From positions 1 to 64,000 of the forward strand of contig CAWJKV010000004.1 of assembly GCA_963843555.1 (NCBI GenBank): a DNA stretch of 64,000 bases. The letters are read 5' to 3'. Origin of the DNA: an uncultured Methanosarcinales archaeon (GTDB lineage Archaea; Halobacteriota; Methanosarcinia; Methanotrichales; Methanotrichaceae). A program made the position numbers and the translations under genes. Below, piece after piece: positions 1 to 64,000 of this stretch (positions within the stretch are counted from its first letter, which is position 1; the number at the start of each line of letters is the position of its first letter). The notes beneath the pieces were generated by a model. That model was not told the DNA's origin, searched no databases, and was given only the letters and a program-made list of their open reading frames with translations.

Positions 1-914
1 CAGTCCCCGCTCTGCTTCTCTCCCATCAGCCAGGCCATGACCGCCTTGCTGGTGTGCATCCTGTTCTCGGCCTCATCGAAGACCGCGCTCCGCGGCCCGT
101 CCATCACCTCGTCGGTGATCTCCTGCCCCCGGTGCGCAGGCAGGCAGTGCAGGGCGATGACGTCCTCGGCCGCCAGGCCCAGGAGCCCGGAGTTCACCTG
201 ATACTTTCCGAAGACCCTGAGGCGTTCTGCCTCCTCGCTCTCATCTCCCATGGAGACCCAGGTATCTGTAACCAGGACGTCCGCGTTGCCCGCGGCAGCG
301 GAGGGCTCTTCCACCACCTGTGGACGGCCTCCCAATTCCCTCGCCTGTTCCAGTATCTGCGCCTTTGGCCCGTATTGCCGCGGCGAGGCCACAGTGATCT
401 CCATCCCCAGAATGGCCGAGGCCAGTATCAGAGAGTTGCAGACGTTGTTCCCGTCTCCGATCCAGCCCACTCGCAGGCCCTCCAAAGCCGGAAAGCGCTG
501 GCGCATGGTCTGCAGGTCGGCCAAAATTTGCAGCGGATGCTCCCAGTCCGAGAGGGCATTGACTACCGGCACGGATGCGTGCTTCGCCAGCTGCACTACA
601 GTGCTATGCGAGTAAACCCGGGCAGTGATGCCGTGCACATAGCGACTGAGAACCCGGGCCGTGTCGGCAATAGTCTCACCCCGTCCCAGCTGCAGCTCGC
701 TCGCTGAGAGGTAGAGCGGATGGCCGCCCAGCTCCGCCGCCGCGACCTCCAGGGAGACCCGCGTCCTGGTGGAGGGCTTCTCAAAGATCATGGCCAGGCT
801 CTTGCCCTGCAGGGGCTGGCCGTGATGGCCCCGCCTGGCCCGGAAGGCCTCGGCACTCTCCAGCAGCCGCAAAATGTCCTCACGAGAGAGATCGGCAATT
901 GAGATGAGATTCAT
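1..914 (-). CDS. argF: Ornithine carbamoyltransferase (3' end runs off the window)
   Basis: Manual translation from ATG at 914: MNLISIADLS...MIFEKPSTRTRVSLE (STRT carbamoyl-phosphate motif), HPLQ, and HCLPAHRGQE near the C-terminus. Confidence 0.95.
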   Translation of the reverse strand, partial: MNLISIADLSREDILRLLESAEAFRARRGHHGQPLQGKSLAMIFEKPSTRTRVSLEVAAAELGGHPLYLSASELQLGRGETIADTARVLSRYVHGITARVYSHSTVVQLAKHASVPVVNALSDWEHPLQILADLQTMRQRFPALEGLRVGWIGDGNNVCNSLILASAILGMEITVASPRQYGPKAQILEQARELGGRPQVVEEPSAAAGNADVLVTDTWVSMGDESEEAERLRVFGKYQVNSGLLGLAAEDVIALHCLPAHRGQEITDEVMDGPRSAVFDEAENRMHTSKAVMAWLMGEKQSGD

Positions 915-1105
915 ATCTGCACCTGTATCAGCACCTTCAGTTTCTGCTCCTTTTTCACCTTTTGGTTCCTCGTTAGGATAATAGTAGTTCTCCGCCCGTT
1001 CGTCCTCCGTGCGCTCTGCGACTCTGTGGTTTTATTCCGTTAATCGCAAGGATTTAATTATCAAGCTACGATTATTAACCACAGAGCTCAACTTGCATCC
1101 GCACG

Positions 1106-1492
1106 CTACGCGCGTATCCTCTGCACGATCTCAGATATCTGGGTTATGTTCTCCTGGGCAGGCGCGACCCGGGCGGAGATGCTCTTGAATCCCGGAATGG
1201 CGGTGTTGCATAGATTGTCACTCACCAGTTGATTGGACCAGGGGCTGTTGGTCATGAATGCCAGACCGGCATGGGGCTCGTCGTCCGAAGTCTTGGCCGC
1301 GACTACGACTTTGCCGATCTCGTTCTCCACCAGAACCCTCTCTCCATCCTTCACTCCCAGGCTCGCCATATCCTGTTTGTCCAGGAGGATCACGGCACTG
1401 AGCTGTCGGAACTCATCCGAAAACCTGCCCTTCTTCCCGGCCTCATACTGGAAGATATCCCGGAAGGTGACGATCTTCACATCCACTGCCAT
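1106..1492 (-). CDS. fwdD: Formylmethanofuran dehydrogenase subunit D-like (molybdopterin dinucleotide-binding domain)
   Basis: LGVKDGERVLVENEIGKVVV...AFMTNSPWSNQLV...IPGFKSI pattern; directly downstream of fwdB. Confidence 0.85.
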   Translation of the reverse strand: MAVDVKIVTFRDIFQYEAGKKGRFSDEFRQLSAVILLDKQDMASLGVKDGERVLVENEIGKVVVAAKTSDDEPHAGLAFMTNSPWSNQLVSDNLCNTAIPGFKSISARVAPAQENITQISEIVQRIRA

Positions 1493-2722
1493 CTAAACCG
1501 CCTCCATTATCCTGGAGAGAATCTGCTCGTCGGAAAGGTTATCCGATTCGACCAGGGGATCAAAACTTATCCTCACCCCGTCCATGCGCAGAGCCGTGCC
1601 CCCTGCTTCCAGGCCGGAGATGGCGGAAGGAATGACCACCTTCGCCGCATCCGTGGTGAGAGACCGGCGCGGATCTATGGCGATGAGCGGGATCCTGGCC
1701 AGAGCCCTTGCGGTGCCAAAGGGCAGAGCCGATAGGGGATCCGAGCCGATGACCAGCGCCGCATCGCAGCTCTTCGCCGCCCCTACCACGCTCTGCTCCG
1801 GCCCGTGCGCGGGAGTGGCGCCTGCGCCGCGCGAACGAGACGCTGTTTATGAAGCCGGTCTGGTCCAGCATGAGCTGGTTGAAGCCGCGCATGTTGTAGT
1901 GGCCTACCATGGGCACCACCTTGAAGGTCGTGATCTCATTCAGCCGGGTCACCAGCTCCTCGAAGAGATCCATCTTATCCTGCAGAGAATAGACCATCCC
2001 GAGGCCCGGAAAGATGACGCCAAACTCCGTCTTCTTGAGGACTGTTCCCAGCTCAATCATGCGTTTCTTGTCGCCGGTCTTGGGTATCTTTCCATCCAGG
2101 ACGGCCATCATCGACTCCATAAACTCGGCGTCTCCCCCAGGAGCCACGCGGAAGTAGTAGTTGCTGCATAGCCTGGCCGTGGGCGACTTTCTCACGTCCA
2201 CAACCACGCAGGTCCTCTCCTCCTCGTAGCTCTTCTGCCTCTTCTCGCCCCGCGGGTAATAGGAGAACCGGGACAGATGGCGGGGATGGCTGTTGGAGGG
2301 GTCCGCGCCCCAAAAGATGGAGGTATCAGCGAAGTTGCGCACGTCGTCCAAGGTGCAGGTCGGTATCCTGCCGGTGAGAATTCGCTCCATCAGAATTCCC
2401 TGGCAGAAGGATGAGGTATCATCAATGGTCGCGCCTATTTTCTTAGCCAGGTTTATGCCACCGTCTGGGCCTCCAGAGTGGAATTGGACCAGCCGTAAAG
2501 AAGGGGCGATTTGGCATTCTTCAGAATCTCCGCCGCCCTGGCGATGGCCTGATCCAGGGTGACTTCTTGTCCCTCGATCATGGGCTTGGTTCTCTCAGTG
2601 AAGAGCGCCTGATAGTGGCCTTGCCCTTTGCGGCAGAGGTTCCTGGCCTCAGAGATGGCTCCGGTCTTCAAGACCAGCTCAATATCCTCGCAGAGAAGCG
2701 AGCAGCCTGTGCAGGTTGTCAT
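1493..2722 (-). CDS. fwdB: Formylmethanofuran dehydrogenase subunit B, split into 3 ORFs by apparent frameshifts near 2455 and 1830
   Basis: CTGCSLLCEDI N-terminus, PTCTLDDVRNFAD, WGADPSNSHPRHLSR, MVGHYNMRGF, GGTALRMDGV. Confidence 0.9.
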
Positions 2723-2749
2723 TTGCGTGTCACCGTCCTTTCACCTTGC

Positions 2750-3211
2750 TTAAACGAACTCTATGGCCTTGCTCGGACAGGTCGCAGTGCAGGCGTTGCA
2801 GAGGATCTTATTCGGCCCGAAGCGCCGGCATTCCTGGAGGTTGTTGGCTATCACCACGCCGTCTTCAACGCGGAGGATGATCTTATCCCCCTCCGGACCC
2901 AGGCCCACAGCGCATCTTGTGGGCTCTGCCGCCACATTGACCGGGCACGCGACAACGCAGTTGCCGCAGCCAAAACACTTCTCCGGATGTATGATCAGGC
3001 CTGTCTCTGAGGCTTTCTCAATCGGAGCCATCACCTCATGCAGCTTCTTGAGCTTCTCTTCGTACTTCTTCTCCTCGATCAACGGAGTGCACTCTTCGAT
3101 CTTCTTCTCCCTGCCCAACAGGCCGACGGCAAAAGCCATGCAGGTGGGTAGCCCGCACTTCTTGCAGTTGGTTTTGGGCAAAAGCATATAGATCTCCATG
3201 GCGCCGACCAT
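2750..3211 (-). CDS. fwdG: Fe-S protein with 4Fe-4S dicluster domain (FwdG-like)
   Basis: LLPKTNCKKCGLPTCMAFA Fe-S domain plus CFGCGNCVVACP and CNACTATCP; first gene of the fwdGBD run. Confidence 0.75.
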   Translation of the reverse strand: MVGAMEIYMLLPKTNCKKCGLPTCMAFAVGLLGREKKIEECTPLIEEKKYEEKLKKLHEVMAPIEKASETGLIIHPEKCFGCGNCVVACPVNVAAEPTRCAVGLGPEGDKIILRVEDGVVIANNLQECRRFGPNKILCNACTATCPSKAIEFV

Positions 3212-3316
3212 AACCAGTTACCTCAATTTGGGAAGGATTTGAGTTAGCTTTGCACCTCGATCATATTTATTGCCTGCGCAAAGCTTTTCATACTTCTTGA
3301 GGAAATGACCTTTTGA

Positions 3317-5060
3317 ATGCCGTTCAGCAATCCTCTCGCCCTTCTGGGGCTCTTGAGCATAATTCCCCTGATAATAATATACCTTATCAGGCCCCGTCCA
3401 AAGGAGATTCCCTTCTCCTCTACTCAATTTCTGAGAGAAGGCGAGGCGAAACGCACTGCCGTGCTCAGCCGCCTGATCAGCGATCCTTTATTCTGGGTGC
3501 AGCTGCTGGCGTTGTGCTCGCTATCCCTCGCGGCCGCGGGGCCCTATACCATCCAAGAAGGACCGGCGAGCAGCCATCTCGTGGTCGTCCTGGACGGCTC
3601 GGCGAGCATGCAGGCCTCCTTTTCGCAAGCTTTGGATCTGATCGATACCCGCCTGAACAGTTATCAGAAGATCAGCATCGTCCTGGCCGAAAATGTGCCC
3701 TTGACCCAGCTCACCGGGGGCAGCTCCACTGAGGCCCGCGATGTGCTCCGGCAGCTTCAGCCAAAGGCGATCTCCGCAGACCTCTCCAGCGCCATGACCC
3801 AGGGCAGCAGCCTGCTGGGCAGTGAGGGTGGAGACATCCTGGTGGCATCAGACTTCATAAGCTGGACTGGTGACGACCCCGACATCACCCGCAAACTCCT
3901 CCAGGCGGACGGCCGTGTTGCAGTGGTCTTTGCCGATTCTTACCAGGGAGGCGACAACCTTGGCCTGGTGGAAGGATGGAACGTGCCCGGACCGGGATAC
4001 GTAAATCACACCGCTCTGGTGCATAACTATGGCCCGGCAAGAACATCGTCCATCACCATCCGCGGCCCGGGAGGATCCTCCAGCCGGGTGGCCAGCCTCC
4101 CCGCGGGGGGCGACTACTACCTCTCTTTCACCGCTTATCCCGGAGTCAATGAGATCTCTCTCGACCAGCAGGATGCCATCGACTGGGATAATCATGCCTA
4201 TGTTTATGTGCCCGATCTCGGGAAGAAGAAGGTGCTCTACCAGGGCGAGGCGGGACCGGCCCTGGATGCCTTGCGTTCCCTGCCCAATGTGCGAAGTCGC
4301 GACATCCGGAGAGTTCAGCAATTTCGATCTGGTGGTGGTGGCCAGGAATGCCTCTCTGGACGGCAAGCTCAACCGCTACATCGACGGCGGCCGGGTGATC
4401 TATATCGCCTCGGATGAGGAGAGTCCCGAGTACCTGCCCGTCCGGGTGACAGGCCAGATTCCGGGGCCGGCAAGTCTCTGGGTCCGAAATGCAGGTTTTT
4501 CAGAAGGCGTGCACTTCGATGAGATTGGGCTTTTCAATTTTCCGGAAGCCGTCTCCAGAAAGGGGTCCACTACCATGGTCGAAGCCAACGGGGTCCCCAT
4601 TCTCTCCTACTGGCGCCTTGGAAAGGGCATGGTAATTTACGACGGCCTGGAGATGAATTCGGATTTCTATATGCGCCCGGAATATCCCATATTCTGGTAC
4701 CAGATGGTGAACTGGATAACTGGAGTTCCCGACATCATTGCCTCCAACCATAAGACGGGAGAGATCATTCTTCTGGGCGAACCGACGACTGTTGAGACTC
4801 CTTCCGGCATTATCTCGACGAGCAGCCTGCTCCTGGACGAGGTGGGGATATACCGCTACCAGGGAACGACCATAGCGGCCAACATGTATGATCCTCGAGA
4901 GTCCAATCTCGTCCGCAGCTCCGGCGTCCTGGCCGGTGAATTCAAGGGAGGCGTTCGCAATACAATCATAGAGAAGGATCTTTCCAACTGGATGATCGCT
5001 CTGGCCGTTCTCGCCATACTGCTGGAGCTGGCCATCATGCGCTGGAGGCGAGAGACATGA
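3317..5060 (+). CDS. BatA N-terminal / vWA domain membrane protein (frameshift near 4290)
   Basis: NPLALLGLLSIIPLIIIYLIRPRP (BatA-like), VVLDGSASM MIDAS motif, C-terminal TM segment ending in WRRET. Confidence 0.8.
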
Positions 5061-7419
5061 TCCTGAACCAATACTATGCCATACCAGAATTGCTCTACGT
5101 CATCCCGGTGCTTATAATCCTGGGTGCCGTCTTCATCCAATTCAGAGCCAAAAATAAGCTTTTTGCCGCCTCCAGATTAGTCGTCTTCTGCCTTATCATC
5201 GCCGCTGCCGCCAATCCCTACTTTGTGGAGACACATACCGTTCAGTCGCAAAAGCCCAGCATCACCATCCTGAATGATAGGACTGGATCCATGGAGGTCT
5301 TCGATCCCGATGTTGCGATGCGGGTGAACGGTATTGTAGACTCCCAGATTCGCTCCTTTTCCGGGGATTCCACGCCTCTGGGGGACAAGATCATCCAGTA
5401 TGCACAGCCTGGCGGCACCTTGCTCCTGGTGACAGATGGTTACAGCAACAGCGGACGTCCCCTGGCTGATGCCCTGGCCCTGGCCAGAGCCTCAAATACG
5501 ACGACATTTGCCCTATCTATCTCTCCAGTTAAGGACGACGCCAGCGTGGAGATCTCCGGAACAAACACTGCGGTTCTGGCGGGAGACTATCCATTCACTG
5601 TGATCGTGCGATCATCCGGCAGCTACCAGGGATCGCTGTCCGTCTTTGCGGACGAGAAATTGATATATGGCGATAAAATAGTCGCCAACGGCAGCAGCTC
5701 CATCAAGATCTCTCACTCCTTCCTGGAGACGGGAAATCATATTCTTCGAGCCGCAATTGACCCGGATATGCAGCCCGTGAACAACAACTATCAGAAAGCG
5801 GTCTATGTTGTTCCCAAGCCAGACGTGTTACTGGTCTCCAGCATCGACTCTCCTCTGGCCCGGGACCTCCATGATCTTTATAAGCTCACAGTCGTCTCAG
5901 AGCTGCCCACCCAGTTGCAGGGCTACAAGACCGTGGTTCTCGATGATAGCAGATATAACGCCAATCTCGACCGCCTGGGAGATTATGTGCGCGAAGGCGG
6001 CGGGCTGGTTGTTGTGGGTGGCCAGGATGCCTATGAACTGGGCGAATACCGCAATAGTAGCCTGGAGGAATTCTTGCCTGTGCGCTCGAGTCCAAGCACC
6101 TTCGAGGGCGGCAAGACACTCATCTTAGTGCTGGACATCTCCTTCAGCCTGCTCTCCACACTCACCAAAGACGGCACAACTCTGCTCGACTACGAGAAAG
6201 CGTTGGCTGTGGAGCTGCTCAAATCGCCTCATTTCCAGGACTACAACGTGGGCCTGGTAGTCTTCGGCACCAGGGCCTATGATGTACTCGATCCCATTCC
6301 CTTATCCAGGGGCCAGGGCATCCTGACGGAAAGGATCACCAACCTTGCGCCTACGGGTACCGAAGACAGTTATCTGGATAGCGGCCTGCAGCTCTCCCGG
6401 GAAATGATCAACGCCAGCGGCGGCAACGGTGAGCTGATTGTTATCTCAGATGGGAACCTTTACAACTACCAGGATGTGGTGCAGCGATCGATCAGGCTGA
6501 TCTCGGAGATGAATACTACCACTCGTCTGATCCAGGTGCAGGCCATCCCCGGCGAGACGGGAAAACTCGATGAGATTGCATCCAGGACGGGATCGGATTA
6601 TACAGTGTTCGTCTATCCGGAATCCCTGACCACCACTTTGTCGCCGCTATCCCCGGAGACCCCCCCTCAGGAGACAAACCTCTCCGGATATGCAACAAGC
6701 GTGGTCAATAAGAACCATTACATAACTGCTGATCTGAACTTAAACGCCAGCATCAGCGGCTTTAATGATGTCACGCCCAAGACCGGGTGCCCAGCGCCTG
6801 GTGGCAATGCCCGATGGCAAGCCCGTTCTGACGGTATGGCGCTACGGCCTGGGCAGGGTAGCAGCCCTCACCACGGATGATGGCAACGCCTGGGCAGGCA
6901 CGCTCTACGCCAGTCCGAGCTCCCAATTGATATCATCCACAGTTAACTGGGCGGTGGGCGATCCGCGACCTGAAGCCGATCGTGTTGAAGCCGAAGACGG
7001 ATGGCAGGGGACGCCCCTGCAGATCACTATCAACAGCAATGCCAGGCCCAGTCTTCCTGGTGCGGAGCGTGGAGAAAGTGGGGGATAACAGATATTCGGC
7101 TTTATTCACTCCCAACAGTTCCGGCATCTACTACATCGGCAATTATGGAGTGGCGGTCAACTATCCGCTGGAGTTCAGAGATATCGGCTTCAATCCCGAG
7201 CTTCCCAGCCTGATCATGGCCAACGGAGGAAAGGTCTTCACGGAAGAGGAGGCCAGAAGGAGTCTGGTCGCTGAGGCGGGCCGGGTCAGCCAGAGGACCG
7301 TCCAGGATAGAGTCTCCAGAAGAGATATCCTGTTACTTCTTGCCTTGTTGATTTTCCTCGCAGAAATCGTCTACCGGAAGATGGATGAGATACGAAGGCG
7401 AGGCCGATCCAGGGCATGA
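5057..7419 (+). CDS. vWA domain / glutamine-amidotransferase-like membrane protein (frameshifts near 6780 and 7060)
   Basis: LVLDISFS MIDAS motif, YVREGGGLVVVGG, WRYGLGRVAALTTD; overlaps the upstream gene (ATGA). Confidence 0.75.
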
Positions 7420-7491
7420 AAGCTTACCATCAGATTTTAATAGCATTATCAGCTTTAGTGAAGATATATTTGCGGAGGTAACTGCCACCAA

Positions 7492-7800
7492 ATGAGTTCT
7501 CAAATGTGTACCGTCTGTGGCCTTCCCCAGGAACTATGTATCTGCGAGGAGGTTGCCAAGGAGCAGCAGAGGATAGCAGTAAAAGTCCAGAAACGAAGGT
7601 ATGGAAAAGAGGTGACAGTTATCCAGGGCATCGATCCTCATGAGATCGATCTGCAGGAGCTGTGCACGCATCTCAAATCCAAGCTGGCCTGCGGTGGGAC
7701 TGTGAAAGAGAGTCTGATCGAGCTGCAAGGCAACCATATTCAAAGAATAAAAGAGATCCTGGTGAAGAAGGGATTTGGCGCAGATCAAATAAGCACGTAA
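7492..7800 (+). CDS. Translation initiation factor aIF1 (SUI1 family)
   Basis: [45 protein letters not shown]. Confidence 0.95.
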
Positions 7801-7926
7801 AATTCCCTGCAAAAATTAAGATCTGCAGGCCGATCCTAGCGCTTGCTTGTTTTCCTTTCTTGGAAGAGATCTTAAATATTTTTTGTTTGATAATACTAGA
7901 ATTTAAAAATAAAATAGGGTGAAGGC

Positions 7927-8310
7927 TCAGCTACTGCCAGGTTTCTCCACATCGATCTTATCGACAGAGATTTCGCCGTCTACACCCATCACTATGGAGA
8001 AGATCCATTCGCTGAGATTAGCACAATGCTCCGGAATGCACTCCTCAATGCAACCTGCACAGGGCTCGAAGGCATCCACCACCAGTAGAGGATCGAAACG
8101 TTTGCTGTGAGACTTCTCCAGGCAAAAGAGCCTGTAGGTTCTGATGCCGTCGGCCGACTCCACCTCTCTGGTGATGAGATTATCCTTGAGGAGCTTGGCT
8201 ACGATGCGAGAGCATTTGCGAGAATCGATCTTCAGCTCTTTCCATAGATCGCTCTGCAATGCACCCTCAGGATGCGTCTTTATATATTCCAGTGCCTCCT
8301 CAGCAGACAT
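7927..8310 (-). CDS. Winged-helix protein with C-terminal 4-Cys motif, probably RPC34/TFE-beta-like
   Basis: GALQSDLWKELKIDSRKCSRIVAKL (wHTH) plus PCAGCIEECIPEHCANLSEWI. Confidence 0.6.
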   Translation of the reverse strand: MSAEEALEYIKTHPEGALQSDLWKELKIDSRKCSRIVAKLLKDNLITREVESADGIRTYRLFCLEKSHSKRFDPLLVVDAFEPCAGCIEECIPEHCANLSEWIFSIVMGVDGEISVDKIDVEKPGSS

Positions 8311-8321
8311 TTTCGGCCTCT

Positions 8322-8546
8322 TTATTCAATTGGACTTATGAGAATGATGTTATTGCCACGCAGGATAACTGATCCCAAAGAACGAGTCTTCTCGCCACCG
8401 ATCAGCTCCACGGTCTCGAGTAGATGAAGGTTCAAGTATTCATCTACGCTGTTGAGAACACCTTCCAGGACGTAACGCGGTGAACCCTTCATCTCTACCT
8501 GAATCTTGCTGCCTACCAGACTCTGTACCTTCTTAGTTGGGAACAT
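8322..8546 (-). CDS. Sm/Lsm-like RNA-binding protein
   Basis: GVLNSVDEYLNLHL (Sm1) and LGSVILRGNNI (Sm2); start taken at ATG 8546. Confidence 0.92.
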   Translation of the reverse strand: MFPTKKVQSLVGSKIQVEMKGSPRYVLEGVLNSVDEYLNLHLLETVELIGGEKTRSLGSVILRGNNIILISPIE

Positions 8547-8633
8547 AACCAGACTCCTTGGTAACTTGGATGAACAGTTTTTGCAATAGTTCGCGGTTTT
8601 GATCAATTTGGGGCAATTAGAATTGAGCTTGAT

Positions 8634-8861
8634 CTAATCGGAGACCACGCTTTTTACGCCTTTTACGTTCTTCACGAGCTCTTTCTCGATGAAGTTCTTC
8701 AGCGTCATCTGCGAGAAAGGACAGCCTGCACAGTGACCTTGCAGCTTTACCTTCACAATCCCGTCTTGGATATCAACGAGCTCGACATCTCCACCATCTA
8801 CGCGAAGGCCTTCCCTGATCTTTTCCAGGGCGACCTCGACGTCATCCTTGAGGTTTTGCAT
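8634..8861 (-). CDS. NifU/NfuA C-terminal domain Fe-S carrier
   Basis: DGGDVELVD...LQGHCAGCPFSQMTLK. Confidence 0.92.
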   Translation of the reverse strand: MQNLKDDVEVALEKIREGLRVDGGDVELVDIQDGIVKVKLQGHCAGCPFSQMTLKNFIEKELVKNVKGVKSVVSD

Positions 8862-8868
8862 GAATACT

Positions 8869-9195
8869 TCAGTCCCCTTTAACCTTTATAGATGTAACTT
8901 TGTGCCCGATGATCGTGTACCTTATCCCTTTTAAAGCTTCCTCGAGCTGCTTTATGATCTTTTCGCACTTATCGGAACCTACTACCGTATTCACAATGAC
9001 TCCCGGCTCAGAATGGTCCCGGATGGCAGTCAATGCCAGATCAGGATTCTCGCTCAGCCTGAAGCTCTTCCAGCTCTTCGGTGCCATTCCCTGATACTCT
9101 ACGAGGTAAAAGCCTGTGATGCCCAGCTCTGTTAAGGTATTTATGACTCGAACCAGATGCTCGTGGTCTACAAAGATCTTGACCATGGTCTTCAT
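8869..9195 (-). CDS. Conserved methanogen protein (MJ1244-like, PII-like fold)
   Basis: LGITGFYLVEYQGMAP motif recognised from memory. Confidence 0.6.
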   Translation of the reverse strand: MKTMVKIFVDHEHLVRVINTLTELGITGFYLVEYQGMAPKSWKSFRLSENPDLALTAIRDHSEPGVIVNTVVGSDKCEKIIKQLEEALKGIRYTIIGHKVTSIKVKGD

Positions 9196-9289
9196 GGAGT
9201 TCCCCTAACGTATATCGGCCATTGGACAATAAATAACTTCGCGAGATCTAGATATTCTTTTATCCTACGCGGGTTAAGCAGGCCCTATC

Positions 9290-9754
9290 ATGGCATTGAG
9301 AGATATCAGAGATGTTTTGAAGAGCATGGGAATAGGGGAGGACGAGATAGTCTCGGCGGCAATGGAGCTCTACTTTCCTCACCCCGGCGTGGAGACGCGC
9401 GAGAAGGCCATAGACAGGTTTCGGCAGGAGATGATGCTGGCGCTATCCGACCCCAATCTTGCGCTTCTCATATATGCCGGAGTTCTCCTGGAGTCTGAGG
9501 GAGAAAGATGCAATCTTCCCAACCTGAAGCAGTCCGATTATGAGAACGATCTGACCTGCCTTATCGCGGATGAGGTTTTGGGCCTCGCCATTGCCAAGTA
9601 TGTAGGGGGCTATAAGGGACTATTCGATTATGTGCGTTATGATAAGGCCAAGCCGGGCATACTCGGGCACCTCGGTCCGTTCATGGATGACGTGGTAGCC
9701 GGGCTCATCGGTGGCGTGTCTGCCAATATGTATACCAGGGCGGAGATGGAATAG
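9290..9754 (+). CDS. cobZ: Alpha-ribazole phosphatase CobZ (PgpA-like)
   Basis: LIADEVLG...FDYVRYDKAKPGILGHLGPFMDD; directly upstream of cobS. Confidence 0.85.
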   Translation: MALRDIRDVLKSMGIGEDEIVSAAMELYFPHPGVETREKAIDRFRQEMMLALSDPNLALLIYAGVLLESEGERCNLPNLKQSDYENDLTCLIADEVLGLAIAKYVGGYKGLFDYVRYDKAKPGILGHLGPFMDDVVAGLIGGVSANMYTRAEME

Positions 9755-9782
9755 GAGCGGCACAAATAGAAAGGAGCTGCAC

Positions 9783-10544
9783 TTGAAAGATCTGCTTTTT
9801 GCTCTCAAATCGGGATTTGGCTGGCTGTCCACCATACCTGTCGGCATATCCATGGAAGGCGTCGAGGCCCTGATGAAGCATGTTTATCTGTTTCCAGTGG
9901 TGGGCCTGGCCTTGGGGGCAATCCTGGGGGTGACGGCCTTCATCGCGACGCTGGCCTTGCCCGCCAATCTGGTGGCTATAGTCGTGATAGTTGCCATCTA
10001 CAAGCTCTGCGGCATAAACCATATCGACGGTCTGGCCGATTTTGGGGATGGAGTAATAGCCCACGGCACACAGGAAAAGAAAGTTCGGGCTATGAAGGAC
10101 GTGAATTTGGGTACAGGAGGCGGCCTCTTCATCGCCGTGCTCCTCCTGGCGACCTTTGCAGTTCTAACCGATATCCCTCAAGGGCTTCTGCCCCTGGCGT
10201 TACTCGCGGCCGAAGTATCAGCCAAGTTGGCCATGATCTCGTTTGCAGCATTCTCCAAGTCTTTGCAGAAGGGTTTTGGCCAGATCATGATCGAGAGGAC
10301 AGGATACAGGCAGTTCTTGATCGGCCTGGTCATTTCAGCCGCGATCTGTGCTGCAGCTCTAGGGCCACTGGGCCTTGTCGTTCTAGCCGCAGCCCAGGTT
10401 GCCGCCCTTTATATGGTATTGGTCGCGAAGAGGAACTTTGGCGGAGCCACTGGCGATGGTATAGGTGCGACCAATGAGGTGGCGAGAGTGGTGGCCCTGG
10501 CTGCTGCCTTCGCTTTAGGAGGTATACTGCCTTGGACGTTCTGA
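9783..10544 (+). CDS. cobS: Adenosylcobinamide-GDP ribazoletransferase (cobamide synthase)
   Basis: NHIDGLADFGDG, MKDVNLGTGG, FGGATGDGIGATNE; hydrophobic; start taken at TTG 9783. Confidence 0.95.
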   Translation: MKDLLFALKSGFGWLSTIPVGISMEGVEALMKHVYLFPVVGLALGAILGVTAFIATLALPANLVAIVVIVAIYKLCGINHIDGLADFGDGVIAHGTQEKKVRAMKDVNLGTGGGLFIAVLLLATFAVLTDIPQGLLPLALLAAEVSAKLAMISFAAFSKSLQKGFGQIMIERTGYRQFLIGLVISAAICAAALGPLGLVVLAAAQVAALYMVLVAKRNFGGATGDGIGATNEVARVVALAAAFALGGILPWTF

Positions 10545-11134
10545 TGATGGCAGGGGGCCGGGGCTCGCGGCTGAAGAGGGGCGAGAAGCCAATGGTCACA
10601 CTTTTCGGACGATCGCTCATCGACCACGTGACTCTCGCTCTGTTAGAGAGCTCAGTGGATCGGATCTATGTCGCCACTACTGAAAATGTGCCGCAAACCC
10701 GGGCCTGGGCCGAAAATCGTGATCTTTCAGTGGTGGAGACGCCGGGGATGGGATTTGTGGCCGATATGATCTTTGCTGTAAAGGCGGCAGAGGTCAACGA
10801 TCCCATAATGATCATCATGGCCGATCTGCCGCTGGTAAATGCCGATCTGATCGATACTATAATAGAGATTTATGAAGAGCGTCCCGAGCCCGCGCTCTCC
10901 ACTCATACGCCACTCCATCTTCACAGCCGCCTGGGCCGCAGGCCCGATTCCCTCTTCAACTACCAGGGCCAGCTCATTGTTCCCTCAGGCATCAATGTGC
11001 TGGATGGGGCCGAGATCGAAAAGGAGCAGGAGGACTACCATTTGATCATGGAGAGGATCGAGCTGGCGGTCAATGTGAATGTGGTTGAGGACCTCATTCT
11101 CTGCGAGAAGATAATACAAGGTGATTTCCTTTGA
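10532..11134 (+). CDS. cobY: Adenosylcobinamide-phosphate guanylyltransferase
   Basis: MAGGRGSRLKRGEKP NTP-transferase motif, ADLPL, NVNVVEDL; context after cobS. Confidence 0.88.
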   Translation: MDVLMMAGGRGSRLKRGEKPMVTLFGRSLIDHVTLALLESSVDRIYVATTENVPQTRAWAENRDLSVVETPGMGFVADMIFAVKAAEVNDPIMIIMADLPLVNADLIDTIIEIYEERPEPALSTHTPLHLHSRLGRRPDSLFNYQGQLIVPSGINVLDGAEIEKEQEDYHLIMERIELAVNVNVVEDLILCEKIIQGDFL

Positions 11135-11493
11135 ACAACTCCATAACCATAGACGGCGAGAAGTTTTCCGCCGATGATCTGATGCTGCTCACAGGAGAGG
11201 ATGAGATCAAGGAGCCAAAGAGCTACATCCTCCTCGTGGCCAGAGCTTTGCATAACCCCATGAGACTGCCCTGGCTGCTCAAGGGGATCTGCAACCTTTG
11301 CATCAAAGAAGAAGACCAGAGGGACATGAGGCTCTGCTTGATCCGGGTGCAGGTGGAAGCCGAGCTGAAGATGAACCAGGATATCCAGAGGTTCCAGCAG
11401 AGGCGCTATGTAGCCCAGGTGATTGAGATCCTGCTCTTCAATGAATTGATGCTCGCGCCGCGGGAGATCGTGGAAGAGGGCGATATGGAGTAA
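11131..11493 (+). CDS. Hypothetical protein
   Basis: 120-aa ORF overlapping the cobY stop; coding-like composition. Confidence 0.65.
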   Translation: MNNSITIDGEKFSADDLMLLTGEDEIKEPKSYILLVARALHNPMRLPWLLKGICNLCIKEEDQRDMRLCLIRVQVEAELKMNQDIQRFQQRRYVAQVIEILLFNELMLAPREIVEEGDME

Positions 11494-11899
11494 TCAAAAT
11501 GATCTTCTTGATGGAGATATAGAGGCGGTGAGTCGCATGGTTTTTATAGTTTTAGGAACTAAAGAATAGTTGGTGAAATGAACTATGCTCACGTCGATAC
11601 GAAAAGTTATAAAAATATTCTTCTTAGTAGTAACTATCGTGCCGCTACTTAAAGCCCTGTCGAGAGAGATGCGCGGCCCCAAGAATGGGGGAGACGATTG
11701 ATCGCCAAATTTGGTATCTCACTTCAAAGGTTTTGAGCCTTTTCGGACCGGCACAGCATCCGATATTTTTGTCCCAAAAACCTCTAATTCTTAAATCTGC
11801 TGCGAATCGCAGAAGCGAATTCACTCCATAGATGACTTATGGATAACCCATCGCAAGTGCAATATCCCATTGAGATGACATTTGCCCTGAGGCCAGGAT

Positions 11900-12949
11900 A
11901 TGCGCGTAATAATGCATATAGATCTGGATGCGTTCTTCCCTTCTGTCGAAGCCCGTTCGAATCCGGAACTGAAGGGGAAACCTCTGGTGGTAGGTGCAGA
12001 TCCAAAAGACGGAAAGGGACGGGGTGTCGTCAGCAGCGCATCCTATGAAGCAAGGATTTTCGGTGTCAGGTCGGCTATGCCCATATCCAGGGCCTGGAAG
12101 CTATGTCCTGATTGCGTTTATCTGAGGCCGAATTTCGAATTGTATATTGTTGCATCTAACAATATAATGAAAATTCTAAAAAGCCATGCAGATAAATTTG
12201 AGCAGGGTGGCATAGATGAAGCTTACATTGATGTTTCCAGCAAAGTAGAAAATTTTGCTGAGGCAAAGGAGCTGGCTCAGAAGATAATGGATGAGATCTT
12301 GAACCAGGAACATCTATCATGCTCAGTAGGCATTGGCCCAAATAAAATAGTTGCGAAAATTGCATCAGATATTAAGAAACCATTCGGCCTGACTGTAGTT
12401 GGAGAGCAGGAAGCAAAAGCATTTTTGTACCCATTACCCGTGGGAAAACTCCCTGGAGTAGGGCCAAAGACGGAAAATAGGTTATTGGAGTTGAAGATCG
12501 AGACGATTGGAGACCTGGCTAACACAAAGCCGGATGCTCTGACGAGACTTTTTGGTGTCTGGGGTGCAAGGTTGCAGAAGTTTGCCAATGGAATCGATGA
12601 TCGGGAGGTGATAGAAGAATACGAGACAAAATCCATAGGACGGGACATCACCTTTGAGAAGGATTTGGATGATGAAGAACAAATTATTGAGGTCCTGGAC
12701 GATTTGGCGGAAGAAGTGCATGAGGAAGTGGTTGCAAGCCTCCTCAGATTTAAAACGATCACAATCAGAGTCAGATATCCGCATTTCGAAACCCATACTC
12801 GCTCCAAATCACTGATGTTTCCGACAAGTGACCTGAATATTCTCAAGAATAGTGCCCGGAGATTGATAGCGCCTTTCATAAGAGGCAGAAAGAAAGTCAG
12901 ATTGATAGGGGTAAGAGTCTCGAATCTGTTGTCACTTCGAGATCATTAG
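11900..12949 (+). CDS. dinB: DNA polymerase IV (Y family)
   Basis: HIDLDAFFPSVE, SSASYEARIFGVRSAMP, GIDEAYID, KIASDIKKPFG, VRLIGV. Confidence 0.97.
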   Translation: MRVIMHIDLDAFFPSVEARSNPELKGKPLVVGADPKDGKGRGVVSSASYEARIFGVRSAMPISRAWKLCPDCVYLRPNFELYIVASNNIMKILKSHADKFEQGGIDEAYIDVSSKVENFAEAKELAQKIMDEILNQEHLSCSVGIGPNKIVAKIASDIKKPFGLTVVGEQEAKAFLYPLPVGKLPGVGPKTENRLLELKIETIGDLANTKPDALTRLFGVWGARLQKFANGIDDREVIEEYETKSIGRDITFEKDLDDEEQIIEVLDDLAEEVHEEVVASLLRFKTITIRVRYPHFETHTRSKSLMFPTSDLNILKNSARRLIAPFIRGRKKVRLIGVRVSNLLSLRDH

Positions 12950-12977
12950 ATACTTTTTTCATCAAAGTAGACGGTAT

Positions 12978-14115
12978 ATGCTTATGGAGTCGAATACCAA
13001 AGTAAACGAGTACCCGAAATTAACATCTCTCACAGAGATCGACCTGCACGCTCTGGCAAAGATAAGAGATGTGAAGGACACCTTTCTGACAGTCTATTTT
13101 GGAGCCACGGGAAGGGATAGCGACCAATCCGTTGTAGCATCAAGATTAGGTGCCATCCAGAAAGCCCTGCCAAAAGATCTATTGAAGGACTTTCAAGAGA
13201 CGCTCGGCATGGCAAAGACAGCTCTGTCAGCCCCGGGCGTGAAAGGTGAACGCGGCCGGGTCATCTTTGCCTCCGCTACCGCTGGCTTCCTGCACGTCTA
13301 CAGATTGAGCATGGAGGCGGAGCCGCTCGTAGTTTGGAGTAGCACGCCCTTTCTTCTTCCCCTGGCCAGGCTGAAGGAGGAATTCGAGGACTACGGCCTT
13401 TTGCTTATCGACTCCCAGGAGGCCAGGCTCTTTCTGGTGAGGTCTAACTTGCTGGAGGAGAACGAGAAATCCTCTATAGACCTCATGAACAAGCACAAGA
13501 AAGGAGGTTGGAGCCAGATGCGCTACAACCGTCTCCAGAAGGGGTCAGATCAGTTCCTTCTTCACCAAGCTTATCGAAGATTTGCAGGAGAACGAAGATC
13601 TGGCCAGGATGCGCGGCCTGGTGGTGGCAGGTCCCGGCGAGGCCAAGGACCAGCTTATAGAGATGATGCCTCCTGCCCTGAAGGAAAGGTCATAGGAAGT
13701 CTGGATATCTCTATGGAAGCGTCCTCAAAAGACCTGGTGGAGCGAGGCCGGGATCTTTCCCATGAGGAGGAGCTCTCCAGGGAAAAGGTTCTGGCTGAAA
13801 AGCTGAAAGAAGCCGTGCTGCGCGGCCATCCGGCAGCCTACGGCCTGGCCGAAGTGGGAATTGCCCTGAAGAATGGACGGGTGGATTACCTTTTGATCTC
13901 AGAGGGCTTTGCCCTTCCTGCAATGATCTGCACAAGCTGCCACCACATTGAATCAGAGGGAGAGAAGGTGCCCCACCTGTGGTGGAGAAGCGGCGGCACT
14001 CACCCTGGAGAGCCTCTATAAGCTGGCAGAGAGAATGGGTGCGGAGGTCGTTTTGGTGGAGGACGACGCTTTCCTGGAAAGCCTTGGGAATATAGGGGCC
14101 ATACTGAGGTACTGA
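12978..14115 (+). CDS. eRF1-like release-factor paralog (baeRF/Vms1-like), frameshifted
   Basis: NKHKKGGWSQMRYNR loop; other frames give LVVAGPGEAK and GNIGAILRY* (TGA 14113-14115); CxxC zinc ribbon near the C-terminus. Confidence 0.75.
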
Positions 14116-14244
14116 AAGGATTTTTCGTTTTGGCCGAGCCCTGCAGCCGGCCTGATTTTCATTAAGCGCAATTAAACCCAAAGGTACCTCCTGGAATGGT
14201 ATGCATTCTAGGAATGAGCTCGTGCTTTTCTTCGCTCTTATCTC

Positions 14245-14499
14245 CTAATCCTCAGAGGACGTTATACTGACCTCTTGCCAGTGTTTGCCTCTGTGCGGAG
14301 ATTTCCTCAATGCTTCTTCGCGCTCCGCATTAAGAAGTCCGTCGAGCCAATCGTTAAGCTTCTTGCCAGGATTATGCTCTGTCCAGTAAGATTGCAGCCG
14401 AATATGCTGGTCGCACAGGTGGTTTAAGCTTATGCCACGCTGGCAGATAGTTCCGCCGCACGGTCCGTGGCCTTTGAGGTCGCACTCTGGTGAATTCAT
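14245..14499 (-). CDS. Small hypothetical Cys/His-containing protein
   Basis: 84-aa ORF co-oriented downstream of mch, with an RBS-like sequence (GGAAGTGA) upstream. Confidence 0.5.
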   Translation of the reverse strand: MNSPECDLKGHGPCGGTICQRGISLNHLCDQHIRLQSYWTEHNPGKKLNDWLDGLLNAEREEALRKSPHRGKHWQEVSITSSED

Positions 14500-14566
14500 T
14501 TCACTTCCTGGATGTGCGACGAGCTTATCTAGCTTACCCCGGGGCTTTGCTCCTTTTCGAAAGCTC

Positions 14567-15541
14567 CTAGCGAGCCGGCTCCAGCGTTTCCAGATTGAAG
14601 GACTCGGCCAGAACCTTTGCGTTCACTTCGCCACACACGAACGTTCGCCGTGACAGAGTCTCATTCATCACGACCTTGGCCGGTGCAAAGACATTGTGAT
14701 CCACCTTAAAGAAGTCAAAGCCTGCCGCCTTGAATGTCTTGTAGAAAGGCGCTCCGTAGTCTCGAGAGGCAAGCGATGGCATGCCTTTCAAATATTTCTG
14801 CAGCTCCTCCAGGTTCTCATACTCCAATGTGTAGTATGTCTCTCCGCCGTAAATTATGGCGTCGTTGGAGGAGCCCATGCACATGGTTGCATCACCGGTA
14901 ATTGGCGAGATGGGCGCCCGGCCCCAGCCACTTTTGATGGTGTTGATGTCAAAGTCCATGGTGAAGAGCTTATGGAGGCCTGTCTCGACTACGCGAGCCG
15001 AGACCTGCACCAGGCCGGCCACTGAGTCCGTAGGGGCTACGGCAATTCTCAGATCGGCCGGATCGATGCCACACTTTTCTGCAATCAGGGCTGAGACCTT
15101 CTCGTCCGGCAGCTTATTCGACTCCAGCACCAGAACTCCTATATCCGAGAACTCTTCGAAGCCGATCTTCTCATAGAGCTCTCGCGTCTTTCTGGCCAGC
15201 ACCCGCGCCGGACCGCTGCCCATAGCGAAGTACTTGTCTGCCTTGATCTGCCACATAGCGCACTGGGAAGCCATGCATGAGAGGGCCGGATAGTCTGTGG
15301 CCACCTGGACACCAGGCAAAAGAGTGCCATTGATATCGTAGGGGACAAGCTGGATGTCGGAAAGATCTGCCATGCAGAGGCGAGAGAGGTAGACTCCTGC
15401 ACCCAGACCTCCCCGGGCCTTCACACCCGCATCTGCAACAACAGTGCCATTATCGAGCTCATGGACCTCTATTTGCAGCTCATCTCCATAATCGAGCATC
15501 TCTTCGAAGACCTCGAATCCCATCTCATTAATTCCCATCAA
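14567..15541 (-). CDS. mch: Methenyltetrahydromethanopterin cyclohydrolase
   Basis: YFAMGSGPAR, VQVSARVVETGLHK, MGSSNDAIIYGG, SRDYGAPF...FDFFKVDHNVFAPA. Confidence 0.97.
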   Translation of the reverse strand: MMGINEMGFEVFEEMLDYGDELQIEVHELDNGTVVADAGVKARGGLGAGVYLSRLCMADLSDIQLVPYDINGTLLPGVQVATDYPALSCMASQCAMWQIKADKYFAMGSGPARVLARKTRELYEKIGFEEFSDIGVLVLESNKLPDEKVSALIAEKCGIDPADLRIAVAPTDSVAGLVQVSARVVETGLHKLFTMDFDINTIKSGWGRAPISPITGDATMCMGSSNDAIIYGGETYYTLEYENLEELQKYLKGMPSLASRDYGAPFYKTFKAAGFDFFKVDHNVFAPAKVVMNETLSRRTFVCGEVNAKVLAESFNLETLEPAR

Positions 15542-15672
15542 GCCGGATCACCTTTTCCTCACCAAGAATGCAATCGGCCATAAAAGTCTATCGACCGGAT
15601 AGTTCTGCATGCTGCAGAATCATCTTCAGTGACTCATATTTTAGGCGGATCTGCAGTGGTGGTAGAAGAATG

Positions 15673-15777
15673 TCTCCCGGGCGAGCCCAATAATACATAT
15701 TTGGGCCTCGGACTCCGGGAGAGCGAATCCCTGAGGTTTTCCTTTATCCCTGATGCGTCTATGAAATCAGGGAAAGG
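15673..15777. terminator. Two adjacent hairpins between the glycoprotein gene and mch (terminator or processing element)
   Basis: TCTCCCGG...CCCAA/TTGGG...CCGGGAGA (15673-15722) and CCTTTATCCCTGAT/ATCAGGGAAAGG (15741-15777). Confidence 0.4.
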
Positions 15778-15789
15778 TCGTAGTGCTGC

Positions 15790-16515
15790 TCAGATCACAT
15801 CGAAGTTGAAGGCTATGTTGCCTAAATCACTAACCGGCTTGGCGGGAGAGCCCAATTCATAAGTCTGGGTTTGACTATAGCCACCGATCTGGGTGGGTTC
15901 ACCGGTTTTGGGGCCGACGCCAAGGACGAAGACCGGATTCGCGGGAGATCCAACCTGCATTACAGAGGGCTGCGAGACAGTTGCCGTTGCGCCGGCTATA
16001 ATCACAGGCTCTGCGTTGAGCGTGGCGTTTTCCTGCATTGTGATATTCTGATCAGGTACAATCACATTCAGAGCAGGGATGGTCTCATTCTGGACCGGAA
16101 TAGTCACGTTCTGTGCCGGGGCTGTCTCCACAGGAATTGTCTCATTTTGAGCAGGCATGGTAAAATTCTGCACAGGAATCGTCTCATTTTGGACCAAAAC
16201 GGTCTCCTTCTGAGCAGCGGTGGTTTCATTCAGCACAGTCTGGTTCAGAGTCTCGTTAGCAGTCACATTGAGATCCACGCCAGGAACTATAATCAGTGTT
16301 TCATTTGTTGTGTCGTTGATAGATTCAACGGCGCTGGCGTTCAGAGTCTGATTTTGAGTCTGATTTATGGATACGTTCAATGTCGTATTGTTCAATGTCG
16401 TGTTGTTCATGGTGGTGTTATTCAGGGCAGACGTATTTTCCTGAGCAGTGACGGCGAGAATTGCGGCCGTCATCAGGAACAGAACGCCTGCAAAATATAT
16501 AAATTGTTTACTCAT
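15790..16515 (-). CDS. Secreted low-complexity glycoprotein-like protein
   Basis: Signal peptide MSKQFIYFAGVLFLMTAAILAVTA; 24 N-x-S/T sequons counted; PVQNETI-like repeats. Confidence 0.75.
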   Translation of the reverse strand: MSKQFIYFAGVLFLMTAAILAVTAQENTSALNNTTMNNTTLNNTTLNVSINQTQNQTLNASAVESINDTTNETLIIVPGVDLNVTANETLNQTVLNETTAAQKETVLVQNETIPVQNFTMPAQNETIPVETAPAQNVTIPVQNETIPALNVIVPDQNITMQENATLNAEPVIIAGATATVSQPSVMQVGSPANPVFVLGVGPKTGEPTQIGGYSQTQTYELGSPAKPVSDLGNIAFNFDVI

Positions 16516-16661
16516 ATAATTCCTCGGCCTCATCTCATAGCTTGGGAGCTTATCAATTTTACCCATCTTTGAGACCGCAGATGCCAATCGAAGCACTTCA
16601 AACACTCTTTATCTTGCCGTCATCCTCTCCCAGTTCGCAGGTATCGCTGGCGACGAACCCT

Positions 16662-17357
16662 TCATCGCTTGCGCCTCAGCTCGCAGACTATCTTGCCGTC
16701 CACGATGCGCAGGATGCGGTCCGTCTTCTCGGCCAGAGTCATGTCATGCGTCACCAGAATAAAGGTCTGATTGATCTTGCGGTTCAATTCCCGCAGCAGG
16801 TTATAGATGAGATCGGAGGATTTGGTGTCCAGGTTGCCGGTCAGCTCGTCGCCTATAACTATGGACGGCCCATTGGCCAGGGCCCGGGCCACGGCTACTC
16901 GCTGGTTCTGGCCGCCGGAGAGCTGATTGGGCCGATTCTGTCTGCCGATCGGCCAGGCCCACCGCAGACAGGAGTTCCAGGAGCCTTCTCTCGCGCTGCT
17001 GCCTTGCTCTTTCTTGGCGATGAGCATGGGCATCATGACGTTCTCCAGGGCGGAGAACTCCGGGATGAGGTGATGGTACTGAAAGACGAAGCCCAGCTCC
17101 TGATTGCGCAGCCGGGCTCGCTCTTCAGGGCTGGCCCGGCTGACATCTATTCCTTTGAGAAATATCTGGCCAATGCTGGGCGTGTCCAGGAGGCCGATCA
17201 TATTGAGCAGAGTGCTCTTTCCGCTGCCGCTCGGGCCCACAATGGCCACGAACTCGCCCGCCTTGATGCTGACGCTGACGCCGTCTAGGGCCCGTACCTC
17301 TACGCCGTTTCCATAGATCTTGCTCAGATCTTTGAGCACAATTATGTCGTCACTCAC
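16662..17357 (-). CDS. ABC transporter ATP-binding protein (LolD/MacB family)
   Basis: GPSGSGKST Walker A, LSGGQNQR signature, DELTGNLD, LVTHD; a short frame-scrambled patch in the middle. Confidence 0.93.
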   Translation of the reverse strand: MSDDIIVLKDLSKIYGNGVEVRALDGVSVSIKAGEFVAIVGPSGSGKSTLLNMIGLLDTPSIGQIFLKGIDVSRASPEERARLRNQELGFVFQYHHLIPEFSALENVMMPMLIAKKEQGSSAREGSWNSCLRWAWPIGRQNRPNQLSGGQNQRVAVARALANGPSIVIGDELTGNLDTKSSDLIYNLLRELNRKINQTFILVTHDMTLAEKTDRILRIVDGKIVCELRRKR

Positions 17358-18512
17358 TTGCTATCGCCTCCACGGGATCAAGCCTGGCGGCCGAGTAGGC
17401 CGGATAAATTCCAGCGATCAGAGTTGAGGGCCAGGGCAAAGATCATGGCGTAGACAAAGTACTCCGGCCGGGCGACAATCAGCACGCCCTGCTTTGCCTG
17501 CTCCGTGCTTGTCACATCCAGGGGAAGAAGGGATATCAGCTTAGCCAGACCAAGGCCGAGCAAGCAGCCCAGGGCTCCAGCCGGCACGCTGATGAGCATG
17601 TTCTCCAGCAAGAAAATCTTGAGTATGGAGCTTCTATCCGCTCCCATGGCCATGAGGATGCCTATCTCCTTTTTCCGTCTGCTGACCACCATGATCGTCG
17701 TATTGGCTATTACAAAGGCCGATATTAATAGTATGAATATGTAGAAGAGCATGTTTGTCACATTTTGATTGCCCACGAATCTGGCGATCTCCTTGCTGAA
17801 GTCCTGCCAGCTGGTGGTCTTGTACCGGCTTTTTCCATTCATCTCCAGGGCCAAGGCCGGAGCATCGGCTGAAATCCACAAGTTTCACACCGATCTCGGA
17901 GACCACATCGCCCTGGCCGATAAGCTCTTGGCTGTATCCAGAGAGATGTAGACCAGTGTCTCATCCTTGACCGTTCCCTTTTCCAGCAGACCGATGACCT
18001 TCAGCCGCACGGAATTGTTCTTAAAGTAGAGATAAAAGTCGCCGCCCGGCCTGATCTTGAGGCTCTCTGCCAATTTCACACCCAGGACTGGCGCCCTTCT
18101 TATTGAATATGAGGTCTGAGAAGTTGCCGGAGATCATGGACTCTTGCACGGCCATGAGCCGGTTCTCCTCGAACGGATGCACGCCCACAAATTCCACACC
18201 CTGCACATGATCCTGAAAACGCGCTGCTCCCTGGCCCACCAGCCGGGGCGAGACGGATAAAACGCCCGGATAGTTCTGCATCGTCTCTGAGAGCGTCCGG
18301 TACATATTGATATAGCTCTCCGTCTCCTTGGGATTGACTATGAGGTGCGGATTTTTCTCAATCGTATTCTCCAGGATCTGCACCCTTACCCCTTCCGTAA
18401 GTCCCAGAGACATGATGATGATGCCCACCGCTATGGCGACGGAGATCATAGTGAATGCGGTGCCCCTCCGGTTGGTCGCCACATGCCGCAAGGCAATATC
18501 AAGTTCGAACAT
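17350..18512 (-). CDS. ABC transporter permease (LolC/E, FtsX family), several frameshifts
   Basis: RRKKEIGILMAMGA; shifted C-terminus IYPAYSAARLDPVEAI. Confidence 0.85.
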
Positions 18513-18523
18513 CTCCTCTTCCC

Positions 18524-19731
18524 TCAGCCGCCCCGCAGGGCCATGACCGGATCGAGCCGGGAGGCTTTTCTTGCCGGATAGACGGCCGCCACTATGCTCA
18601 AAGCTACCGCCCAAAAGACGAGCAGGAAGATCTCCCAGGGGTTTATGATGAGGGGCAGAGTGGTAATCTCGCTGCCTGCCGGCTGCGATCTCAAAGGGAA
18701 CATTTCCCAGAAGCAGCACGCCCGCCAGGCCGAGAGCTGTGCCGACTGCCGCACCCATAAGACCCAGGATGGCGCTCTCCACCAGAAAGATATTTCTGAT
18801 ATTCGATCTGCCTGGCACCCATGGCCATGAGCATGCCGATCTCTCTTGTCTTCTCCACCACGAGCAGGTTCATGATGCTGGCCACGCCGAAGAAAGCCAC
18901 CACCATAAAGAGCAGGACCGAGAATCTTGTCCAGAAGCCGCCGATGTTTATGGCCCGCATGATCTCGGGATTGTTCTCCTGCCAGCTCAAGGCAGTTGTA
19001 GCCCCAGGTGGAGATCTGGGCGGCCAGCTCTTCTGCCTGGGCTATGTCCTGCAGGCTGATCTCGACGGCATTTATCACATCCCCTTTATCTCGAAAATTG
19101 CGGGCGGTCTTCAAAGAGACAAAGACCACCATCTCATCCAGAGGCGTGCCGGTAAAAAAGATTCCGGTGACAGTTAGATCTGTTGCTCTGGCTTGGGAAA
19201 TGTGGCGCAGAATCTTATCCCCCAGCTTTGAAATCCAGAGATTCCGGCCAGGGTACGGCCGACGACGGCATTTCTGGTTTGCTGAATGCTGCCAAAATCC
19301 CCCTGCACCATTGATGCACCGATCTTGTAGATCTTGTCTATTTCCAGGGGATTTGATCCCTTTAGCAGAGCATTTTTGGTCTTGTCTTTGCGAGATAGTG
19401 TGGCTGTGGTCGAGAGGGATGCGGCGTACTGGATTTTATGCCCGGCAGGGTGCTTATCCTATCCAGAAGGCCCTTGTAGAGGTGAATGAAGTCCTCGCCC
19501 TGGCTTTGGCTTGACTACAACATGGGGGAGCTTCTCTTCCACGAGGCCGGTGAGAATCTGCTGCTGGCCGGTGACAAGAGAGGTGAAGATGACCGAGATG
19601 CTCACAGCCAAAGCTACCGCCAGGACAGAGAGAAGAGTCTGGCGTCTTCGGGAGATTATGTGCCTGATGGCTATGGTCACGGCCAGAGGGTTGACAACCT
19701 TCAGAGTTTTTAGATCCATAATGAGATCCAT
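18524..19731 (-). CDS. ABC transporter permease (LolC/E, FtsX family), several frameshifts and a garbled 19180-19440 segment
   Basis: RHIISRRRQTLLSVLAVAL, EKTREIGMLMAMGA, YPARKASRLDPVMALRGG. Confidence 0.8.
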
Positions 19732-20028
19732 TTTGCGATCCGCTGGATTTCGTGATCTGTCAGATCCATCTAGATCTGATGCCGTTCGCTTTATTTATTC
19801 CTTTATCACGGGTTGCCAGGACTTTCTTCAGATCATTGCAGTTCAGTATTATCAAGCTGATGGGTTGTGTGACTGATCACAGAGAAGAGAGGCCGGAGGC
19901 GAAGAATCGATTTGGGACGATCGACTTCACAGACATTAAAAAACTCTTGATTATGTCTTTAGTAGAACCCAGAAAATATTTAAGGATCATTGTCGTATGA
20001 GGTTTGGAGTTCGTGGAAGGTGGGTCTC

Positions 20029-20472
20029 ATGGGCATCATCTTTAAAGGAATTGGAGTTGTCATAAGTCTAATCGTTCTCTTGCAGCTGCTTGGTGCACCC
20101 GTTTTCGGAACGGATACCAAGACGGCATACACTCAGGATGGAATACATTTCGTAACCAAGGAACGAATGGATGAAAATATAAAATATGAGTACGCAAAAT
20201 CCGGCGATTATCGAGAGCTACAGGTCCCTCTGAATACAATAGTTGTAAATGCATCAGTTATTCCAGAATCGGCTTTAGACCAGGATAAAGAAGAGACGAA
20301 TGAGCAGGAAGAAATACAACCTTCCGAGCCCCGTCAAACTGCTCTTGCATCGGCTGGAGAAGACGGGACGAAATACCCGTATGCAACTCTGGGTATTGGG
20401 CTGCTGTTAATTGTCGGCCTGGTCGTGTTTGCAGCGTGGATCATCAATGGGCGAAGTCATCAACGAAAATAG
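20029..20472 (+). CDS. Hypothetical membrane-anchored protein
   Basis: N-terminal hydrophobic/signal segment, acidic linker, C-terminal TM segment and basic tail. Confidence 0.6.
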   Translation: MGIIFKGIGVVISLIVLLQLLGAPVFGTDTKTAYTQDGIHFVTKERMDENIKYEYAKSGDYRELQVPLNTIVVNASVIPESALDQDKEETNEQEEIQPSEPRQTALASAGEDGTKYPYATLGIGLLLIVGLVVFAAWIINGRSHQRK

Positions 20473-20628
20473 AAATTTTAAAGCATTGCATAGATCGACA
20501 GCAATAGCATGTAGATAGCGACCTTCCCAGCCACCCTCTTATGCTCAAAATCCCGTGCCAGAGAATGGGCCGGGCAAAATGTTTTTAACCAGTTGCGGCG
20601 ATGACTTTCCCAACGAATGGAAGGGTCT

Positions 20629-22767
20629 ATGGCTAAATTGGCATTTTTTCTGGCCATGATATTGGCGCTATCCTTAGCCTGCTCTGCCATAGTCGACTCG
20701 CAGCCATCGCAGCCTCAATTCAAGAATTCTACGAATACCGCTCTAGTGACATTGCAAAGGTTGATAGATGCAATTGAAGGAAGTGCAAGTAGTCCTGGCC
20801 CCCTGGCGGAGAAGAATGCCACCGGGATCATTCCCCGTGAGGTTCTCTTCGGCACACCCGGAGCGAGTTGGGGTTCTCATCAGCCCGGATGGCAAATGGA
20901 TCAGCTACCTGTCAGCTTTGAGCGGATTTTTCAATGTCGTGATAGCCCCCGTGGATGATATATCCGCGGCAAGATCTGTCACAAATGAGACAATTCGTGG
21001 TGTTGAGAGCCACTTCTGGGCTTTTACTAATCGCCATATCATCTACAGTCAGGATACAAATGGCGACGAAAACTGGCACATTTACTCTGTTGACATAACA
21101 ACTGGTGCGAAGCTGGACCTCACACCCTATAAAAGCGCCAGCGCGTATGTACAAGGAGCCAGTAGCAAGTTCCCCAAGGAGCTCCTGATAGGCCTGAATG
21201 ATAGAAATTCCGAGTACCATGACCTATACCTGATTAATATCACGACAGGGGATAGGCGTCTGGTCCAGAAGAATGACGAGTTTGCGGCGTTCGTTGTCGA
21301 TGATGATTTAAGAGTTCGTTTGGCGGCTATTGTGACATCCAGCGGAGACGTAGACTACCTCAAGCCCACTGGCAACGGCTCCTGGGAACCATTCATGAAG
21401 ATCAAGTACGAGGACAGCGCCACCACTTATCCTATAGGATTCGACAAGACCGGCGACATCCTTTACATATCGAATAGTCGCGGTAGGAATACGGCTGCAA
21501 TAGAATCCATGAACCTGGATACCGGCGAGATGGAAGTCCTGGCTGAGGATCCAAAGGCAGACCCCGGCATGATGTTGATTCATCCCACCGAGAAGACCGT
21601 CCAGGCAGTGGATTTCAACTATTACCGGCGTAATTGGACGGTTTTGGATGAGATCTATCAAGCCGGATATCGAATACCTGCACGAAGTCCATGAAGGGGA
21701 TCTGGCTGTGACCGCCCGCACTCTGGATGATAGTCGCTGGATAGTCGCATTTATCAGTGACAATGGTCCCGTTCGGTACTACATCTACGATCGGAACGCC
21801 AGGGCAGCCCAGTCGCTGTTCAGTGCTAATAGTCACCAGGAGCATCTGCCCCTATCGAGAATGAACTATACGACGATAAAGTCCCGCGATGGCCTGGACC
21901 TCGTCAGCTACTATACCTTGCCAGTCGGGCCGATAAAGACATGGATGGCATACCTGAAAAGCCGCTTCCTATGGTTCTTCTCGTCCACGGCGGCCCGTGG
22001 GACAGGGACGTGTGGGGATTTGATGAGACACATCAGCTTCTGTCCAACCGTGGATATGCAGTACTCAGTGTCAACTTCAGAGGGTCAACGGGCTTCGGAA
22101 AGAACTTTACAAATGCGGGCGATGGGGAATGGGGCAGAAAGATGCAGTACGATCTCCTGGATGCCGTCAACTGGTCGATAGAGAAAGGGATAGCAGACCC
22201 GGATCGGGTCGCTATAATGGGCTTGAGCTATGGCGGATATGCCACTCTAGCGGGAATGACCTTTACGCCAGAGATATTCGCCTGCGGGGTTGACATATGT
22301 GGACCGTCTAATCTGACATCGTTCCTCCTCACCATTCCTGCCTATTGGAAGCCGGATATTGAGATAAAGTTCCGGAGGATAGGGGATTACAGAACGGAAG
22401 ACGGAAGGAGGCTGCTTCGTGAGCGTTCCCCTCTCACATATGTGGATCGTATCCGGAGGCCGTACTGATCGTTCAGGGGGGCAACGATCCCCGGGTAAAT
22501 AAGAACGAGTCCAGTCAGATCGTCCAGGCCATGCAGGATAGAAGGATTCCTGTAACCTATGCCCTCTACCCAGACGAAGGTCACGGTTTGGTCAGGCCCG
22601 GGAACGGGCTGTCCTTTTACGCGCTTACGGAGGCATTCCTGTCCATGCATTTGGGAGGTAGGTATGAGCCCATAGGCTCGGCCTTGGACGGCTCCAGCAT
22701 TACAGTACCTGTCGGAGCCGATCAGGTGCCGGGACTTGTCGAGGCTCTGGCTCATAAAACCTCGTAA
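20629..22767 (+). CDS. Secreted S9 family peptidase (dipeptidyl/acylaminoacyl peptidase), about 4 frameshifts
   Basis: Signal peptide, ISPDGKWISY propeller start, VHGGPW, NFRGSTGFG, GLSYGGY nucleophile, GGNDPRV, PDEGHG. Confidence 0.92.
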
Positions 22768-22769
22768 GC

Positions 22770-23382
22770 TCAACTTTTGAGGAAGACCGCTTCCACCTCG
22801 GCGCGAACCAGATCCGTTCCTCTTACGCAGAGATTCCAGCGATGCGTGGCAATCGAGATCGGACGGAGGTCGGAAAAAAGCTCCTCCACCTCTCTTTCCG
22901 TGAAGTAGTGCGTAATGATGCCTTCGCCCCGCCGAAATGTGCCTGCCTCCACCTCCTCGCCCTGGCCCATGCGCATGTCATCCGTCCCAAACTCCCGGAA
23001 AAATAGCCTTCCGCCAACACGCAGCACTCGCGCGACCTCGCGGGCGAGCGTCTCACGCTCCTGCAGGAGCTGGTGGCCGGTGATATGAAAGGCGAAGACA
23101 GCATTGAAGCTCTCCTCCTGTATGGGCAGGAGTCTGGCGTCAGCCAGGATCAATCTGGCGTCAGGCAGCACTTTCCGGGTCAGGCGCAGTGCCTGAGATG
23201 ATATGTCGAGGGCGGCAATCTTCCAGCCGCCGGGCATGCTTGCTCAGCGTCTTTCCGTCGCCGCAGCCCAGCTCCAGGACGGCGGAGCCTTCGGGCAGAT
23301 GGGGCATATTCCGCACGCCACCTCCCCAGAGGCGTCCGCGGCTGAGGTAGTCCCTGTCCCAGGACTTGGAGTGAGAGTCCAC
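22770..23382 (-). CDS. Class I SAM-dependent methyltransferase (frameshift near 23240)
   Basis: VLELGCGDGKT motif I, ALDIS, ADARLLP, RVLRVGG. Confidence 0.88.
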
Positions 23383-23461
23383 GAAGGCATTTGGAGCGAA
23401 GGGGGCAATAATACTTTGTCAATCCGATGAGTATTAGTTCCATGACCTACAACGGGCGGCC

Positions 23462-24409
23462 ATGGATATGCTGGACCGCTTCCGGGGCTGCCTGTTGGGC
23501 GCAGCTGTGGGAGACGCCCTGGGAATGCCTACAGAAGGCTATACTGCAAGTGAGATCCAATCCCGATTCGGACGGGTTCGAAATATGATGCCTGCACCGA
23601 CTGGCCACTTTCACACCGGCCTTCTGGCCGGCCAGTTCACAGACGACACCGAAGAGACGCTGCTGCTGGCCGAGTCCCTCATCGAGGCTTCCGGCTTCTC
23701 TGCATTGCGATTTGCAGATAAGCTCATATCCTGGGGCACAACGTGGACATTGGACGAGAGGCTCAACCGGGGCGTGGGCTTTGCCACCCGATCTGCAGTG
23801 GAGAGCATGATTGCAGGAACTCCCTGGCAGGAGTCGGGCCTCCCGATACCAACCTGCGGCTCGGCCATGCGTGCCGCTCCCATTGGCCTATTCTACCACG
23901 CCGACCTGAACGTCGTCAAGAGCTACGCAGACCTGCAGAGCCTGCCCACCCACTGTGCCCCAGCCGCTCGCGCCGGAGCCGTGGCTGTGGCTTCCGGCGT
24001 GGCCCTCAGTCTGATGGACATTCCCGGGGAGATGATCTTGAGGAACGCTGCCTCCCAGGCCAGCAGAGTGGATGTCGACTTTGCGGAAAGGCTGCTTTGG
24101 GTGGGAACTCTATTAGACCTGTTGCCCGAGCAGGCTTTAAGTCTGATCAGAAACTCTCCCCTGGCCTCGGAGACGGTTCCCGCCGCATTTTACTGCTTTT
24201 TAAAATTCGAGCCGGAAGAAGGGCTGATCATGGCCGCGAACAGCGGAGGAGACACAGACTCGATCGCCTCCATGGCCGGTTCTCTCTTCGGCGCGGCCCG
24301 CGGAGCGTCTTGGATCCCGGAGCGCTGGCTGGCAGAGCTGGAAGATAAGGAGAGGATCGAGGCGACGGCCGAGGCCCTCTTTAACCTCTCCAATTCATTT
24401 TGTCGCTAA
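23462..24409 (+). CDS. ADP-ribosylglycohydrolase family protein
   Basis: GCLLGAAVGDALGMP, FTDDT, GSAMR, GGDTDSIASMAG. Confidence 0.95.
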   Translation: MDMLDRFRGCLLGAAVGDALGMPTEGYTASEIQSRFGRVRNMMPAPTGHFHTGLLAGQFTDDTEETLLLAESLIEASGFSALRFADKLISWGTTWTLDERLNRGVGFATRSAVESMIAGTPWQESGLPIPTCGSAMRAAPIGLFYHADLNVVKSYADLQSLPTHCAPAARAGAVAVASGVALSLMDIPGEMILRNAASQASRVDVDFAERLLWVGTLLDLLPEQALSLIRNSPLASETVPAAFYCFLKFEPEEGLIMAANSGGDTDSIASMAGSLFGAARGASWIPERWLAELEDKERIEATAEALFNLSNSFCR

Positions 24410-24449
24410 AGCGTGGTGAATTTATATCATTAGCTCGTCCGGGGATCTT

Positions 24450-25475
24450 ATGATAGATGTAGGAATTGTCGGTGGATCGGGCTACACCGGTGGGGAGCTC
24501 TTGCGACTCCTCGCAAATCATCCCGATGTCAAGGTAAAAGCTGTCACTTCCCGCAAGCTCTCGGGAAAGCCCGTGAGCCTGATTCATCCTCACCTGAAGA
24601 ACATTTATTCTATGAACTTTGAGGCGCTCAGCGCCAAAGAAGCAGCCGAACGCTGTGATATCGTCTTTACAGGCGTTCCCCACGGAACGGCTATGGACTG
24701 GGTGCCAGAGCTCCTGGATGCCGGCACAAGGGTCATAGACCTCTCCTCCGACTACCGGTTGCCGGCGGATGTCTTTGAAGAGACATACGGCATGAAACAC
24801 CGCGCTCCGCGGGAGGCAGTCTTCGGCCTGACTGAGCTCCATCCCGAGGTGGCGAAAGCAAAGCTGGTAGGCAATCCGGGCTGCTACCCCACGGGTGCCA
24901 CTCTGGCTGTAGCCCCGCTGGCCAAAGCCGGGCTGGTGGACCGGGTGGTCTACGACTCCAAGTCGGGAATCTCCGGCGCTGGAATCGAGCCGACTGAGAC
25001 CAGCCATTACCCCAACATGGCGCAAAATGTGATTCCCTACAAGCTCACCACGCACAGGCACGTTCCTGAGATCAAGCAGGAGCTGGGACGCCTTTCGCCA
25101 GGAATCCGGGTGAACTTCACGCCCCACGTCATCCCATCAGTGCGGGGCATCCTCACCACGGCCCATGTCTTCGCCCGCGAAGGTGCCGTGGAAACTCTGC
25201 AGGATAAGAACAAAGTGGCCCAAATTTATAGTGATTTCTACAAGAGCGCTCCATTCGTTCGCATGGCAGATAGTATTCCGAGGCTCAGCTCTGTAAGAGG
25301 CTCCAACTTCTGTGACATAAGCTTTGAGCCGGAGAAAGGGAGCGATCGGCTGGTGGTCATATCGGCCATAGACAACCTGGTGAAAGGTGCATCCGGCCAG
25401 GCCATTCAGAACATGAACCTCATGGCAGGCTTCGATGAGAAGACCGGTCTCTGGTTCCCGGGAATGGCGCCCTGA
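24450..25475 (+). CDS. argC: N-acetyl-gamma-glutamyl-phosphate reductase
   Basis: GGSGYTGGELLRLL, NPGCYPT, SGISGAG, DNLVKGASGQAIQNMN. Confidence 0.98.
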   Translation: MIDVGIVGGSGYTGGELLRLLANHPDVKVKAVTSRKLSGKPVSLIHPHLKNIYSMNFEALSAKEAAERCDIVFTGVPHGTAMDWVPELLDAGTRVIDLSSDYRLPADVFEETYGMKHRAPREAVFGLTELHPEVAKAKLVGNPGCYPTGATLAVAPLAKAGLVDRVVYDSKSGISGAGIEPTETSHYPNMAQNVIPYKLTTHRHVPEIKQELGRLSPGIRVNFTPHVIPSVRGILTTAHVFAREGAVETLQDKNKVAQIYSDFYKSAPFVRMADSIPRLSSVRGSNFCDISFEPEKGSDRLVVISAIDNLVKGASGQAIQNMNLMAGFDEKTGLWFPGMAP

Positions 25476-25481
25476 ACAAAG

Positions 25482-25973
25482 GTGAAAGAAATGAAAGTCA
25501 GAGATGTTATGAATGTCCGGCCCATCACGGTCCCGGCAGAGGCGAATATAAGCGAAGCGGCTCGCCTGTTGCGCGAAAATAAGATCAGCGGCTTGCCGGT
25601 TCTGGATGGAGAGAAGCTGGTGGGAATAGTATCGGAGTCGGACCTCTTGCGGCTCTTATCTGTCGAGGATAAGGAAGAAGGCAGTCTGTGGCTCCCCAGT
25701 CCTTTCGAGGTCTTCGAGGTTCCTTTCCGCGATCTGGTGAAGTGGGAGCGGATGCAATCCAGTCTGAAAGATAACCAGACGAAGAGCGTTAGCGACGTGA
25801 TGAGCCGGAATCTGCATGAGGTCGGACCGGATGACTCCGTCGAGGAGGCGGCAAGCATCATGACCCGCCACCGGATCAACCGTCTGCCGGTGGTCGAGGA
25901 CGGCCGGCTGGTGGGAATAGTGACCAGAGGCGATATCATCTCCGGTTTGGGGATGCAGCATGCAGAGGATTGA
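25482..25973 (+). CDS. CBS-domain pair protein
   Basis: ISGLPVLDGEKLVGIVSESD and INRLPVVEDGRLVGIVTRGD. Confidence 0.92.
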   Translation: MKEMKVRDVMNVRPITVPAEANISEAARLLRENKISGLPVLDGEKLVGIVSESDLLRLLSVEDKEEGSLWLPSPFEVFEVPFRDLVKWERMQSSLKDNQTKSVSDVMSRNLHEVGPDDSVEEAASIMTRHRINRLPVVEDGRLVGIVTRGDIISGLGMQHAED

Positions 25974-27140
25974 AGGCGGCATCTGTGCCGTGGCAGGTGT
26001 GCGGGCGGCAGGAGTTCGTTATGGTAAGTACGGCCTGGCCCTGATCGCGGCCTCAGGAGCCGCAGCCGGCATGTTCACCACAAACAAAGTCCGGGCGGCG
26101 CCGCTGGATGTTACGGCTGAGCACCTGGCTGGCGGCCATCTGGATGGCGTCATCGCCAATAGTGGCTGTGCCAATGCCTATACCGGCCCGCGGGGCGCAG
26201 AAGACGCCCGGGCTATGGCCCGACTTCTGGCCGGTTTTCTGAAAACCGATGAGAAAAAGATCGCTGTGGCCTCCACAGGCGTCATCGGCAGGTACATGGA
26301 CATGGATCTCGTCGCCCGGCTCTTTGAGGAAGCAAAACCGAGGCTGCAGAGCAATGGCCAGGCCAGCCTGGAGGCGGAGAGGGCCATCATGACCACCGAT
26401 ACTCGGCCCAAAGAAGTTGCCATAGAGCACCAGGGGCTGCGCGTAGCCGGTATCGTCAAGGGAGCGGGCATGATTGAGCCCAATGTGGCCACCATGCTCT
26501 GTTTCCTTTATACGGATGCGGACTTTCCGGCCCCGTGTCCTGCCGCAACTGCCTGAAAGATGCCGTCCAGGACAGCTTCAATATGCTCACCGTGGACGGG
26601 GACACCAGCACCAACGACACCGTTCTCCTCACCGCCACGGCCCGGGCCAAAGGCCGCGAAGAGGATTTCCGGGAAGCTCTGCATTACGTCTGCATGGATC
26701 TGGCCCGCCAGATGGCCCGGGACGGAGAAGGGGCCAGCAAGTACTTCGAGACCGTGGTCACTGGCGCCCGCAATGTGGAGGATGCCCGTCTGGCGGCCAA
26801 GGCCGTGGCCCGCAGCAGTCTCGTCAAGACCGCCGTTTATGGAGCGGATCCCAACTGGGGCAGGATTATCTGCGCCGTAGGATATTCGGGCGCTGCGATG
26901 GACCCGGAGAAGGTTACTCTGGGACTGGAGGGAAAGAGTCCGGATGGAGCAAGCCTCAAGGTTTCCCTGGTGGAGAAAGGACGCATCGTGGACGGAGTCC
27001 TGGATCAGGCCAGGATGATTATGAAGGGGGACTCCATTATCATCAACATCGACCTCGCGCTCGGCAGCGCCCGCGCACGGGGCTTTGGCTGCGATCTGAC
27101 GCATGAGTATGTGAATGTAAACGCCAACTACACGACCTGA
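25960..27140 (+). CDS. argJ: Ornithine acetyltransferase / N-acetylglutamate synthase (frameshift near 26540)
   Basis: NSGCANAYTG, ASTGVIG, IMTTDT, KGAGMIEPNVATML, VDGDTSTND, DPNWGRI, GCDLTHEYVNVNANYTT. Confidence 0.97.
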
Positions 27141-27141
27141 T

Positions 27142-28582
27142 ATGTTTCGAGACCAACGTTTGGGTGAAATCTCCAAAGATGTTCTGGATTACCTCTCCAG
27201 CCGGGAGGCGGATGAGAGGATCTTCGAGGCGGATCTGCTGGTGGATAGAGCCCATCTGGTGATGCTGAGGGAGCAGGGCTTGATCTCAGCCGAGGTCTGC
27301 TCACAGATCATGGCCGCGCTGGAGGAGATCGGGACGACGGCGGAGCCAGCATCGGGCGCAGGCGAGGACGTGCATGAGGCCATTGAGGCGCAGGTTCTGG
27401 CCAGGGTCGGTCCCGAGGGAGGGAGGATGCACACCGGCCGCTCTCGCAATGATGAGGTGGCCACCTGCATTCGGCTGGCTCTGCGGGACGAGATGCTGGA
27501 TCTGATGAAAGAGCTGCTCTCTTTTATCCAGACGCTTGTCCGCCTGGCGGCGGAGCACAAAGAGACCAGTCATCCCCGGCTTCACTCACACCCAGCACGC
27601 TCAGCCGACAACGCTGGCCCATCATCTCCTGGCGCATGCCGATGCCGCAGCACGTGATCTGGCCAGGATGGAGGACGCCTATGCCCGGGTGAACCTGAGC
27701 CCGCTCGGGGCCGCCGCCTTTGCCTCCACCGGCTTTGCGATCGACAGGATGAGGACCTGTCAGCTTTTGGGCTTCGACGGTCTGGTGGAGAACAGCATGG
27801 ATGCCGTCTCCACGCGCGATTTTATCCTGGAGGTACTGGCCGATCTCTCCATTATGATGGTCAACCTCAGCCGTCTGGCAGAGGAGCTGATCCTCTGGTC
27901 CACCTCCGAGTTCGGTTATCTGGAATTGGACAACCTCTATGCCTCCACCAGCTCCATCATGCCCCAGAAGAAGAACCCGGATACAGCGGAGCTGGCCCGG
28001 GGTAAGACTGGCTCGGTCATGGGCAGCCTCATGGCGGTGCTCTCCATCTGCAAGGGCCTGCCCCTGAGCTACAACCGCGACCTGCAGGAGGCGACGCCCC
28101 ATTTGTGGCGCAGCCTGGACTGGGCGCGGAGCACAGTGCGTATCCTGGATGGCTGCGTCTCCACTCTCAAGTTCAACCTGGAACGGATGAATACGAGCTC
28201 GGGCGCAGGCTTCTCCACGGCCACGGAGCTGGCGGATTCCCTGGTACGCATCACCGGCATGCCCTTTCGCACAGCACACCGCATCGTGGGGCAGACAGCC
28301 GCAGGCTGGGGAAGCCCGAGCATGTTCCAGCTGGATGAGATATCTCTGGAGATCGCAGGCTTTTCGGCCAGCGAGCGCGGCTTTTCCGAAACGGATCTGG
28401 AGAGGGCTTTGGATCCGAGAAGCAATGTAGCGCTGCGGGCGAATACGGGCGGGCCCGCGCCAGAGGAGACGGGGCGGATGATCCAGGAGAGGCTGGTGCG
28501 GATAGCGGCGGGAGAAGAGCGGCTGAATGAGAGAAGGGGGCGGGTCGAGAGGGCGATGGAGGAGCTGCGGGCTGTGAGATAG
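27142..28582 (+). CDS. argH: Argininosuccinate lyase (frameshift near 27570)
   Basis: HTGRSRNDEV, PGFTHTQHAQP, TSSIMPQKKNPD, YNRDLQE, PFRTAH. Confidence 0.97.
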
Positions 28583-28803
28583 GTAAACAGTTTCGTTAAA
28601 ACTAATCCATATGTTTATCAGCATTCGTTGCCCCGCAGCGATTGTGTATCTGTACGCCTGGCGCACAGTGCAATATGGCAGGCTTGCCCTCTGGCATTTA
28701 AATCGAGTTAACGATGTAAAAGCATCTCGATCGTTCTCCATCAATAATGGCATGTGAGCTGTTCGGATATGCACTCAATCTGTGCCCTCTAAAAACATCT
28801 GAG

Positions 28804-29099
28804 GGTAAAGGGCAAAGCTCCATAAATTGTTCCCCGCGGCCGCGGGGTCAGGGGGGCCGCCACGGCCGTGAGTGGACCCCGTCACCCCAGCGCGTAAAAC
28901 CCGCGCGGAACCCCGGAAGAAGAGGTAAGATCGTTTACGCCTGAGTAAGCGATATGCCAATGTTATCGAAATGCGGACTGGACTTTGTAGATATATGCAA
29001 GGACAGTATCAGCATCAGTGCATTCTTCCGGGGTGCCGCGAGTCGGCCTGCTGGCCTCGGGCCGCGGCCGGCCGAGCGACGGCGGTTAGGCTGCAGATA
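28804..29099 (+). ncRNA. Structured non-coding element, copy 1 (homologous to 59723-60003); identity unknown
   Basis: Collinear similarity to 59723-60003; 18-nt arms 28904-28921 and 29023-29040 pair with one mismatch. Confidence 0.55.
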
Positions 29100-29417
29100 A
29101 TCGAGAGTGCCACTGTCTGGATGGAGCCCGGATCCTTTCGCATGCAGATCTGGTCAAATAAGTCAAGCAATTCGATTTTTCATCTGCTTCGTGTGAGCCG
29201 TCCTGAGGCTCATGGGCGTTTCGCATGGTACATCGCAGCGCTCAAAGTAAAACAGGGCCAGGCGGAAGGCATCGGGTTTTGCTCGCAATTCAGATCGAAT
29301 CGAAAATAGGCAGTGGAATCGAATGGCAGACCTGCTGCCACATATTCCGCGTCTTCCAGTTCCAGATAAAGCGTCAGCAAAGCCACATTTCTGGAACATA
29401 AAATTGGTATTGGCGAG

Positions 29418-29804
29418 TCACTGACGGATATCCAGCTTGGTCCTGCCCATCACCGATAGGTAGGCAACCTCTTTTCCTTCCTCGATCTTTGGTTTCTGAT
29501 CATCGGTTATGGGTACGTCGATGGTCGCATAGGTGCCCAGGTCCATGAGCTGCACTGAAGTGCTGCCGATGGACAGAACCTGGCCTGTCTTGCGCTCTAC
29601 GTTAGGCACATAGATCTTTGTGGTGACCGGCTGAACGATTGATTTCTTCTGGTTATCGAAGATACCTATGGCATCCACCCTGGCTTTGGCCGAACCGTGC
29701 TTACCCGGCTTGGAATGGGATATGCTCTTGATTATGCATGGCTCTTCATCGATGATAACGTATCTTCCTTCTTTCAGCTCTCTGACCTCAACCTGCTCCT
29801 TCAT
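29418..29804 (-). CDS. eif5A: Translation factor aIF5A
   Basis: SKPGKHGSAKAR hypusine motif. Confidence 0.97.
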   Translation of the reverse strand: MKEQVEVRELKEGRYVIIDEEPCIIKSISHSKPGKHGSAKARVDAIGIFDNQKKSIVQPVTTKIYVPNVERKTGQVLSIGSTSVQLMDLGTYATIDVPITDDQKPKIEEGKEVAYLSVMGRTKLDIRQ

Positions 29805-29839
29805 TTCATCACTCCTTGCGACGAATGCAACTCTCCTAT

Positions 29840-30943
29840 TTAAAGAATATCTTTTATCCGCCTCAAAGCTTCCAGAAGTTGAGAGCGCGCTGCAGCATAA
29901 GAGATCCTGATGTGCTCTTTTCCACCCGGTCCGAAGGCTGAGCCAGGGACGGTGATGACGCCCGCCTTTCCCAGAGCAGCAGCGACGGCATCTCCATCTC
30001 CCACCCGCGGGAAGAGATAGAAAGCGCCCTCCGGTTCGATCAGATCCACGCCCATCTCCCGGAAGCCTGCCACCAGCATATCCCTGCGATTCCGGAATTC
30101 ATCCCTCATCTGGAATACGCAGTCCTGGGGTCCAGTGATGGCCGCCAGGGCCGCCGCCTGAGAGATGGAGCTGGCGCAGGCCTGAACATACTGGTGAATC
30201 TTGAGCATTTGCTCCAGGGCTCCTCCCTTTGCCCCCAGATAACCCAGCCTCCAGCCGGTCATGGCATAGGTCTTGGAGACGGCATTGACGGTGATGACGT
30301 TCTCCGAGAACCGGCCCGGGCTGACGTGCTCTCCCCGGTAGATGAAGTGCTCGTAGACCTCGTCTGAGAGGACGGCGATATCTCTGTCCTCAGCTATCTC
30401 CGCGATGGCCCTCATCTGCTCCGGAGTTTGCACCGCTCCGGTGGGATTGGAGGGCGAGTTGACTATTATGAGACGGGTCCTGTCCGTTATTCGCTCAACG
30501 ATTGCCTCCGGCGCGAGGCGGAGGTTCTCGTCCAGGGGAACGTTCACCGGAATTCCGCCCACAAGCTTGGTCAACTCGGCGTAGGAGAGGAAGCTCGGAT
30601 CGCCAACCAGTACCTCTTCGCCGGCATTGACCAGCGCGGCAATGACCAGAAAGAGAGCCTCGCTGGCTCCGCTGGTCACCATGATCTCCTCCGGCGAATA
30701 TGCTACCCTGTTCTCAGAGCGGAACTTTTCCGCAAGAGCGTCTCGCAGCTCTGGTACACCACAATTGGGGGTGTATCCGCATAGCCCTTTCTGGATGGCC
30801 TCAATGGCCGCTTCTTTTATGTGCGCGGGCGTGTCGAAGTCCGGCTGGCCCAGCCCCAGATTAACAGAACCCGGGGCTGCCCCCTCAAAACATTTCCTTA
30901 TGCCTGAAATCTCAATTTTTTCCGTGCAGCTGGCAAATCTCAT
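29840..30943 (-). CDS. Class I/II PLP aminotransferase (aspartate aminotransferase-like)
   Basis: NSPSNPTG, SDEVY, SKTYAMTGWRLG. Confidence 0.95.
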   Translation of the reverse strand: MRFASCTEKIEISGIRKCFEGAAPGSVNLGLGQPDFDTPAHIKEAAIEAIQKGLCGYTPNCGVPELRDALAEKFRSENRVAYSPEEIMVTSGASEALFLVIAALVNAGEEVLVGDPSFLSYAELTKLVGGIPVNVPLDENLRLAPEAIVERITDRTRLIIVNSPSNPTGAVQTPEQMRAIAEIAEDRDIAVLSDEVYEHFIYRGEHVSPGRFSENVITVNAVSKTYAMTGWRLGYLGAKGGALEQMLKIHQYVQACASSISQAAALAAITGPQDCVFQMRDEFRNRRDMLVAGFREMGVDLIEPEGAFYLFPRVGDGDAVAAALGKAGVITVPGSAFGPGGKEHIRISYAAARSQLLEALRRIKDIL

Positions 30944-31449
30944 CGCTCCTCCCTCTGAGCAACATTTCCCGTCTGCTCATCCTTATAAACCACATTGAGG
31001 ACGCTGAAGCAACTGAGCCTGCCCAGCTCCTCTTTGATGATGTTCATCCTGACTCTGCCCCCCCTCCAGTATAATGTGATCTTGGCATCCTCTTTCTCCG
31101 TCTCCAGGCTGATGGATTCCATGAACCTCTCCAGAGCCCGCGAATTGGAGAAGGGAACAACGAATATGGCTCTGTATCTGTCTTTCTTGCGGGCATAGGA
31201 GGTGAGGATATAGCCGTTGTTTTCGAACTCGCTTATCTCCTCGAACCGGCATAATACCTCCTTCTCATGCTCTGTAGTTGAGTCGACCTTGGAAATTGTC
31301 AACAGAATCTTGGCAATAAGAGACTTATCAAATTTTCTCCCAAACCATATATTGATAGCGCCCTGGGTAAGGACAATGGATACCGTTGAGCCGCTCACTT
31401 CAATAGAGACTGGCTCTGGCCTGTTACCTGGGAGGCCTGGCATGTACAT
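30940..31449 (-). CDS. Hypothetical protein
   Basis: 169-aa ORF overlapping the aminotransferase start (ATGA). Confidence 0.7.
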   Translation of the reverse strand: MYMPGLPGNRPEPVSIEVSGSTVSIVLTQGAINIWFGRKFDKSLIAKILLTISKVDSTTEHEKEVLCRFEEISEFENNGYILTSYARKKDRYRAIFVVPFSNSRALERFMESISLETEKEDAKITLYWRGGRVRMNIIKEELGRLSCFSVLNVVYKDEQTGNVAQREER

Positions 31450-31510
31450 CTAGATCCGGGCGGAGCAGATATAACCGTTTCGAGAATAATCCCGTGAAGA
31501 GGATGATTCA

Positions 31511-31927
31511 ATGGACCAATGCTTAGCCGCTCTGAAGGAGCACTTCCTGGAGGAGCCTTATGCCCGGATCTTCGGGATAGAGATTGTGGAGCTGGAGGCG
31601 GGACGCGCTCTCTTGCAGATGCAGACATCCCAGAGGATGAACAACCTCTTCGGCATGATCCACGGGGCTGCCATCTATTCGCTCCTGGATGCAGCCTTCG
31701 AGCTGGCAGTCAACTCGCACGGCATAGTTGCCGTAGCTCTGAGCGTGAATGTGAATTACCTTAACGCGGCCCTCCCCGGCGAAACGCTCCAGGCGGAAGC
31801 CCGGGAGACCAATCAATCCCGCAAAATCTCTGCCTGCGAGATTCGGGTCACGGGTAAGGACGCGAGGCTGGTAGCTTCTGCCCAGGCCCTGGCTTACAGA
31901 AAGAAGGACAAGCTCCCCTTCCTTTGA
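31511..31927 (+). CDS. PaaI family thioesterase (hotdog fold)
   Basis: NLFGMIHGAAIYSLLD. Confidence 0.9.
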   Translation: MDQCLAALKEHFLEEPYARIFGIEIVELEAGRALLQMQTSQRMNNLFGMIHGAAIYSLLDAAFELAVNSHGIVAVALSVNVNYLNAALPGETLQAEARETNQSRKISACEIRVTGKDARLVASAQALAYRKKDKLPFL

Positions 31928-32027
31928 GACCTAAAATTTGAATCTCAGATTTGGGACTTATTTTTTTTGAGCCCTATAAACGCCGTTGAACAGGATTTAT
32001 ATTCCATCGCCGCTCTAGACAGGGGCG

Positions 32028-33242
32028 ATGAAACTCGGGCCCTGCATAAAAACGTATAAAGACGATACTCACCGGGCACTGCCGCCGGAGGAGACGCAAA
32101 AGCGGGTTGAAGCCAAGATGCCTGCCGCCGGGATCACAAGGGTTGCAGATATCACCAACCTGGACCGAATCGGCATACCCGTCTTCTCTTCCATACGACC
32201 AATGGCCGACCGCGGAGCCGTTTCCGTCTACAATGGTAAAGGGGCTACGCCTACGGAGGCCAGAGTCTCGGCCATGATGGAAGGCCTGGAGCGCTACTCG
32301 GCAGAGGTGCGAGACCGCGAATTGACCCTGGCCCGCTGTTCCAGCCTGGGCGCTGGGGCGCTGGACCCGGCTGACCTGATCCTGCCTGCCGGCGCGGAGG
32401 CGGACGCCGAGATACCCTGGATCCTGGGGTGGGACATCATGAACGATGCGGAAATACAGGTTCCGGCCAATGCGGTCTTTCACCCCCTGTCCTCAGATTA
32501 CAAGAGGCTCTTTCGTACCAACACCAGCGGCCTGGCATCAGGCAATGTGATCGAGGAGGCCATATTCCATGGTCTGGCCGAGGTCATCGAGAGAGACGCC
32601 TGGGCCCTGGTGGAAACGACGCGCAATATGGGGCCGCTCATAAGCGATGTGGGTGACGGTCAGGCGAAAGAACTCCTGGACAAATTCGCAGCGGCCGGCG
32701 TCGACGTCTATCTGAGAGATATCACCAGCGACATTGGCATTGCTACCTGTGCTGCCGCCGCTGATGATATCAAACTGCGCGATCCGACGCTTCTCACCAC
32801 GGGCATGGGCACGCACACCAGCGCTCGCGTGGCAGTGCTTCGCGCTCTGACCGAGGTGGCGCAGAGCCGCCTTACCCAGATTCACGGGGCGAGAGAGGAT
32901 ACGACCCTGGCAGATTTTCGCAAGCGAATAGGCTACGACAGGACGAAGAGGCTCAACCGTCATTGGTTTGAAGCCTCCGAGACGAAGAGCTTTAACGAAA
33001 TTGAGTCCTTCGATAGCGATGATTTCCTGCTGGATATAAAATATATGTTAAAGAAGCTGGAGGAGGCAGGGCTTGATCAGGTGGTGGTCGTGGACCTGAC
33101 ACGCGAGGAGATAGGCGTTCCTGTGGTCAGGGTAATTGTGCCTGGCCTCGAAGTCGCCGCAGTAGACCCGGAAAGGGTAGGCCAGAGGTGCAGGAATGCC
33201 AGAAATCGTCGTCTTCCTAGGGCCAAGTTTAGCCAGGTCTAG
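32028..33242 (+). CDS. ycaO: YcaO-family MCR glycine thioamidation protein (methanogenesis marker 1)
   Basis: [64 protein letters not shown]. Confidence 0.95.
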
Positions 33243-33846
33243 GGCAGAGGAGATCCTGGAGGCTGACTTTCGGCCTCCCGCCAAGCGCGGCGACCTCTAT
33301 AACGCTGCCAGGGAGGGAGCCAGGATCATTCTGCTCATAGACGGGGTCTTCTTCCAGGACTGCTCTGTGGCCCATAAGGAGGTCCTCTATGCCCTTGAGG
33401 CGGGAGCAAGAGTTCTGGGGGCATCGAGCATGGGAGCACTGCGGGCGTCTGAATTGGACATTTACGGCATGGAGGGCATAGGCATGATCTACCAGGCTTA
33501 CAAGAGCGGCCATCTGGTCTCTGATGATGAAGTGGCTCTCACCTTCGATCCTTTCACCTGGGAGCCGCGCTCCGAGCCGCTGGTGAACATTCGCTTCAAT
33601 CTGGATCTGGCCTGGCAGCAGGGAGCGATCAGCGCATCCTGCAAAGACAGGCTTTTCCGCTGTGCAGAGGCGCTCTACTTTCCAGAGAGAACCTATGAGC
33701 GGATGATGGAGAGTGCAAAGGCATTCGTTCCTGAAGAGGAGCTGCTGCATTTTCGCGAATTTCTGGCCGCGGAGCGAAGAGACTTCAAGATGGAGGATGC
33801 ATTGTTGGCTCTCGAGCGGGTGAAGGAGATAGCAGATGAGAATTAA
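33196..33846 (+). CDS. tfuA: TfuA-like thioamidation partner
   Basis: VFLGPSL, PPAKRGD, IDGVF, HKE, GASSMGALRASEL, DDEVA, SEPLVNIR. Confidence 0.95.
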   Translation: MPEIVVFLGPSLARSRAEEILEADFRPPAKRGDLYNAAREGARIILLIDGVFFQDCSVAHKEVLYALEAGARVLGASSMGALRASELDIYGMEGIGMIYQAYKSGHLVSDDEVALTFDPFTWEPRSEPLVNIRFNLDLAWQQGAISASCKDRLFRCAEALYFPERTYERMMESAKAFVPEEELLHFREFLAAERRDFKMEDALLALERVKEIADEN

Positions 33847-34111
33847 GGTCAGGTCTTTTGCCGGTTTTCGAAATATCCTGGGAAAAGAAATGGAGGTCGA
33901 GCTGGCGGAAGGGGCGAGGGTTGAAGATCTGCTGAATGACCTATGCTCTGCGAAAGCAGTTTTAAGGCCTCTCCTCTTTGATGAGGCGGGACTGAGAGAG
34001 GATGTGAATATCTTTGTGGCGGGCAAGAACATCGCATCCCTGGAGTCCCTTCGAACCATGCTCAATGATGGTGATGAGGTGGCCCTGTTTCCTGCAGCTA
34101 TTGGCGGATGA
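33836..34111 (+). CDS. MoaD/ThiS/SAMP ubiquitin-like sulfur carrier
   Basis: Beta-grasp size; ends DGDEVALFPAAIGG (C-terminal GG). Confidence 0.92.
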   Translation: MRIKVRSFAGFRNILGKEMEVELAEGARVEDLLNDLCSAKAVLRPLLFDEAGLREDVNIFVAGKNIASLESLRTMLNDGDEVALFPAAIGG

Positions 34112-34234
34112 GGGGCTCTCTAATGCAATGAATCAATTGAAGTTTAATTGAGACAATAGTATTAAGTATAACTATTAAATAGATTGAAATAATAGTTAAT
34201 AATTTCTCTGAGCTGAACAACGTTCTCGATCGCT

Positions 34235-35131
34235 ATGATGGAAGAGATTCAAGCTTTGAAGAAGGAACGCCACGCGACAATCCTGGCCCACAATTATCAG
34301 ATCCCTGCGGTCCAGGATGTGGCCGACCTGGTGGGCGATTCACTGGAGCTCTCCCGAGCTGCAGCCCGCCTGGACGCTGAGGTCATCATCTTTTGCGGTG
34401 TGGACTTCATGGCCGAGACGGCAGCCATCCTTTCGCCGCAGAAGAGGGTTGTGATACCTGAGAAGGGTGCCTGGTGCCCCATGGCCCATATGATCACACC
34501 TGATCAGCTGAAGGATCTGAAGGCTCTAAACCCTGAAGCGGCTGTGGTCTGCTATGTGAACTCCACGGCCGAGATCAAGGCAGAGAGCGATATATGCTGT
34601 ACATCTGCTAACGGCGTGCAGGTAGTAAACTCGCTGCCCAACAGGGAGGTCATCTTCGTTCCGGACAGGAACCTGGCTGCATACGTCGCCCGCATACCGA
34701 CAAGAAGGTCATTCCCTGGAATGGCTACTGCTATGTGCATGATCATTTCACTCCCGAGGATGTGAAGGCCGCGCGGGCGCTGCATCCCGGCAGCAGAGGT
34801 GCTGGTGCACCCGGAGTGCCGGCCGGAGGTCATCGATCAGGCCGATTTTGTCTACAGCACGGCTGGCATGGGAAAGCACGCCCTGGCAAGCCAGGCGCGC
34901 GAGTTCATCATCGGCACAGAGACCGGCATGATCTACAAGCTGAAGAAGGAGAATCCAGACAAGGAGTTCTATCCGCTGAGCGAGAATGCGGTCTGCCAGA
35001 ATATGAAGAAGACGACTCTGGAGAAGGTCTTGCGAGCGCTGCAGACTCTGGAGCCGCGCGTCACTGTGCCTGAGGAGATCGCGGGGAAGGCGAGAACGGC
35101 GATCGAGAGGATGCTGAAGGTCAAGGTTTGA
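34235..35131 (+). CDS. nadA: Quinolinate synthase (frameshifts near 34700 and 34790)
   Basis: [51 protein letters not shown]. Confidence 0.96.
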
Positions 35132-35495
35132 ACGATTGGCGGACAAACTGTCTTTCCTGGAAATTTGCATGGGAAGGGAGTTATGCAAAGAGCCAGGCGG
35201 ATGCTACTTACAGATCTTTGAGAATAGAAAATTCCATGATTCGCTACGTAACATTTGGGGTTGGGCCTAGAAGTATCTCCATTATATTATCCCTGCTGCT
35301 TAATGGATATCGAAAAAAAATGAAATTATACAATCAAGCCAAATGAAAACCCCGTAGTTGCCTAGATTATTTCGTTACAATGCCTTAGTAGCGACAAGCA
35401 AGGGCCGAAATGCCACATGGATTTCTAGCTGAAGAACGAAAAATATAAGCGTAAATTTGCTGCAACCATTTGCTGTTAAGCCTCTTTTTTCAAAA

Positions 35496-35720
35496 TTAAA
35501 GCAGGCTTGCTAGCTCTTCAATGCTAATGTCAGCATCTCGCAAAATTGCATGCAACGTGCCTTTGCGCAGATCCTTTTTGTGGAACGGCACTACTGCGAT
35601 CCTTTCCGTTCTCGGGTTGTAGTAATAATAATGGCTCCCTCTTACCCGTTTCAGTTCAAATCCGGCTCGTTCCAGTGCCCTGGCGAGCTTCTCTGGAGAT
35701 ATAGCCGGAAGCTTATGCAT
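35496..35720 (-). CDS. hicA: Type II TA toxin HicA
   Basis: LERAGFELKRVRGSH...VPFHKKDLRKGTLHAILRDA. Confidence 0.93.
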   Translation of the reverse strand: MHKLPAISPEKLARALERAGFELKRVRGSHYYYYNPRTERIAVVPFHKKDLRKGTLHAILRDADISIEELASLL

Positions 35721-35946
35721 AGGCTTCAACGGAAACGGTGTACTCTAAAACATCGTTGTCCCTTGGCACTTCTTTTCCTAACTCGTTGAGGGTCTCGATA
35801 TAGCCTTCTATGGCCTCTTTTGCCATTGATATGGCTTCATCAATTGTCTCGCCAAATGTAACGCATCCGGGCAGAGCGGGAACTATGACCGTATATCCGC
35901 CATCATCCTCTTTCAATAATCGGATTCTATAATTCAATGTTTGCAT
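35713..35946 (-). CDS. hicB: HicB-like antitoxin (short form without a C-terminal DNA-binding domain)
   Basis: EDDGGYTVIVPALPGCVTFGETIDEAISMAKEAI. Confidence 0.93.
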   Translation of the reverse strand: MQTLNYRIRLLKEDDGGYTVIVPALPGCVTFGETIDEAISMAKEAIEGYIETLNELGKEVPRDNDVLEYTVSVEAYA

Positions 35947-36086
35947 CTCAACTCAATATTCTTGTCCTGCTTATTCAACTTTTGGTTCTATTCCAGGACT
36001 TGCGCAGTCCTGAACTGAATGTTTCGGGACTGCGCATTAAAGACGCAAAAGAGATATCTTAAGGGTCCACATCATATAATTATATC

Positions 36087-36331
36087 ATGAACTGGCAAGA
36101 TCGAATATCCCAGGATCCAAGAATCTTTGCGGGAAAACCGGGATCAAAGGTACGCGCATAGCAGTGGAGTTTGTCATCGAACTGCTGGCCAATGACTGGA
36201 CCAAATCCGAGATCCATCCAGAACTACCCCAGATTGACTCACGAAGACATTCAGGCATGTCTCCAATATAGCAAGCGACCTGATGAAATCCGAGAGGTGT
36301 ATCCTCACAAAGTCGAACAGGACGGCCTTAA
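36087..36331 (+). pseudogene. DUF433-family antitoxin, frameshifted
   Basis: Manual translation across frames: MNWQDRISQDPRIFAGKP / IKGTRIAVEFVIELLA / NYPRLTHEDIQACLQY. Confidence 0.8.
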
Positions 36332-36580
36332 TGTGGCTACTAGCTGACGAGAATATCCCCCTCCGAGCCATATGAACGACTACGCAAGATGGGTTATGAT
36401 GTGCTATCGATCAGTGAGAGCGCTCCTCAGGCTTGCTACAGAGACATTATGATGCTTGCAGAAGAAGTAGGACGTATCCTTCTCATCTTTGACAAGGATT
36501 TTGGAGAGCTTGCTTTCAATTCAATAGACAGCCATCTTGCGGGATTTCCTTCCTTTGCCCCATTTTCTTTTCGATTTCCG
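36331..36580 (+). pseudogene. DUF5615 PIN-like toxin, frameshifted and apparently truncated
   Basis: MWLLADENIP / LRKMGYDVLSI...GRILLIFDKDFGELAF; coupled to DUF433 (TAATG). Confidence 0.78.
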
Positions 36581-37328
36581 CTATTTCGCAAGTATGCTTA
36601 AAAATTCCTTTACCACATCATCTGGATTGTTGAAACATTTGGTCGCATCATAGTGTTCGGCTACGGTAATACCATGCATTTTGAAAAGTCGATCTCGTTC
36701 ATGATCATGTACCGTACGTGATAGTTGGATGAAATGGCTCACCATCTACTTCGAGGATGCCCCATTTGCCATTATGGCAGATGAGAAAATCCGGTTCACG
36801 ATTCTTTCGATCCCCACTCGGCCCGAGCCTTGCCCTACAATTTGGAAGGAAGAGAACACCTGCTTTGTCAAATGATTGAGCTATTTTTATCTCAGACGCT
36901 GAACGGAAACCTAAATTGTTCCATGTCAAAATCTTTTCCGTCCGTTCTCCCGCAGCTTGATTAGATATGCCTCTGCCTTGTGCGATTTCAAGTAATTGAG
37001 ATCGCCAGTCGGGATCGATGTCGATAAGCTCACCGCTTACCATTAAACTATCCATTGCAATATCTACAGGGAGCACGGCTTCAATCGCTTTTTCAACGGA
37101 TATTCGAATGGGATGAGTCTTATCAATTAAGACGTCGTAAGCTGCACGTGGGCCTTTGAGTAGAAATCTCCAATAATCAACTCCAAAATCGGATGTGTAC
37201 CACCAAGAGTGTAGAGAGCATGAAAGCAATATATTCGCAGCATCTCCCTCGCTACCGTCAATTAAAAAACGAACTGCGCTTGCAAGAATTTGATCATCGC
37301 TTATCATATTGTCAAGTTGTGACGACAT
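36581..37328 (-). CDS. Protein with C-terminal PD-(D/E)XK / Vsr-DUF559-like nuclease domain (frameshift near 36715)
   Basis: REPDFLICHNGKWGILEVDGEPFH then, in the shifted frame, HDHERDRLFKMHGITVAEHYDA...EFLSILAK*. Confidence 0.65.
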
Positions 37329-37533
37329 AATCCAAAATTATCGTCACCATCATTTCAATGCTCTCATTTGGCATATTTCCTGGCCCATGCTTTCCGCAGC
37401 CCGCGGCTATTGCCATCCCACCTTTCATTTATTGATATTCCCATCCTCCTTATCCGACAATTTAAGATTCAGTCACATCTTCGCCCGAAGCCGCACGCAA
37501 TCGTATGGACGAGCACGAGTTCGATTTGCTACC

Positions 37534-38436
37534 TCACACCTTCAACTTTCCCAGCAGCTCGCAGGCTTTGCACATCTTCCCGACGCAGGGCTCGCCGCAT
37601 TCGTGGCATTTGCCCAGCTCTATCTGAGCCCAGTCTCCGCCAGCCATTTGCGCTATCTTCTCAAACCCCTGCAAAGTGGACTGACGGACCCCTGGAAAGA
37701 GGTTCTCCAGGCTGTTCATCATATCCCTGACATCCGCTCTCAAAGAAAGCTGAGCATAAGGGCACTCCCTGGATTCTGTGAAGACTCCATTCACCATGCA
37801 GTAGAGGGCGATCTCCTTTTCCGGAATATCTCGCAGCGGCTTGATGCGGGGCACGAGGCCCGGCTGTGCCCTCCTGGGCCGGAAGCGCATGAGCCGTTCC
37901 ATGTCGCCTTTCAGATAGTTCATCATTACCGACTGCGCTTCATCGTCCAGGTTATGGCCTGTGGCGACTTTGGCTGCGCCCAGCCTTTTTGCCGTGCGGT
38001 TCAGAGCATTCTTGCGAAAGACTCCGCAATAGGTGCAGGGTGCGACCTTTTTCCCCACCACCATCTCATCCAGATCGTAACCATACATCTCCCGGAAGGA
38101 GACGATCTCCTGCTTGATTCCGAGCTCCGCCGCAATCGCCCGGGCAGCCTTGATGGTGTCGTCTCTGTATCCGGCAATGCCCTCATCGACGGTGACGGCC
38201 ACCATCTCCACGTCCCTCCCGGCCAGGATCCTGTGAAGACAAAAGAGCAGGGCGGTGCTGTCCTTGCCACCGCTCACGGCCACGGCGATACGCTCGCCTT
38301 CCTCGACCATGCAGTTCTTCTCAATTGTCTCTGCCACTCTTCTCTCAAAATCCTCGATAAAGTGATCCTGGCAGAGGTGCCGGCCAAAATAAGGCTGGGA
38401 GAGGATGGCCCGCTCACGGCACAGGGAGCAGATCAT
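37534..38436 (-). CDS. ncsA: tRNA 2-thiolation protein (NcsA/TtuA/Ctu1 family)
   Basis: CxxC...CxxH Zn finger, AVSGGKDS PP-loop, PCTYCGVFR, ATGHNLDD, CPY, C-terminal CxxC...CxxC. Confidence 0.9.
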   Translation of the reverse strand: MICSLCRERAILSQPYFGRHLCQDHFIEDFERRVAETIEKNCMVEEGERIAVAVSGGKDSTALLFCLHRILAGRDVEMVAVTVDEGIAGYRDDTIKAARAIAAELGIKQEIVSFREMYGYDLDEMVVGKKVAPCTYCGVFRKNALNRTAKRLGAAKVATGHNLDDEAQSVMMNYLKGDMERLMRFRPRRAQPGLVPRIKPLRDIPEKEIALYCMVNGVFTESRECPYAQLSLRADVRDMMNSLENLFPGVRQSTLQGFEKIAQMAGGDWAQIELGKCHECGEPCVGKMCKACELLGKLKV

Positions 38437-38451
38437 GCTTTGAATACTTCC

Positions 38452-39204
38452 TCAGTCAATCCTGAATCTCTCCCGGTTAGTGTACACGCTGAGCCTCTTT
38501 CCCCGCAGAAAAGCGACTATGCATAGACCCGTCCTCTCGGCAATGGAGATGGCAAGACTTGTCGTAGCGCCGCGCGAGACGATTATGGGGATGCCGGCCA
38601 CGGAGCATTTGAGCGCCATGTCCGAGGAGATTCTGCCTGTGCAGGCAACATATGTCCTGCCAAAATTCACATCTTCGGCCAGCGCATGGCCGATGACTTT
38701 GTCCAGGGCGTTATGGCGGCCGATGTCCTCTGTGATAGAGATCGCTTTCGTCTCATTGAAGAGGCCTACAGAATGCACTCCGCCAGTGGCCACGTGTGTC
38801 TCGGACAGGGAGATGGCCTTCATCGCCTCCTGAGCCTGTTCTTTGCCTATTACCAGGTCGGATTTTATCTCTGGAAGCTTCGACTCATCCAGAAAGGAAG
38901 CGATCCCGCCGCAGCCACTGACGATCGGCCTTCTGGGTACTATGGCTCGCATGGGATTGGTGACGATGGCCCGCGCTACATTGCCCTCAATCTCCAGGGA
39001 CTCAATCTCCCCCCTTCCGGATACGATCCTCTCGGAATAGAGGTGGCCGACTACGAACTCTGATCTCTTCTCAGGGCTGATCATCGCTGTTACGAAATGC
39101 CGGCCGTTGATGAAGATGGAGAGGGGAACCTCCTCCACTACCTGGCAGGTCGTCTCCTCGACCTCATCGCCATCCAGCTTCCGGCATTTAAAATTTTTTA
39201 GCAT
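38452..39204 (-). CDS. fdhD: Formate dehydrogenase accessory sulfurtransferase FdhD
   Basis: EEVPLSIFING, SGCG, TGGVHS, EDIGRHNALDKVIG, TGRISSDM; start taken at ATG 39204. Confidence 0.93.
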   Translation of the reverse strand: MLKNFKCRKLDGDEVEETTCQVVEEVPLSIFINGRHFVTAMISPEKRSEFVVGHLYSERIVSGRGEIESLEIEGNVARAIVTNPMRAIVPRRPIVSGCGGIASFLDESKLPEIKSDLVIGKEQAQEAMKAISLSETHVATGGVHSVGLFNETKAISITEDIGRHNALDKVIGHALAEDVNFGRTYVACTGRISSDMALKCSVAGIPIIVSRGATTSLAISIAERTGLCIVAFLRGKRLSVYTNRERFRID

Positions 39205-39221
39205 TCTTTGCGACGCCTTCC

Positions 39222-40410
39222 CTACCCCATCCGGGCGATCTGTTCCAGAGCCGCCAGAAGCTTGTCGATCTCCCCTTCGGTATTGTAAAGATAAAGCGAG
39301 GCTCGGACGGTGCCGTACTTCAGTCCCAGGTGCTTCATGAGGGGAATGCAGCAATGGTGGCCGGAGCGAACAGATATGTTTGAAGCCTGATCTAGCATGA
39401 GAGCCACCTCGTGAGGCAGCAGCCCGTCCACGCCAAAGGAAACAACGCCACCCCGCGCTTCTGAGCCATCCTTTCCCGGGCCAATGATCTGCACGCCCTC
39501 AACCTCTTGTAGCCCATCCAGCAGCTTTCTGGTCAGCCGCATCTCCTGCGCATGAATCTCCTCGACTCCGGTTCGGGTCAGATAGTCCACGGCAGCGCCA
39601 AGACCAATGCCTGCCGAGATGTCTGGCGTGCCTGCTTCAAATCCCTCGTAGCCCTTCTTGATGACGTATTTGCCATCAAAGACATCCTCCACCATTCCGC
39701 CTCCCACCAGAAGAGGCTCTACCTCGCCCTTCCTCATCCAGAGGACTCCCGCGCCCGTGGGCCCAAGCATCTTATGGCCGGAGAAGCAGAGGAAATCGCA
39801 GTCGATATCCACGACGTTCACTGGCATATGTGGAACAGACTGGGCCCCATCGACGAGGAGGGCAGCTTCCTTTTCGCGGCAGATCCTGGCAACTTCCTTA
39901 ACTGGGAAGAACTGTGCCCAGAGCGTTGGAGAGCTGGCTTATAGCCACCAGCTTCGTGCCTTTGGTTATCGCTTTTTCATAATCCGCCAGGTCAAGCCTT
40001 CCTTCCCGGTCCGGCACTATTATCTCCAGCTCTATGCCCTGCTCCTTCAGCCTCATCCAGGGCAAGAGGTTGGAGTGATGCTCCAGAAGAGTGGTGACGA
40101 TCCGATCTCCCTTCTTCCAGGAGAGGCCGCGGGCAACGATATTGATGGACTCAGTGGTGTTCCTGGTGAAGACCGTCACGCCTTTCTCTCCTCCCACGAA
40201 GGCTGCCGCCTTACGGTGAGCGTCTCTGTAGCGCTGGTCGGCGAGCTGAGCCAGCCTGTAGACCCCCCGGCCGACATTGGCTTTGTAGGTTCTGTAGTAG
40301 TCCAGGACCGCTTGCAGAACCGGCTCAGGGGTGAGGCTGGTGGAGGCGCTGTCGAGGTAGATGACCTCCTTCAAAATAGGGAAATCCCGTCTTATATCCT
40401 GGACCCTCAC
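39222..40410 (-). CDS. Cysteine desulfurase (SufS/CsdA, group II), frameshift near 39900
   Basis: YLDSAST, NTTESIN, EHHSN, VDGAQS, SGHKMLGPTG, FEAGTP, VRSGHHCC. Confidence 0.93.
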
Positions 40411-41205
40411 AAAACCTCGTTCATGCTCCCCGTTCTGAAACCTTCCAGATCCAGGGTGACATATTTAAATCCGATGCTTTTGAGCTTCAATGCGATCTCG
40501 TCCCGGCAGTTCAATGCTTTTTCCGCATCCAATTGGGGGAGCTCAATTCGAGCCAGCTGGCCATGAGCCCTAACCCGAAGCTGCACGAATCCTAAGCGTT
40601 TCAGATACTCTTCTGCCTCTTCCACCATTCACGAGGTTGCCTTCTGTGATCCTCTCCCCATAAGGTATTCGTGAGGAGAGGCAGGCAGAGGAAGGCTTGT
40701 TCCAATTGGCGAGGCCAAGGCTCTGGGCCAGGGAACGAATATCCTCTTTGGTGATCCCTGACTCCACAAAAGGATGCCAGATTCCTTCTTCATCGCAGGC
40801 CTGGATCCCGGGCCGATAGTCCATGTAGTCGGAGAGGTTCACACCATCGGCTATGCAATCTATACCCTTTTCCCGGGCGATGCTCTTGAGAAGAGCCGCG
40901 GATTTTTTTTTGCAGATGTAGCACCTGTTGGCTGGATTTTGGGTGAAATCCTCATCAGAAAGAATGGAGAACTCTGCCACCATATAATTCAGTCCCAGGA
41001 ACCTTGCCAACTCTCGCGCTTGTTCTAGCTCACTTCTGGCCAGGGTTTCCGAATCTAGAACGACGGCCAGGGCAGAGTCGCCCAGGACGTCGTTCGCCAC
41101 CTTGGCCAGGAGACTGCTGTCTACCCCTCCCGAATAGGCCACCAGAAGCCTTCTCTTCCCGGCAATCCTATTTTTGAGATCCTCCAATTTCGCGGCCCGG
41201 TTCAT
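40407..41205 (-). CDS. larE: LarE-family ATP-dependent sulfur transferase (frameshift near 40630)
   Basis: AYSGGVDS PP-loop, NRCYICK, DYRPG, WNKPSSACLSSRIPYG, QLRVRAHG, DLEGFRTGSMN. Confidence 0.92.
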
Positions 41206-41242
41206 TATAGCTACCTTCTGGAGGAGATTTCCAGGGGATTAT

Positions 41243-41584
41243 TCATATAGCAGATCTCACTTCCGCTTTACACCTGGTGGAAATGCAGGCATTCTCATCA
41301 TCCTGAAGCATGCGGCAGATCTCGCAGATCCTCTTCACCAGATCATCTGCCTTTTTCTCGATAAGATCATCGGCTAGCTTTCCTATGGCCTCCCGGATAT
41401 CTTCCCTGAACTCAATATTATATCCTCTCTTCTTGGAGACGTACTGGGACACAGCCGGTGGCGTGATGCCCAGCATCCTGGAGACCTCTTTTTGGGATAT
41501 TCCTCTCTTGATCAGCTCCTCTGCGATGGCTGCCCTGATGCTGGGCAAAACATTCCAAACAATCTCCTCACATGGCGATTTCAT
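41243..41584 (-). CDS. Archaeal HTH transcriptional regulator (COG2522-like)
   Basis: MKSPCE...LPSIRA...SQKEVSRMLGITPPAVSQYVSKKRG...ICEIC. Confidence 0.85.
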   Translation of the reverse strand: MKSPCEEIVWNVLPSIRAAIAEELIKRGISQKEVSRMLGITPPAVSQYVSKKRGYNIEFREDIREAIGKLADDLIEKKADDLVKRICEICRMLQDDENACISTRCKAEVRSAI

Positions 41585-41811
41585 CTATCTAGTGCCTCAA
41601 ATCTGCGGTTATTGGCTTATTAATAAAGTCTTATTGATCAAGCCCTTCAAGCCTTAATTCTATAATCCTGGCGGAATCCTATGAATTTAACCCTTGCTGT
41701 TCCTTCGGTGCTGTCTCTCGCCGTCTGGCGAAGCGATCCCAGGCTCACTATGGGACAGGCCTTGCTGGTCAGCACCATTGTCCACCTCCACCTTATCGTC
41801 GTCTGATAATG

Positions 41812-42006
41812 TTATTTCCCCAGTCGGGAAACGGGAGATAATGAGTTCAGCCGAGCCAGGAAGAAGAGCTTATGGGTCCAGCGAAAATGAGATATCCTGT
41901 TCATCCAGAGGGCATGCAGGCCCGGATAGCATAGGATGACCTCCAGTGTCGATCTGGCGGCGGGATCCTTGGCAAAGACGGTCTGGATGTCTTCTGTGAT
42001 GCCCAT
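41812..42006 (-). pseudogene. cysE: Serine O-acetyltransferase N-terminal fragment
   Basis: EDIQTVFAKDPAARSTLEVILCYPGLHALW...LFFLARL, shifted ISRFPTGEI, then similarity is lost; no hexapeptide repeats follow. Confidence 0.8.
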
Positions 42007-42163
42007 TTCGGATAAGTCCTCAAAGAATCTTAACAGGAAACTTTGGCTATTGAAACGTTGCTTTATTTTCTGGCAACCATGCCTTCTGTTTCTTTCCGTC
42101 ACAATTGTTAATTGAGCAGAATATATAAAGATTGCCGAGGAAGGCTTGACAAGTGGGTTGGCT

Positions 42164-42886
42164 TCATCCTCTGGTTATCCTCTCCGCCCCCAGATGAGCG
42201 CGTCGCAGCTTTGGTACGTCTCCCCACAGCGCCATCTCCTCACCCCTAATCACTAATGCCCCTTCTATTCCCGGCCGGTCGATGGCCTGGAAGCACTCCT
42301 GCAGCGGCTCATTCGCTTGCACAGCATTCCCAAGGGCTGTGGCCGCGGCATCCGCCAGAGCCGCGTCCTTTGAGATGACCGTGGCCGCATCTGCAGAGCC
42401 AAAAGAGATGGATGGGCCCACCGTTCCGGAACTGGTGCAGATGCCCAGCGGGGCACGACGCGCCGGAAGCTCAAAAGCCAGATCCCGGATGGGTGAGCTG
42501 CCCGCATATATGCCTACTATTATCGGCTGGTCGTTTAAGATGCAGATGTCTCCACCGTTATCGACTATGGCATAAGTCGCCTTGGAATCCATCATCGAAC
42601 GCACGGCAAACTGGGCAATGACTCCCGCCACGGCTGCCATCGGGCCAATGCCAAAGACTATGCTTGATTCTATCATCTGTTTCACAATCTCCGGGGCATC
42701 GTCTGCCTGAAGATCGTAAGGCTCCAGTGTGAGCATGAAGAAGGGGTCTCTCCTTATGAAATCCTCCAGATAGGAGCGCTGCACTCTTATTGATTCTTTG
42801 GCGGCATCGATATGGCTCTGCTGGCGGGCTGAGATGGTGACTATGGTCTCCAAAAGCTGGAAGTGCTCTCGCAAAAGTTCATCCAT
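42164..42886 (-). CDS. UPF0280 / ApbE-like protein (COG2122)
   Basis: GIGPMAAVAG, VDNGGDI, GICTSSGTVGPSISFGSADAATV, ADAAATALGN. Confidence 0.9.
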   Translation of the reverse strand: MDELLREHFQLLETIVTISARQQSHIDAAKESIRVQRSYLEDFIRRDPFFMLTLEPYDLQADDAPEIVKQMIESSIVFGIGPMAAVAGVIAQFAVRSMMDSKATYAIVDNGGDICILNDQPIIVGIYAGSSPIRDLAFELPARRAPLGICTSSGTVGPSISFGSADAATVISKDAALADAAATALGNAVQANEPLQECFQAIDRPGIEGALVIRGEEMALWGDVPKLRRAHLGAERITRG

Positions 42887-42948
42887 GGCTTTGCGAGTGA
42901 CTCCATCTGCATCCTGGGCTCATTACCCGCAACCACTTTTCTACTGGC

Positions 42949-43860
42949 TCATAAGCTAACTGTATCCATCTGCCCCTTTCCGTAGAGATCCTCAGCCACC
43001 TGATTGAGTCTGTCTCCCTTCACCTCTGCTCCGTAGTCGGGAAGGACAATGATGGACTTTTCCTGGTATCGATTCTGAAGATCCTGGATGTAGGAGGTCT
43101 GAGATGCCATCTTCCGCTGGCAGAACTGGCAGTCGCATTCCGAGATCACATGGTTGATGACAATGGTTGACACATGGACCCCGTGCGACTCCACGGTCTC
43201 AATCAGGCGCCGGCTCTCCTCCACTGCAGCCTTCTCGGGTATGGTCACCACAGTGATGCTGGCCGTCTTTGGATCAAGGAGGGCGTTACGCATGGTCTCC
43301 GCCTTTGCCCGCATGGTTCTGACCTCTTTGAGAATGGAATCGCCAAAACCAGACTCCAGGAGGTTCAAAACCCCAATCCATTTATTTCTCATTCCCAGGA
43401 CTCTTGTCACAAAACTGGTGGTTATGGAGGGCAGCTGCAGCAAAGGCAATACCATTGCAGTTGGAGCGGAGTCGATGACCACATAGTCATACTTCTTCTC
43501 AACATAGATGTCGTTGAGCTTGTCCATGAAGATGAGCTCTGAGACGCCGGGCATATTGGCGAAGTCCTCCGGCTTGACCTCTACCTCGAAGAGCCCGAAG
43601 AGGGCGGTGAAGATGCTCTTATACCTGCGATAGAAGCCCTGTGCCTCCTCAGCCAGGTCCGGCTCGTAGGCATAGAGATGATCGCGGATCTTCATGGGCT
43701 TGCTTCCCAGGTCGATGTCAAAGATATCTGAGAGCGAATGAGCCGGATCCATGGAGAAGGCAATAGTATCCAGGCCCCGGTCTGAGGTCCAGATGCCAGT
43801 TGCTGCAGCGCAGACGCTTTTTCCCACGCCACCCTTGCCTGCCACATAAATAAGTTTCAT
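42949..43860 (-). CDS. ArsA/GET3(TRC40)-family ATPase
   Basis: GKGGVGKS, SMDPAHSLSD, MPGVSE, IDSAPT, CQFC. Confidence 0.92.
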   Translation of the reverse strand: MKLIYVAGKGGVGKSVCAAATGIWTSDRGLDTIAFSMDPAHSLSDIFDIDLGSKPMKIRDHLYAYEPDLAEEAQGFYRRYKSIFTALFGLFEVEVKPEDFANMPGVSELIFMDKLNDIYVEKKYDYVVIDSAPTAMVLPLLQLPSITTSFVTRVLGMRNKWIGVLNLLESGFGDSILKEVRTMRAKAETMRNALLDPKTASITVVTIPEKAAVEESRRLIETVESHGVHVSTIVINHVISECDCQFCQRKMASQTSYIQDLQNRYQEKSIIVLPDYGAEVKGDRLNQVAEDLYGKGQMDTVSL

Positions 43861-43988
43861 GACTCTTATGAATCGTGCCGGAGATTTAATTGTTTGGGCG
43901 AAATGTTTGCGCGGCCGAATCGGCAACAAAAGGTTTTTCTACTTCCACGACATTTTAATAGATCTAATTATAAAAAGGGGGCGAAAGG

Positions 43989-44408
43989 TTGAGGAAGCAA
44001 ATTGTTCTGATCTCCGTTTTAATCCTATGGGCATCTGCCACAGCATCTGCCGCATATGGTGCGAACAACGGGGGGTCGGCAAACTTGGATATCATGGGAA
44101 GCCTGGCGAACAATACCACATTCATATCGCCGGAGGGGATGCCGGTAGTGGTGGATATTGTGGGGAGCACTACGACCAATGTCCTGATTAGCAACTCAGG
44201 GAATGAAGTCAAGAGAGTCCGACATAACGACGGCTCGATTTGCGGTCCATGCGGTGAGAAGATGGTTTATGTAACACCATGGGACGACTTCAAGAGGCCC
44301 TTATGCTACCCCTGGAGCTCATACATTCCCACCAGGTATAACCAGCCGTTCATAAACATGAATCAGAGGTCCTCTGGCAATGCACCGGTTTCTTTAGGTC
44401 AGGCCTAA
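43989..44408 (+). CDS. Small secreted hypothetical protein
   Basis: Signal peptide; LDIMGS / VDIVGS internal repeat; Cys/Pro/aromatic-rich tail. Confidence 0.65.
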   Translation: MRKQIVLISVLILWASATASAAYGANNGGSANLDIMGSLANNTTFISPEGMPVVVDIVGSTTTNVLISNSGNEVKRVRHNDGSICGPCGEKMVYVTPWDDFKRPLCYPWSSYIPTRYNQPFINMNQRSSGNAPVSLGQA

Positions 44409-44659
44409 AGCGAATGGTTAGCGGGAACTTTTTGACAAAGAGATAGAAATAATCAAAATAATGTGATAGTCGTCTGTCTTTTCTTATTTTTTCCAGTTTT
44501 TTAATTCAAAGTTTAATATTTATTTTAACTAATACTGTATTAGCTGGTTTCGAACCATCAATCCTCAAGAGATCTTTGCAATTGGGCCGAAAGACTTTTC
44601 TACTTTTAGTATATATAAATCATTGGTTAAATATTGGATTTGAAGAAGGGGGAACGAAG

Positions 44660-45058
44660 TTGAAGTTGTCTATCGTATTGGCTCTAGCACTGATGCTATT
44701 GGCATCTGGTGCCCTTGCTTTTGGCGGCCCTGGATCGGTGGTTGTGGATATTGTGGGAAGTAACACAGAAAATACAAAGATCGTGGCATCCGGACCGGAA
44801 AAAGTGGAACTGGAAATCATCGGAAGCACGGCCATCAATACAACGATCACTCCGCATGCAGAGAAAGTAAAAATCTGCCCGGATTATTGGTACTGCCCAT
44901 ATTGCCAGCCATGCTATCCCAATCCCTGTCCTAATGTAACATGCGACTACCAGCAGAAACCCTATCCCTCGAAAACCAGGCATTTCGGAGTCGACGCCTG
45001 GTATGGAGCGTTCTGGTATGCCGACCAGCCAAATATGCCCAAATGGCCCCAGACTTAG
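44660..45058 (+). CDS. Small secreted hypothetical protein, paralog of the upstream gene
   Basis: Signal peptide; VDIVGS / LEIIGS repeat; CPDYWYCPYCQPCYPNPCP; start taken at TTG 44660. Confidence 0.65.
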   Translation: MKLSIVLALALMLLASGALAFGGPGSVVVDIVGSNTENTKIVASGPEKVELEIIGSTAINTTITPHAEKVKICPDYWYCPYCQPCYPNPCPNVTCDYQQKPYPSKTRHFGVDAWYGAFWYADQPNMPKWPQT

Positions 45059-45252
45059 GGCTCGGAAAACTGGAAACCGGTGTAGCTAACTTGTTCTCCA
45101 GATGATCTGTTGGGGCGGAATGGCCCACGAAGTGGGCATGGGTTCGGTTAGCGTAAGCTTTGAGAGCTGTTTCAATTGCTCGTCAATCATTGATATTCGA
45201 TCTATTCAATCCTACATGTTAAATATCAGAAGCCAGAACCCATGATAAATCT

Positions 45253-47169
45253 ATGAGAGATTCCAGCAGAACCTTTTCTCCGGGAAAGAGCGAGCTATTC
45301 TGGTGTGAGAAATGCAATCTTCCACTTCTGTCGGTTAGATGCTCTATATGCAAATCCCATGGCTCCCGAGTTTTGCTCTCACCCCCAGGCGATGTTCGCC
45401 TCTGCTCCCGGGCAGCGAGAGAGCTTCTTCGGGAACTCTTCAACCAGAACTACGAATATGCAAATTTCCTGGATGGCAGGATAATCCTGCTCAATAAGAT
45501 CGCAGGCATCGACCGCCGGGATCAGGTGATCCTGGATGGCTGTCATATCGCGACATTATGGTTTGATGTCACCACTGCCAGCCATAAGCTGGATCTGGAG
45601 ACTGCGGGGGCCTCCCTATTATCCAGGAATGCAAAGAAGAACATGGTCCATTGTCACGATTCCATTTTAAGAGGCCACATAAAGGGCAAGTGGCTGGCCC
45701 AGGACATGATCATAAGTCAGCCTGAGGGCCTGAATGAAGGCGACAACGTCATCCTGAAGATAGGAAAATTTGCGGGTGTGGGAGTCGTCCGCAAACGCAA
45801 AGACGGCTCGAAATCAATACGCATTAAGGATGTTACGCAGAGGGATTTCGTCCTCAAGGACAGCCTGACTACTCTTGAGGATGCAATTCTTGCCAATGAG
45901 GAGTACTTGAAAAATTTGGAGAAGGCGGCAATAGGTGAGATCAAGGATTATCTCTCCAGAACCAGGCTTCCTATAAACGTCTCCTTCAGCGGCGGAAAGG
46001 ACAGCCTGGCCTCGCTCATTCTTTCCCGAAAGGTGCTGACAAAAATTGAGGTTCTCTTCATCAATACAGGTCTGGAATTTCCCGAGACAGTAGAATATGT
46101 GCATGAGTTCTGCCGCACCCATAAGCTCCGGCTGCAAGAGATAAAGGCCGAGAGCAGTTTTTTTGAGCAGTTGCATAATTTCGGCCCTCCTGCCAAAGAT
46201 TTTCGCTGGTGCTGCAAGACCAATAAGCTCGGGCCTATGACATCCTTTCTTAAGCAGCACTATCCCAAGGGCTGTGTGACCATTGAAGGGCGCCGCATCT
46301 ACGAGTCCTTCAACCGCTCCACCATTAGAGCCGTGGAGAGGAATCCCTATGTGCCGAGCCAGACCACGCTCTCACCCATTCGCAACTGGAGGGCCCTGGA
46401 GGTCATGCTTTACATTTATTGGAATAAGCTGGAGCCAAATCCGCTTTACGAGGAGGACTTCGAACGCATAGGCTGCTGGCTCTGCCCTGCCTCTTTGCAA
46501 TCTGAATTTGCTCACCTGAAAAAGTCTCATCCAGAACATCATGGCCAGTGGACTGGCCATCTGCAAACCTGGGCGAATGCTAACAATCTGGAAAAGAGAT
46601 ACATCGATTGGGGCTTCTGGCGCTGGAAGAGGCATCCTCCCAAGATGATCGAGATGGCTCTTGACCACAAAATCGACCTGCAAGCCCGAGGTCGGGAGAA
46701 GAAGGAGATTGAGCTGCAGGCAGTGAGAGGAAGGTCGCCGTGCGGCCTTGAATACTCCATTGAAGCGACACTCACAACACCCCAGAATCATCCTTTCTCG
46801 GCAGTGGCCGGAGCCTTGAAAATGCTCGGCGATGTGAAATATGATGAAGATCTCGGCGCGGCAGTTGTAAAGACGGATTATGGAAGGGCCACGGCCTTTG
46901 CCAACGGCCATATTCTGATCATTGCAGGCAAATTGGAGGCAGAGGATCTGCTGCGAAGGGTCTCCGAGACCATCCTGCGCGTGCAGATGTGCACGAGATG
47001 CGGTATCTGTATGAAGAACTGCAATCAAGGAGCGATTACCGTGAAAGATACCATCACAATAGACGAGAAGAGGTGCAATCACTGCGGAAAATGTGCCAGC
47101 GGTTGCATCGCAGCCGACCAGGCCGCGAAGATCTTTCGCAGGCTCGCCAAACAGAACGTGGCACCTTAG
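45253..47169 (+). CDS. PAPS-reductase-domain protein with N-terminal Zn ribbon and C-terminal 4Fe-4S dicluster
   Basis: WCEKCNLP, SFSGGKDS, NTGLEFPET, RWCCKTNK, RIGCWLCP, CTRCGICMKNC, CNHCGKCASGC. Confidence 0.88.
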   Translation: MRDSSRTFSPGKSELFWCEKCNLPLLSVRCSICKSHGSRVLLSPPGDVRLCSRAARELLRELFNQNYEYANFLDGRIILLNKIAGIDRRDQVILDGCHIATLWFDVTTASHKLDLETAGASLLSRNAKKNMVHCHDSILRGHIKGKWLAQDMIISQPEGLNEGDNVILKIGKFAGVGVVRKRKDGSKSIRIKDVTQRDFVLKDSLTTLEDAILANEEYLKNLEKAAIGEIKDYLSRTRLPINVSFSGGKDSLASLILSRKVLTKIEVLFINTGLEFPETVEYVHEFCRTHKLRLQEIKAESSFFEQLHNFGPPAKDFRWCCKTNKLGPMTSFLKQHYPKGCVTIEGRRIYESFNRSTIRAVERNPYVPSQTTLSPIRNWRALEVMLYIYWNKLEPNPLYEEDFERIGCWLCPASLQSEFAHLKKSHPEHHGQWTGHLQTWANANNLEKRYIDWGFWRWKRHPPKMIEMALDHKIDLQARGREKKEIELQAVRGRSPCGLEYSIEATLTTPQNHPFSAVAGALKMLGDVKYDEDLGAAVVKTDYGRATAFANGHILIIAGKLEAEDLLRRVSETILRVQMCTRCGICMKNCNQGAITVKDTITIDEKRCNHCGKCASGCIAADQAAKIFRRLAKQNVAP

Positions 47170-47290
47170 CTCACCCAATAACAGACTTCGCGAAGAAACA
47201 GTCTGGCAGGCCGTCTGAATGAGTCCTCCTTCCCCGAACCACAGTTCACCAGAGACTTTTTGATCTCTGCCTTCCTGAGTGTCTCGCGAC

Positions 47291-49429
47291 ATGTTTGATC
47301 ATAACAAAAAAATAGCTATGGAGCTGTCCATTGGTGAAAGAGAGATTGCTGCGGTCGCAGAGCTCTTGGACGGCGGAGCAACATTACCATTCATTGCACG
47401 ATACCGGAAAGAGGCCACAGGAGGTCTGGATGAGGTCGCTATTGCCGATATCCGTGACCGTCTGATTCAGCTGCGACAGCTCGATGAACGGCGAAGTGCT
47501 ATCATTCGCTCCCTGGAAAAGCGGGACCTTCTCACATCAGATCTGCAAGTTAAGTTGCAGGCGGCAGAGACCCTCGTCCAGCTGGAGGACATTTATCTAC
47601 CTTTCCGGCCCAAGAGGCGAACCCGGGCTACGATCGCGAAAGAGCGGGGCCTGGAGCCTCTGGCCCGGGTGATCTTCGCGCAGGAGACCAGGGTAGTCCT
47701 TGATCCCGAAAAGGAGGCTGCTGCTTTTGTTGATGCTGAAAAGGGAGTCGCATCAACAGAGGAGGCATTGAACGGGGCAAAGGATATCATAGCCGAATGG
47801 ATCAGTGAAGACGGCGAGGCGCGTATCAGGATGAGAGCACTCTTCCAGTCGGAAGGGGTCTTACGAACCCAGGCCACTGCCGACAGCGTCGTGGACACGG
47901 ATGCCGGAAAATTCAGGGACTATCTCGACTTGTCTGAGCCCATAGGTCGTGTCAGTTCACACAGGCTTCTGGCCATGCTGCGCGCCGCCAAGAATGGCGT
48001 GCTCGGTCTTCACGTGGCACCGGCCGAAGACGAGTCTCTGGCGGTTTTGGAGGAGCTCTTCATAAAAGGAGACGGTCCGGCCTCGCGATTGGTCTGGGAG
48101 GCCGCAGAGGACGGCTTTCGCCGGCTTTTGGCCCCATCCATCGAGAATGAGACTCTCGCCGCGGCGCGCATGAGGGCAGAGGAAACGGCAATAGAGGTCT
48201 TTGCAGACAACCTGCGCCAGCTTCTCCTGGACCCGCCATTAGGGCAAAAGTGCATCCTGGCCCTGGATCCAGGCTTTCGCACCGGCTGCAAGCTGGTTGT
48301 GCTGGACAGCCTGGGCAGAATGGTTATGAATGATGTGATCTACCCGCACGAACCCCACAAGAAGACCCGAGAAGCGGCAACAACGGTTAAGGAGGTCGTT
48401 GAACACTTCGGCATAGAGGTGATAGCTGTCGGCAACGGCACTGCGGGCAGGGAGACGGAGGCCTTCTTAAAGAATCTGGGGTTGCCCATGATTCCGATAA
48501 TCATGGTCAATGAGTCTGGGGCATCGGTCTACTCCACGTCGGAGGTGGCGCGCCAGGAGTTTCCAGATCAGGATGCAACAGTGCGCGGCGCGGTCTCCAT
48601 CGGCCGGCGGCTCATGGACCCATTAGCGGAACTGGTAAAGATCGAACCGCAGGCCATCGGCATCGGCCAGTACCAGCATGATGTGGACCGGTCCGCGCTG
48701 CAGCGGGCTCTGGACGATGTGGTCTCAAGTTGCGTAAATCTGGTGGGCGTGGACGTGAATGCCGCCAGCAAGGAGCTTCTGGCCTACGTTTCGGGCCTGG
48801 GGCCCAGGCTTGCCGAGGCTGTGGTGAAATACAGGAACGAGCACGGCCTATTTCGCTCGCGCCAGGATCTGTTAAATGTACCGCGTCTGGGGCCAAAGGC
48901 CTTTGAGCAGGCGGCCGGATTCTTGCGCATTCGCGAAGGCGACAATCCCCTGGACGGCACGGCTGTTCATCCCGAGAGCTATGCAATCGTGGAGAAGATG
49001 GCAAAGGACCTGGGAGTCACCATCCGGGAGCTGATGCAAAATGAGGGCCTCCTCAAGAAGCTGGACCCGGCAAATTACATAAGCAGTAAGACGGGTGCAT
49101 CCACTCTGGCTGACATTCTGGAAGAGCTCTCCCGGCCGGGCCGCGATCCGAGAAAGGAGTATGAGGCTTTCAGCTTCGCTGCGGGCGTTGAGAAGATCGA
49201 GCACCTCCAGGTGGGGATGAAGCTGCCGGGGATTGTGACCAATGTAACCGCTTTTGGAGCCTTCGTGGATGTGGGAGTGCATCAGGATGGGCTGGTGCAT
49301 ATCAGCCAGCTTAGAGATGGATATGTGAAGAACCCCTCTGATGTGGTGAAGGCCAGAGAGAAGGTTATTGTCAAGGTGCTGGACGTGGATCTGGAGAGGA
49401 AGAGGATATCGCTTTCGATGAAAGAATAG
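47291..49429 (+). CDS. tex: Tex-family RNA-binding transcriptional accessory protein (S1 domain)
   Basis: TLPFIARYRKE, LDPGFRTGCK, VNESGASVYS, GIGQYQHDV, FGAFVDVGVHQDGLVHIS. Confidence 0.96.
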   Translation: MFDHNKKIAMELSIGEREIAAVAELLDGGATLPFIARYRKEATGGLDEVAIADIRDRLIQLRQLDERRSAIIRSLEKRDLLTSDLQVKLQAAETLVQLEDIYLPFRPKRRTRATIAKERGLEPLARVIFAQETRVVLDPEKEAAAFVDAEKGVASTEEALNGAKDIIAEWISEDGEARIRMRALFQSEGVLRTQATADSVVDTDAGKFRDYLDLSEPIGRVSSHRLLAMLRAAKNGVLGLHVAPAEDESLAVLEELFIKGDGPASRLVWEAAEDGFRRLLAPSIENETLAAARMRAEETAIEVFADNLRQLLLDPPLGQKCILALDPGFRTGCKLVVLDSLGRMVMNDVIYPHEPHKKTREAATTVKEVVEHFGIEVIAVGNGTAGRETEAFLKNLGLPMIPIIMVNESGASVYSTSEVARQEFPDQDATVRGAVSIGRRLMDPLAELVKIEPQAIGIGQYQHDVDRSALQRALDDVVSSCVNLVGVDVNAASKELLAYVSGLGPRLAEAVVKYRNEHGLFRSRQDLLNVPRLGPKAFEQAAGFLRIREGDNPLDGTAVHPESYAIVEKMAKDLGVTIRELMQNEGLLKKLDPANYISSKTGASTLADILEELSRPGRDPRKEYEAFSFAAGVEKIEHLQVGMKLPGIVTNVTAFGAFVDVGVHQDGLVHISQLRDGYVKNPSDVVKAREKVIVKVLDVDLERKRISLSMKE

Positions 49430-49440
49430 GGGAGATTATC

Positions 49441-50289
49441 TTGACACTCACTACAAGGCTATTTGGAAAGACGGGGCCTCGCGTCACCCAGGTCGGACTG
49501 GGGGGAGAAGGAGTGCTGCGGACCTACGGCCGCGAGCAAGAGGCGAAGGCTGTAATCGAGGAAGCCGCAGTTCAGGGCATCACCTACTTCGACTCGGCAG
49601 TGGCCTACGCTGGTAGTCAGGGCTATTATGGTGAGTTTTGGTCCCAGCATAGCGAACTACGTTCTCACATCTTCCAGACCAGCAAGTCAGCAGCCAGAGA
49701 AAAAAAGGGAGCAGAAGCGGATCTGGAAAGGACTCTGCAGACCATGGGACTGGAGCGACTCGATCTGTGGCAGATCCACGATATTCGAACCCGTAAGGAT
49801 ATCGAGGAGGTCGAGGCCCCGGGCGGAGCCCTGGAGGCTTTTGTCGAGGCCAAAGATGCCGGGCGAGCTCGATTTATAGGCGTCACCGGCCACTATGCAC
49901 CAAAAATTCTGGAATATGCCGCGAAGAACTGGCCGGTGGATAGCGTTCTCATGCCTGTCAACCCGGCTGAGGCGGTGCTGGGAGGATTCCTGGATGAGGT
50001 AATGACGGCAGCCCGAGACAGGGGTCTGGCAGTGATTGGAATGAAGACGCTCGGCGCTTCTCAATACATCTCAGCAGAGAATGGAGTGACGGCGGAGCTG
50101 CTCCTCAGATTCGCCCTTTCCCGAGATATCAGCACGGCAATCGTGGGCTGCTCTCGGCCAGGAGAGGTGCAAGCTCTAGCAGGAGCAGGCCGGGAGTTTG
50201 AGCCTTTGACGTCGGAGGAGGAAAAGAGTCTTGTGCAGCTATTCCGGCCCCAAGCCAGGAGGCTGGCTTCCTACCGGGGTGTGATTTGA
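49441..50289 (+). CDS. Aldo/keto reductase
   Basis: GITYFDSAVAY, LDLWQIH, RFIGVTGH, GMKTLG. Confidence 0.9.
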   Translation: MTLTTRLFGKTGPRVTQVGLGGEGVLRTYGREQEAKAVIEEAAVQGITYFDSAVAYAGSQGYYGEFWSQHSELRSHIFQTSKSAAREKKGAEADLERTLQTMGLERLDLWQIHDIRTRKDIEEVEAPGGALEAFVEAKDAGRARFIGVTGHYAPKILEYAAKNWPVDSVLMPVNPAEAVLGGFLDEVMTAARDRGLAVIGMKTLGASQYISAENGVTAELLLRFALSRDISTAIVGCSRPGEVQALAGAGREFEPLTSEEEKSLVQLFRPQARRLASYRGVI

Positions 50290-50615
50290 GGACGGACATG
50301 GGATGTTGGGATGTGGCCAGAGTTTTTTTGGGCTTCACCATATGCCGTCCGGATGAATGAGTGTTCTATTATCTCGCTGTCCTTCTCGACTCCGCGATAT
50401 ATTGAATATGCCAGCGATTGCCAAAAGATGGATAACATCTTATTCTTTTGTTAAAGTCAAATGAAAGCAGATTTTAGATAACGGAACCATTAAATGCAAT
50501 TAAATGGGTTTCTAAACGGTTCGTTGACCTTAATTTGGCTTGCAGGAAGTCAATCAGATAGTCGTTCGGCCCTATACTTTTATATCGTTCAAAGGAAGAT
50601 GTAATAAGCAGGACA

Positions 50616-50633
50616 ATTCTCAATCTTGAGAAT
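50616..50633. promoter_or_regulatory. Palindromic operator-like site between a TATA box and the Cys/Met-repeat gene
   Basis: ATTCTCAA-TC-TTGAGAAT; TTTATAT at 50579-50585; GGAGGT RBS before ATG 50658. Confidence 0.4.
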
Positions 50634-50657
50634 CGAATCCTGAGTGGAGGTAATTAA

Positions 50658-51287
50658 ATGAATTACGTTAAATTCTTAGTGGCATTGGCGGCTTTGTGCG
50701 TTCTTGCTATCCCGGCCTTTTCGATGCCTGATAATGGAATAGGACAAGATGCCAAACAAATGTGGCATGGACAGGACGGCAAGCAGATGTCTCAGGGACA
50801 AGATATGCAAAAGACATGCGGCTCTGAGAAACCCATGATGGGTCAGGATGGCATGCAAAAGACATGCGGCTCTGATAAGCCCATGATGGGTCAGGACGGC
50901 ATGCAAAAGACATGCTGCTCTGATAAGTCCATGATGGGTCAGGACGGCATGCAAAAGACATGCTGCTCTGATAAGTCCATGATGGGTCAAGACGGCAAGC
51001 AGAAGACATGCTGCTCTGATAAGTCCATGATGGGTCAAGACGGCAAGCAGAAGACATGCGGCTGCGAGAAGTCCATGATGGGTCAGGACGGAAAGCAGAA
51101 AGAATGCGGCTGCGAGAAGTCCATGATGGGTCAGGATGGAAAGCAGAAGGAATGCGGCTCTGAGAAGTCCATGATGGGACGAGACGGCATGAAGATGGAC
51201 CACAAGAATGTCAAGTCTATGATGGGCGACAGGGAAAAGGACAGCAATAATTGCGTCAAATTAGTTGTTGTCAATATAAAAGCTTAG
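50658..51287 (+). CDS. Secreted Cys/Met-rich tandem-repeat protein
   Basis: Signal peptide, strong RBS, 8 copies of a 16-aa unit such as KTCCSDKSMMGQDGKQ. Confidence 0.85.
   Translation: MNYVKFLVALAALCVLAIPAFSMPDNGIGQDAKQMWHGQDGKQMSQGQDMQKTCGSEKPMMGQDGMQKTCGSDKPMMGQDGMQKTCCSDKSMMGQDGMQKTCCSDKSMMGQDGKQKTCCSDKSMMGQDGKQKTCGCEKSMMGQDGKQKECGCEKSMMGQDGKQKECGSEKSMMGRDGMKMDHKNVKSMMGDREKDSNNCVKLVVVNIKA
50811..51194 (+). repeat. 48-bp coding tandem repeat, 8 copies
   Basis: Unit approximately AAGACATGCKGCTCTGATAAGTCCATGATGGGTCAGGACGGCAWGCAR. Confidence 0.95.
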
Positions 51288-51431
51288 ATCGTGGGAACGA
51301 TCAGAGTGAATGCCGTTGATTACCTATTTTTTTTGGTGCCGCTCATAAATGCACATCAATATCTTAGTGCTAGAAATGGTTAACTGAAGTTTATTGGAAT
51401 ATAAGCATTATTAGATTAAGAGGGAACTAAT

Positions 51432-52127
51432 ATGAAAAATAGTTATTGTTTGGCAATATTAATGCTGTTAATGATTGGCAGCATGGTGTCGATCGCATCC
51501 GCCCAAGAGCAGGTTGCTCTCTTGGTCCATGTATACGAAGGGGATTTCAATGGGACGCCGCTTTCGGATGTCTCATTAGTCGGACAGGATGCGGCGGGCA
51601 ACATCTTTCAAGCGGTTACAGACTTAAATGGATCTGCGATCGTTGCAGGACAACCGGGAACCTGGCAGTTTACATTTGGAAAAGAAGGCTATGACATTCT
51701 TGATTTAAATTATGATGTCACGGAAACAGGTGTTGGTGCTGTATATCTCCAAAAAGCTACTCCTTCACTGGATATGGTCGCTCTGACTGTTTATATTCAT
51801 AATGGAGACCTTAACGGGACGCTGCTTTCGGACGTCCAGGTCACAGGACAGGACGCCGCAGGTAACAGTTTTCGAGGATTTACGGACTCGAATGGAGCAG
51901 TAGTAGTTGAAGGACAGCCGGGGACCTGGCAGTTCAATTTCACAAAAGAAGGTTATGACCCCCTTTCCTTGAGTTACGATGTCACTCAAACAGACGTTGC
52001 TGCCGCTTATCTTGAGGAAACTGATATGCCTCAATATGAGGACGTATACTCCCAACCGGATCAACAGCTTGATTCCGCTTCATCCTGGCCTCAATCCGGC
52101 GAAGCTGAAAGAGCCAATCAGAATTGA
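51432..52127 (+). CDS. Secreted protein with two carboxypeptidase-regulatory-like (beta-sandwich) repeats
   Basis: Signal peptide; duplicated GDxNGTxLSDVxxxGQDAAGNxFxxxTDxNG...GQPGTWQFxFxKEGYD. Confidence 0.75.
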   Translation: MKNSYCLAILMLLMIGSMVSIASAQEQVALLVHVYEGDFNGTPLSDVSLVGQDAAGNIFQAVTDLNGSAIVAGQPGTWQFTFGKEGYDILDLNYDVTETGVGAVYLQKATPSLDMVALTVYIHNGDLNGTLLSDVQVTGQDAAGNSFRGFTDSNGAVVVEGQPGTWQFNFTKEGYDPLSLSYDVTQTDVAAAYLEETDMPQYEDVYSQPDQQLDSASSWPQSGEAERANQN

Positions 52128-52158
52128 TGTTTGGTTAAGGTTCTGGAAGCATATTTGC

Positions 52159-52962
52159 CTATCTCTTTTTTCCTCTCATCCCCGCCATGGCGCTCGCCAG
52201 CATCACCGGCCCATCAAAGCCCGTCCGGGCCCGGCTGGAGTCTATGAAGATTTTGTCCATCAGCACAGGTGCTCCATAGGACTGAGCCCCGCACAAGAGT
52301 AACATCGTCCGGAAGATAAGATTCCCGGAGACGCCATCCGGAGCGATGACTATGTCGTCTCCCCGGCAGCTTTCGATCAGTATCCCTTTGTGGCGGGCCT
52401 GCAGGCCTGCCTCCTGGGCTCGCGCAGCGATCAGCTCTCCTTCGGCAAGGCTGCGGTCTACCCGCTCACACCTGCCCAGGTCCTCCATCCTGCCGCCTGA
52501 GAGCACAGCCGCCTTCGGCGCCACGCCCATGTCTTGCAAGAGCTTCGCACCCTCCAGCACTAGACCTAGACGATCCTGGACCATCTCGCCCTCGTCAATG
52601 CCTACCGGCCCCAGCAAGAAAGCCCAGCCTGATAGCTCCAGCAGGGCTAAACGCCTTACGGGAACGCCGAACTGCTCAGCCAGGGCCCGTATGGTCCTTC
52701 CGGCGGGAAGGTTCCCTCGCACCGCGCCCTCGATCTCGTCGTCGGCCAAAAGCCCCACCAACTCTTTCCAGGGCTCTTTGGTGGAGACGTAATCTAGGGA
52801 GCAGTCGCAGCAAGGCTCGCCTACCAGAAGAAGATCAGCGAACTTCGCGGCCGACTGCAAGGAAGCGATCAGATCTGCGTCTGCGTTCCAGATGCCGATG
52901 CCGATGCGCGCGTGTTTGGACCTGGCCAAGTATTGTAGAGATTTTACGAAGGTGGAGTCCAT
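52159..52962 (-). CDS. mtxX: Methanogenesis marker 4 / MtxX-like protein
   Basis: AVRGNL, PVGIDEG, VLSGGRMEDLGR, IAPDGVSGNLIFR, YGAPV...FIDSSR. Confidence 0.85.
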   Translation of the reverse strand: MDSTFVKSLQYLARSKHARIGIGIWNADADLIASLQSAAKFADLLLVGEPCCDCSLDYVSTKEPWKELVGLLADDEIEGAVRGNLPAGRTIRALAEQFGVPVRRLALLELSGWAFLLGPVGIDEGEMVQDRLGLVLEGAKLLQDMGVAPKAAVLSGGRMEDLGRCERVDRSLAEGELIAARAQEAGLQARHKGILIESCRGDDIVIAPDGVSGNLIFRTMLLLCGAQSYGAPVLMDKIFIDSSRARTGFDGPVMLASAMAGMRGKKR

Positions 52963-52981
52963 GCTACAGCTTCCTCTTTCC

Positions 52982-53944
52982 TCAGTGAATTCCTGTCACG
53001 CACTCTTTTGCCAGGTCGAAGAGCACAACCTCTTCCGATCCCTCACGGATTATGAGCCGCCTATCCTCAGACACCTGGCCGATGACCCGCGCCGTGAGCC
53101 CGCGCTTCTGGAATACCTCCAATACCTTTTCGGCATCCTCTGACTTTGCGGTGACGACAAATCCCATTCCGGGATACATCTTCAGCCAGCTAACCATTGT
53201 CAGGCCCGCTGGCACGGGGATGGCCTGGACATCCACCACAGCGCCCACAAGGCTCGTCTCCAGCAGCATGCCGAGCGTCCCCAGCAGTCCCGGATTGCTG
53301 ATATCCTTGCCTGCCCTGACAAGGCCACTCTCGCCAAGTTCCTGCATCGCACCCAGCTGCATGAGAAGCGTTTTCCGGTCCTTGAAGCTGGTGGAGTCGA
53401 AGTTTATATTGAACTTGGGGTGGGACTTGCCATCCATGTCTGCTGCCGCAATTATCAATTCACCAGGCTTTGCCGTGCTGCTCAAGATCACCGCATTCTT
53501 CTTCGCCTTTCCAAGAATGGCAACGTCCAGAGCGCTGTAGGGTGTGTCCGGATGAAGGTGTCCGCCGATAATGGGAACATTGAACTTTTCAATTCCCTTC
53601 TTCATGCCCTGCAGAACCTTCTTTGCGATCTCAGGGTTGCCAACCGATAGGACATCAACCATGGCCACCGGCCAGCCTCCCATGGCCGCGATATCGTGCA
53701 CATTCACCAGAACTGAACAGTAGCCCGACCATTCCGGATCAACATCCATAAGTTTGGACCAGATGCCGTCCGCGGCCAGTAGCATGACGTCTTCGCCGTC
53801 GTCTATAACTGCGGCATCCTCCCCGAAAGATGCAATGATGCGCTCGGATTCTACGGGAAAGAATTGCATGAGATTTCCTATCTCCTTCTTGCGAGTGATC
53901 CCCACAAATCCGCGCAGTTCAGCTGCCAGAGACTCCAGATTCAT
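52982..53944 (-). CDS. Methanogenesis marker 2 protein (PurM/AIR-synthase-like)
   Basis: GITRKK, GEDAAV, LAADGIW, VNVHDIAAMGG, GGHLHPD, KDISNPGLLGTLGMLLE. Confidence 0.88.
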   Translation of the reverse strand: MNLESLAAELRGFVGITRKKEIGNLMQFFPVESERIIASFGEDAAVIDDGEDVMLLAADGIWSKLMDVDPEWSGYCSVLVNVHDIAAMGGWPVAMVDVLSVGNPEIAKKVLQGMKKGIEKFNVPIIGGHLHPDTPYSALDVAILGKAKKNAVILSSTAKPGELIIAAADMDGKSHPKFNINFDSTSFKDRKTLLMQLGAMQELGESGLVRAGKDISNPGLLGTLGMLLETSLVGAVVDVQAIPVPAGLTMVSWLKMYPGMGFVVTAKSEDAEKVLEVFQKRGLTARVIGQVSEDRRLIIREGSEEVVLFDLAKECVTGIH

Positions 53945-54469
53945 CAGTGAATGATAAGGCTTTGATCAAAAATAGATGTCGCTAAAATGCGGGCGCAAAG
54001 TTTTTAACGAGATAACTCTGAGAAGAAAGTGAAATGCTCAGGAGAGTAGGCGTTCTGTTGCGGGAAAGTTCCAATGGAAAAATGGCATAACAAATTTTAG
54101 AAAGTTTTTACGGCCATCGAAAACTCCTAACTGAGTAAATAATAATATTAAGTTCATCTTTCTTTATTCCGCTTAAACGGTGTATTTTGAGGCATCTACC
54201 CACTCGAAGCAAGGGGGTTAATTAATAAAATATATTCTAAAGTTATATGAAAATGGTACCAGGAGCCTCTCTTTGCTCTTTGATGGCTCGAGGGTCCTGC
54301 TCACCGGCCAATAGAACCTCGCGCGGGATGAAAGTTGAAGAAAATGATAATACTGATAAGCTGATATCCATTTAAGTAGGAGCTTGAGGGAGAAGCAGCA
54401 GGAGATAATGCGCATCACACAGCGGCACCGGGCTTTCAACCTGCGTGTGTTCGGCTCTGTTGCCAGGGA

Positions 54470-54640
54470 GAAGCATCAACGAGAAATAGCATCAAATGGC
54501 CTCGATCTTGCTCGGCACAAACGAGAAATTCTCCAGGGTTTTGGAGGCAAATAGCAGGCACGCCAGAATATCGTTTTTCTCCAGTCCCGGATACTCCACC
54601 AGGATGTAGCGGAATCTTGAATCCCTCTAAATGCAATTCT
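54470..54640 (-). pseudogene. Second DUF433/DUF5615 TA remnant (DUF433 C-terminal half plus the first codons of the PIN-like gene)
   Basis: ILVEYPGLEKNDILACLLFASKTLENFSFVPSKIEAI* immediately followed (TGATG) by MLFLVDAS. Confidence 0.6.
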
Positions 54641-54669
54641 TGAGATCATTGCCCGAATTGATCTAGGGT

Positions 54670-55272
54670 CTATCTGATGCCGATCTTGGCTTTTATCGCC
54701 TGAATATCGCTCTCTATCCTCGCCCTCCAGCCGGCATCGAAGGTCATCTCCCGGTGCAACCCCCTGATCTCGTCGATGATGACACCTTGGTTCTCTGCGA
54801 TCTCCGGAATGAGCCTGGTATTCTCTGCGATCTCCGGAATGAGCCTGGTATTCTCTGCGATCTCCGGGATGAGGCGGGTATTCTCTGCGATCTCTGGGAC
54901 GAGATTCGTATTCGTTTTAACCTCCCGGAGATCCTCCCTCATCTCCTGGAGTATAGGGACTGCCTTGTTTATTTGCACAAATGTCCCTAGGGTGGCCGAC
55001 TGCCATAAAGGTTGTATCTCTTCATCGTAGGGCTCAGATTTCATAGTGTCAACCCTGGCCAGGGGTGGGAGTTCCGCCTGGGCAAGCTCGAAGAACCGGG
55101 TGGCCCTCCTGTCGTCGCTATCCACCAGGGCCACGACTGACTGCTTATCGCGCTCAGTGTCGTTGTAGACCTCAAAGCCCCGGATGGCTAGCTCGACGGC
55201 CTTCTCTGTGAGCCACGGCCTGTATCCTACGTCGTGGACCCTGGGGCCTGTGATTGTGATCTTGAACTTCAT
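54670..55272 (-). CDS. Acylphosphatase-domain protein with repeat/coiled-coil C-terminal extension
   Basis: ITGPRVHDVGYR (variant of the GxVQGVGFR motif); PEIAENTRLI repeats. Confidence 0.75.
   Translation of the reverse strand: MKFKITITGPRVHDVGYRPWLTEKAVELAIRGFEVYNDTERDKQSVVALVDSDDRRATRFFELAQAELPPLARVDTMKSEPYDEEIQPLWQSATLGTFVQINKAVPILQEMREDLREVKTNTNLVPEIAENTRLIPEIAENTRLIPEIAENTRLIPEIAENQGVIIDEIRGLHREMTFDAGWRARIESDIQAIKAKIGIR
54791..54910 (-). repeat. 30-bp coding tandem repeat, 4 copies
   Basis: TTCTCTGCGATCTCCGGAATGAGCCTGGTA-like units starting at 54791, 54821, 54851 and 54881. Confidence 0.95.
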
Positions 55273-55576
55273 ATGGAGTGAAAGGTTGGCCCCCTTTTGT
55301 ATTATAAGTTCTGCTCCTCCACATCAGGCCAGACTGTAAGGAGACCGTCGTGAGCGCGGTGCATGGCATCATTGGTCTCAATCTGCCAGCCGTCTCCCAG
55401 CCAGCCAAACCGGCCTTCTGCCAAATCCCCATCTTCAGCTCGTGTCCGGAGAGGCAGTTCTCCACCCCACCCGCTTGCGTGAATAATATCGTCAATTTAC
55501 CTGCCCGTCAAATGAGAGTAAAGGTATAATATATCGGAGAAGGATAGGGAAGTCAGCACTATAGACATTATCAAAG

Positions 55577-55697
55577 GGCCGGTGAATCAAGCCGTGGCAT
55601 CCAGAGGGACGGGTCGCCTGTGATCTGGATTGAAATTCAGGAGCGGCCTTAGATAGCTCAGCCTTCACTTATCCTGATGACGGCTTGGATGACGGTT
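55577..55697 (+). ncRNA. Putative structured leader or small RNA upstream of the PPC-PolD operon
   Basis: CAAGCCGT(55588-55595)/ACGGCTTG(55680-55687) closing stem plus internal hairpins; TATA-like sequence at 55525-55533. Confidence 0.35.
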
Positions 55698-55702
55698 CAT
55701 GA

Positions 55703-56167
55703 ATGTTTCGAGATAGCTGGAATGAGGAAGGGTGCGGATTGTTTATCAGGGGTTTTGAGAGGGGACGGTGCCTGCTGGCCAGGCTCGACCACGGCACGGA
55801 CATCATCGGTCAGATAACCGATCTGGCGAAGGAGAAGGAAATTAAGACTGGCTTTTTGAATGTTATCGGTGCTCTGAGCAGGGCTGAGCTGGGGTATTAT
55901 GATCAGATTTCTCAAAAATACGTTGAAATTCAGATCGAAGAACCAGTGGAGCTGGTATCCTGTTCGGGAAATGTATCCCTGCGGGACGGCCAGCCTTTTT
56001 TGCACGCTCATGCCGTTCTGTCGGATCGTGAGGGAAGGATATGGGGAGGCCACCTGACCTCCGGCCCGGTCTTTGCAGCAGAGCTCTACATGCAGGAGCT
56101 CTTGGGCCCGAATCTCAAAAGAATGCCTGATTCGATCACCGGCCTGAATCTATGGAGTGAAGAGTGA
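55703..56167 (+). CDS. PPC-domain (DUF296) protein; true start may be TTG 55739
   Basis: [30 protein letters not shown]...GGHL. Confidence 0.9.
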
Positions 56168-59100
56168 AGAATTCCGAATACTTCGAGTTCTTGCAGCAGG
56201 GCTTGACGAACGCCATGACCATAGCCCAGGCGGCCCGCGCCCGAGGGTTGGATCCCACAACAGTTGTAGAAATACCGCTTGCGGTTGACCTGGCAGAAAG
56301 GGTTGAGAAGCTGATCGGCATCCCTGGCATTGCCGTGAGGATCCGGGAACTGGAAGAGCAGGGCATGAGCCGGGAAGAAGCAGCTCTCGCCATTGGTATC
56401 GATTTTGCTGAAGGCCGCCTGGGAAAAGGAACCTCCAAGATCGAATCAGTGGAAAACGCCATTCGTACATCGGTCGCCCTGCTCACAGAGGGCGTTGTCG
56501 CGGCACCCATTGAAGGAATCGCTCGCGTGGACCTGGGAAAGAACGATGATGGAACTGAGTACCTCAAGGTCTACTACGCAGGGCCCATAAGATCTGCCGG
56601 CGGCACGGCCCAGGCCCTATCCGTTCTCGTGGCGGACTATGTGCGCAGAAGCGTCGGCATAGCGCCCTGGAAGCCGAGACCGGAAGAAGTAGAACGTTAC
56701 GTGGAGGAGATTGGCCTATACAAGCGCGTGGCTGGCCTGCAGTATTCGCCTTCGGACGACGAGATCCGAACCATTGTGCGCAATTGCCCTATCTGCATCG
56801 AAGGAGAGCCCACTGAGGAGGAAGAGGTATCCGGATACCGTGACCTTGCCAGGATCGATACCAATCGTGTGCGGGGCGGCATCGCCCTGGTCTCGGCGGA
56901 AGGCATCGCCCTGAAGCGGCCCAAGCTCAAGAAGCATGTAACAAAACTTGGCATCACTGGCTGGGAGTGGCTCGATTCCCTGGCAAGCGGCAAAAAGGAA
57001 GGCGGGGACACCACACCCAAGTTCCTGCGCGACCTCATTGCCGGACGGCCTGTCTTCTCTCATCCCTCCCGTCCGGGCGGCTTTCGGCTGCGTTATGGGC
57101 GGGCCAGAAATACAGGCCTGGCTGCAGCCGGAATCAATCCCGCCAGCATGCTGCTGTTGGGCGAGTTCATGGCGGCCGGAACCCAGATCAAGGTGGAGCA
57201 GCCGGGCAAGGCGGCAGCCGTAGCTCCGGTCAGCTCCATCGAGGGGCCGACGGTGCGGCTGCTGAACGGGGATGTGGTTCGGTTCGATTCCGATCAGGAT
57301 ATCCTGGAATGGATGCCGGTGACCTGCAAAGATCCCAAGACCATCCAGCTGGCTCTCAAGGCCCATGTTTCCAAGATTTTGGACCTGGGCGAGATACTGA
57401 TCAGCTACGGCGAGTTCCTGGAGAACAACCGGCCTCTGGCCCCAGCCTCCTATGTCTTCGAGTGGTGGGCAGAGGAGCTGAAGAAAGCGGGAGGCGATCC
57501 CGCCGGCCTGGAGCTGATCGACGGCGTCAAAGCTATAGACCTCTCCAGAAAATATGGCGTCCCACTTCATCCGGCCTACACTTATCTCTGGCACGATCTG
57601 ACTCTAGAAGAGTACGAGCAGCTGGCCGAAGTCGCGAGCTTGCAGGGCATTATGGAATCCGGAAAGCTCCTCCTCCCTCTGGAAGCCAAGGATTCTTTGG
57701 AGACGCTGCTGGTTCACCACAAGGTCCGAGGAGGAAAGGCGATTATCGAGGATCCCCTGCCCTTCCTGCTCTGCCTGGGGATAACTCTGGAAGATGGCGC
57801 CTTGAAGGACCCCTGGTGAGCCGACCGAAGATAAGCCAGATGAGAATACGGAAGAAATATAGAAAGAATAAGGAAGGTGGATTCGGCGCTGGCAGCTGTC
57901 AACAGGCGATCGGGCCTCGTCGTTCGCGCCCGGGCGCCCACGCGCATCGGCGCCCGGATGGGCAGGCCGGAGAAGTCAGATAAAAGGCTGATGCGCCCAC
58001 CTCCGCACGTTCTCTTCCCGGCAGGAGAAGAAGGCGGCAAGTCGAGGTCGATTCAGGAAGCTGCCAAGCACTCTACAGGCAATGTAACCGGCATGGTCAA
58101 TGTGGAGATCGAGCGGCGCGTCTGCAAAGACTGCAAGAAAGAGGGCTTTGCCTTCCGATGTCCATGCGGCGGCCACACAGAAAAAAAGAGGGTCTGCCCA
58201 AAATGCAATGTCCAGGCTGCAGAGAAGTGCCCCAAATGCGGTGTTGAGACGACCGCCGCTGCCAATATGCAGATCGACATAAAAAAGCTCTATCACCAGG
58301 CGCTGGAGCATCTGGGTGAGCGCGAGCCGGAGACATTCAAAGGGGTCCTGGGACTCTCCTCCCGGGATAAGACCCCGGAGCCTCTGGAGAAGGGCATCCT
58401 GCGCGCGAAACATGGGGTGAACATCTTCAAAGACGGCACTGTGAGGTACGACCTCACCGATCTGCCGCTAACTCATTTTCGCCCGGACGAGATCGGCACC
58501 AGCACCGAGACTTTGCAGAGCCTCGGCTATACGGAAGACATGCACGGTGCAGCTCTGACGATGCCGGATCAGGTCTGCGAATTGAGGGTGCAGGACATCA
58601 TTCTCGCCAGAGATGCAGGAGACTATCTCTTAAAAGTTGCCATGTTTGTGGATGAGCTTCTGGTCAAGTTCTATGGTCTTGAGCCCTACTACAATGCAAA
58701 TTCGCCCAAAGATCTGATCGGGGCACTGATGGTGGGCCTGGCGCCCCATACCTCGGCGGGCGTTCTCTGCCGGCTCATCGGCTACAGCCCGGCCTCAGCG
58801 GGATTTGGGCATCCCTTCTTTCATGCCGCCAAGCGCCGCAATTGCGACGGAGACGAGGACTGCGTGATGCTGCTCATGGATGCGCTTCTCAACTTCTCCA
58901 TGTCCTACCTCCCTGCGAAACGGGGCGGAAAGATGGATGCCTGCCTGGTCATGACCACTATCCTCAATCCTGCAGAGGTGGACAAAGAGGCTCACAACCT
59001 GGATCTGACGGCCATCTACCCCCTGGAGTTTTATGAGGCTTCCCTTCTCGGCACCAATCCCAAGGACCTGGAAGGGAGATTCGATCTGGTCTCCAAGCGT

Positions 59101-59595
59101 CTGGGCTCAGATGCTCAGTATGAAGGCTTCAACTTCAGCCACAGCACGACGGATATTGCTGCCGGTCCCAAAAACAGTGCCTACAAGACACTGGAGACCA
59201 TGGTCGATAAGATGGATGCCCAGCTGGAACTGGCGCGAATGATCAGGGCCGTGGATGAGCAGGACGTGGCGGAAAGGGTCATCAACTCTCACTTCCTGCC
59301 CGATCTGATCGGCAATCTGCACGCCTTCTCCAAGCAGAAGGTGAGGTGCGTGAAGTGCGGCGCCAAGTACAGACGACCTCCTTTAAAAGAGACCTGCCCC
59401 AAGTGCGGCGGCCGGATGATTCTCACGGTGCATGAGGGGAGCGTTCGGAAATATCTGGAGGTTTCCATAAAAGTGGCAGAGGAGTACGATGTGAGCAGCT
59501 ACACCAAGCAGAGGCTACAGCTCCTGAAAATGGAGATCAACTCCCTCTTCAAGAACGATAAGGCCAAGCAGACGGGACTGGCGGATTTCATGTAA
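56164..59595 (+). CDS. polC: DNA polymerase D large subunit DP2, split by an apparent frameshift at about 57810-57877
   Basis: [76 protein letters not shown]. Confidence 0.97.
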
Positions 59596-59722
59596 AATGC
59601 CCGGGGCTCCCCCGCCGCTTTTACCGCAAGAGGTATATCGAAGTCAGGCTCGCCCACCTCCTGATAGATGATATCGAATCGATTTGAAGGGATCGATTTT
59701 GATCGTTCTTGTGCCTATCAAA

Positions 59723-60003
59723 GCTAGAGTGCAGAGTTACATAGATTGTTCCCCGCGGACGCGGGGTTAGGGGAGCCGACACGGCCTGGAGTGGGCCGTC
59801 ACCTCAGCGCGTGTCACCCGGGCGGAGCCCCGGAAGAAGTAGATGGGCAGTCTTTCTTATGAGCAAAGATAGTATTATCCAACTTAAGATGGGACACGTC
59901 TAATAGAGTCAAGCACTACGTCGCACTTTCTTCTGGGGTGCCGCGAGTCGGCCCTTCGGGCAGCGGCCAAAATGGCCCCCTCAACGCCGGGGAGGCTTGG
60001 ATA
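59723..60003 (+). ncRNA. Structured non-coding element, copy 2 (homologous to 28804-29099); identity unknown
   Basis: Arms 59822-59838 and 59928-59944 pair; the 26-nt 3' block is 25/26 identical to copy 1. Confidence 0.55.
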
Positions 60004-60035
60004 CATGGTTTAGCGAGAGGATCCCTTATGCTGCC

Positions 60036-61236
60036 CTATCCACACCGCCCCGGCTCTGCAGAATAGGGTCTGTTCTCCTTCAGGCACCACTCCATCTCCG
60101 ATAGAATCTGCCCAATCTCGCCGCCTTCTTTCAGCCTCTGGACCATGATCTCCGCCAGGCTGCCCTGCTCGATGCGTTTTGCCACCAGCGGCAGGTATCG
60201 CATCTCCTCTTTAGTTGCATTCTTTTGCGCCATTCGGAAGAGCTTCTCCAGCTCCGGCCTCAAACCCGCCACGCCGTGCCGCATGGCATCTTCCAGCATT
60301 GCCAGCAGATGGCTTTCCTCCTCTTCCAGCTCCAGGTCGGTTCGAAGCAGCGCCAGAAGGAACGCCGAAATGGCCATGTCCGAGTGCAGACATTCCTGCT
60401 CATCTATGGCTTTCACCTCCAGGCAGTTCCTTGAGAAACGCACTATTACACCCCTGGAATTAACCCATTCAGAGCATAGAATCTCTGCCCGGCATCTCTT
60501 CAGTTCCGTGTAGATATCCTGGTTGATGCTGCTCATAATCTTCCACGCTATCCAGCTTCTCGGGAAGTATGCCGTGGCAGATCCCTGGAATCTGGGACTG
60601 GTTTTGCCGGTAGTAGACCAGACGGTTGTCCATATAGGAGGTCGTCTTTCCCTCTACCAGCGGCGAAGATGCAGACACGGCTACCAGATATGGAATGAGA
60701 GAACGGATCTTGTTGAACGTTATGACCATATCATCCTTATTCTCGTAGGGATAATTGATTTGCAGCGCCTGAATGTTCAGCCAGCCGTGCTGCTTGATGT
60801 TGAAAAGACGGTCGTATGCTTCATAGTACTCTTGCTCGTCATGGTCCCAGTAGGTCGTCTGATCCAGAGTGAGCAGGGGATGCATACCCAGGCCCATAAA
60901 CCCGTACTCATAATTCGTGGCCCGGTATAGCTCGCATAATCCCTGGTATAGATTCTCCTCCAAAAAGTTCAGGTTTCCCGGGCGTGCCGGAATCAGCTCC
61001 AGAGCGTGCTTTTGCAGCTCTTTGGCCACCCAGATCCCGCCGAAAGGCACCTGATGCTGTACCTCTCCGCTTATCCGCTCGATGATCTTGTCGGAGATGG
61101 CTAGCGGCCTATGGTTCTTGTCGTTTATAGAGTACTCGTGCTCTGTTCCTATGGGTGACTTCGCAGGCAGTGCCTTATAAGTCACCATCTTTGATGCCTT
61201 CTGGATCTGCATCGCCTTTTCTCTGGCCACCAGCAT
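60036..61236 (-). CDS. Glutamate--cysteine ligase family (GCS2) carboxylate-amine ligase (frameshift near 60535)
   Basis: IGTEHEY, ELQKHALE, LGMHP, HGWLNIQALQIN, SASSP, MDNRL, NSRGVIVRFSRNCLEVKAIDEQEC. Confidence 0.85.
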
Positions 61237-61241
61237 GTTTT

Positions 61242-61296
61242 TCAGTCCTTCAGCCTGATCTCTGTTTATAGGATCAGTCCTTCAGCCTGATCTCTG
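61242..61296. repeat. 23-bp direct repeat duplicating the 3' end of the YkgJ gene
   Basis: TCAGTCCTTCAGCCTGATCTCTG at 61242-61264 and 61274-61296. Confidence 0.9.
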
Positions 61297-61765
61297 CTAC
61301 AAGATCCGTCTCAGGCTCGTCGATCTTCAAGATCTCTGCCATCTCTTCCGCTGGTACCTTATTCACGAGTTCAATGATTCTCTCGACAGAAGTCTCGAAT
61401 AGTCCGTCAAAGGCCTTCCGGTTGGCTTTCAAGAAGCGGACCATGGGACAGATGCTCTCTCTCTTGATAAATATCTGCAGGGTATTGCCCTTCATATCGA
61501 AAGTGAAGGGCCCGGCGACACAGGTCTCGGGCTTGATGGAGTGGATACTGCATTTTCCATCCTGGAAGAGCACGCAAAAACCATCTCGTTTCAGGCGCAG
61601 CCTTCTGTATCCAACAAACTCCACAGCATCCGCACTGACGCCGTTCTTCAGAAGTATGTCTATCCGTTCCTGGCTTAAGGGCGGCCTGGCCTCAAAGCAG
61701 CAGCCCCCAACCAAATGGCACTCATTGCAGGCCTGGCTCAAGGCTTCGCACAGGTTTTCATCCAT
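61274..61765 (-). CDS. YkgJ-family cysteine-cluster protein (CxxCxxCC)
   Basis: CNECHLVGGCC, DGFCVLF, CSIHSIKPETCVAGPF, CP. Confidence 0.88.
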   Translation of the reverse strand: MDENLCEALSQACNECHLVGGCCFEARPPLSQERIDILLKNGVSADAVEFVGYRRLRLKRDGFCVLFQDGKCSIHSIKPETCVAGPFTFDMKGNTLQIFIKRESICPMVRFLKANRKAFDGLFETSVERIIELVNKVPAEEMAEILKIDEPETDLVAEIRLKD

Positions 61766-61809
61766 CAGAATATCATCTCTTGAATAATCTAATAAAAAAG
61801 GATTCGCAT

Positions 61810-62838
61810 CTACCGCTCTGAGAAATCTATCTTGCAGGAGTAGACGTCGTTTTCCGGCAGGGCGGCGGCTTCTGCAAAGGCTGTCGAGGCGCCTAGCCCG
61901 TATTCGCCCTCGAAGCCATACGGGAACTGGATCTCATGCATTAGCTCATTGGCATAGCCGCAGGCATCTCCAGTCATCAGGTAAGAGATGATCTTTTGGA
62001 ACATGTCCGGGTAATGCTCATCCTCGCCTCCTTCCAGGGAAGGGTTATCATTGACCTCAATAACATAGAGCTTTCCGTTGCTCTCTTTTATGTCTACGCC
62101 GTACAGTCCTTTGCCTATGGCATTGCCGGCCTCTTTTCCGAGATCGATGACCTCGTGCGGGACCTGATCGGCGGGCACGCTCTCCACATCGCAATAGACG
62201 ATATGACCATTGACCGAAGCCTGGATCTTGAAGGTCTCGGAGGGTATGATATATCTGCAGGCGTAGAGCAGCTCTCCATTTATAGTGCCCACTCGCCAGT
62301 CGAACCTGCTCTCGATGTACTCCTGAACCACGATCCAGTCGGAGAGCTTGAAGAACCTCCTGGCGATCTTCAAGAGTTCATCGACGGATGAGGCTTTCTC
62401 CACCCTTACTGAGAAGGATGTGGACGGCTCCTTCAGCACCAGAGGCGTGCCAAGCTCCTCGAAGAGCTGCTGGGCCTGCAATGCATCCAGCTCCTTCTTC
62501 TTTAAGAACTTCGTCCTGGGCATGGACACATTCTTCTTCATGAGGTGCATGTACATGTTTATCTTATCAGCGCAGATCTGTATGGAGCTGGGATCATCCA
62601 CCACCGGTATGCCGTACATCTGGGCCATCCTGGCCGCCACATAGGTGATGTTCATGGGGTCGGTGTTTGCTCGGATGAAGAGCGCATCCAGCTTGGGAAT
62701 CCGTTTGATGTCCACAGGAAAGATGAACTCTGCGGTGTGGCCCATGCTCTCAGCCACGTCCCTGATCTTAACCAGGGCCATGAGCTGTGAAGAGCTGCTT
62801 AATGTCTTTCGATCGACAAAGATGCCAAGTTTACTCAA
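61810..62838 (-). CDS. RimK-like ATP-grasp ligase
   Basis: DALFIRANT, VDDPSSIQICADK, PLVLKEPSTSFSVRV, QEYIESRFDWRVG, GLYGVDIK, VIEVNDNPS. Confidence 0.92.
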   Translation of the reverse strand: MSKLGIFVDRKTLSSSSQLMALVKIRDVAESMGHTAEFIFPVDIKRIPKLDALFIRANTDPMNITYVAARMAQMYGIPVVDDPSSIQICADKINMYMHLMKKNVSMPRTKFLKKKELDALQAQQLFEELGTPLVLKEPSTSFSVRVEKASSVDELLKIARRFFKLSDWIVVQEYIESRFDWRVGTINGELLYACRYIIPSETFKIQASVNGHIVYCDVESVPADQVPHEVIDLGKEAGNAIGKGLYGVDIKESNGKLYVIEVNDNPSLEGGEDEHYPDMFQKIISYLMTGDACGYANELMHEIQFPYGFEGEYGLGASTAFAEAAALPENDVYSCKIDFSER

Positions 62839-63484
62839 AACGTTTCACCCTCCTATCCAGAAGGTCTTGCAGCATTTCCGATTCATCTTTAGACAATTGC
62901 GAGTACTTCACCGGCGCCAGGGAGGAGAGGCGACAGCCTGAATCATCCTTGACCAGCACTATATCAACTAATGGCAGCCTGAAGACCTCATATATCTTCT
63001 CTGCAATAGTTGCTGCCTTCTCGCAACAGTTTATGCTCTTGCCGAATATGGAGACGCATCTAGCAACGGTTGAGTTGTCGCTTATCTTCTGATAGCAGAA
63101 GGGGTATCTGCCCCGGTTGGTGACATGCTTGATGACCTTCTTCGCCTCCTCATGATCGCTCACCAGGAAGTTGTCTGAGGGAGTGGAGAAGTAGTTCAGG
63201 CCATAAATTATGGCGGGAAGCGGTACAAACTGATAGGATATCGTCCAGTCGCAGACCTGGATGCCTGCCAGCTTCGCCTTCTCCAAGCAGATGGGAACAA
63301 TATATGCATCCAGCACATCGCTGCTGCTGGGCGTGGTCTTGATTCCCTCATTTTCATTCTGGACGATGGCGTAGTACGGCTCTGTCTTGTAGAAGTAACT
63401 CTCATTAACAATATATTGAGAGTCATTCTCCTTCAAGGTGTACATGATATCCTTTTTAGGAATATGATCTCGTCGTTGGTTCAT
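62831..63484 (-). CDS. Probable RimK-like ATP-grasp N-terminal (RLAN) domain protein
   Basis: YIVNESYFYKTEPYY...PSSSDVLD pattern, FRLPLVDIVL; overlaps the RimK gene start. Confidence 0.6.
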   Translation of the reverse strand: MNQRRDHIPKKDIMYTLKENDSQYIVNESYFYKTEPYYAIVQNENEGIKTTPSSSDVLDAYIVPICLEKAKLAGIQVCDWTISYQFVPLPAIIYGLNYFSTPSDNFLVSDHEEAKKVIKHVTNRGRYPFCYQKISDNSTVARCVSIFGKSINCCEKAATIAEKIYEVFRLPLVDIVLVKDDSGCRLSSLAPVKYSQLSKDESEMLQDLLDRRVKRFE

Positions 63485-63847
63485 TTAAATCATCACCGCA
63501 TGATCTGCGTGTGAGAAAACAGACTTATTATATTGGGAGAATTCGTTCCCGCCAGGTCCAATTTTTGGCTCTGTTGAGAATTTCCGTGCGTACGATACCC
63601 TACGGTGTCTACTAAGACTACGGTGCCTGTCTGGATCGGATGCCATTTCATTCTCTGAAATTTGGATCTCCTCTATCTGACAAAGCTAAATAATAGTATT
63701 TATCTTTGTCGACCGTTGATTGATGCGCCAGGATATTTCGCAATCCCTGATTCTGTCTGCAGATTAAAATTCATGAAGATTACTCCACGGGAGTGCCTCT
63801 TTCGCGAGTAAGTCGAATGGCAGCAATGTCTGCTATCTCGAAAGATG

Positions 63848-64000
63848 TCAACCAATTTTTTCCAGGATATCAGTCATCTCTTCCAGGCTTGTCGTGGGGA
63901 GCTGGCAGACGTGATCTGAGCAGATGTATGCCGTCGCCTTCCCCTCCAGTTGGACCAAATCTTTTGTAAATGGCGATATCTCAACGATCTCCCGACCCGA
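63848..64000 (-). CDS. C-terminus of a YyaL/SSP411-like thioredoxin-domain protein (partial)
   Basis: LEGKATAYICSDHVCQLPTTS...LEKIG*. Confidence 0.7.
   Translation of the reverse strand, partial: SGREIVEISPFTKDLVQLEGKATAYICSDHVCQLPTTSLEEMTDILEKIG

Follow-up and report, generated by a model that had tools for sequence, protein, structure and literature searches.

A BIME-like palindromic repeat family of Methanothrix, with IS110 ends on a subfamily of its copies

Two intergenic copies and the family to which they belong

The window, which is the entire 64,000-nucleotide stretch of archaeal DNA analyzed here, contains two copies of a GC-rich palindromic repeat, each located in a gap between genes (Table 1). 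A sequence-only reading of this DNA had described both copies, their collinearity, the sequence blocks that they share, and the stems that enclose their interiors, and we recovered all of these features at the coordinates it gave. The limits that it set for copy A (28804 to 29099) were too short, however, as this copy spans about 28689 to 29222. It had also placed copy A between argH and aIF5A and copy B between PolD and GCS2; these genes are indeed present, but a broken gene intervenes between copy A and aIF5A. We take this remnant to be agmatinase-like, based on an intact ORF in the related genome G015. A 112-amino-acid ORF that lies over copy A has no Pfam match. Three of the neighboring genes, argH (27142 to 28582), PolD DP2 (56164 to 59595), and GCS2 (60036 to 61236), are each represented by two ORFs, which reflects either long-read indels or decay. 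Copy B is missing in the related genome G065; loss is the likelier explanation, because three other relatives carry it. Throughout, L and R denote the inverted GC-rich modules, I the spacer, X and Y the outer modules, and LE and RE the left and right ends of IS110 elements.

Table 1. Positions of the repeat modules, IS110 ends, and neighboring genes in the window
Feature	Position	Strand	Basis or comparison
argH, two ORFs; left neighbor of copy A	27142..28582	+	
X_L, decayed IS110 right end on the outer side, comprising RE tip, loop, and subterminal inverted repeat; bounds the composite	28689..28731	-	RE motif of autonomous elements
Conserved linker preceding L; in tandem arrays, the part next to L also connects R to L	28732..28806	+	
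Copy A, L module: three GC-rich hairpins and left arm of core stem; inverted homologue of R	28807..28922	+	
Copy A, I module: AT-rich homologous spacer, exchanged between copies	28923..29022	+	
Copy A, R module: right arm of core stem and hairpins; internal deletion	29023..29097	+	
Remnant, half CRISPR repeat; putative insertion site of the ancestral MITE	29098..29135	+	
IS110 MITE, ~87 nt (LE and inner RE)	29136..29222	-	44/47 nt against LE of autonomous IS110 L307
Broken 5' remnant of agmatinase-like gene (presumed); neighbor outside the element	29240..29399 (approximate)	-	G015 has an intact ORF at this locus
aIF5A	29418..29804	-	
PolD DP2, 3' ORF; left neighbor of copy B	57877..59595	+	
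Copy B, L module	59726..59839	+	
Copy B, I module	59840..59927	+	Type as in G069; flanks resemble G063/G068
Copy B, R module, alternative tail; IS110 ends not detected	59928..60004	+	
GCS2 ligase, two ORFs; right neighbor of copy B	60036..61236	-	

The element had initially been taken to be present twice, which proved to be a large underestimate. Profile searches of the whole genome from which the window derives (G000; 2.68 Mb, 82% complete) yielded 95 module matches in 43 clusters, while the same searches against the reversed genome yielded none. The L-I-R order is intact in 19 of the 43 clusters, and all modules of one cluster always lie on a common strand. A pattern for the R core matched 20 of 59 Methanothrix congeners, with 33 matches in G000, 20 to 49 in each of four close relatives (G063, G065, G068, and G069; 49 in G068, whose genome is 98% complete), and 1 to 3 in each of the other 15. 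The repeat family is restricted to Methanothrix. A species-wide genome scan gave 67 loci, of which 65 belonged to records of Methanothrix or Methanosarcinales; the two others, on short contigs of bacterial MAGs, are probably mis-binned. Viral contigs contained no match to the R pattern, the L pattern, or the IS110 protein described below. We found no description of the repeat in Methanothrix in the literature searched, a search that had most subscription journals and ISfinder outside its scope. The repeat was likewise absent from the available text of five related sources, the supplements of which could list these IS110 elements (PMC12306157, PMC13343696, PMC3718332, 10.1101/2022.02.06.479319, and 10.64898/2026.10.21.760802).

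G000 also carries other repeated units. One further dispersed family of ~80 nt occurs in the window (G000:C4:990-1063) and at C3:1493, C3:26244, and C13:3368. Another GC-rich noncoding unit forms about 8 repeats at a spacing of 0.4 to 1.3 kb, in the manner of a cassette array (G000:C11:46837-52018 and C2:221416), and at G000:C9:77947-84939, cargo genes are separated by repeated units of ~180 nt.

Core anatomy, module exchange, and folding

When read backwards, L is homologous to R, and this homology extends beyond the core stem (0 of 1,000 shuffles). Hybrid R/L units also exist (L150 and L011). Thus, the element is an inverted heterodimer built around a spacer. The spacer measures 80 to 109 nt in 46 of 48 copies and is typically ~95 nt long. 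Among 12 copies from G000, median identity was 85% in the arms and 60% in the spacer; the highest overall identity of any pair was 89%, and the copies are thus old. Truncated, hybrid, and tandem forms are common, and head-to-tail arrays with a period of ~375 bp are found in G068 and G069.

Distances between modules in these 12 copies were uncorrelated (Mantel r = -0.11, -0.05, and 0.09), whereas the two halves within a single module did correlate (0.29, 0.49, and 0.55), which points to module shuffling. Comparison of orthologous copies provides a direct case, as copy B combines flanks like those in G063 and G068 with a spacer like that in G069. The interior had previously been described as variable and possibly guide-like; we find instead a homologous, drifting module that is exchanged between copies, and not a free guide.

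The sequence-only reading had called the element structured and had suggested a noncoding RNA with a conserved scaffold. Relative to shuffled sequences, folding is better in copy A (z = -4.2) and not in copy B (z = -0.75). Both substitutions in the stem of copy B yield G-T pairs on the + strand, just as had been noted. In a set of 26 copies, this bias seemed specific to the stem, which showed 12 C>T against 2 G>A changes while the spacer was even. With 48 copies, however, the specificity was gone: G-T exceeded A-C in the stem by 43 to 22 (p = 0.013, with copies that are not independent), and the same classes stood at 117 to 67 in the unpaired spacer (stem versus spacer, Fisher p = 0.88). The G-U bias therefore does not indicate RNA, because the unpaired spacer has an equal bias, and the strand bias may be mutational. 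Covariation was found locally, in an L hairpin. The consensus folds of the two strands have equal energies (-141 versus -142). Rfam returned nothing at the gathering threshold and, by E-value, no more than chance-level scores (best, 23.6 bits against a cutoff of 60), which bears out the earlier statement that the element matches no recognized RNA family. In contigs assembled from five RNA runs and one DNA run, L and R were covered in both, with peaks at the same multicopy modules, so that this coverage speaks neither for nor against transcription.

A structured noncoding RNA family, or a 3'-UTR stabilizer, with a conserved scaffold would account for arms that are more conserved than the spacer, for the covariation in the L hairpin, for the frequent UNCG-like loops, and for the excess of G-T over A-C in the stem. 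We nevertheless consider an RNA of this kind very improbable, given the equal strand bias of the unpaired spacer, the equal folding of both strands, the lack of an Rfam family, and the many truncated, hybrid, and tandem copies. The suggestion of a guide fares no better, with an interior that is homologous and exchanged.

IS110 ends and other candidate mobilizers

The longest copies reach past the limits first assigned to the element, with an X module on both sides and a terminal hairpin, Y. A metagenome scan for Y recovered 45 loci, including solo X-Y units. L/R modules accompany Y at three of these loci, Y stands before an IS110 gene or its remnant at another three, and the rest are chance or unrelated matches. 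In copy A, positions 29136 to 29222 (- strand) match the left end of one autonomous IS110 element, L307, at 44 of 47 nt (score, 72; shuffle maximum, 24) and that of a second, L327, at 41 of 47 nt, and this segment terminates in the right-end tip found in autonomous elements. In L307, the matched left end precedes an ORF with DEDD_Tnp_IS110 (PF01548) and Transposase_20 (PF02371) domains. Right ends of the composites, as we refer to L-I-R units bounded in this way, carry the tip and subterminal inverted repeat of autonomous IS110 elements, although these are decayed at the outer end of copy A. From the position of Y before IS110 genes and the homology of the ends, we recognize an IS110 MITE in X-Y and a second right end in the X of the opposite side. 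A complete copy with the order LE-RE-cargo-RE is found in G068 (L452). We had also considered X-Y as an IS200/605 PATE but gave this up when the end of the module turned up in front of IS110 genes.

MITEs without a gene are common among these ends. They measure 82 to 85 nt at 13 or more of the 38 left ends examined, and solo LE+RE MITEs of 82 to 91 nt have sharp ends and unrelated flanks. Fifteen sequences, with 13 distinct flanks, have L/R downstream of an outer RE; R-RE-LE ends occur in 19 sequences with 16 flanks, or in 18 with 15 if L313, which has no L/R match, is set aside. Across 13 and 15 unrelated flanks, respectively, the boundaries are sharp at a short shared core. L-I-R is present together with the MITE at the Obg locus of G000 and G068, while G063 has the MITE alone there, between the same flanks as in G000. 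The outer RE of copy A is preceded by ~20 nt not seen in G065. Neither the four composites scored at both ends nor solo R at a hisB-like locus (30 loci listed) yielded a clean pre-insertion (empty) allele.

Other arrangements of these ends were also observed. At L114 (G068:C2:180.6-182.5 kb), outer and inner IS110 REs enclose two elements and a nucleotidyltransferase gene, and the LE is decayed; this is possibly a case of gene capture. At L310, L311, L314, and L330, an IS110 left-end hairpin lies within a different short element, directly behind a tRNA gene.

That the repeat forms a dispersed, nonautonomous family mobilized in trans had been proposed from the outset as one of two possibilities, with an HUH transposase as the mobilizer. 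A dispersed, nonautonomous family mobilized in trans is supported, but its ends point to IS110 (DEDD recombinase and bridge RNA) and not to HUH. The two IS200 TnpA genes of G000 carry their own, different ends; its Y1 genes are these IS200 copies, and no RAYT flanked by repeats was found. G068 has no Y1_Tnp match, G000 has no TnpB or reverse transcriptase (RT) gene, and no ends common to a TnpA/TnpB-bearing element (as in an IS200/IS605 PATE) were found. Three tyrosine-recombinase fragments are present, none adjacent to an element. Y1_Tnp, TnpB, RT, and tyrosine recombinase were thus rejected as partners, as none shows a link to the repeat.

A trace of an IS110 end is kept in only 12 of the 43 G000 clusters and is missing from 31; copy B has none. 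Solo R units, some of them tandem, occur across Methanothrix, including distant species where they have other linkers, and IS110 ends were not seen on them. Because these units are widespread without IS110 ends, and one site is common to many species, R predates the composite. L-I-R could accordingly belong to an older REP/BIME-like family with a spread of its own, through some nuclease as yet unseen or since lost, or through tandem duplication and gene conversion, of which IS110 MITEs captured one late subfamily. Such an origin would agree with the end-less clusters and solo units, with the homology of R to inverted L and the hybrid units described above, and with the placement of 17 of 43 sites between convergent genes, compared to 151 of 819 long gaps (crude gene calls). 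On the other hand, no RAYT, TnpB, or RT was found, high R-core copy number coincides with the presence of the outer-RE motif in five genomes, and many L copies without ends retain the linker that follows the outer RE. We therefore regard an independent spread of the family as unlikely, while preferring the alternative in which IS110 ends carry the repeat.

IS110 partners, proposed mobilization, and genomic neighborhood

In autonomous relatives, the 5' noncoding ends form long stems interrupted by internal loops. In 33 of 39 autonomous elements, 7 or more of 8 nt of the predicted target guide agree with the left flank of the element itself, with 17 different guides represented; noncognate guide-flank comparisons reach the same threshold in 4.3% of cases. 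Both figures are inflated by a shared AAAC core and by related, nonindependent copies. In L307 and L337, the right flank is matched as well, by the opposite loop. Guide loops that match both flanks thus fit the bridge-RNA model, as presented in the available portion of PMC11208160. The family with these 17 natural target-guide variants matching their own flanks comprises L307, L327, and L337-L386. Flanks of the MITEs retain only a TGAAA core.

The IS110 subfamily nearest the MITE targets ATTGAAAC, and 19 of 38 such left ends examined sit in repeat arrays. In the composite, the MITE directly follows half of a CRISPR repeat; at L315/L324, the remaining half of this repeat, with its leader, follows the left end. 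Partners of the ATTGAAAC type are intact in G068 and G009. An intact cognate recombinase was not found in G000 (82% complete), where only a split gene (45% identity) and a foreign-looking, frameshifted gene were present, and the composite is probably inactive in this genome. Several related loci were noted. In at least three CRISPR repeat families, the ATTGAAAC end is the insertion site of an IS110 subfamily and its ~83-nt MITE (L339, L343-L345, L367, L368, L371, L375, L420, L422, L423, L428, and L252). L454 (G000:C18:11-14 kb) is a frameshifted IS110 of another type amid bacterial-looking ORFs, possibly through contamination or transfer. L221 (G000:C2:148.1-148.3 kb) is an orphan CRISPR mini-array of two repeats with a leader, and its repeat family is that of the composite's half repeat.

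Starting from the family and its anatomy, the IS110 homology of its outer ends, the sharp boundaries, and the guide-target matching of the autonomous relatives, we propose that the repeat is a BIME-like L/R doublet and that copy A and its subfamily, held between one IS110 LE and two REs, were likely spread in trans as cargo. The repeat probably counts as hitchhiking DNA and not as a new RNA gene. In this model, a CRISPR repeat next to an L-I-R unit would have received a gene-less IS110 MITE of ~85 nt, and another right end would have come to stand on the far side of L-I-R. IS110 recombinases with their own bridge RNAs could act in trans on the resulting composite. Excision via the inner RE would move the MITE alone, while excision via the outer RE would release the composite of ~530 to 580 nt as a circle, which would target sites with a TGAAA core, often T-tracts behind stop codons. 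Later deletion, tandem duplication, and gene conversion likely eroded the ends and shuffled the modules, giving forms like copy B.

If this is true, a natural bridge-RNA recombinase moves foreign cargo in trans by means of a duplicated RE; ~85 nt of end sequence would suffice, and the target guide would be borrowed from whichever is present. The archaeal IS110 family, with its 17 natural guide variants and minimal donor ends, is open to testing. The repeats themselves form a BIME-like family in an archaeal genome where no RAYT was found. They are linked to toxin-antitoxin genes, to CRISPR trailers, and to loci that have been rearranged, and the host lineage consists of abundant wetland methanogens.

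IS110 MITEs and modular IS110 transposition are already known; what sets this case apart is that the cargo is palindromic, that the right end is duplicated, and that a BIME-like core occurs in an archaeon. The nearest precedent, as far as the accessible part of its description extends, is ISPpu9 with MITEPpu9/ssr9 of Pseudomonas putida KT2440, for which alternative circles were detected experimentally (PMC12288879). Alternative combinations of IS110 ends, a transposase-less module acting in trans, and palindromic repeats are common to both cases. In ISPpu9, however, an sRNA gene located beside the transposase serves as cargo and the REP as target, whereas here the palindrome is the cargo (PMC12288879, same part). 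The MITE described here is archaeal, has one LE and two REs, and is known from assembled contigs, in which no circle was observed. Like IS621 and the IS110 group, according to the portion available of Durrant et al. 2024 (PMC11208160), the autonomous relatives combine DEDD and Tnp20 domains with 5' noncoding guide loops for target and donor and a short core. The core appears to be 3 to 5 nt and GAAA-like here, as opposed to CT in IS621 (PMC11208160, same portion), and the composite encodes neither recombinase nor bridge RNA.

The repeat resembles BIMEs and REPINs (GTAG and CGTC REPs), as described in the accessible sections of PMC3733652 and PMC6006769, in its inverted heterodimers, conserved spacers, tandem clusters, extragenic location, and enrichment between convergent genes. 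It differs from the REP units of 20 to 40 bp with a GTAG/CGTC tag covered there in that its units are ~100 nt long and a terminal tag was not seen in alignments. Its host is also an archaeon in which RAYT was not found; the RAYT survey, in those same sections, found only the IS200-type subclass in Archaea (PMC3733652 and PMC6006769).

Nine of 18 hicB-family matches lie within 600 bp of an element; among called genes, the share is 3.7% overall and 6.5% for small ones. Pairs of hicAB, RelE-type, and PIN genes have elements on both sides, in direct repeat. In several genomes, R abuts CRISPR trailer ends and remnants of what is presumably csx3. These associations, together with the shuffled modules, raise the idea of the palindrome acting as a single-strand recombination site (attC- or pdif-like), through which cassettes of toxin-antitoxin genes, csx3, and CRISPR mini-arrays would be shuffled. 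attC sites carry paired R''/R' core sites at both ends and measure under ~150 bp. The R tail has one attC-like core heptamer only, and the palindrome, at 220 to 300 nt, is too large. No recombinase gene stands beside any of the elements scanned, and the same clustering could follow from tolerant 3' intergenic sites or from co-duplication. A recombination site is thus improbable in our view. Integron attC arrays, including archaeal CALINs, do share with the repeat imperfect palindromes beside toxin-antitoxin genes, but the repeat is dispersed, much longer, and lacks paired core sites or an adjacent integrase (10.1101/2022.02.06.479319, as far as its accessible text shows). We give an equally slim chance to a combined scheme, in which L-I-R would be a single-strand platform for shuffling defense cassettes, seeded by RNA-guided IS110 elements, and would constitute a dispersed, integron-like archaeal system.

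Some arrangements recur in this neighborhood. A recurrent neighbor of solo R units is a csx3 remnant, whose 3' end they face (L008, L116, L137, L153, and L390); in G068, this arrangement is located where a type III-B cmr operon ends. At L120 and L250 (G022:C2:414-419 kb), three tandem blocks each consist of one or more R units, a CRISPR mini-array, and a leader.
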